From Candidatus Harpocratesius repetitus (GTDB lineage Archaea > Asgardarchaeota > Lokiarchaeia > Sigyniarchaeales > Promethearchaeaceae): 32,000 nucleotides of DNA. The position numbers were made by a program, and so were the translations under genes. Below the pieces are notes generated by a model. The model did not search any database and was not told where the DNA came from. It saw only the letters and a list, made by a program, of their open reading frames with translations. Shown piece after piece: positions 1 through 32,000 of this stretch (within the stretch, counting starts at the first letter, position 1; the number at the start of each line of letters is the position of its first letter). Location: positions 1,650,001 to 1,682,000 of the forward strand of contig JAIZWK010000001.1 of NCBI GenBank assembly GCA_021498095.1, given 5' to 3'.

Positions 1-1
1 T

Positions 2-1051
2 TCAAAACCTAAAACTGAAGCCAACAATAAAATCAAGAAATCTGAAATAGATGAAGAACTAGAAGAAGAAATATTAGATGCCGCTATGGATGGCTTATCT
101 GAAATAAATTATGATATTAAAGATTTACCTGGTGTTGGTGCTACAATTGCAAAAAAACTAACAGATGCAGGATTTGGTACAGTTAATGCTATAGCAATTA
201 CTCCAGCAAAAATACTAATTGAAGAAGGTGGCTTAGGAGAAAAAACTGCTCAAAAAATAATTAGTGCTGCTCGGGAAGCTTTAAATATAGGTTTTAAAAC
301 TGCCGATATTGTTTGGGAACGTCGAAAGTCTCTTGCTCGAATCACAACAAATAGTAAAAGTTTGGATGAATTATTAGGTGGGAGTGGTGTCGAAACTGGA
401 GGGATTACTGAATTTTATGGAGAATATCGAACCGGAAAAACTCAAATTATGCACCAACTTTGTGTAGATGTTCAAATGTCGCGTGATGATGGTGGAATTA
501 ATGGAAAGGCATTATATATAGATACCGAAGGTACATTTCGTCCAGAACGTTTAATTCAAATGGCAGAAGCTAAAGGATTAGATTATAAGGAAGTACTTAA
601 AAATGTAATCTATGCTCGAGCTTATTCAAGTGATCATCAAATAATGCTAATAAAAGATGCTATGAAAATAATTGCAGAGAAGAACATCAAATTAATTATT
701 GTAGATTCTCTAATTTCCCATTTTCGAGCTGAATATATTGGACGTGGAACACTTGCAAATCGACAACAATTATTAAATCTCCATATTCATGATCTTCTAC
801 GACTCGCTGAAATGTATCCAGATGTAGCTGTTGTGGTTACCAATCAAGTTCAAAGTAAACCAGATGTCTTTTTTGGTGATCCTACAAAATCTGCTGGTGG
901 AAATGTAGTTGCTCATGGTGCTACAGTTCGAATTTATTTAAGGAAAGGAAAAGGAGATCAACGGGTTGCAAAAATGATTGATTCCCCTAATTTAGCTGAA
1001 GGTGAAGCTGTTTTTCGATTAGCTGAAGAAGGAATTTTAGATATTGAATAA
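2..1051 (+). CDS. radA: DNA repair and recombination protein RadA (5'-partial; frame open from the window edge)
   Basis: N-terminal HhH (DIKDLPGVGATIAKKL), Walker A GEYRTGKT, YIDTEGTFRPERL, Walker B LIIVDS, VVVTNQV, GGNVVAH, C-terminal IDSPNL.EGEAVF. The frame of the ATG at 86 has no stop back to base 2 (SKPKTEANNKIKKSEIDEELEEEILDAA), so the true start may be upstream of the window. Confidence 0.97.
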   Translation, partial: SKPKTEANNKIKKSEIDEELEEEILDAAMDGLSEINYDIKDLPGVGATIAKKLTDAGFGTVNAIAITPAKILIEEGGLGEKTAQKIISAAREALNIGFKTADIVWERRKSLARITTNSKSLDELLGGSGVETGGITEFYGEYRTGKTQIMHQLCVDVQMSRDDGGINGKALYIDTEGTFRPERLIQMAEAKGLDYKEVLKNVIYARAYSSDHQIMLIKDAMKIIAEKNIKLIIVDSLISHFRAEYIGRGTLANRQQLLNLHIHDLLRLAEMYPDVAVVVTNQVQSKPDVFFGDPTKSAGGNVVAHGATVRIYLRKGKGDQRVAKMIDSPNLAEGEAVFRLAEEGILDIE

Positions 1052-1117
1052 ATAACTATTTATTAAATCTATTTTTTAAAAATTCTAGATTATTTTTAAG
1101 AATGAAGGATCAATTAA

Positions 1118-1615
1118 GAGAAGCCTTATTTTTTAAATTATTTCAATATTATCGTTCAAAAAAATCTCATTGACAATTTCATTGAAGTTTTAGAGCAAAA
1201 CATACACTATTTTAAAGCTTATGACAAAGAAAAGCAGGGATATGCATAAATTGATATTTTTATAAAACTCTCAAACTGGCAAAAATATGTTTTCCGCAGT
1301 TACAGTTGCTATAAAGGAAATACAAGACTATTTATGGCAAAAGTTATATCAAATAATCTGGCGGAGAATATTAATAGTAGGATTAAGACTCGCGTGCATT
1401 AAACTGGTCCTAAAACACCTGAGGGCTTAGAACAGCGACTTCAGGCATATATTACAATCACAAATGAACCCAAAATCTTATAAATTACCATTGTTTCACA
1501 CCGATTTAGCCCAAAAATGCTCTTTAATGAGTGGAATAATTCAGAAATTAAACGATTATTTCAATTAAACGAAAAATGGGGGAAAAAAATTCAAACCGAG
1601 GTGTTAGTGAATTGA
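1118..1615 (+). pseudogene. Probable degraded DDE transposase C-terminal fragment
   Basis: One reading frame of about 165 codons broken by three TAA stops (1247, 1400, 1481). It includes SNNLAENINSRIKTRVH*TGPKTPEGLEQRLQAYI, which resembles the N-N-x-x-E-x-x-N-x-x-I-K helix carrying the catalytic Glu of DDE transposases. Family cannot be assigned by eye. Confidence 0.45.
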
Positions 1616-1724
1616 TCCTTTGTAATTAAAAATAGCCAAAATCTATTTTTTTAGATATATAATTATTGAAAAATATGGAAAATAAAAAAATAAGTAAAAT
1701 AAGATAGAAAACATACAAGTTATT

Positions 1725-3434
1725 CTAAAAGTTTAACTCTGATTGCCATCGAGGTTGCAATTTCAATTTCCATGCCCTTTTTGCATACTCTTCTACCATT
1801 CGATGAGTGTTAAAGTATGCAGCTAATCTAATTGCATGTTTCATCCTTTCTGTCCATCCATCTCTGTTATTATAATAAAGTGGGATGATTTCCCTTTCGA
1901 GTTTATGGTAAAGATCATTTGCATCATAAGAATCAGGATATTTAGTTGCATTTGGATCTTGCGGACCTGGACCAATCGCCCATCCCGCCATAGGATCTTT
2001 TTGATAACCCTCAATCCACCATCCATCCAATATGCTAAAATTCAGTACTCCATTTAATGTTGCTTTCATTCCACTTGTTCCTGAAGCTTCCATATATCTA
2101 CGTGGGTTATTTAACCATACATCTACACCACTCACCAGCAAATGGGCAAGATCCATGTCATATGCACCTAGAAATACCAATCCTATACCATACGAATCAT
2201 AAAGATAGTCTGACATATCGCTTATTTGCTTTATAAAATCTTTTCCTTGAGTATCTCTTGGATGTGCTTTTCCTGCAAAAATAAACTGAACTCTATTCTT
2301 ACATATTTTACCTAATCGCTCAACATCGTTAAATATCAAAGTTGGTCTTTTATATTCAGTAATTCTTCGAGCAAATCCTATTGTCAGTTTCTTTTCATCT
2401 AACAAGACCCAACTATGTGATTTTTCATAATCCATCAAATCTATTTTTGCTTTCATATGTTGGTTCCATAATTCATAATTTCCTATATCCCATACATCTT
2501 GGAGTAAATTGTAATCCATTGACCATCCTGGAATCTGCTCATCAAAAAGTTTTCTAAAATATGGATTTAACCAGAAATTGTTATGAATTCCATTAGTAAT
2601 TCCATCAATCTCGAATCCGGGAAACATTTTACGGGAAACAATTGCATGCTTTTGAGCGACTCCGTTACAGTATCTTGAACCATTTAATGCTAAAAGTGAC
2701 ATATTAAGTTGATCTTTTCCACCTAAATCTCTAAAATTCGATGGGAGTCTATCTCGAAAGATATCTTTGATTAAATCATAATCGAATCGATCATGACCTG
2801 CAGGAACAGGTGTATGAGTTGTAAAAATACAACGTTTTCTTACTTCTTCTAAATTTCCATGATATTTGTTTAGTAATTCAAAAACTCCAAAAGCAGCATG
2901 TCCTTCATTCATATGATATGTTTGGATTCCAGAAAAGCCTAATATTTCAAGCATTCTTATTCCACCTTGACCTAATATCATCTCTTGGACAACACGCTGA
3001 AAAGGAGTTGCATCATAAAGAATGTGGGTAAAATTCTTTTGCCAATGCTCATTTCCTTCAATATTTGAGTCTAATAGGATAACCGGAATTTCAAATCCTG
3101 TTTCTCCTCTTACCTTATATAACCAACCACCAATCTTAAACTTCTTATCTTGAATATGCAATTCAACAATATTAGGTAGTTTTTCAAATTCTGAACTAAA
3201 TTCCCATTGAATTTCTCGTTCAATTTGTCGACCTTGGATTACTTCTTGAAAAAAGTATCCTTTATCATAACATAGAGTAACTGCAACAAGCGGAATTTCT
3301 AAATCTGCGGCAGATCTTAGTGTATCTCCTGCCAATACTCCTAATCCACCGCTGTATGTGGGAATATCACTCTCTAGTGCTATTTCCATAGAGAAATAGG
3401 CAATTTTTCGGTCTTTATTTTCTAATTCAAACAT
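1725..3434 (-). CDS. glgP: Alpha-glucan (glycogen/maltodextrin) phosphorylase, short archaeal type
   Basis: IAYFSMEI, YSGGLGVLAGD, YHMNEGH, FTTHTPVPAGHD, IGFARRITEYKR, AGKAHPRD, PLP-lysine motif EASGTSGMKA, LDGWW. Confidence 0.96.
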   Translation of the reverse strand: MFELENKDRKIAYFSMEIALESDIPTYSGGLGVLAGDTLRSAADLEIPLVAVTLCYDKGYFFQEVIQGRQIEREIQWEFSSEFEKLPNIVELHIQDKKFKIGGWLYKVRGETGFEIPVILLDSNIEGNEHWQKNFTHILYDATPFQRVVQEMILGQGGIRMLEILGFSGIQTYHMNEGHAAFGVFELLNKYHGNLEEVRKRCIFTTHTPVPAGHDRFDYDLIKDIFRDRLPSNFRDLGGKDQLNMSLLALNGSRYCNGVAQKHAIVSRKMFPGFEIDGITNGIHNNFWLNPYFRKLFDEQIPGWSMDYNLLQDVWDIGNYELWNQHMKAKIDLMDYEKSHSWVLLDEKKLTIGFARRITEYKRPTLIFNDVERLGKICKNRVQFIFAGKAHPRDTQGKDFIKQISDMSDYLYDSYGIGLVFLGAYDMDLAHLLVSGVDVWLNNPRRYMEASGTSGMKATLNGVLNFSILDGWWIEGYQKDPMAGWAIGPGPQDPNATKYPDSYDANDLYHKLEREIIPLYYNNRDGWTERMKHAIRLAAYFNTHRMVEEYAKRAWKLKLQPRWQSELNF

Positions 3435-3516
3435 ATTGAATATATTAGTCAGAGGTTCTAAAAATATTTCACGAATATCTGAAAATAAATAAAGAAGTGT
3501 TAGAATTTATTGAATT

Positions 3517-4641
3517 CTAAAGAATTTTTAACTTTTTTAACCAATTGGACCATAAATCTATCGATATTTTGGGAAAAATGATATTTAAAGTTTTAACAAA
3601 TTCAGTGGGTGTAAAATGGGAACGATGCCATTTATTAAATCCATAACCTGGTGGCAAAGATTTTTCTAAATGAGTATACTTATATTTAATAAACGGATAG
3701 ATTTGTCTCTTTAATTCCCCTATAGATGCCCATCTACCTTGCTTATGTGTGGCATAGTATTGAGCAATTTTCATAAATTTTTCTAGACCTTCATTTAAAT
3801 TATTAGATTTTAAATTTCTTTTTTGATCTTTTGCTTGAAAACTAAAATTTAGGGTTGATTGGAAAATATTGGGATTTCCTAATGCAGATCGACCAATCAT
3901 TACTCCAGAAATATTAATTTGGGAAAAAGTTTCTTGGATTTGTTCTGGAGAATTAAAACCACCATTAGCAATTATAGGAATTTTATTTTCGACAGCGTCT
4001 ATCGCTTGTTGAAAAGGTTCGGTGCTTTTAATTATTGAATGTAAATCAACTCCCTGCATTTTAACTGGTGCACGATTAATTGTTATCCACGCTATATTTT
4101 GTCCAAATTCGCGGAAAATTTGGGATAATAATGGAATGGGTGTGTCTCGTAATGAAAAACCACGCCGAATTTTGATTGAAATAGGGAGATCTGTATACTT
4201 TAATGATTTTTCAATGACCTTTAAAATAATATGTGGGTTTTTAAGTAATTCTCCCCCACGATTTTGAGGTAGTATTTTATATCCAGGACAACAAAAATTT
4301 AAATCAACATAATCAATACCAAGTGCATGTGAATTATCGGAAAGAAATTTTAAAGCTGGTTTGAGTGGATCTTCTGGACGAGCGATAATTTGTACTCCAT
4401 CATAAATTGATTTTTTCGATTTTTGAAGAATTTTTTCCCAGAATTGCCACTTTTTTGCCTTCAATAAATGTTGTGGGAGAATTTTAGGGCGGGATACAAT
4501 TTTTGCGCCAAAGTCTCCCATCAATTCTCTTAATATTGGATTTGCAGTTAGTGGTTCCATAGGAGCAAAAAAAAGAATAATTTCATTCTTATTTGTTCTT
4601 TCTATAGATTGGTGAAAAAGGTGATTAAAATCAATATTCAT
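3517..4641 (-). CDS. dus: tRNA-dihydrouridine synthase (Dus) family protein, divergent
   Basis: FAPME, VDLNFCCP (catalytic Cys region), GGELLKNP, ISIKIR, IPIIANGG, GVMIGRSALGNPNIF. Confidence 0.85.
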   Translation of the reverse strand: MNIDFNHLFHQSIERTNKNEIILFFAPMEPLTANPILRELMGDFGAKIVSRPKILPQHLLKAKKWQFWEKILQKSKKSIYDGVQIIARPEDPLKPALKFLSDNSHALGIDYVDLNFCCPGYKILPQNRGGELLKNPHIILKVIEKSLKYTDLPISIKIRRGFSLRDTPIPLLSQIFREFGQNIAWITINRAPVKMQGVDLHSIIKSTEPFQQAIDAVENKIPIIANGGFNSPEQIQETFSQINISGVMIGRSALGNPNIFQSTLNFSFQAKDQKRNLKSNNLNEGLEKFMKIAQYYATHKQGRWASIGELKRQIYPFIKYKYTHLEKSLPPGYGFNKWHRSHFTPTEFVKTLNIIFPKISIDLWSNWLKKLKIL

Positions 4642-4714
4642 TAATGGAAAGAAAGGATTTCTAAAAGAATAAAATTATTCTTTATTTACATATTAAGAAA
4701 ATTGAGATTTTCAA

Positions 4715-5218
4715 ATGCTGTCTAAAACTGATCTAATGATTCCACTCTCAGTTTATGAAAAAATGATGGATTTTGCACAATCTTCACCCCATAGGGAAGT
4801 CATTGGACCTATCTTTGGTAAACCTAATGAAGATGGTTCTATTTTGCTTACTGCTTCATATTCTTTTCGTATTGGTTCAACTACTGAAGTACATTTTATA
4901 GATTCTGATTATGAGAAGTTATTACCCCTTATTAAAAAGCATGAGCTGCAAAATGAACAATGGGTTGGATGGTTTCACAGTCATCCTTTTCAAGGAGGTG
5001 ATTTTCTTTATATGTCAAAAACTGACATAAAATACCATACTATTGCTCAAAAAGGAAATCCATTATGGACTGCTATTATCTTAAATCCACATCAAAAAAA
5101 TGATCTTGAGGCAGTTTATGGTATGCGTGCTTTTCGTCTAATAGAGTATCCATCAAAAAGAAAAAAGTCCAAATATCGTGTCAAAGAATTAATATTTAAA
5201 ATAATCGATGAAAAATGA
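4715..5218 (+). CDS. JAB1/MPN (JAMM) metalloprotease, Rpn11/CSN5-like
   Basis: Catalytic Glu in REVIG, VGWFHSHP...SKTD zinc motif, and C-terminal AIILNP...AFRL matching the Rpn11/CSN5 pattern. Confidence 0.88.
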   Translation: MLSKTDLMIPLSVYEKMMDFAQSSPHREVIGPIFGKPNEDGSILLTASYSFRIGSTTEVHFIDSDYEKLLPLIKKHELQNEQWVGWFHSHPFQGGDFLYMSKTDIKYHTIAQKGNPLWTAIILNPHQKNDLEAVYGMRAFRLIEYPSKRKKSKYRVKELIFKIIDEK

Positions 5219-5263
5219 TAAATATTAAAACTTTTAAGATTGAATTAATATGATTAGTTTAAT

Positions 5264-6133
5264 ATGCAGATTTCTGATAAATTCTTGATTGTACTCTGGA
5301 ATTTAATAGAAAAAGAAGCAACTATTATTAAAACTCAGAAAATCAGACTGCATGAAATCTTAATTCTTCATTGGAAGGATTATGACTTTCAAATTCCAGA
5401 AATTGATGATTTTTTACCTGATAAAGTAGCATTTTTTTCTGATCTCTTATATCGAAAGAATTTACTTCATCAACTTGCGCAGATTTTTACTCAGTCTTTA
5501 CAAGCAATTCTTCGAATTGTAGAAATTCTATTAATTTATTATCCCGAATCGCAAGATTTTAAGAATACTTTTTCTTTCAAAAATAATCATTTTATTGTTT
5601 ATAAAATTGCTTCTGATATGATAGGGAGTTTACTTCCAATTCTTTCTTTTTGTCAAACACCAATTAAAAAAGATTTAGTATTAATAGGTGCATTTAAATC
5701 TGAATTAAAAATTACTGGTCTCACTGTTGATGAAATTCAAGAAAAATTAATTCGTTATGGTTTACAATACCAACAAGCTGAAATAAATGAAGTATTTAGA
5801 AAAATTCAAGAAGATAGTAAATTTTTATCCATTTCAAGCTCATTAACAGATGAAGGAATACAATTTTGGAAAATTACTGATGAAATTCCACTTTCACAAG
5901 AAATATCAAATAAATATATTAAGAAAATCTCTCCTTTAATCAATTGGGTTGTTAATACTTGGAGAAGTTTATATAATATAAGGGAATTACATATGCCGAT
6001 TCCATCAGATTATCCAGAAGCAGAAGGACTTCAAAAAGTTGTCAATTTAGCAAGCAAACAAGGTTTTACTGCTTCATTGGAAGTAATAGAGAATCTAAGT
6101 GCATACTACCAATATATTGCAGATAAAAAATAA
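5264..6133 (+). CDS. Hypothetical protein (helical; possible winged-helix segment)
   Basis: 289-aa ORF with normal coding composition, 45 bp after the JAMM gene and co-oriented. No recognised family motif. Confidence 0.8.
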   Translation: MQISDKFLIVLWNLIEKEATIIKTQKIRLHEILILHWKDYDFQIPEIDDFLPDKVAFFSDLLYRKNLLHQLAQIFTQSLQAILRIVEILLIYYPESQDFKNTFSFKNNHFIVYKIASDMIGSLLPILSFCQTPIKKDLVLIGAFKSELKITGLTVDEIQEKLIRYGLQYQQAEINEVFRKIQEDSKFLSISSSLTDEGIQFWKITDEIPLSQEISNKYIKKISPLINWVVNTWRSLYNIRELHMPIPSDYPEAEGLQKVVNLASKQGFTASLEVIENLSAYYQYIADKK

Positions 6134-6223
6134 TCATATTTCCTTTACGATATATTCGGGATGCTTTTTTGCCCACATTAATAGATCTTGTTCTATTTTT
6201 TCCAAATCTTTGAAATCGATCAT
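6134..6223 (-). CDS. Candidate 29-aa small protein MIDFKDLEKIEQDLLMWAKKHPEYIVKEI
   Basis: ATG at 6223 preceded by AAGAAGGTGAAAATA (GGTGA Shine-Dalgarno). The TGA stop directly abuts the stop of the convergent gene. Not in the ORF track. Confidence 0.4.
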   Translation of the reverse strand: MIDFKDLEKIEQDLLMWAKKHPEYIVKEI

Positions 6224-6416
6224 TATTTTCACCTTCTTAAATAATTAAATGCTTTCCAAACCGACAAAAAACTAAATCAAATTTAAAATTTTTGGCATTC
6301 AATTCTTGTATTCATGCAAAGATGGATTTATTGTTCGAAAATGATGCAAAGAATGGGAGTAGAATGGGAAGACCAAGAATTTTTATCTTGGGAGAGAATT
6401 ATTATAACTACTTAGG

Positions 6417-7721
6417 TTGAGTATTATGGATTCATTTAGTGCAGAATATTTTGAAGAACAAGGAATTCAATTTATTCAATTTCAATTCACTACAATATCT
6501 GGAGAATTGAAAGAAGTTGAATTTCCAGCAAAAAACTGGGAAATGATGAAGAATGGAACAGGTGTCGATGGGAGTTCTTTAGGTTTTTTATCAACAGAAC
6601 AATCTGATATGCGGGCTGTCCCCGACCTAAACACTTTTTCTATTCTACCTTGGGATCCTCATGTGGGACGATTTATCTGTAATCTTCATGATAACGACAA
6701 TAACCCTTATCCTACTGATCCTCGCTCATTTTTAATTCGTGTTTTGAAAAAGGGAGAAGAATTGGGATATTACTTTAAGGTACGACCTGAATTAGAGTGG
6801 TATTTCATTGATGATGATCTTCAACCTGCAGATTCTGGTTCTTATATGTGTACTGTTCCTGAAGATGATCTTCATTTAATAAGAAGAGAAATCGCTCGTG
6901 ATATGCTATCGCTGTTTTCACATGGTTCTCCTCATACAATTCATCATGAAGTCGGACCAGGTCAACAAGAAGTTGAATTATCAAAAGAATATGCATTATA
7001 TCAAGCAGATAATGTTCAAACTTCCAAGATAATTGCTAAAAATGTAGCTCAAAATCATAATTTAAACTGCACTTTTATGCCAAAACCCTTCCCAGAAGAA
7101 GCCGGAAGTGGACTTCATATTCACATATACATGGAAGACAAGAAAGGTAATAATTTATTTGCAAAAGAAAATGGAATTTCAGACGAGTTGCGATATTTTA
7201 TTGGTGGAATCATCTATCATGCTGATGCACTTTCAGCTATTCTTAATTCTTCTACTAATTCTTATAAGCGTTTGGTTCCAAATCATGAAGCTCCTGTTTA
7301 TAAATCCTGGGGTGTAGGCAATCGCACTGCTTTAATTCGTGTTCCTGGCTATGAAAACAAAGCTCACTTAGAATATCGTGCAGGAGATGCATCTATGAAT
7401 ATATATCTAGGTATGGCAGTATTATTTTCTGCTGGTTTGGATGGAATTAAGAATAAAATTCAGCCAAATGAGCCAACATCATTAAATGTTGATCATATGG
7501 ATATTGGAGAACGCAATAAGTTGAAGATTACTCGATTGCCCAATGATTTAGAACATGCTGTAGATGCATTTAAGAAATCACCATTTATGAAAGATCTACT
7601 TGGAGAATTTTTAAACCAAATTTTACTTGAGAATTATAAGAATATATTAGATGCCCACCGTGTTGCAGTTCGAAATGGTTATGAACATGAATGGGAGTTG
7701 GACCAATATCTTGAATGCTGA
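6417..7721 (+). CDS. glnA: Glutamine synthetase type I family (start may be the ATG at 6426)
   Basis: DGSS, PELEWY, HHEVGPGQQE, FMPKPF...GSGLHIH, NSYKRLVP..EAP, WGVGNRTALIRVP, LEYR, C-terminal EWELDQYL. Confidence 0.93.
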   Translation: MSIMDSFSAEYFEEQGIQFIQFQFTTISGELKEVEFPAKNWEMMKNGTGVDGSSLGFLSTEQSDMRAVPDLNTFSILPWDPHVGRFICNLHDNDNNPYPTDPRSFLIRVLKKGEELGYYFKVRPELEWYFIDDDLQPADSGSYMCTVPEDDLHLIRREIARDMLSLFSHGSPHTIHHEVGPGQQEVELSKEYALYQADNVQTSKIIAKNVAQNHNLNCTFMPKPFPEEAGSGLHIHIYMEDKKGNNLFAKENGISDELRYFIGGIIYHADALSAILNSSTNSYKRLVPNHEAPVYKSWGVGNRTALIRVPGYENKAHLEYRAGDASMNIYLGMAVLFSAGLDGIKNKIQPNEPTSLNVDHMDIGERNKLKITRLPNDLEHAVDAFKKSPFMKDLLGEFLNQILLENYKNILDAHRVAVRNGYEHEWELDQYLEC

Positions 7722-7722
7722 G

Positions 7723-7815
7723 AAATTCAATATTTATATGAATTTTTCTTGAAGTATTTTTTTCAAATTGAAATATTTCAAATCACTGTAATTTTGAATA
7801 TTGAATATTTCAAAA
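7723..7815. promoter_or_regulatory. Cluster of TTGAA/TTCAA inverted half-sites upstream of the PadR-like gene, including the perfect palindrome TTGAAATATTTCAA
   Basis: TTGAA at 7749, 7768, 7794, 7801; TTCAA at 7726, 7762, 7777, 7809; 14-bp palindrome at 7768-7781. An AAATTCA/TGAATTT hairpin at 7723-7745 follows the glnA stop. Confidence 0.4.
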
Positions 7816-7893
7816 TGAAAAAAAATATATATTCTGATCTACTTTTTTCTTTAATTTATTATTTATCAACTTTAGTAAAATTGTGTATTTAGC

Positions 7894-8463
7894 TTGTGGA
7901 TCAAAAACTTTCAAATAAAGAGCTTGATGGAAATCTTCAGTAAATTAAGATTGTTGCTGCTTTTTAATACTATTGAACAAAATTCTAATGGAATTACTTT
8001 TTATGAATTAAAACAGTATAATCATATTCCTCATTCAAGAATATATAGAGAAATGAATCGCTTATGTGAACACGGATATTTAAGGCGAGAAGAAACACAA
8101 AATGAATTGGGGAGGCCGAAATATCTCTTTTTTCTCTCAAAAAAGGGTTTGCAAGAAAAAGAAAGAATTTCTGCAGATCTTCAAAAAATATTGGTATTCT
8201 TAAAAGAGAAATTTCCTGAAGATGGAAATCTGGATGTTGAATCCTTTTTATGTAATGCTTCTTTAAGTATGTGGCAAGATCCCATACAAAACATTCTAAA
8301 ATCTGATAAATCTTATCAGAAAAAAAAAGCAATTCTCGAAAGAATGTATGAAGATGTGGAAAATCGATTAACAATGATCTCTAATGCTTTGGCTCAATTA
8401 GAGACTTCACATTCATCATCTTCACAAAATTTAACTAAAAATAACAAAAAAAGAAATGAATAG
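7894..8463 (+). CDS. PadR-like winged-helix transcriptional regulator (likely start is the ATG at 7927)
   Basis: GITFYELKQ, SRIYREMNRLCEHGYL, wing GRPKYLFFLSKKG, C-terminal coiled coil. Directly upstream of the ABC exporter genes. Confidence 0.8.
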   Translation: MWIKNFQIKSLMEIFSKLRLLLLFNTIEQNSNGITFYELKQYNHIPHSRIYREMNRLCEHGYLRREETQNELGRPKYLFFLSKKGLQEKERISADLQKILVFLKEKFPEDGNLDVESFLCNASLSMWQDPIQNILKSDKSYQKKKAILERMYEDVENRLTMISNALAQLETSHSSSSQNLTKNNKKRNE

Positions 8464-8479
8464 AGGATAATGAAATAAA

Positions 8480-10336
8480 ATGACAAAGAATACAGAAAAT
8501 AATCATGTTTTATCAACTTCAATATCCACAAAAAAAAGCATTAGAATGATCTTTTCTTATGCGTGGTTAAATAAAAAAGAATTTATTTTAATGTTAGTTT
8601 TTATGGGTTTTGGAATTGGTTTTATGATGGTTTCTCCTCAAATTTTCCGAAAAGTAATCAATCTTTTGGAAAACAATGATTCAAATGCTACTGTGCGAGA
8701 TCTTCTTGGTCTTCTTGGCTTGGGTGTAGGAATCGCTTTAATAGGGGGAATTATTTTAGGAATAGGTAGATATTACTCAGCAATTGTGGGAACTGAGGCT
8801 CAATATAATATTAGAAAAAGCGTATATAATGCTATTAATCGGCAAACGTACTCGTTTTTTAATAAAGCCGAAACAGGTGACTTGGTTGCCAGAGCGACTT
8901 CTGACATTGAAATGACAACTCCTGTATTTAATCAAGGTATAACTCTTGGATTTCAATCGATAATTATGATGATTGGTGTTGTGGTTGGAATATCAGTTAC
9001 ATTTCCTTCAATTTCATGGATAATTATAACAGCAGAAATAATATTCTTGTTTGTTATTGTTTTTTGTGCAAAAAAAATGCAAGAGGCATATCTTAAGTCT
9101 CGTCGTACATTTGGAAATTTAACCACAGTATTTCGAGAAAACATTATTGGAGCTCAAGTAGTACGAATTTTTAATAGTCAAAATAAAGAAATTCGTAAAT
9201 TTCAAGCTGAAAATGCTGATTTCAAAGATTATACCATCCAAGCAATTAAATGGTCCACAATTTTGCGATATTCTGGTTGGATCATGCTAGCTATAATGTC
9301 TTCGTTTATTTTAGTATTTGGAGGCTGGAATGCATATCAAGCATACTTAGCAAATGATCAATCATTTAATTTAGGTGTTTTTGTTGCAATGTTGAGTTAT
9401 ATTTCAATGTTGGGAATGCCAATTAATCAAATTAATAATGTGGTTATGAATTTTGTTCAAGCTAATGCCGCAATGGTTCGGGTTAAAGAAGTTTTAGATT
9501 CTATGCCAGAAATCGTTGAATCTCCTAATGCAATATCTGCTAAAGATATTCGGGGTGATGTAGAATTCAGAAATGTTAATTTTGGATATACATCAACATT
9601 AGTTTTAAAGAATATAAATCTTAAAGTTAAAGCAGGAACAACTGTAGCACTTTTAGGAACAACCGGTTCTGGAAAATCTACTTTGATCTCTCTTTTACCG
9701 CGTTTTTATGATATACTTGATGGTGAACTCTTAATTGATGGCCGTAATATTAAAGATTATAAAATTGACGAATTACGACGGCAAATTGCAGTTTGTTCTC
9801 AGAATATTTTCCTATTTAACATTTCAATTGCCGATAATATACGATATGGGCGTGATGATGCTTCTCTTGAAGAGGTAATTGAAGCTGCAAAAGCAGCAAA
9901 TGTCCATGAATTTATTGAAAATTTGCCGGATAAATACGACACTCTAGTAGGAGAACGTGGTGTAGCCTTATCTGGGGGACAAAAGCAAAGAGTGGCAATT
10001 GCTCGCGCTTTAATACTAAAACCAAAAATCTTGATTCTTGACGATAGTACATCTAGTGTTGATATGAATACTGAATACAAAATTCAACAAGCATTAGAAA
10101 GAGTAATGAAAAATCGAACTACATTTATTATCACACAACGTCTCTCAACTATTCGAAATGCAAATTCAATTGTGGTAATGGATCAAGGAAGAATCGTAGG
10201 TGCAGGAACACATGAAGATCTCATTGGAAAAAATGCAATTTATACTCAAATCTATCAAACATTATTTGCAAAACAGAAAACAATGGAAACTCCGCAAGTT
10301 GCCGAAATTATGGCTGAAAAGAAAGGAGGTAATTAA
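8480..10336 (+). CDS. ABC exporter fused TMD-NBD subunit (degenerate Walker B and H-switch)
   Basis: Six-TM ABC membrane domain, Walker A GTTGSGKST, signature LSGGQKQR, Walker B ILILDD (D instead of E), switch ITQR (Q instead of H). Confidence 0.95.
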   Translation: MTKNTENNHVLSTSISTKKSIRMIFSYAWLNKKEFILMLVFMGFGIGFMMVSPQIFRKVINLLENNDSNATVRDLLGLLGLGVGIALIGGIILGIGRYYSAIVGTEAQYNIRKSVYNAINRQTYSFFNKAETGDLVARATSDIEMTTPVFNQGITLGFQSIIMMIGVVVGISVTFPSISWIIITAEIIFLFVIVFCAKKMQEAYLKSRRTFGNLTTVFRENIIGAQVVRIFNSQNKEIRKFQAENADFKDYTIQAIKWSTILRYSGWIMLAIMSSFILVFGGWNAYQAYLANDQSFNLGVFVAMLSYISMLGMPINQINNVVMNFVQANAAMVRVKEVLDSMPEIVESPNAISAKDIRGDVEFRNVNFGYTSTLVLKNINLKVKAGTTVALLGTTGSGKSTLISLLPRFYDILDGELLIDGRNIKDYKIDELRRQIAVCSQNIFLFNISIADNIRYGRDDASLEEVIEAAKAANVHEFIENLPDKYDTLVGERGVALSGGQKQRVAIARALILKPKILILDDSTSSVDMNTEYKIQQALERVMKNRTTFIITQRLSTIRNANSIVVMDQGRIVGAGTHEDLIGKNAIYTQIYQTLFAKQKTMETPQVAEIMAEKKGGN

Positions 10337-10338
10337 AT

Positions 10339-12600
10339 TTGTCCCATCAAAGGAATCGAATGATTTTAGAAAAAACAAAACGTTTTGTTGATGATAAAAC
10401 CCTTTGGAAATGGATGCTTTCCTATTTAAAAGACAATTTAGGTGTATTTATTATTGTTCTTTTAGGAATGTTTCTATTCACAGGAATGCAGGCTGTATTA
10501 CCACTGCTTCAACAACGTTTAATAGATGATGGGATATTAAAAAGCAATGCTTCAGTTGTTATTTCAATCTTAATAATATACGCCAGTTTCCGTATTATTT
10601 CTAGCGTTGGGAATGGATTCTCAGAATTTATTTTGGCAAAGATAGGAACAAATGTTGTTTATAAGGTTCGTCAGGATTTATTCATCAATTTACAGAAAAC
10701 TTCTATGGATTATTTTGATAAAGTGCATAGTGGAGACATTATTAGCACAGTTACTAATGATGTCGATCAACTCAACATGGTTTTTGGCGGTCAACTTGCA
10801 ACTTTATTAACGGATTTGTTTCGCGGATTGATGGTATTAGGATTAATGCTTTTTATGAATTGGGAATTAACCCTGGTTGCTTTATCACTTACTCCTCTTC
10901 TTTTTATTTTATCTCGATTTTTTATTAAAAATGTACGCAACATGTTTAAAACCACCAGAAAGAAACTTTCTCAAGTAACCAGTGTGGCAGAGCAAAATAT
11001 TTCCGGAATGAAGGTAATTCAAGCATATGGTAAGCAACGAGAAGCTGCAGAAGAGTTTGATAGAGCAAATCGTAGTAACCAAGAGGCTTTTCTAAAGGTT
11101 CGTCGTATAATGTCGTTTCTATTTCCATTATTCTTCTTCATTTCCAGTTTAATTAGCGCGGTGGTGTTGCTGTATAGTGGAAGTGCTTATCTTAATGGGA
11201 TTGGATTCTTAGGTTCTACTATAACAATTGGTATTGTTTCTTCTTTTTCAAATTATTTAAACCAATTAATGATGCCCATAATGATGATTGCTTTCTTTAC
11301 TCAGCAAATGCAATCAACTTTAGCTGCTGCTGAACGGGTCTATCTACTGTTAAATGAGAAAAGTGAGATTCCTGATCCTGAAAATCCTGTTGATTTTTCT
11401 AATATTTCTGGTGAAATCGAATTTAAAGATGTAACTTTTGCATACAGTAAACGAAAAGCGAAAAAGCCTGTAAAAATAATTGATCCTTCGGCAAAACGCA
11501 AGAAGAAAGCCTTAAAAAGAAAGAAAGAAATTGAAAATAAAAATTTTATGCCAGAACAGACACAATTCATGCAAATGCAGGCTTTACTTCAAAATCCTGA
11601 AACATTTTTAAAATTAGCTCGCCGTTTAGATGCGCATTTGAAGGGAAATAACTTTAATCTTAAGATTTCTTCAAGTGGCGGGAATGGAGAAAGTAGTGGT
11701 GGTGGGATTACATCTGGTGAATCATCTATATCTGGAAAGGATGGAAAAGGATCTATTTTAGATAATCTTCCCCGTGCAAAAATACTTCAAATTTTAGGGT
11801 CACCACGAGTGCCCAAAGAGATTTTCGATCAATTTACCCCCACAGTTAAAGCATTAATTCAAGAAGATAAATTAATTAGAGAACATGAATCCCAAACAGG
11901 AGATGTCTTGAAAAATGTATCTATGCATTTAGAAGCAGGGCGAACTTTTGCTATAGTAGGACCAACAGGTGCTGGAAAAACGACATTGATAAAGTTGATT
12001 ACTCGATTTTATGATCTGAAACAAAATAGTGGTGAAATTTTAATTGATAAAATCAATATTAAGGATTTACGAAAAGAAGATTTAAGGAAAGCAATAGGTA
12101 TGGTTCCTCAAGATAGTTTTCTTTTTAATGGAACAATTTTGGAAAACTTATATTACGGTCTTCCTGATGATGTTCCTCATGTAGTTGATGATAAAGTCTT
12201 AGAAATCACGCGCTTTTTGGGATTGGATAATTTTATCCGTGAAATGCCTGATCAATATAATACACTATTAAATGAGAATGCAAGTAATCTTTCTGTTGGA
12301 CAGCGTCAATTAATTGCTTTTGCTCGTGTCTTAATGGTAGATCCTGAAATATTGATTTTGGATGAAGCTACAAGTTCAGTTGATCCATATACTGAGACTT
12401 TGATTCAAGAAGCCCTTGAGAAGGCTAAAAAAGGTCGTACTACTATTATTATTGCACATCGATTATCAACTATTAAAAATGCGGATGAAATTTTTGTTAT
12501 TGAGCATGGAGAAGTGGTTGAGCATGGAACACATGAAAGCTTGATGCAACGGCAAGGAAGTTATGCCAAATTAGTAGAAATGCAGGCTAAAGGTATTTAA
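10339..12600 (+). CDS. ABC exporter fused TMD-NBD subunit (consensus catalytic site) with large NBD insertion
   Basis: TTG start 8 nt after a strong AAGGAGGT. Walker A GPTGAGKTT, signature LSVGQRQ, Walker B ILILDE, IAHR. Together with the upstream gene this is the TmrAB/TM287-288-type asymmetric heterodimer pattern. Confidence 0.95.
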   Translation: MSHQRNRMILEKTKRFVDDKTLWKWMLSYLKDNLGVFIIVLLGMFLFTGMQAVLPLLQQRLIDDGILKSNASVVISILIIYASFRIISSVGNGFSEFILAKIGTNVVYKVRQDLFINLQKTSMDYFDKVHSGDIISTVTNDVDQLNMVFGGQLATLLTDLFRGLMVLGLMLFMNWELTLVALSLTPLLFILSRFFIKNVRNMFKTTRKKLSQVTSVAEQNISGMKVIQAYGKQREAAEEFDRANRSNQEAFLKVRRIMSFLFPLFFFISSLISAVVLLYSGSAYLNGIGFLGSTITIGIVSSFSNYLNQLMMPIMMIAFFTQQMQSTLAAAERVYLLLNEKSEIPDPENPVDFSNISGEIEFKDVTFAYSKRKAKKPVKIIDPSAKRKKKALKRKKEIENKNFMPEQTQFMQMQALLQNPETFLKLARRLDAHLKGNNFNLKISSSGGNGESSGGGITSGESSISGKDGKGSILDNLPRAKILQILGSPRVPKEIFDQFTPTVKALIQEDKLIREHESQTGDVLKNVSMHLEAGRTFAIVGPTGAGKTTLIKLITRFYDLKQNSGEILIDKINIKDLRKEDLRKAIGMVPQDSFLFNGTILENLYYGLPDDVPHVVDDKVLEITRFLGLDNFIREMPDQYNTLLNENASNLSVGQRQLIAFARVLMVDPEILILDEATSSVDPYTETLIQEALEKAKKGRTTIIIAHRLSTIKNADEIFVIEHGEVVEHGTHESLMQRQGSYAKLVEMQAKGI

Positions 12601-12653
12601 TTCTCAAACTTTTTTTCACTTGATCTTTTCATTTGATCATATTTAATAATTAT

Positions 12654-12788
12654 CTAAGCTCCGTTCTTCTTCTTTTTTTCTTCTTCTTTTATCTCTTCTT
12701 TTAGTTCATATTCTTTTATTCTTATTTTATTCCAAATCATTTGTAGGATGTAAAAAAATATCAAAAAAAAAATTTGATTAAAATCCAA
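12654..12788 (-). CDS. Candidate 44-aa single-pass membrane peptide MDFNQIFFLIFFYILQMIWNKIRIKEYELKEEIKEEEKKKKNGA
   Basis: Possible TTG start overlapping the M42 stop (alternative in-frame ATG at 12740). Hydrophobic stretch followed by an in-frame run of GAA/AAA codons. Not in the ORF track. Confidence 0.35.
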   Translation of the reverse strand: MDFNQIFFLIFFYILQMIWNKIRIKEYELKEEIKEEEKKKKNGA

Positions 12789-13869
12789 TTTCGAATGGTT
12801 GTGAAATTGCTTTAAATAATACATTTACGACTGCTTCAACGTCAACCACATAATTTTGGGCTATGGGTGAATGAATATAACGGCAGGGAACCGAAACACA
12901 TGCTGCTGGAATTCCCTTTTTTAAAGTGTGAAAAGATCCAGCATTTGTCCCTCCAAATGTGGGAAGTTTATATTGGTATGGAATCTCCAGATCTTTTGCA
13001 GTATTTTGCAGATATTTAAGAAGTTTTAAATTATAGACGGTTCCATGATCAGCAGCGCTAAATGCAGGTCCGTGTAAACAACTAGTTGGATTTTTATCTG
13101 GAGATACTCCAGGAACATCCGCGGCTATCGTATTTTCTAAAGCAATTCCAATATCTGGATTTAAACTATTGGCTGCAACCTTAGCGCCTCTTGCACCCAC
13201 TTCTTCAGCAACTGTAAAAGCAAAACAAATTGTGTTCTCAATCTGATCAACTTCTGTAAGTATTTTTGCAATTTGAAGAAGAACATTACAACCAGTGCGA
13301 TCATCAAAAGCTCGACCCCGCATTATGCCTAAAGAGGGAAGATATTCAAAATCTGCAGCCAGAACACCAGTAGATCCAATATCTATTCCCATTTTAAGAA
13401 CATCTTCTTGAGTTTGTGCTCCGATATCGATAAATAAATCCATATAATTTGGGATTTTTTCTCGCTCTGATTGTGAGGTTATATGAGGTGGTGGCATACC
13501 GATAATACCTGTGATTTTTGTTCCTTTATCAGAGAGAATTTCCACCTTACTTCCCGGATATAAACGAGGATCAATCCCTCCAAGTGGAGAAAATCGTAAG
13601 AATCCTCTTTTATCTATATATCGAATCATAAATCCAACTTCATCCATATGTGCATCTAACATAATTCGCAAACCATCGGCTTTAGAACCCTTTTTTTCTG
13701 CTAATACATTACCTAAGGGATCGATCCAAACATTATTCACAAATTTCTTCATTTCTGTATAAATAAAATTGCGAACTTCATCTTCCCGACCAGCTACTCC
13801 AATTAAACTGGTTAAATTCCTTTGTATGGCTACAATATTTTCTTTAAGAATCGAATTTTTCTCTATCAT
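12778..13869 (-). CDS. M42 family metallo-aminopeptidase (TET-like)
   Basis: GREDEVR, LDAHMDEVG, RAFDDRTG, TVAEEVGARGA, GGTNAG, VPCRYIHSP. Confidence 0.93.
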   Translation of the reverse strand: MIEKNSILKENIVAIQRNLTSLIGVAGREDEVRNFIYTEMKKFVNNVWIDPLGNVLAEKKGSKADGLRIMLDAHMDEVGFMIRYIDKRGFLRFSPLGGIDPRLYPGSKVEILSDKGTKITGIIGMPPPHITSQSEREKIPNYMDLFIDIGAQTQEDVLKMGIDIGSTGVLAADFEYLPSLGIMRGRAFDDRTGCNVLLQIAKILTEVDQIENTICFAFTVAEEVGARGAKVAANSLNPDIGIALENTIAADVPGVSPDKNPTSCLHGPAFSAADHGTVYNLKLLKYLQNTAKDLEIPYQYKLPTFGGTNAGSFHTLKKGIPAACVSVPCRYIHSPIAQNYVVDVEAVVNVLFKAISQPFEIGF

Positions 13870-13893
13870 ACCTTTTATAAAACAGAAAATATG

Positions 13894-14682
13894 TTAAAGA
13901 TTTGGATCTTCTAAAAGCTTAGATAATTCATCCATATTTGGTAAATCATGGATAATTTGCTGTTCAATATGATTTATCATTCTAAGTCTTTTTGACCAAA
14001 TTATAAATTGTCCTAATTCAAAACCCAGATAAATCAAGCATAATAAGGCACTTAATCTCAATAAGGTTTTATAAATTAAAAATATCCGAAGAAATTGGTG
14101 GGTTGTTGGAAGATGAATGTAATTTCGATAGATAATAAAGAAATAGATAAGGAGAAATATCGTCATACCTATTAAGATTCGAATAAACTGAATTTGATTA
14201 ATAATATGAAAATGTGTTCGTGTTAATGAGAATTCGCTTGTTTTTTTTGATAATTGATTCCATTTGAAGATAACTATAAATTGAATTACAGCTAAAATGC
14301 TGATAAGAAATAGAATGATAAAAATTCCTACAAATCTTAGAAGTTGAATACGTTCAAGTAAATAATTCATTCTTTTAGCTAATCTGTATATTATATATTC
14401 TATTAAAAGAGTTAAAATTGTAAAAATGGCTCCAATAATTTGTATTATTTGGTTTTTGCGAGTTATACCACTATATTGATTTCGTAATCTTTGATAATCT
14501 TGACTATTTGATGAAGATGGAATATATGTCTTTATTAATGTATTACCTGTTTGTTTTCTGGATTTTTCTAAATTAGAAAATCTATCTGAATATTGTTCCA
14601 GATCATTATTTTGTGTTTTACCTACATGAAGATTGGCTTTTGATTTATCTTCATTGTGATCTGGGTTTTCTGGGTTATACAT
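13894..14682 (-). CDS. Hypothetical membrane protein with about four TM helices
   Basis: Four long hydrophobic segments after a polar N-terminus. Gaps of 24-29 bp to both neighbours suggest an operon with the wHTH and M42 genes. Confidence 0.78.
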   Translation of the reverse strand: MYNPENPDHNEDKSKANLHVGKTQNNDLEQYSDRFSNLEKSRKQTGNTLIKTYIPSSSNSQDYQRLRNQYSGITRKNQIIQIIGAIFTILTLLIEYIIYRLAKRMNYLLERIQLLRFVGIFIILFLISILAVIQFIVIFKWNQLSKKTSEFSLTRTHFHIINQIQFIRILIGMTIFLLIYFFIIYRNYIHLPTTHQFLRIFLIYKTLLRLSALLCLIYLGFELGQFIIWSKRLRMINHIEQQIIHDLPNMDELSKLLEDPNL

Positions 14683-14711
14683 TTAATACACCTTTAATTT
14701 TTATAATTTTT

Positions 14712-14999
14712 TCACATTTCTAATTCATCAGATAACTGCATGAACCATGTAAATCTTTGTTCTCCCTTGGGTGTTATATGGACTCTCATACGAATTCGTT
14801 CTTTACCCCATGGTTCTTCAAGGACATTAATATATCCTGCTGATACTAATTGTTCTATGTATTTTTCACCAATTACCGTTTTAATTCCAACATTTTTGTA
14901 GATCTGAGTTTTAACCATACCTTCGTTCTTTGCTTTAATTAATTCTTCTAAAATTGATTGAATTAACATTACAGCAGAACGGTATTTACGTGTGGTCAT
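14712..14999 (-). CDS. Small archaeal winged-helix transcriptional regulator (COG3432/HTH_45-like)
   Basis: RS..LI.SIL...KTQIYKNVGI....EKYIEQLVSAGYI...ITPKG pattern. Confidence 0.8.
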   Translation of the reverse strand: MTTRKYRSAVMLIQSILEELIKAKNEGMVKTQIYKNVGIKTVIGEKYIEQLVSAGYINVLEEPWGKERIRMRVHITPKGEQRFTWFMQLSDELEM

Positions 15000-15120
15000 T
15001 TCCAGATCATTCTATTTTTCTTTAAGGGGTTTAAATATTTGAACTCTGAGGCACCTTTGGTACCCATTATTAAAGATTATAAATAACCATTTCACCATTC
15101 AACTAAACCCTTTATTTAAT

Positions 15121-15149
15121 TATAAGAATAGATGCTTCTTATTCTTATA
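15121..15149. repeat. 10-bp perfect inverted repeat TATAAGAATA-N9-TATTCTTATA (terminator or operator candidate)
   Basis: Read directly. Lies between the HD gene stop and the wHTH gene start. Confidence 0.35.
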
Positions 15150-15177
15150 CACAACGACATTTTTAGTAGAACATGAA

Positions 15178-15741
15178 TTATTTTATGATAGTAAGCATAT
15201 TCCAAAGTTTATCAATCCATGGGATCCTTTTTTCTTCATAGAATTTAAATAATCTCTCGTAATTTGCAATAATTTCAGATTTTTCAGCATTAAAAAAAGC
15301 AAAAATAGAATCGCCTTGCTTTTTCCACCAATATGTCATGTCATCTAAATTATGATATTTATCTGCGGCAGATAAGCGAATTGAATTAATAGATGCTTTA
15401 GAAATTAAACGGTTGTAATATCTTTGTTTTCGTTCCTGCCAAGGAAGTGATTTATTTGTTTCACTTACATTAGATACAATTTCTGCAACCACATTACCAA
15501 ATTTTTTACTAATTTCATCTAACGTTACAGGTGTATCCTCAACCACATCATGCAATATTGCTGCTATGATTAGATTTTTGTTATTATAATAATCAGCTAA
15601 TAGTCCTGCAACAGCTATTGGATGTAAAATGAAAGGTTTCCCTCCAATTTTTCTTTTTTGATTTTGATGTGCCTTAGCTGCGAATTTTATCGCATCATAG
15701 TAAGTTTTTGTAGAGAGAGTATCATCATATAGATTGTCCAT
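15178..15741 (-). CDS. RelA/SpoT-type HD hydrolase, stand-alone (Mesh1/small alarmone hydrolase-like)
   Basis: AAKAHQNQKRK, PFILHPIAVA, AAILHDVVEDT, SETNK...WQERK, AADKYHNL. No synthetase domain. Confidence 0.88.
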   Translation of the reverse strand: MDNLYDDTLSTKTYYDAIKFAAKAHQNQKRKIGGKPFILHPIAVAGLLADYYNNKNLIIAAILHDVVEDTPVTLDEISKKFGNVVAEIVSNVSETNKSLPWQERKQRYYNRLISKASINSIRLSAADKYHNLDDMTYWWKKQGDSIFAFFNAEKSEIIANYERLFKFYEEKRIPWIDKLWNMLTIIK

Positions 15742-15907
15742 GAATTAAAAAATTATGCGAAGAATTTAAACGAGATCAATTTTTAAAAATGAAATCAATG
15801 TATTTTGAAATTGTGGACCTTTGGTCCGCAACGATTTAAATGTAAAAACTGTGATAAAATTATTAGAACTAATTGTTCTATTTATTTCTTCATGTTGAAC
15901 TACATCA

Positions 15908-17551
15908 ATGGAGATTATGATTAATATGAAAAAAAATACAACTATTATTACCGGCCTTTTATTGATGGTTGTTATGCTTTCCGGCACTACAATTGCATGG
16001 GCAACTGGAACTTATACAGTGTCTAATGTAATTGGGCATAAATTTACTGAAGAAAGTTGGGCCATCCGCTATGATGTCTTGAGTAAGAAATTAGTAGAAG
16101 ATCTCACACCTGGAAATTATTCTGGTGATCTTGATTCATCTATTCCAGATCAAGCACCTTATCGAGATGCTATTTTCTATATAGCATATATGAATTTAGG
16201 GCAAGTGCAAACTGTTTACATGGCTTTCGATAGTTATTCGAATGATAATCGAAACATGACCTATTATGGTGTTTCACCTTATCAAATTATTCAGCAACAT
16301 TACCGTACTGCAGCAGGAAAACATGTGATTGTACAAAATGCATTTACAGGTCTGGTAGCATATAAAGAAAATGGAACTTTAAATGGTGTTCCTGATCGCA
16401 ACGATAGTCTATACTTTGGAGATAGTATGAATAACCAATTGTATAAATATTATCTCAACCGTCTATTAGTTTTTACATTAGGATATTATCCATTCGATAT
16501 GGATAAAACTCCAAGTGCCACTCCAAAAGTATTAACAAAATCTGAGACTTCTGACTCTTTTGAATATCGTTTTGGAATGGATTACAGCGATCTTTTTATC
16601 GTTTGGTATCCTGTTGAGATTCCAGATGATGTCAATGAGATTTCTAAGGGAGATTCATTATTAGGGAAAGTAGTTGCTTTTTCAGAATTAGCATATTTAA
16701 ATTTTACTTATACCCTTTCTGGAGCTTTAGTTGAAGATAAACCTGTAAATGTAACATTGACAACAGAATATGATATTGGACCAATTAACGATTTGTGGAT
16801 TGTTAATGATCCTCAAGATAAAACAGAAGCATTAGGTGGAAATTATTATTACTTATTTACTCTTGGAAAAGCAATTTCTCATTATAACTCAAGTGATAGT
16901 ATTCTTGCTAGATTATCTGGTTCAGAGAATATTCCTGGTTTCAGCTTGGCAGTTTCAAACTATGCTCGAATCATCAATATTGAAGCTACTGTTGAAGACG
17001 CTTATGATACAGAAGTTACCTCCGATAATGGAACAGTAATTGATGGAGATCAAGCAAATGAAAATGTCACCTCTTTAGATTTACGAACTGGTAATAAACC
17101 TGCATACAAGATTGATTTTGCAAGTAAACCAGACTATACACTAAATGGAGAAACTACATATGATGCCCCTGTTAAGTTGTTTCCATTTTCCCGAATCCGG
17201 AATCCAATATTCAATAAATTAGATGCTTATGCTTTTGTTTATTTAAATGCAATGACTCGAAGTATGATCCAAGCACGTATTGAATTGGCAAAAGAAAAAT
17301 TCTCATTGGAAGATAAGCAGCTAACTATTGATGTTACTCGAAGAAATGTCTTCTATACAATTTGTTTTCCAGAATGGGGAGGACAATCAATTTATCAAGA
17401 TCCTACTTTTACGGCTTATGCTGATCCCGGAGATTTAAGTTCAGCGGCAGGAATTTTAAGTCGTATTGATGGATTTGGTTTAGGTATATTTGCTCTTGCA
17501 GGATTAGGTGCTATGGCTCTGATTTTGAAGAAGACTAAATATAATAAATAA
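15908..17551 (+). CDS. Secreted or cell-surface protein with signal peptide and C-terminal membrane anchor (likely start is the ATG at 15926)
   Basis: MKKNTTIITGLLLMVVMLSGTTIAWA signal-like N-terminus; Tyr/Asp/Thr-rich body with several N-x-S/T sequons; C-terminal IDGFGLGIFALAGLGAMALILKKTK. Confidence 0.8.
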   Translation: MEIMINMKKNTTIITGLLLMVVMLSGTTIAWATGTYTVSNVIGHKFTEESWAIRYDVLSKKLVEDLTPGNYSGDLDSSIPDQAPYRDAIFYIAYMNLGQVQTVYMAFDSYSNDNRNMTYYGVSPYQIIQQHYRTAAGKHVIVQNAFTGLVAYKENGTLNGVPDRNDSLYFGDSMNNQLYKYYLNRLLVFTLGYYPFDMDKTPSATPKVLTKSETSDSFEYRFGMDYSDLFIVWYPVEIPDDVNEISKGDSLLGKVVAFSELAYLNFTYTLSGALVEDKPVNVTLTTEYDIGPINDLWIVNDPQDKTEALGGNYYYLFTLGKAISHYNSSDSILARLSGSENIPGFSLAVSNYARIINIEATVEDAYDTEVTSDNGTVIDGDQANENVTSLDLRTGNKPAYKIDFASKPDYTLNGETTYDAPVKLFPFSRIRNPIFNKLDAYAFVYLNAMTRSMIQARIELAKEKFSLEDKQLTIDVTRRNVFYTICFPEWGGQSIYQDPTFTAYADPGDLSSAAGILSRIDGFGLGIFALAGLGAMALILKKTKYNK

Positions 17552-17772
17552 AAAATATGTATTAAAATTAGATTTAAAGTCTTTTTTTTAATTTTTCTCT
17601 AATTTAGTATAATTACTTTTATTTTCTTTTATTTTATCTTTAAATTTCAAATTTCTTTTTTAAATCTCTTTAGTTTTTGTTATTTCCTTCTAGACTTTCT
17701 TTTTTTAATTATTCCAAAGTAATATAAGGATCATTTTTGCATTATATTATAAGGGGGAATTGAACTTAATTA

Positions 17773-18699
17773 ATGGGGGATAGTATGGCAGATTCAAATC
17801 TTAAAATTGCTTTGGTTGGGTTGGAAAATGCGGGAAAAACATCCATTATTCGCACTTTGAATCGCACTTATCATATTAATGGAAAAATTGCACCAACCAA
17901 GAGTGTTGAGAGAACTACTTTTACGTTATTTTCTCAAGAAGGTAGTATTTGGGATTATGGTGGACAAATTGAGTATCGTCAAAATTATCTTCAAAACCCT
18001 GATCGTTATCTATCAGAAATTCAATTTCTCTTTTTCGTAATTGATGTGCAAGATTCATCGCGATTCACTAAAGCTATTGATTATTTCGAACAAATCTATC
18101 ATGTTGTCAATAAAGAAAATCCAAAAGTTATTGTGGCTATTTTATTTCATAAAGCAGACCCTGATTTATATCAAAATAGCCAAATTCCCCAAGATATTGA
18201 AGAATTATCCCTTAAATTTCAACATATAGTTGAAAATAATGAAATAAGTTTTTACCATACTTCAATTTTTGATCCAATTTCTCTTCTTAATTCAATGTCA
18301 TTACCAATCTTGGGATCCCAACCTGTCTATAATATTATTTCTATGATTTTAGCAGAATTTGCCATGAATCATTCTATTGAATATATCTCAGTATTAGTAA
18401 ATGAATTACTTGAATTAGGTTCGTTTCGTTTAAAAACACCAAAAGAAAGTTTTATCCAAGCATCATTGGATTTTTATCATCAAATTTCTAACAAAAATTT
18501 AAAAATTAAACCTGGAGAATATGAACTAAAAGGATACAAATTTGTTATCATAAATCGAAATGTCTTAGATTATAATTATTGTTTGAATTATGCCCATCCC
18601 ACTACTGAAGATGCTAAACAACCATCAAAAGAGGAGCTTCGACAACTTTTTGGAATAATCAATGAAAAAATCGAAGAATATAATCCAACCTTAATTTAA
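17773..18699 (+). CDS. Small GTPase, Rag/Gtr1-like, with C-terminal extension (start may be the ATG at 17785)
   Basis: G1 GLENAGKT, G2 APT, G3 WDYGGQ, G4 HKAD, G5 TSIFD, plus about 130 C-terminal residues. Confidence 0.87.
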   Translation: MGDSMADSNLKIALVGLENAGKTSIIRTLNRTYHINGKIAPTKSVERTTFTLFSQEGSIWDYGGQIEYRQNYLQNPDRYLSEIQFLFFVIDVQDSSRFTKAIDYFEQIYHVVNKENPKVIVAILFHKADPDLYQNSQIPQDIEELSLKFQHIVENNEISFYHTSIFDPISLLNSMSLPILGSQPVYNIISMILAEFAMNHSIEYISVLVNELLELGSFRLKTPKESFIQASLDFYHQISNKNLKIKPGEYELKGYKFVIINRNVLDYNYCLNYAHPTTEDAKQPSKEELRQLFGIINEKIEEYNPTLI

Positions 18700-18825
18700 A
18701 CTTTTTTTTTTACTCAATTGTTCTATAATTAAATCCTTTAAATAAGAATTCCATTATAAATAAGAAAAACTAAAGCAAAACTTTTTTTTAATGCTTCTTT
18801 TTCTTTTTTGTATTTTATCAATCAT

Positions 18826-18915
18826 GGCCTCTAACGGTCAGGGTGGTCTCTGACGCTGGACTTCAAATCCAGATTACCTTCGTAGGGTGGGGAGTTCGAT
18901 TCTCCTTAGAGGCCG
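18826..18915 (+). tRNA. selC: tRNA-Sec (anticodon UCA), 9/4 archaeal/eukaryotic fold
   Basis: 9-bp acceptor GGCCTCTAA/TTAGAGGCC, G discriminator at 18915, 7-bp D stem GTCAGGG/CTCTGAC with TGGT loop, anticodon stem CTGGA/TCCAG with loop CT-TCA-AA (TCA at 18863-18865), long variable arm at 18873-18890, 4-bp T stem GGAG/CTCC with TTCGATT loop. Confidence 0.95.
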
Positions 18916-19058
18916 TTTATTTTGAAAATATATATTATGTAATTAAATCTACAGTATAACTCACTATTTTTATTCATTTGCTTAATGATATCAGTGTAAA
19001 TTGTATTATATATCTAATTTCATTTCATTTTAAAATGATTAAAACTGATTTATAATTA

Positions 19059-20024
19059 ATGAAAGAAAAATTAGATACGGGGCAAAAAATCTCCGTCCGA
19101 TATGAACTATTAAGAAAACAAGACATAACGCAAATTATACTATTTTTAGAACGACATCTTCGATTTTATACAATTTCTCATAGTATTTTAGAACAATGTA
19201 TTTTTAAAGATTCAGGTTATGAACCTTCATTAGTTATTGGAATGTTTCTTAATGATACAAGCGAACTTATAGGAATCATTGCAGGAGTTCTTCGTAAAAG
19301 AGGTCTAAAAAAATACTGTGCTTTAAAAATGTTAATTATTCATTCCGATTTTCGTCTGAAGGGTTTAGGAACAGAATTGTTAAAAAAATTCCAACAAAAC
19401 TTAAAAATTCTTATCTCTAAATCATGTTTTGTGAGGTTCGATGCATCTCCACCAAATTATATTAATCCTGGTCTTGATTTTCGTTATTCTGATTTGATCT
19501 TTTTCCTAAAACACCACGGATTTAAGAAAAAAGGTATACGAAATAACATGATTTGTGATGTACCAAAAGAATATATCATTCCCAAAAAAAAGATAAATGA
19601 TATTCAAATCAAGCGATTATCGGAATCAAATATTATCTATTTAGAGGCTTTTATTCGTAGATATTTCCGATTTAGTCTATGGGATGAAGAAGTTCGATTA
19701 AGTTATAACTTGACTCCAATTACGACATATATTGCAATAGATTCATCCAACCATATTGTTGGGTGGGCTTCCTATAATATATCTTTTCCTGGTTGCTTTG
19801 GCCCAATGGGTGTAAAAAAAGATCTTCGTGGATTAGGAATTGGAGGTGAATTATTACGATGGTGTCTTTATTCACTCTCCCAAGAAGGAATTGAAACTAT
19901 GGTAATCCGCTGGGTTTCTGAAAAAACAGCATATTTCTATTCAAAAACGATTGGTGCACATATATCCCAAATATATTACAATATGGTAGGAAAAATTAAA
20001 CCAAATAAAATTATCAAAAAATAA
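19059..20024 (+). CDS. Tandem GNAT-family N-acetyltransferase
   Basis: Two acetyl-CoA motif A copies: DFRLKGLGTELL and FGPMGV..DLRGLGIGGELL. Confidence 0.85.
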   Translation: MKEKLDTGQKISVRYELLRKQDITQIILFLERHLRFYTISHSILEQCIFKDSGYEPSLVIGMFLNDTSELIGIIAGVLRKRGLKKYCALKMLIIHSDFRLKGLGTELLKKFQQNLKILISKSCFVRFDASPPNYINPGLDFRYSDLIFFLKHHGFKKKGIRNNMICDVPKEYIIPKKKINDIQIKRLSESNIIYLEAFIRRYFRFSLWDEEVRLSYNLTPITTYIAIDSSNHIVGWASYNISFPGCFGPMGVKKDLRGLGIGGELLRWCLYSLSQEGIETMVIRWVSEKTAYFYSKTIGAHISQIYYNMVGKIKPNKIIKK

Positions 20025-20050
20025 TATAATTAATATAATTCATTGACTAA

Positions 20051-21964
20051 TTAACGCGGTGCATAAAAGTATTCATTATTTGCGCGTTGGCGCTTATCAA
20101 TACTACTATCTTTCTTATTTATGCGCGCTCTTCCTGTGTCCTCATCCCTTCGAAAAGTAATATCTAATATTTTTAAGAATTCATTCATACCTTCGCGCTT
20201 ATTCAAAGGGCCAATTGTTTTACCATGAACTCCTGGTTTACCCGTGAATAAAAATAATCGATCAGAAAGTGCATCAACAATAGCCAAATCATGTTCAATA
20301 ACGATTGTTGTTGCGCTCATACGTTTTGTCATTGCTCGAATTACTGAAGAAATATGTAAACGTTCTTCGATATCTAAATAAGCTGATGGTTCATCCAAAA
20401 TATATAATTCAGCACGTTTAGCTAATGCTGTTGATATGAATACCCTTTGCAGCTGCCCGCCAGAAAGGTCCTTTACGGGAGTATTTAGTAAAACATCAAC
20501 ACCTAATGGAGAATATAAGAGTTGCTTCATTGAATCGGAAAAATCATAGTTTTTTGAATATTCCATAATAAAATCCTTAACAGAGCCGTCATAATTACGG
20601 GTGATATATTGGGGTTTATAGGACACATAGCGATTTACAGATTTAAATTCGCTGTGAGGATCAGGTTTAATTTGTCCTGCCATTATTTTTGCAAACGTTG
20701 ATTTTCCTGTCCCATTTTCACCGACAATGCCAAGAATTTCACCTTCATAAATGATTCCAGGATCAACATCAAGTCGAAATGTATCAAAAGTCTTAGAAAT
20801 TCGACCGTACGATGCAAAAATCCGTGCATTATCCCAAGATCGATTGCCTACACTGCGACGAAACGTAATTTGTGATTTTCTGAATTGAATGTTTTCAGTT
20901 TTAAGAAATCCAGTTAAATAAGCATTAATACCCGCTTTTGTGGATTGAACTTTTGTAATAACTCCAAATTGATGTGGTTTTCCATAAAATAAGTGAATAA
21001 CATCAGAAAGATAATCTAATATTGCTAAATCATGCTCAACAACCAATACTGGATATTGTTTACTTGAATTAAAACCAGCAGCTCGTTTTCGAAGTAATTC
21101 TGCAAGTTTAATGCGTTTTTTTATATCTAAAAAAGTACATGGTTCATCGATCAAATAACATCCTGCTTCTTGAATTAAGACGGAAGAAATTGCGAATCTT
21201 TGAAGTTCACCCCCTGAACATTGTGCTAATTTTCGATTAGCAATTGCGTCAATATCTAAATGCTCCCAAATTTGATTGAAAAATTCAATATCAATATTTT
21301 TTTGACTTTTAAGTATTTCTCCGACAGTTTTATTTTGATATTTCTCAAAAAGAACACGCAATACTTGGCGCTTATATGCAATTTTCCTGGAATTTTCAAA
21401 AGTTTCTTTAAAATGGGTACGCATTTCAGATTCACGAATGTGTTCCAAGAGTATTTTCCAATATCTATTTTCTGATATTTTTTCTGAAAGATTTATACTA
21501 CCAAAATTCGGTTTAAGATCTCCGCTTAATATATTTAATACTGTTGATTTTCCAATTCCATTAGGACCACATAACCCAGTCACCCGACCTGGTAGAAGCG
21601 TTGGTAAACCGTAAAGCCTAAATCCTCTGTTTACTGTTGTAATTTGCGATGAATCTCTTCCTATTTTTGCAGGAATATATGAATATTCATGAGTTAAGCT
21701 CTCTGGTTCTGGTTCGTCGAGTAAGAATATTGAAAATATTGCATTTCGTGGACAAACATTTAAACAAACACCACATTGAATGCAAAATTCTGAAATAATA
21801 ATCATTTTATCCGCTGATTTTTTAAATCGAATCGGAACCTCTGCTTTTTTTATGTGGTTTTTTTTACGAGCATTAGATAAGTTAATTGGACATTGTTTTA
21901 CACAAGGGCGCCCGCAACTTTGAGGTGAACATAAATCATAATCAATTAAAAAAACCTTTTTCAT
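20051..21964 (-). CDS. rli: Ribosome recycling factor ABCE1 / RNase L inhibitor (RLI)
   Basis: Two 4Fe-4S motifs (CSPQSCGRPCVKQCP, CIQCGVCLNVCP), two NBDs (GPNGIGKST, GENGTGKST; SGGELQR, SGGQLQR; DEP; EHD), FRLYGLP, hinge FRRD..TGR.RINK..S. Confidence 0.95.
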   Translation of the reverse strand: MKKVFLIDYDLCSPQSCGRPCVKQCPINLSNARKKNHIKKAEVPIRFKKSADKMIIISEFCIQCGVCLNVCPRNAIFSIFLLDEPEPESLTHEYSYIPAKIGRDSSQITTVNRGFRLYGLPTLLPGRVTGLCGPNGIGKSTVLNILSGDLKPNFGSINLSEKISENRYWKILLEHIRESEMRTHFKETFENSRKIAYKRQVLRVLFEKYQNKTVGEILKSQKNIDIEFFNQIWEHLDIDAIANRKLAQCSGGELQRFAISSVLIQEAGCYLIDEPCTFLDIKKRIKLAELLRKRAAGFNSSKQYPVLVVEHDLAILDYLSDVIHLFYGKPHQFGVITKVQSTKAGINAYLTGFLKTENIQFRKSQITFRRSVGNRSWDNARIFASYGRISKTFDTFRLDVDPGIIYEGEILGIVGENGTGKSTFAKIMAGQIKPDPHSEFKSVNRYVSYKPQYITRNYDGSVKDFIMEYSKNYDFSDSMKQLLYSPLGVDVLLNTPVKDLSGGQLQRVFISTALAKRAELYILDEPSAYLDIEERLHISSVIRAMTKRMSATTIVIEHDLAIVDALSDRLFLFTGKPGVHGKTIGPLNKREGMNEFLKILDITFRRDEDTGRARINKKDSSIDKRQRANNEYFYAPR

Positions 21965-22079
21965 GCGATTAACTAATATAAATTACCATGACAAATTAAT
22001 GTATATACAAGCGCTAAAATTGGTTCGGAACTAAATCATTTTAGGGAATCAGTGATTACTGAATTTAGAGGCGATAAAA

Positions 22080-23105
22080 ATGAGTAATAATGAAAAAAAA
22101 TATGATGTTGTTGGGTTAGGATCGTGCACAATGGATTTAATCTTTTCAGTAGATGATATTATGCGTATGGAATTGATTGATCGTAATAATGTCGAGAAAA
22201 AATATGTTGCAATTGAAAATTCTAGTAAATTAAATGTAAAATCCGTTAAATCATTTCCAGGAGGTTCTGCTGCAAATATTGCTTGTGATTTAGCAAATTT
22301 GGGTATGAAAACGGCTTATATTGGTGGAATTGGAAAGGATTCTGCGGGTGAATTTTGTATGGCTGATCTCCGACATCATCATGTGGATACAAGTGGTGTT
22401 AAAATTTTTGAAGAAGATTCTACTGCCCATTCTGTAATTATTATTAATTCAAATTATAAAGATCGCTCTATTCTGGCATACAAAGGAGCAAATGATCTTT
22501 TTTCATCTGATAACATTCCTGAGGAAATGTTAAAAAATACCAGATGTTTTGCTTGGACTAGTTTAACATCTGATAATGGTATCAATGCTATCAAAAAGTG
22601 TATTCAAATCACTAAAGCATCAAGAGGAATTGTAGCTGGAGCTCCATCGATTTCTATTATTAAAAAGAAACCTCAAGCAGCAATTGAATTACTTAAATTA
22701 TCTGATATTGTTAGCTTAAATGATGAAGAAATTGAAGCACTAACAGGAATTAAGGGGCATTTACATGAAGCTATGAAACAACTTTTTGATTGGGGTTTGA
22801 AGTGGGTTAATCTTACTTTGGGTAAAAATGGACAGTGGCTTAGTGATGGAAAAACATTGGTAAAAACACAACCACCAACAATCCATGTAATGGATACTAC
22901 AGGAGCTGGAGATGCTACTATGAGTGGAGTAATCTATGGATATTTAAATAACAAAAGTCTACATGAAACCGCGATAATTGCCTCTTCATTAAGTGCTATG
23001 GAAATTGAAGCTCCAGGTGTTCGGGTTGGATTACCTGAGAAATTTTCAGAATTACAGCAATTTATTGATGCACATGAATTTCAACAAGAAACCAGTAATT
23101 TTTAA
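22080..23105 (+). CDS. PfkB/ribokinase-family carbohydrate or nucleoside kinase
   Basis: VVGLGS..MD, PGGSAANIA, LNDEE, VMDTTGAGDA. Confidence 0.93.
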   Translation: MSNNEKKYDVVGLGSCTMDLIFSVDDIMRMELIDRNNVEKKYVAIENSSKLNVKSVKSFPGGSAANIACDLANLGMKTAYIGGIGKDSAGEFCMADLRHHHVDTSGVKIFEEDSTAHSVIIINSNYKDRSILAYKGANDLFSSDNIPEEMLKNTRCFAWTSLTSDNGINAIKKCIQITKASRGIVAGAPSISIIKKKPQAAIELLKLSDIVSLNDEEIEALTGIKGHLHEAMKQLFDWGLKWVNLTLGKNGQWLSDGKTLVKTQPPTIHVMDTTGAGDATMSGVIYGYLNNKSLHETAIIASSLSAMEIEAPGVRVGLPEKFSELQQFIDAHEFQQETSNF

Positions 23106-23145
23106 TAAGGATAAATTTTTTTGCGAAAGATAAATTTAAGGGAAT

Positions 23146-24522
23146 ATGCCTTTTTTCCCCCCAAATTCTTCAAGTTCTTTAAATAATGAATATAATCTAA
23201 TTATTGCACGTTATGTGGAGATAGGATTAAAATCTCGAAAAGTCCGTAATCGCATGGAAAAACGATTAATGGATCATATCCTTTCCATATTAAATCGTGA
23301 ATCACTCTCCACTTTACAATCTTCACGGCAATGGGGGCGATTAATTTTCCAATTTGAACCAAAAGACATAGAAAAAGCCTTATTGATTTTTCGAAATATA
23401 ATTGGGATTCATTCTTATTCACCTGTAATCAGAGTATCTAACAGTTTTGATGAATTATGCAAATCAACAGTTAAATTTGCTCAAACTTATCTGAAATCAA
23501 ATGAAAGCTTTGCAGTTCGTGTAAAACGATTTAAATTATATCCAAAAAATTCTCTTGAAATCGAGAGGGAAATTGGGGGAAAAATTTATGACTATTTTAC
23601 TCAAATAGGAAAACCAATAAAAGTAAATTTAAAACAACCCCAAAAAACCATTTATCTTGAAATCAAAGAGAAAGAAGCATATTTATTTGGAGATATTTAT
23701 TATTCTGCTTGGGGTGGAAATCCAATAGAAACAGATAAAGCAATGTTTGCCTTATGGAATGGTAATTTTGGGGAACTATCTGCATCGTTTTTATTAACTC
23801 GTAGAGGAACTGTTGTTATACCTCTTGTTATTTATAATTCTGAGACTTTTCTAAATAAACAAAAGCTATTACGTTATAATTCGTTAAATGAAAAATTACA
23901 TGTATTAGCATCCTTTTATTCTGAACCAATAAATGTAATTTTACTTGATTATAATCCTTTGATTAAAATAATTAAAAATTTTGAAAAATTGGAGATTATG
24001 CAAGATAATGATTATAAAAAAAAAGTATTTTTAGAAGAAATTGCTTCTCTATTATTAATTTCTCATCTTGTTTATCAAAGTTCAATTCAAAACCATATTA
24101 AATATGGTAAAAAAACACTTATCATTAAAGGGTTTATTAGTAATTATCATCAATCCTATTCCTTAGTAAACCATACTATAGATTTTATCCATATTGCTCA
24201 ATCTTTTTCTTTTACTCATTTTATCCCATTATCAGGATTAAGTATAGAAGTCATAAAAAAGATGGAAGGAAAATTAATGAATCCTTCTTATGAATTAATA
24301 ACTGAAGAATTTTCATTAAGTTCTTTAATATTAAAAGATATTGAAGTTAATAATAGCGTTAATTTCGATTCTATTGTTCATTTCAGTTCTGATAATATTG
24401 ATAATATTAGTATTGCTTTAGATTATTTTGTGAATTCAATAAAATCAAAGAAATTTTCAGAAATCATAGAAAGTATTATTGAAAATGCTGAATTCATGAA
24501 GATTTCAAGTAAAATATCATAA
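23146..24522 (+). CDS. ThiI-family THUMP protein with degenerate PP-loop (probable pseudoenzyme)
   Basis: RYVEIGLKS.KVR, SFAVRVKR, SLEIEREIG, VNLKQP...IYLEI and GGNP match ThiI, but SGGxDS is replaced by NGNFGE (23758-23775). Confidence 0.8.
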   Translation: MPFFPPNSSSSLNNEYNLIIARYVEIGLKSRKVRNRMEKRLMDHILSILNRESLSTLQSSRQWGRLIFQFEPKDIEKALLIFRNIIGIHSYSPVIRVSNSFDELCKSTVKFAQTYLKSNESFAVRVKRFKLYPKNSLEIEREIGGKIYDYFTQIGKPIKVNLKQPQKTIYLEIKEKEAYLFGDIYYSAWGGNPIETDKAMFALWNGNFGELSASFLLTRRGTVVIPLVIYNSETFLNKQKLLRYNSLNEKLHVLASFYSEPINVILLDYNPLIKIIKNFEKLEIMQDNDYKKKVFLEEIASLLLISHLVYQSSIQNHIKYGKKTLIIKGFISNYHQSYSLVNHTIDFIHIAQSFSFTHFIPLSGLSIEVIKKMEGKLMNPSYELITEEFSLSSLILKDIEVNNSVNFDSIVHFSSDNIDNISIALDYFVNSIKSKKFSEIIESIIENAEFMKISSKIS

Positions 24523-24541
24523 AAAAAGAAAAAATCAATTA

Positions 24542-25939
24542 TCATCCGGGACGAGCAAAGATATAAAATTCTCGAATTAAATGTTTAGTCCCTCTATCAT
24601 ATAGATTCTTACTATTTCCTCTGTCGAAATTATAATAGGGATTTTCTTTAGTATCAAATCTTTCTTTCTTTAATATTTGAACAAGTTTAAAATCGGCCTC
24701 AATTGCCATTTCTTGAATTGGTATTCCTATTTGTTTTCGATCTTGCGTTAAAACAACAGGTGAAACCAATGCTAAACGAGTATTTGGTTTTAGTAAGGTA
24801 TATGATTGTTGAAACAATTTTTCATATAAAGGAATAACTTTTTCTTCAATAATCGGAAGCATTTCTGCATAATCTGGAAATTTTCTGAAATAAGGAAGTA
24901 AAACTGGTTCTGTAGCAATTCCATCAAAGAAATTTTCTGAAAAATGTTTATGTAAATTATCGATATCTGTTTGAATTATTTTTTTTTTTATATTTTTGTT
25001 TGATATTGGAGTACCTAGTAATTTAGAAGTATATTCAATATTTTTTTGCGTTCCTAAGACTTGTTCTTGATCTTTATCCGTTCCAAAAATTTGTAATCCC
25101 ATTAAAAGGGCAAATTGGAGAAGAGTCCCAGAACCACAGAATGGATCTAAAATTTTCCTTTTTTCTAAAGGTTCCTTTAATTGTAAAAACGACAATAACG
25201 TTTTAGCGAATTTTGGTGGAATTGTTTGCTGAAATTTTTTAAATGGTCTTTTCTCGTCAAGTTCTTTTTGTAAATTTGAGTCTACTACCGTAATAGTTCT
25301 TCCAATATACATACCTTGATCCGTAAGGCAGTAAAGAATTTCAGCTCTATTCGGTTTATACAATTTATAAGCGAAATAATGATGTGGGAATAACGGATTC
25401 AATGTTCCATTTTCAATATTTTTTTGTGGATATTTATAATAAATGGCTTTTTTAGCACCTTGTTCTTTAAGATAAGTGTTAAAGAATTTATTTATATAAT
25501 GAAGGGCGTATTGCACCAATACGTTAGAATAATAAGGATCATCAAAACTTTCAGGATAAATAGAATTAGCTATAAAAAAATCTTGATCTTTAATTATTGG
25601 AAACAAGTCAAAAACCAAATCCTTTAAGGTATTATCAAGATATTTTCTACCAGCATAAATTTTTACACGATTTGCTTCCATATCTACTGGAAAAGCATTT
25701 TTTAAAATAGATATCCCAATAAAATCGTACATTCGCCCAATTTTTTGAACACTTCCTAACCGGATCATAAGTTTACCAATTTCATCTAGATCAATGGATT
25801 GATTCTCAAATTCGATGATAGCACAATTAGTAGAGTAATCTATAATTTTTCCTTGATATTCGGGTGTTTGAAGGTAAGAATCAATTTCTGCAAGAGCAAG
25901 ACGGTAATTCTTTCCTAATATAAAAATATACTTTTCCAT
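24542..25939 (-). CDS. Trm11/TrmG10-like SAM-dependent RNA methyltransferase
   Basis: YIFILGKN..LALAEI, PPKFAK.L, motif I ILDPFCGSGTLL, motif IV variant IATEPVL. Confidence 0.8.
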   Translation of the reverse strand: MEKYIFILGKNYRLALAEIDSYLQTPEYQGKIIDYSTNCAIIEFENQSIDLDEIGKLMIRLGSVQKIGRMYDFIGISILKNAFPVDMEANRVKIYAGRKYLDNTLKDLVFDLFPIIKDQDFFIANSIYPESFDDPYYSNVLVQYALHYINKFFNTYLKEQGAKKAIYYKYPQKNIENGTLNPLFPHHYFAYKLYKPNRAEILYCLTDQGMYIGRTITVVDSNLQKELDEKRPFKKFQQTIPPKFAKTLLSFLQLKEPLEKRKILDPFCGSGTLLQFALLMGLQIFGTDKDQEQVLGTQKNIEYTSKLLGTPISNKNIKKKIIQTDIDNLHKHFSENFFDGIATEPVLLPYFRKFPDYAEMLPIIEEKVIPLYEKLFQQSYTLLKPNTRLALVSPVVLTQDRKQIGIPIQEMAIEADFKLVQILKKERFDTKENPYYNFDRGNSKNLYDRGTKHLIREFYIFARPG

Positions 25940-25988
25940 TATTTATCGCTAAGAATCCATACGATTAGAATTTTGGTAATAATAATTA

Positions 25989-26450
25989 TTAGGAATATCG
26001 AGTGAAATAATTTTGAACTTTTTTGGTAATATAGGTGTTTCCTGAATTTTCCTGGCCAGAAAGAAAGATCTCACAAAATACTTTGCTTAAATGCTTTGTA
26101 ATACTTTCAATCCATGAAAAACGCTCATTTCTAGAGACATTCATTAGTTTTGGTATTGATACATGCTGAATTTTTCTGAATTTTTTAAACGCATATATTA
26201 AGATATAAAGTAATTCTTTTTGTGTACATGGAAAAAATGAATTAAAAAAAGTTCTTATTCTATGTATAATTGCAATTTCGGTCAAGGTTGGTGAAAAATT
26301 TTGAATTTCTGCTAAATATTGATAATAAATATCTCGATTTAAGCGAAAAATTTCTGGATCTATTGTACTTTTGTCTTTTTCCGGAGACATATTGCTTGAA
26401 TCAATCTGTTCTCTTTGTTCTTTTCCATCTTTTCGTTTGAATAGCGACAT
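25989..26450 (-). CDS. Hypothetical protein downstream of the ESCRT-III gene
   Basis: 153-aa ORF 60 bp downstream of and co-oriented with the Snf7-family gene. No recognised motif. Confidence 0.65.
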   Translation of the reverse strand: MSLFKRKDGKEQREQIDSSNMSPEKDKSTIDPEIFRLNRDIYYQYLAEIQNFSPTLTEIAIIHRIRTFFNSFFPCTQKELLYILIYAFKKFRKIQHVSIPKLMNVSRNERFSWIESITKHLSKVFCEIFLSGQENSGNTYITKKVQNYFTRYS

Positions 26451-26510
26451 TTTTCTTTTAATTATAATTTTTCATATGAAAACAATTATAAAAAGAGGTT
26501 AAAAAATGAT

Positions 26511-27170
26511 TTAATCCCTTTGTTGCTTTAATTTTTTAATTTCTGCTTCTAAATCACTAATTTCTCCTTCAAATGATGCGCCACCAGGAACGGATGGGAG
26601 TGCTTCACGCGTGTTAATTGATAATTGTGCATCCACTTCAGCAAGAGCGTTGTCAACTTCTTCATCAGTTACTCCTGTGGCAGAACTGTCTTCAGAAAGC
26701 TCGAGTTGAGCGTTAACTTCTGAGAAAATTGCATCCATATTCCCAAAACCAAGATCTAATTGACTTAACATATTAGAAATTTCTGGAGCTTTTACGCTAA
26801 CTTGCAATTCTCCAAGTACTCCTGCAATGTCTTTTGCTACTCCAGTAAAATCACCAATCGCTTTCGCCTGTTCCAATTTAAATTGCACTCCATCTAATCT
26901 TACTCTAAAATTCTCGATAGAATGCACCCACTTTTGGAATTGAAGATGATTTTTCATGTGTAATCGGCTACCTGGGATATCACCCGCTTCTCTTCTTTGA
27001 ATCGCTTTCTTTTTTGCTAATTTTCCTTTTTGTTCCATTTTAACAACTTGTCGTTGGAGTCGTTTATTAAAAATCTTTAGACTGGTTATAGTTTTTCGAA
27101 GCGGATCTCCGTCATTCTTTTTTTTATAACCTCCTGAAAGCCAGGCGGTAAATTTTTTAAGACTTCCCAA
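26511..27170 (-). CDS. ESCRT-III / Snf7-family protein (CHMP1-3/Vps2-24-46-like), paralogue A
   Basis: TTG start; basic helical hairpin (GDIPGSRLHMKN), acidic C-half, helix-5 EEVDNALAEV, LPSVP, MIM1-like tail DLEAEIKKLK. Confidence 0.88.
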   Translation of the reverse strand: MGSLKKFTAWLSGGYKKKNDGDPLRKTITSLKIFNKRLQRQVVKMEQKGKLAKKKAIQRREAGDIPGSRLHMKNHLQFQKWVHSIENFRVRLDGVQFKLEQAKAIGDFTGVAKDIAGVLGELQVSVKAPEISNMLSQLDLGFGNMDAIFSEVNAQLELSEDSSATGVTDEEVDNALAEVDAQLSINTREALPSVPGGASFEGEISDLEAEIKKLKQQRD

Positions 27171-27342
27171 ACATTTTCACTTCCATTTCAAAAACATACA
27201 AAATAACTTATGGATTTTAATATTATCTAGAAGGTGAATTCCCTTAAAAAATCCTTAGGAGACCAATCAATGAAATTTTGAATAGAAGGAAACATTCTTT
27301 TTTCTTAAATTCATTAATAGGGTAATAGAGATACAAACGAAG

Positions 27343-28014
27343 GTGTCAACAATCGGATCTTTAAAAAAGTTAATAGACTGGTTAAATGGTGATGATAATA
27401 CTTCTTCTTCCACCGATCATACAGTTTCACCTCGAATTAAAATTAAAGTTTTTAATCGAAGGCTTGCACGAATGATTTCAAAAATGGAAATTCGTGAAGA
27501 GATGTATAAAAAGAAAGCAATGGAAGCAAGAAGAAATGGAGATCAAATAGGATCTCAGATGTATATGAAAAATTCATTACAATATCGAAAATGGGCTCTT
27601 GCAACAGAAAAATTCAAAATGCAGATTGAAGGTATTGAAATGAAATTGGATCAAGCAAAAATGGTTGCTGATTTCTCAGGTGTCGCAAAAGAGATTGTAG
27701 ATACTTTACATGGATTGCAACAACAAGTAAAAATGCCAGAAGTCAGTAAAATGTTAGCAAATTTAGATCTTGGGTTTGGAAAGGTTGATTCTATCCTTGC
27801 AGAAACATCATCTGAGTTGGAGCTTAGTGAAGATGCTTCTTCTACAGCTGTTTCAGAGGAAGAAGTAAATGAAGCTTTAGCTGAAGTGGATTTAAATTTA
27901 AGTGCTGAATCTTTGTCTACACTACCTGAAGTCCCTACCCTCGATGAATCCGAAGTAAACATTGAAGATCTTGAGAAAGAAATACATAAACTAAAAGAAA
28001 GGAATAAGATATAG
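27343..28014 (+). CDS. ESCRT-III / Snf7-family protein (CHMP1-3/Vps2-24-46-like), paralogue B
   Basis: GTG start; same architecture as paralogue A (GDQIGSQMYMKN, EEVNEALAEV, LPEVP, DLEKEIHKLK). About half of the core residues are identical to A. Confidence 0.88.
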   Translation: MSTIGSLKKLIDWLNGDDNTSSSTDHTVSPRIKIKVFNRRLARMISKMEIREEMYKKKAMEARRNGDQIGSQMYMKNSLQYRKWALATEKFKMQIEGIEMKLDQAKMVADFSGVAKEIVDTLHGLQQQVKMPEVSKMLANLDLGFGKVDSILAETSSELELSEDASSTAVSEEEVNEALAEVDLNLSAESLSTLPEVPTLDESEVNIEDLEKEIHKLKERNKI

Positions 28015-28306
28015 CGAGATTTTCAAATTCATCATTTTATTTCAATTGTTCCTAAATTAATGTAAACAATTTTTTAATATTTCTATTACTAAGAATCATT
28101 TTTGTCGGGGCGAAATAAATATTTCTTTTAAAGATATTTATTTGAACTTAAATGGGTGAAAATATGATTAAAAAAAAAGTTCAAATGTGAATTTATATTG
28201 TAAAGATCGGAATTTTATCTTTGGAAAGTTTATTAAAATCATCTATAAATATCCTTGTTCCTTTAAGATATTGTATTATTTTGAACAATAACATGGTGAA
28301 TTTCTT

Positions 28307-28807
28307 ATGGATTTAACAGAAACGTTTATTAGCATACGTGAGAGTAAAGGAGATTCAGTTGCCAAGCAATATTTAAATGATAAAAAATGTTCTCAATTAG
28401 ATTTACAGATTGAAAGCTTAAGTATGACACTGCAAATGGAATTTAACCGAATTCAAGGATCGAGTCTGCATCAACTACAAACTAATTCTGTGGGAAATCA
28501 GATTCGGGACATTATAGAAGATGGAATTAATGATATAATTAATGTTGTGAATAAGAATCCACGGGTTTTTAAAGCATATCTAAATTATTTGTACGATGAT
28601 ATTCAAACTCATTTTTCAGAAGATATTAATCAAGTTTTTTATGAAGTTCAACAACTTCATTTGACTTATAATTTTAATCAAATAGTTTGGAAAATCAAAG
28701 ATTTCGATTATCAAACAATTATCCGAATATTAAAATGTATGTTAATTGCAAATGTCTTGCGGCGATATAACCGTCGAAAATTTATTCCAGCAGGCTGTTA
28801 TACTTAA
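28307..28807 (+). CDS. Hypothetical helical protein
   Basis: 166-aa ORF with upstream GGTGA. No recognised motif. Confidence 0.7.
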   Translation: MDLTETFISIRESKGDSVAKQYLNDKKCSQLDLQIESLSMTLQMEFNRIQGSSLHQLQTNSVGNQIRDIIEDGINDIINVVNKNPRVFKAYLNYLYDDIQTHFSEDINQVFYEVQQLHLTYNFNQIVWKIKDFDYQTIIRILKCMLIANVLRRYNRRKFIPAGCYT

Positions 28808-28841
28808 ATCTTTCTATTATTTCCAGGTTATATCTTGTAAT

Positions 28842-30293
28842 CTACGAACGATAATTTTCTAAAAATACTGTTTTTTTTGTTTTTCTTGCATCTTCTGCTG
28901 CAAATGCCATAAAATGAGATTCTAATGCAGTAAAAATATCAGAACGATTAAAGACTTCATTGGATTTATTAAGAATTTGCTGTTTTTTATTGTGATTTTT
29001 CCGATCTTGTATAATTTTTATAAGGTGATCCAACAAACCTTCATCACCTCCTCCATGGCCGTTGAATTCGATTCCTTTATGAAATACACATTTTTCATTT
29101 GAATAACGAAAATCCCTCACTATAATTTTCTGTTCATTAAAACGAAACCAACCACGAATAACTCCCTTTGTTCCAAAAATACGGATTTCCCTACCTTCTA
29201 GATCTGAGAATCCGTGTAGCCTTAAAGTTGCAGTGATACCATCCTCAAATTGAAAAGTTGCTATTTGATGATCCAACACATTATTATCGCATTTAAATAT
29301 GCATTTATCATATCTTGAATGAGTTAAAGCATGAATTTTTGCTTCTTGGGAGAAATCTGTTGTCAGCATTGTAGTGGGCCATTGATCCCAATTAAGAATT
29401 GATTCAATTTCAGGTCGGAAAGGTTTGATAATATGCAATCTTTTTGGATGTTCCAGGGCTAATTTAGTTAAGGTTCTTTCTATTTTCTTTGGAGAATGCA
29501 ATCCGGATCGAATAATAGGTTCTCCTTTCAAATAAAGGCGCGGGGAATACCAAGGACATGATTCAGATACAGAGCATCCATCCGTACAGTATTCTGGAGA
29601 ACCTTTTGGTGCATTTTTTCTTTGATAAAAAGTTAATTTTCCCATAGATTGAACAGAAATTGGTGTTTTTCCTAATATCCATACCATTAAATCCAGATCA
29701 TGACAAGTTTTTGCCAAAATAATAGGAGACGAATTGTTTTCAGATTGATAAACACCTCTCACGTATGAATGACCAAAATGCCAAAATGAGATGTTTTCTG
29801 AGTGATCATAGTCTATAATCTTTCCTATTTCTCCACTTTCGACAATTTGCTTTATCCTTTGCCAAAATTGTGTATATCTTAGTACATGACTAACTTGTAC
29901 AAAACATCCTTTTTGTTCTACTCTTCTCTTCAATTCTTTACATTCATCTATACTTGGAGAAATTGGTTTTTCCAGTAAAATATCATAACCTAATTCGATC
30001 GCATGTATTGTAGGTTCAAAATGCATTCGATCTTGAGTGCAAATAAAAGCAACATCTGCGATTTTTCCAATTTTAGAAGATAATAATTCTTTCCATGAGC
30101 GAAATGTGCAATTTTCAGAAATATTATGTTCTTTCTGAAAAAGCTTTCGTCTATCTGCTTTTGGTTCTGCAATCGCAATGAATTGAAGTTTATCTGGATG
30201 TTTTAGTGCATAATTTCCATATGAATCTCTTCCTCGTGTGCCTGCTCCACATAATACAGCAGTTACTGGTTTTTGATATTTATTCAAATTCAT
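28842..30293 (-). CDS. Gfo/Idh/MocA family NAD(P)-dependent oxidoreductase
   Basis: Rossmann AVLCGAGTRG, ICTQDRMH, LLEKPI, HVLRY, KTCHDLD, HGGGD. Confidence 0.92.
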   Translation of the reverse strand: MNLNKYQKPVTAVLCGAGTRGRDSYGNYALKHPDKLQFIAIAEPKADRRKLFQKEHNISENCTFRSWKELLSSKIGKIADVAFICTQDRMHFEPTIHAIELGYDILLEKPISPSIDECKELKRRVEQKGCFVQVSHVLRYTQFWQRIKQIVESGEIGKIIDYDHSENISFWHFGHSYVRGVYQSENNSSPIILAKTCHDLDLMVWILGKTPISVQSMGKLTFYQRKNAPKGSPEYCTDGCSVSESCPWYSPRLYLKGEPIIRSGLHSPKKIERTLTKLALEHPKRLHIIKPFRPEIESILNWDQWPTTMLTTDFSQEAKIHALTHSRYDKCIFKCDNNVLDHQIATFQFEDGITATLRLHGFSDLEGREIRIFGTKGVIRGWFRFNEQKIIVRDFRYSNEKCVFHKGIEFNGHGGGDEGLLDHLIKIIQDRKNHNKKQQILNKSNEVFNRSDIFTALESHFMAFAAEDARKTKKTVFLENYRS

Positions 30294-30810
30294 TCAATCA
30301 ATATCAAGCATTCTTCATCAAAAAAATGTTCTTTTATTATATATTTTTTTAAAAAAATGATATTAAGTTCATTTTAAGTATTATAATTAAAATATATTTT
30401 CAATTCTCTGCTAATTCTCATAAAAACTTATTCAAGATTTAGCTATGTTTGCAATGTAATTTGGGTCATCTAATCAAATTGTTGTTTTTACCTGTTTTTC
30501 TTCTTAAATCGAAGTGAAATTACATCTTACTCGAATTTTATCGAAAATTAATCGTTTTTTTTTTTCCTAAGACATTCATTTAAGCTAAGATTTCTATAAT
30601 CCAATAATATCGATGATTGCATTCATTTGTGGAATTAAAAGCAAATTCCCTAATTTTGAGGGATTATATTCCCATACAAAAAAGTAATAATATGAGCCAA
30701 AAATCTTCATTCCTCAAGAATCCAAGCATAAGTTTTAAATTATTTCTTAACAATGATTTACAACAGAAGAATAATTTTTTCTTCTGAACAACTTTTATTA
30801 GGAGAATAAA

Positions 30811-32000
30811 ATGAAGGATTTTAAATTCTCTCTATCGAAAACTCGTTATCGAATCGGTATTTTATTGTTAATAACCGTAATGATGTTGCCTATGGGGATG
30901 GCAACTAGCAAGACGGTTGCTAACAATGCGGTAATGGGTGAAAACTATCAAACAGAAGATTTCTCTGTTTCAGACTTTGATTCAAATCAAGTCGAAATCG
31001 GAGCTCCATCACTCGGATATGAATCTTCAAAACTTGATGGTTTATTAAACGCTTGGGTAGAAAGTCAAACGCTACCAATTAACTTACGAACTGTGAATGG
31101 TAAAGTGAGTGTTTTAATCTTGACCGATAGTTTAGATCATACTTTTGGTGGAAAAATTCAAAGATTATCCACTATAAAGTTAAATGATCGAGTTTCTATT
31201 GTTCATGGTTTAGTAAGTGATCTGAAAACTCTAATGGAATTGACTATGAATCCCGATATTAGTAGTATTAGAGGGGATGAATATACTAGCGATGCAGTAA
31301 TTCCAACCAGTGATGAAATTCTACGTGAAGTTAACGTTGAAAAAATTGATAAAATGGATAACGATGTGATTGATGCTTTTGATGGTGATTCTGAAATTGT
31401 AGACACCCAAGATACTGCAGAATTAATTGGTGCAACTGCGGCTCATGATTTAGGATATAAAGGTGCCAACTCTATCATCCAAATTTCCGATACTGGGGTT
31501 GATTTTGGGCATTCTGCTTTATATGGTGCAGCGGCTATTGATTCTGAAGGAAATCCTATGTCACTTGAACCAAGTGGATTAGGTTTTGCGCTATCTAGCT
31601 TGTATCAATATGATTATTATATGGATGAAAATAGGGGTAATGATACTGAATATGCTCAGAATTTTGCTCCTGCTCATACAGATATCTATGGAGATATATA
31701 TGTTGGGGGTATGTGGGATGATTTACTTTCTGTTCGTCCTGAATATGACTCCTTATCATATATTACATGGGCCATAAATTACTATCTAGCCTTGGAAGGA
31801 TATTCTCTCCCTGATTATTATCATGTTGGAGATCTCGCAGGGAATGAGACTGGATTTGCATTTGGGGTTACTGCTGTGTTAAATGGTTATGGAACCAATA
31901 TGTACAACTTTGTTCCTTTTCTGATTGCTGATAGCGATGGCGATACCAATTATGATACCCTTTATTTAGATTTTGAAACAGGAATATTACTCTCCCGATG
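30811..32000 (+). CDS. Secreted S8 subtilisin-like serine protease (3'-partial, absent from the ORF track)
   Basis: AGGAG then ATG at 30811; signal peptide (RIGILLLITVMMLPMGMA), propeptide, then ELIGATAAHDLGYKGANSIIQISDTGVDFGH (catalytic Asp at 31489). The frame is open to the window end; catalytic His and Ser are not within the window. Confidence 0.85.
   Translation, partial: MKDFKFSLSKTRYRIGILLLITVMMLPMGMATSKTVANNAVMGENYQTEDFSVSDFDSNQVEIGAPSLGYESSKLDGLLNAWVESQTLPINLRTVNGKVSVLILTDSLDHTFGGKIQRLSTIKLNDRVSIVHGLVSDLKTLMELTMNPDISSIRGDEYTSDAVIPTSDEILREVNVEKIDKMDNDVIDAFDGDSEIVDTQDTAELIGATAAHDLGYKGANSIIQISDTGVDFGHSALYGAAAIDSEGNPMSLEPSGLGFALSSLYQYDYYMDENRGNDTEYAQNFAPAHTDIYGDIYVGGMWDDLLSVRPEYDSLSYITWAINYYLALEGYSLPDYYHVGDLAGNETGFAFGVTAVLNGYGTNMYNFVPFLIADSDGDTNYDTLYLDFETGILLSR

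Follow-up and report, generated by a model that had tools for sequence, protein, structure and literature searches.

The stretch of DNA analysed here, 32,000 nucleotides long and hereafter called the window, corresponds to positions 1,650,001-1,682,000 of a genome assembled as a single contig of 4,361,485 bp with 31% G+C, for which marker genes put completeness at 93.6% and contamination at 4.5%. A selenocysteine tRNA (tRNA-Sec) gene lies in the 359-nt gap that separates a GTPase gene from a GNAT acetyltransferase gene; its parts and neighbours are given in Table 1. ARAGORN called a tRNA-SeC with exactly these boundaries as the sole tRNA in the window, and the Rfam model RF01852 (tRNA-Sec) matched it end to end with 59.8 bits (E 6.4e-10), the gathering score of this model being 47 bits. 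No other match above the cut-off was found in the 4,361,485-bp contig. An earlier, sequence-only reading of this DNA had proposed an archaeal-type tRNA-Sec with a 9/4 fold and had named a covariance-model search as one way to check it, a check that the gene passes. The same reading had warned that generic tRNA callers can miss or mislabel such genes; this did not hold here, since ARAGORN labelled the gene correctly.

Table 1. Features of the tRNA-Sec locus (positions in the window)
Feature	Position	Strand	Basis
tRNA-Sec gene, 90 nt, intron-free, without encoded CCA	18826..18915	+	ARAGORN; Rfam RF01852
Acceptor stem, 5' strand, 9 bp; partner 18906-18914	18826..18834	+	sequence, MFE fold, 7/9 pairs covary
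Acceptor stem, 3' strand	18906..18914	+	sequence, MFE fold, covariation
D arm, 7-bp stem and 4-nt loop UGGU (archaeal hallmark)	18837..18854	+	sequence, MFE fold, covariation
Anticodon arm, 5 Watson-Crick pairs, flanked by G18855/A18873 mismatch	18855..18873	+	sequence, Rfam
Anticodon UCA, reads UGA	18863..18865	+	sequence, ARAGORN
Long variable arm, 17 nt, 5-6 bp stem, 5-nt loop	18874..18890	+	Rfam, covariation
T arm, 4-bp stem GGAG/CUCC and 7-nt loop UUCGAUU	18891..18905	+	sequence, Rfam
Discriminator G73	18915..18915	+	sequence
Oligo-T tract TTTATTTT, likely archaeal transcription stop	18916..18923	+	sequence
Putative BRE/TATA-like string (AAAGCAAAAC + TTTTTTTTAA), 35-54 nt upstream of mature 5' end	18772..18791	+	sequence
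Gtr1/RagA-type, Arf-like small GTPase (eukaryotic signature protein family), immediately upstream	17773-18699	+	
GNAT acetyltransferase gene	19059-20024		
ABCE1 gene	20051-21964	-	

Counting from 18826 as position 1, the acceptor stem pairs positions 1-9 with 81-89 and is followed by a CG linker, the D stem pairs 12-18 with 23-29, the anticodon stem pairs 31-35 with 43-47 around the 7-nt loop CUUCAAA (18861-18867), and the variable arm occupies positions 49-65. The minimum free energy (MFE) fold contains the acceptor, D and anticodon stems with a z-score of -4.07, and none of 200 shuffled sequences folded as well. An MFE alternative with a 7-bp T-arm helix and a 3-nt loop was rejected, as it would destroy the invariant UUCGAUU T loop. 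All the features that the sequence-only reading had listed can be read in the sequence: the UCA anticodon, here in a 7-nt loop, the 9-bp acceptor plus 4-bp T stem (9/4), the 7-bp D stem with its 4-nt loop, the long variable arm and the G discriminator (G73). Together with the Rfam score, these are the marks of an archaeal-type tRNA-Sec; the one that the gene does not show is a set of six standard anticodon-stem pairs, which is usual, though not listed as defining in the reviews consulted.

The fold was examined in tRNA-Sec genes gathered from 150 other genomes of the same class. A match to RF01852 above the cut-off was present in 76 of the 151 class genomes, the present one included, a number which is a lower bound since intron-bearing and unassembled tRNA genes escape the count. 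In an alignment of 31 distinct intron-free tRNA-Sec copies of this class, the 9/4 cloverleaf gave standard pairs in 97.4% of cells and 27 of its 32 pairs had changed on both sides, values reached by none of 500 shuffles; sliding the partners as a control lowered the pairing to 36-54%. Compensated changes were seen at six of the seven D-stem pairs, and all six pairs of the variable arm covary across the relatives. Hardly any variation is seen in the D, anticodon and T loops, with UGGU in the D loop of 29 copies and TTCGATT in the T loop of 28, and the discriminator is G in all 31. The ninth acceptor pair (columns 9-81) is AU in 17 copies, GC in nine, UA in four and CG in one, and is never unpaired. 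The bacterial 8/5 fold was rejected in favour of 9/4 because it requires 65-81 as the fifth pair of the T stem, which 8 of the 31 copies cannot form, whereas pair 9-81 is unbroken throughout. This covariation, in conjunction with the RF01852 score, bears out the proposal of the sequence-only reading and indicates that the predicted 9/4 cloverleaf is real and of archaeal type.

Only one pair is flagged as non-standard in the RF01852 match; it sits at the upper end of the anticodon stem, where G30 (18855) stands opposite A48 (18873). That these two bases form no Watson-Crick sixth pair had already been noted from the sequence, and the Rfam match and the alignment agree. Columns 30-48 hold a standard pair in 28 of the 31 copies (GU 13, AU 9, CG 3, GC 2, UG 1); G-A occurs in the window copy and in L052, a species of the same genus, only, and C-U is found in a third genus. 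The other same-genus species, L053, carries G-U, and the change would therefore be a U-to-A substitution within the genus. G-A has thus replaced, within this genus, the sixth pair that is usual elsewhere. The tRNA probably accommodates the two bases as a stacked, structurally neutral non-Watson-Crick pair, much as ordinary tRNAs do with G26-A44. It is also conceivable that the tRNA-Sec is functional with a remodelled junction between anticodon stem and variable arm, in which G30 pairs with U49, A48 is bulged and a 6-bp stem forms in a shifted register. Column 30 could pair with column 49 in all three non-standard sequences (L017 G-U, L052 G-U, L058 C-G), and L058 has a non-standard G-A at the competing pair 49-65. 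If true, such a junction could alter the seating of the tRNA in aSelB or the ribosome. However, for the window copy as for L052, nearest-neighbour energies place the G30-U49 register 2.5 kcal/mol above the structure in which neither G30 nor A48 is paired. The pairing probability of G30 with U49 never exceeds 0.02. Moreover, the shifted register is possible in three sequences only, from two lineages, and in 28 of 31 copies column 49 is already taken up by its covarying partner, column 65. We consider it improbable that the junction is remodelled, and the presence of G-A in two species of the genus is a doubtful sign of remodelling, for instance by a 30-49 pair with a bulged A48.

The oligo-T tract TTTATTTT lies directly 3' of the discriminator G18915, for which reason CCA is not encoded, in keeping with the sequence-only reading. 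T-runs also follow many other tRNA genes in the present genome, and a poly-T 3' motif has been noted for archaeal tRNA-Sec (PMC5330540). The T-run after G73 fits an archaeal terminator and likely serves as one. On the 5' side, the string at 18772-18791 may be a BRE/TATA promoter; purine-rich-then-T-rich strings loosely recur at a similar distance in the relatives L052, L053 and L054. The idea that the absent CCA is a peculiarity of the tRNA-Sec gene was rejected, since CCA is absent from the majority of tRNA genes in this genome, for which this is the norm. Among the 48 complete class tRNA-Sec copies (L022-L071, ARAGORN), CCA is encoded right after G73 (...GCCG-CCA) in 45, those without it being the window copy, L052 and L058; according to a 2022 review, archaeal tRNA-Sec genes do not encode CCA (PMC9499178).

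ABCE1 is 78-80% identical to that of two uncultured 'Promethearchaeota'/archaeon MAGs of the same genus, and the tRNA-Sec gene sits beside ABCE1 in both of these as well. It is 73% identical to that of Ca. Lokiarchaeum ossiferum, in which the tRNA-Sec gene is not at the ABCE1 locus. These identities, like the neighbouring Gtr1/RagA-type GTPase, fit a Lokiarchaeial (Asgard) host. Two further ORFs of the window, one of 547 aa (15908-17551, + strand) and one of 262 aa (13894-14682, - strand), have no Pfam match at E<=0.001.

As the sequence-only reading had remarked, no sel genes accompany the tRNA in the 32-kb window; the distances to SepSecS, PSTK, SelB and SelD range from about 0.3 to 2.1 Mb. 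All four, which that reading had proposed to look for, are on the same contig, PSTK as a candidate recognised by its kinase domain only, and they thus co-occur with tRNA-Sec in this genome. Neither of the outcomes that the sequence-only reading would have taken as a refutation, a weak match to Sec models or a genome lacking these genes, is therefore seen. SepSecS, at 1.366 Mb, scored 443 bits (cut-off 224.85). The SelB-family factor (aSelB/EFSec) at 0.673 Mb scored 247.7 bits (cut-off 242.25); its best match among solved structures is the archaeal SelB 4ac9 (294 bits, residues 5-464 of 491), with human eEFSec next. SelD, at 3.803 Mb, scored 187.7 bits (cut-off 125) and contains a single in-frame TGA, in LHG-U-SCK, a site which we take to be the position of the catalytic Cys17 in E. 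coli SelD.

The PSTK candidate is a protein of 371 aa encoded at about 2.847 Mb (G000:C1:2846372-2847484, equal to L002:994-2109, minus strand). Its best NCBIfam matches are two PSTK models, archaeal and eukaryotic, at a score below the curated cut-off (98 vs 290.5 bits), and a PDB search, even with E<=10 allowed, gave M. jannaschii PSTK (MjPSTK) and nothing else, with long identical runs in the kinase core. Only residues 6-177, the N-terminal kinase half, align to MjPSTK; the C-terminal, tRNA-binding half is divergent, Asn/Lys-rich and poorly conserved. A homologue is present as a single copy in 138 of the 151 class genomes, compared with at least 76 of 151 for tRNA-Sec, a profile which does not separate a PSTK from a KTI12-like role, the tRNA count being a lower bound. 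Because this co-occurrence does not discriminate, the assignment is based on the alignment to MjPSTK. The length of 371 aa may be set beside the mostly 260-300 codons of the homologues in other genera and the 305-363 codons in several same-family and f3 genomes. ARAGORN also reported an intron-containing 'tRNA-Pyl' (CUA) at G000:C1:751326-751433 (-), probably falsely or by mis-parsing a tRNA with an intron; no PylS match above the cut-off was found in the genome (best 23.9 bits).

The sequence-only reading had further supposed that UGA is recoded and that selenoproteins elsewhere in the genome may be annotated as truncated. In agreement with this, in-frame TGA codons stand at conserved Cys/Sec sites of at least four genes, with six such codons in SelD, HdrA, VhuD and a VhuU-like protein, and under the standard code these four genes are cut short. 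Read with TGA as U, HdrA is 660 aa long with two U. The VhuD/FrhD-like protein has 157 aa and also two U, at CWK-U-GYG and GG-U-HIHEC; the hdrA stop overlaps the vhuD start (G000:C1:3155876-3158333, equal to L088:377-2834, minus strand). The VhuU-like ORF, of 49 codons, lies behind a gene for a 445-aa hydrogenase large subunit and has one TGA, in DC-U-LSCAAH, which is the C-terminal nickel-site motif.

The suggestion to look for 3' SECIS elements behind such ORFs also led to candidates, as an 8-bp hairpin is found 30-45 nt past the stop of both selD and hdrA-vhuD. Both hairpins are flanked by tandem G-A cores (ACGA...GA and AUGA...GA) and share the apical loop GUAAACUUUG. By these sequence features, they are predicted to be the eukaryote-like SECIS elements of Lokiarchaeia (PMC4989117, PMC11227280). 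In the hdrA-vhuD pair the only such hairpin observed follows vhuD, and the four Sec codons of the two cistrons may therefore share a single SECIS element. In a genome-wide scan with a home-made SECIS pattern, the selD and vhuD elements were among 82 mostly random matches, which makes this pattern too unspecific; it had no match within the window. About 150 nt past the selD stop, a unit of about 20 nt, AATATTGGAAAAAGTTAGAA, recurs in at least four head-to-tail copies (L004:1100-1180, minus strand).

Taken together, we hold with high confidence that the locus is a functional selenocysteine tRNA gene, and the only one, of a Lokiarchaeial (Asgard) archaeon. The gene is set apart from the sel genes, none of which is found within 32 kb, and has a mismatch where its relatives hold a pair, which might suggest a relic or an opal suppressor no longer engaged in selenocysteine insertion. 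Nevertheless, all its stems are intact, G73 and the T, D and anticodon loops match the family consensus, and the same G-A is kept in a second species; in addition, the full machinery and the six in-frame TGAs would be useless without this sole tRNA-Sec. A relic or suppressor is thus very improbable. Even less credible, to the point of being negligible, is that an unusually folded allo-tRNA or a long-arm tRNA of the Ser or Leu type was mis-called here. The Sec model does pick up further type-II tRNAs of this genome weakly, at 33-41 bits, but these matches are below the cut-off of 47 and ARAGORN names them Ser or Gly. Only in this gene is UCA joined to an acceptor stem of 9 bp, a D stem of 7 bp with a loop of 4 nt and a T stem of 4 bp, a combination backed by covariation.

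For the functional tRNA-Sec gene that we favour, expression and charging may be inferred from the established archaeal pathway. The gene would be transcribed from its own intergenic promoter, and the transcript would be matured by RNase P and 3' trimming and receive its CCA from the CCA-adding enzyme. SerRS would charge the tRNA with serine via G73 and the long variable arm, and PSTK would phosphorylate the serine, reading the 13-bp 9/4 acceptor/T domain. SepSecS would then convert it to Sec using selenophosphate from SelD, itself a predicted selenoprotein, and archaeal SelB would bring the Sec-tRNA to UGA codons marked by a 3'-UTR SECIS in selD, hdrA-vhuD, vhuU and other genes. This Lokiarchaeial chromosome thus appears to read some UGA codons as selenocysteine, and standard gene calling would therefore truncate or split at least selD, hdrA, vhuD and vhuU.

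Mariotti 2016 described a Lokiarchaeota tRNA-Sec with UCA, G73, the 9/4 fold, a 7-bp D stem, a 4-nt D loop and a long variable arm, together with the full Sec machinery and SECIS elements (PMC4989117). The tRNA description was repeated by Santesmasses 2017 (PMC5330540) and in the 2022 review (PMC9499178), and Huang 2024 reported Sec use in 85.9% of Lokiarchaeia/Helarchaeales (PMC11227280). The present gene, also a single copy, agrees with this tRNA-Sec (PMC4989117, PMC5330540) in the anticodon, the discriminator, the 9/4 partition, the D stem and loop and the variable arm; its company is likewise that of Lokiarchaeota, with pstk, SecS, EFsec and a Sec-containing SPS/SelD, the selenoproteins HdrA, VhuD/FrhD and VhuU/FrhA, and predicted eukaryote-like SECIS elements. 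The finding is thus the correct identification of a kind of gene known in Lokiarchaeia since 2016. Its differences from the published Loki copy are minor: that copy has a 31-nt T-loop intron and lies about 6 kb from EFsec, whereas ours has no intron, lies about 1 Mb from EFsec and has G-A in place of a standard sixth anticodon-stem pair.

The gene also resembles the tRNA-Sec of Methanococcales (M. maripaludis, M. jannaschii; PMC5330540, PMC9499178) in its 9/4 fold, 7-bp D stem, 4-nt loop, G73 and unencoded CCA, as well as in the PSTK/SepSecS/aSelB pathway, methanococcal proteins being the best structural-sequence matches of the present PSTK and SelB. In contrast to Methanococcales, the host is a non-methanogenic Asgard archaeon and its predicted SECIS elements are of the eukaryote-like kink-turn type and not of the methanogen type (PMC4989117). 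With eukaryotic tRNA-[Ser]Sec the gene shares the 9/4 acceptor/T domain, the 4-nt D loop, the long variable arm, G73 and a CCA that would be added post-transcriptionally, but the eukaryotic tRNA has a 6-bp D stem and a conserved U6:U67 (PMC9499178), while the present copy has a 7-bp D stem and C-G at position 6. The 13-bp acceptor/T domain, UCA, G73 and the long variable arm are common to bacterial tRNA-Sec as well, the 8/5 partition of which is unsupported here. The present gene, which has no intron and comes from a single-contig genome, is a further tRNA-Sec copy in a lineage that has figured in arguments for the eukaryotic Sec system being archaeal in origin, and leaves this picture unchanged.

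The papers cited here mention, for Lokiarchaeota tRNA-Sec, an intron in the T arm only. Among the Lokiarchaeial tRNA-Sec genes collected here, L060:201-312, L062:201-313(-) and L063 have a 24-25-nt intron in the anticodon loop, and L061:11-129 has an intron of about 30 nt in the T loop.

Follow-up and report, generated by a model that had tools for sequence, protein, structure and literature searches.

A retained pair of ESCRT-IIIA paralogues in one Lokiarchaeal family, with a third paralogue in Candidatus Harpocratesius

Two paralogous ESCRT-III genes, A and B, stand head-to-head in the genome of Candidatus Harpocratesius repetitus (one contig of 4,361,485 bp) and are assigned by sequence to the A-type (CHMP1-3/Vps2/24/46, Asgard ESCRT-IIIA); they lie in the window analysed here, a stretch of 32,000 nt at genome positions 1,650,001-1,682,000. 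The pair is real and is kept by purifying selection in one Lokiarchaeal family that includes both cultured species, and phylogenetic analysis indicates that it arose by one duplication in the ancestor of four genera of that Lokiarchaeales family, namely this one (Harpocratesius), Promethearchaeum, Lokiarchaeum and one more. As a kind, such a paralogue pair is already on record for Promethearchaeum syntrophicum MK-D1, having been tabulated in 2020 and named in 2025, and the gain over that tabulation is incremental. New are a third A-type paralogue (C) in this genus, a probably ancestral layout in which the A-type gene is linked to vps4, and non-AUG start codons.

The initial annotation had described two Snf7-family genes transcribed divergently from a 172-bp spacer, starting at TTG and GTG and aligning to each other without gaps. 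The genes, their positions and orientation, the spacer and the TTG start of A were all borne out (Table 1), whereas the GTG start of B proved ambiguous. BLASTP aligned A and B over 217 positions with 102 identities (47%) and again no gap, at an E-value of 1e-71, far beyond chance, and both proteins exceed the gathering score of 27.3 for Pfam Snf7 (PF03357), A with 39.4 bits and B with 32.0 bits. TTG is the sole possible start of A, with an in-frame TGA two codons upstream. In B, the codon before the conserved Gly2 is ATC 27352, with GTG 27343 also possible; the spacer measures 181 bp if translation begins at the ATC. All three genomes of the genus have ATC at this codon, and one of them lacks a canonical start upstream. 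Across 40-odd orthologues, the codon immediately ahead of Gly2 is ATG, TTG, ATC or ATA, and a GGTG-type motif lies 5-8 nt ahead of the start position in most of them. Three sister-family genomes carry an ESCRT-IIIA gene that can start only at ATA; it lacks a canonical start and has TGA in frame two codons further up (L026:1495-2124, L028:1495-2124 and L030:575-1204, all minus). In two B orthologues ATC is the only possible start, no canonical codon being available in frame (L012:688-1344 and L043:1740-2387, both minus). These ATA- and ATC-start genes, each following a GGTG-type motif, suggest AUA/AUC initiation in Lokiarchaeales.

Table 1. Features of the A/B locus (window positions) and of other ESCRT genes discussed in the text (genome or locus positions as marked)
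Feature	Position	Strand	Details
Gene A, conservative ESCRT-IIIA (CHMP1-3/Vps2/24/46-like) copy	26511-27170	minus	219 aa, TTG start
Gene B, faster-evolving ESCRT-IIIA paralogue	27343-28014	plus	223 aa from GTG 27343 or 220 aa from ATC 27352
Divergent A/B intergenic spacer	27171-27342		172 bp; putatively holds both promoters
Conserved spacer block 1, candidate shared regulatory site	27231-27268		35/38 identical, G000 (this genome) vs G002
Conserved spacer block 2, AT-rich (TTCTTAAATTCATTAATA), candidate core promoter of B	27275-27319		43/45 aligned bases identical, G000 vs G002
Shine-Dalgarno-like GGAAGTGA, upstream of A's TTG start	27177-27184	minus	read from sequence
Shine-Dalgarno-like GAAGGTG	27339-27345	plus	6 nt before ATC 27352; contains B's GTG
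Gene C, third A-type paralogue	genome 4,310,671-4,311,369 (L004:1207-1908)	minus	233 aa, 32% identical to A
Gene D, sole Vps20/32/60-class (B-type) gene	genome 3,205,307-3,205,960		218 aa; 1.5 Mb from the pair
vps22 (EAP30), vps25, vps4	genome 1,845,821-1,848,757		about 168 kb from the A/B pair
Second EAP30 gene	genome 2.778 Mb		
Vps28-like gene	genome 1,316,657 (1.317 Mb)		
vps4-linked ESCRT-IIIA genes of the sister family (examples)	L033:1495-3562 and L023:1498-3502		

Over its whole length, the spacer shares 70% identity with its counterpart in the congeneric genome G002. The near-invariance of its two blocks (Table 1), set beside synonymous sites that are saturated in the flanking genes (pS about 0.75), argues for constraint on the spacer. 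Block 1 contains a TATA-like CTTAAAAAA at 27243-27251 and an imperfect dyad (TCCCTTAA / TTAGGAGA), and it is largely kept in the congeneric genome G001 as well. Judged from these patterns of conservation, the blocks may be promoter or regulator sites.

The initial assignment of both proteins to the CHMP1-3 class agrees with searches of the PDB. With A as a single phmmer query, CHMP1B (1.6e-6), Vps24 (3.5e-6), CdvB, CHMP1A and CHMP2A were matched, and no Snf7/CHMP4 chain. B alone gave weak matches only, to CdvB2, CdvB and CHMP3; a B-clade profile of ten orthologues reached CHMP1B at 3.6e-10, followed by Vps24, CHMP3, CdvB and CHMP2A, with the two solved Asgard Vps20/32/60-class chains at an E-value of only about 0.1 and no Snf7/CHMP4 chain. 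The class assignment is based on these profile matches and on published MK-D1 trees, which agree with each other, our own tree containing no eukaryotic sequences; searches of homologous proteins for eukaryotic CHMPs, by single protein and by a 22-sequence profile, returned Lokiarchaeal proteins only. AF2 models of A and B (pLDDT 78.8 and 71.4) have the same a0-a6 ESCRT-III helix layout (helices at residues 2-11, 23-61, 65-105, 109-125, 129-157, 169-187 and 201-218), in which the a1-a2 hairpin leads into a3, a4 and a5 and then into a C-terminal regulatory helix. All top Foldseek matches are ESCRT-III proteins (CdvB2, CdvB, CHMP1B, IST1 and CHMP3), with probability 1.0 and E-values from 2e-3 to 0.1, which are weak because the solved ESCRT-III structures are in differing open and closed states; IST1 surfaces in this fold search only, whereas CHMP1B, CHMP3 and CHMP2A match by sequence profile. 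Both proteins keep an amphipathic helix of the form MG(S)LKKxxxWL at the N-terminus and, at the C-terminus, a MIM1-like helix, DLExEIxKLK. Measured against canonical MIM1, (D/E)xxLxxRLxxL(K/R), this tail has the right Leu/Ile spacing in A, B, C and all single-copy orthologues, and the canonical Arg is replaced by Glu in all Lokiarchaeales A-type proteins; we assume that the A-type tails would bind Vps4.

The pair is not the genome's only ESCRT-III, in keeping with the initial view. A Pfam search and a permissive tblastn found four ESCRT-III genes in the genome, A, B, C and D. Gene C is situated 2.6 Mb from the pair and shares its N-terminal and C-terminal motifs, including the DLEKELARLRKKR tail, and differs by a divergent a5 region and a long acidic linker; an NCBI protein with 97% identity carries the label Ca. 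Harpocratesius sp. All three genomes of the genus share the order HD-domain gene, C, ROK kinase. Gene D matches the solved Loki Vps20/32/60-like chain 9fn1_U in the PDB at 1.6e-40, and also Snf7. That no Vps4 or ESCRT-I/II gene accompanies the pair was likewise upheld: profiles for Vps4_C, ESCRT-II/Vps25, EAP30 and Vps28 had no match within the 32,000-nt window, and the corresponding genes are distant (Table 1), the closest matches falling at genome positions 1,845,821-1,847,653 and 1,316,657. No Snf7 gene stands beside the vps4-vps25-vps22 cluster, and the placement of ESCRT-III next to vps4/vps25, a feature of the canonical Asgard cluster, is seen for none of the ESCRT-III genes here. The earlier idea of a separate two-subunit module, however, was overstated, given the third A-type paralogue and the single B-type subunit encoded elsewhere.

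A maximum-likelihood tree of 62 sequences (LG+C20+F+G4), rooted on the D clade, separates A-type from B-type proteins with support of 100/100. All A-type sequences from the four pair-bearing genera, C included, group together (99/96), with the single-copy Lokiarchaeales genes outside; inside this group, all four genera recur in both the B clade (99/92) and the A clade (96/70). AU tests, in which the groups were named after the tree had been seen, rejected two groupings that leave B out, one of the A clade with the sister family's single-copy genes (p 2e-7) and one of the A clade with the single-copy genus from its own family (p 2e-4). Gene C falls within the A clade, at the end of a very long branch, and AU tests do not reject its placement outside A+B (p 0.19) or with B (p 0.31). 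The A/B duplication is younger than the diversification of Lokiarchaeales and therefore cannot match the eukaryotic CHMP1/2/3 splits; as had been surmised, it is lineage-specific and parallels the eukaryotic expansion without being orthologous to it. Orthology of A and B to any particular eukaryotic subfamily (CHMP1, CHMP2 or CHMP3) was accordingly rejected, the two being each other's closest relatives in the tree and by the same AU tests.

The distribution of the pair was surveyed in 40 relatives of the same order. An adjacent A-type pair is present in this genome and in 11 of the 13 sampled genomes of its family, and a single copy in all 21 matching sister-family genomes and in one genus of the window's own family. 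The pair is divergent in this genus (three genomes, 156-188 bp apart), in the genus of Lokiarchaeum ossiferum (133-173 bp) and in Promethearchaeum (four genomes, the genus of syntrophicum MK-D1), where the paralogues are 2 kb apart and an M3 oligopeptidase gene sits between them on the strand of the B orthologue (L040:3650-5455, minus); in one further genus the pair is tandem on one strand. MK-D1 (G011) and L. ossiferum (G010) were recognised in the sample by exact protein-sequence match. Paralogue C is confined to the three genomes of this genus, a C query detecting no such paralogue in MK-D1, and D is single-copy everywhere and dispersed. In a phylum-wide sample of 161 Asgard genomes with a completeness of at least 85%, the A-type profile matched once in 120, twice in 23 (which were not classified further) and three times only in this genus.

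Sister-family genomes, as exemplified by L023 and L033, have their one A-type gene transcribed divergently from vps4 (MIT + AAA + Vps4_C), with 146-215 bp between the two. The published Lokiarchaeum GC14_75 cluster agrees with this vps4-linked layout of the A-type gene. Such an arrangement is probably ancestral and was lost in the window's family, where the gene would have left vps4 and its own paralogue now stands opposite A. A further A-type copy, in tandem with the first and containing an in-frame TAA, occurs in one sister-family genome (G166:C8:20284-22330); it may represent an independent duplication or a decaying copy. Another genus of the window's family possesses two tandem A-type genes of its own, both very divergent and long-branched (L034:1474-2704, genome G005), and the tree does not settle whether these come from the same or a separate duplication.

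In congeneric comparisons, synonymous divergence is saturated (pS about 0.75), and pN is low in A (0.036) and D (0.048) and higher in B (0.145) and C (0.149), with an overall range of 0.04-0.23 and values of up to 0.232 for B. Since pN is far below the saturated pS, all four genes are under purifying selection. The dN of B and C is about four times that of A and D, and A is 96% and 86% identical to its same-genus orthologues; A is the slow copy, closest to the single-copy orthologues. Eleven near-fixed differences distinguish the A and B clades, six of them at residues 27-39, the start of a1. The reading frame of B is intact in every sampled genome of the four genera, and the B-clade alignment retains 53 invariant columns.

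Reviews and structural papers describe Asgard ESCRT-III as a two-subunit system, and Makarova et al. mention only 'fewer paralogs' in Asgard archaea than in eukaryotes. Imachi et al. 2020 (PMC7015854 Suppl. Table 9) listed two Vps2/24/46-like ESCRT-III proteins in MK-D1, DSAG12_03711 and DSAG12_03713, together with one Vps20/32/60-like protein (RPKM 409), and Naripogu et al. 2025 (bioRxiv 10.1101/2025.11.01.685982) named the MK-D1 proteins CHMP1A, CHMP1B and CHMP4. Based on the tree clades, DSAG12_03711 and DSAG12_03713 (QEE17873 and QEE17875) are orthologues of B and A, respectively; they resemble A and B in class and length, and both genes are expressed in MK-D1, but the M3 peptidase gene separates the MK-D1 paralogues, whereas A and B are directly head-to-head. 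The names CHMP1A and CHMP1B point to orthology with the human paralogues, for which the tree gives no support. No paper found in our literature search dated the duplication, described the head-to-head layout or mentioned a third paralogue.

In the nomenclature of ESCRT-IIIA and ESCRT-IIIB (Heimdallarchaeota AB_125, PMC11804906; Loki CHMP1-3/CHMP4-7, PMC11791191), A, B and C belong to the IIIA class and D to the IIIB class. The expected order of assembly, with the B-type subunit recruiting the A-type, is the same as in the Asgard two-subunit system, but this genome has three A-type genes rather than one and no ESCRT-III gene beside vps4/vps25. CHMP2A-CHMP3 (PDB 7zcg) and CHMP1B-IST1 (PDB 6tz4) are likewise paralogous A-type subunits, sharing one polymer; the A/B duplication occurred independently of them, inside Lokiarchaeales. 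The CdvB, CdvB1 and CdvB2 proteins of Sulfolobus, which are among the top Foldseek matches, are another lineage-specific archaeal expansion of one ESCRT-III type, although neither CdvA nor a wH domain is present here; Asgard archaea retain FtsZ (PMC7619361). Current accounts use a minimal Asgard ESCRT-III of one A-type and one B-type subunit to infer the eukaryotic origin, and yet both of the cultured Lokiarchaeia amenable to imaging come from a family whose A-type subunits number two, or three in this genus. Given these extra A-type subunits in the cultured family, experiments and models should cover all paralogues. The duplication offers a natural, independent replay of the eukaryotic A-type expansion that can be tested in culture.

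The best explanation overall, and in our judgement a fairly probable one, is that A and B are in-paralogues that act in one composite polymer and whose expression is coordinated. D would nucleate on the membrane and then recruit the A-type subunits, as the B-type subunit does in vitro in other Asgard systems (PMC11804906); A and B would enter the same composite polymer, as a co-polymer or as successive layers, altering its curvature, and Vps4 would recycle both via the C-terminal helix. The shared spacer with its conserved blocks would give coordinated, roughly equal expression of A and B, and the MK-D1 orthologues DSAG12_03711 and DSAG12_03713 have RPKM values of 305 and 312 in one culture condition (PMC7015854 Suppl. 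Tables 3 and 9). A shared bidirectional promoter does not appear essential, as seen from the M3 insertion in Promethearchaeum and the tandem order in one genus. A complex prediction for A(1-190) with B(1-190) from clade alignments scored 0.21, below the mark, and speaks neither for nor against their association. Co-regulation and co-polymerisation of the two, both put forward in the initial annotation, are what we infer. It is unlikely, though far from negligible, that A and B are instead subfunctionalised isoforms that form no co-polymer, each paired with the B-type subunit for its own membrane process or condition, such as vesicle release, protrusion maintenance or division. A model for such a division of labour is provided by Sulfolobus CdvB1 and CdvB2, which have partly distinct roles. 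The roughly fourfold faster evolution of B, the concentration of fixed A/B differences at the membrane-facing start of a1, the broken adjacency in Promethearchaeum and the different operon context of C, beside a ROK kinase, all favour distinct isoforms, whereas the A/B adjacency kept across four genera, the near-equal RPKM of the MK-D1 orthologues in that one condition and the typical functioning of eukaryotic A-type paralogues in pairs (CHMP2A-CHMP3, CHMP1B-IST1) weigh against them. Nothing in the analysis separates co-assembly from the isoform reading. The further proposal of an obligate hetero-polymeric A-type pair formed by A and B, of an origin independent of CHMP2-CHMP3 and CHMP1B-IST1 and extended with C in this genus, is tentative and somewhat doubtful. 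If it is true, three or four subunits make up the ESCRT-III machine in the lineage containing every cultured Lokiarchaeon, rather than the two of the system taken as the pre-eukaryotic model, and multi-subunit A-type layering is convergent in archaea and eukaryotes.

Two other readings fare much worse. It is very improbable that B, as a duplicate in decay or a redundant one, lacks a function of its own: its lower Pfam score, its faster evolution and its uncertain start codon would fit such a fate, but its frame is intact in all sampled genomes of four genera, its pN (0.145-0.232) is far under the saturated pS, its clade retains the invariant columns mentioned above and its MK-D1 orthologue is expressed. 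B as a pseudogene was rejected on the invariant columns and purifying selection. Still harder to credit, to the point of being almost negligible, is that A and B constitute the ordinary Asgard two-class system, with one Vps2/24/46-like and one Vps20/32/60-like member. The top single-sequence PDB match of A is indeed the Heimdall 'ESCRT-IIIB' 9ftl (3.7e-8), ESCRT-IIIB being the CHMP4-7 class in the nomenclature of Souza et al., but this match is not diagnostic because D, the true B-type gene, matches 9ftl equally well (3.5e-8). The other matches of A (CHMP1B, Vps24, CHMP1A and CHMP2A) include no Snf7/CHMP4, the B-clade profile prefers CHMP1B (3.6e-10) to the B-type chains (about 0.1), A+B form one clade fully separated from the B-type clade, and the genome holds a distinct Vps20/32/60-class gene matching 9fn1_U. 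The match of D to 9ftl, the tree split and the B-clade profile refute this reading, and the pair is, as first proposed, not one of each known class.

Several open reading frames in and around the pair deserve mention. A 103-aa antisense ORF lies within B (window 27651-27962, minus), with similar antisense frames in orthologues, and is probably no gene but an effect of the Glu/Ser/Asp-rich coding strand. Downstream of A, at a distance of 60 bp, lies a 153-aa ORF (window 25989-26450, minus) that matches nothing in Pfam and is present once in the genome; it is absent at the same position in both congeneric genomes, where a methyltransferase gene directly follows A. Downstream of B, a 166-aa helical protein (window 28307-28807, plus), with no family match in Pfam and no usable match in the ESM Atlas, is kept beside B in the genus (75% identity) and is also encoded near B in L. 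ossiferum (42%).
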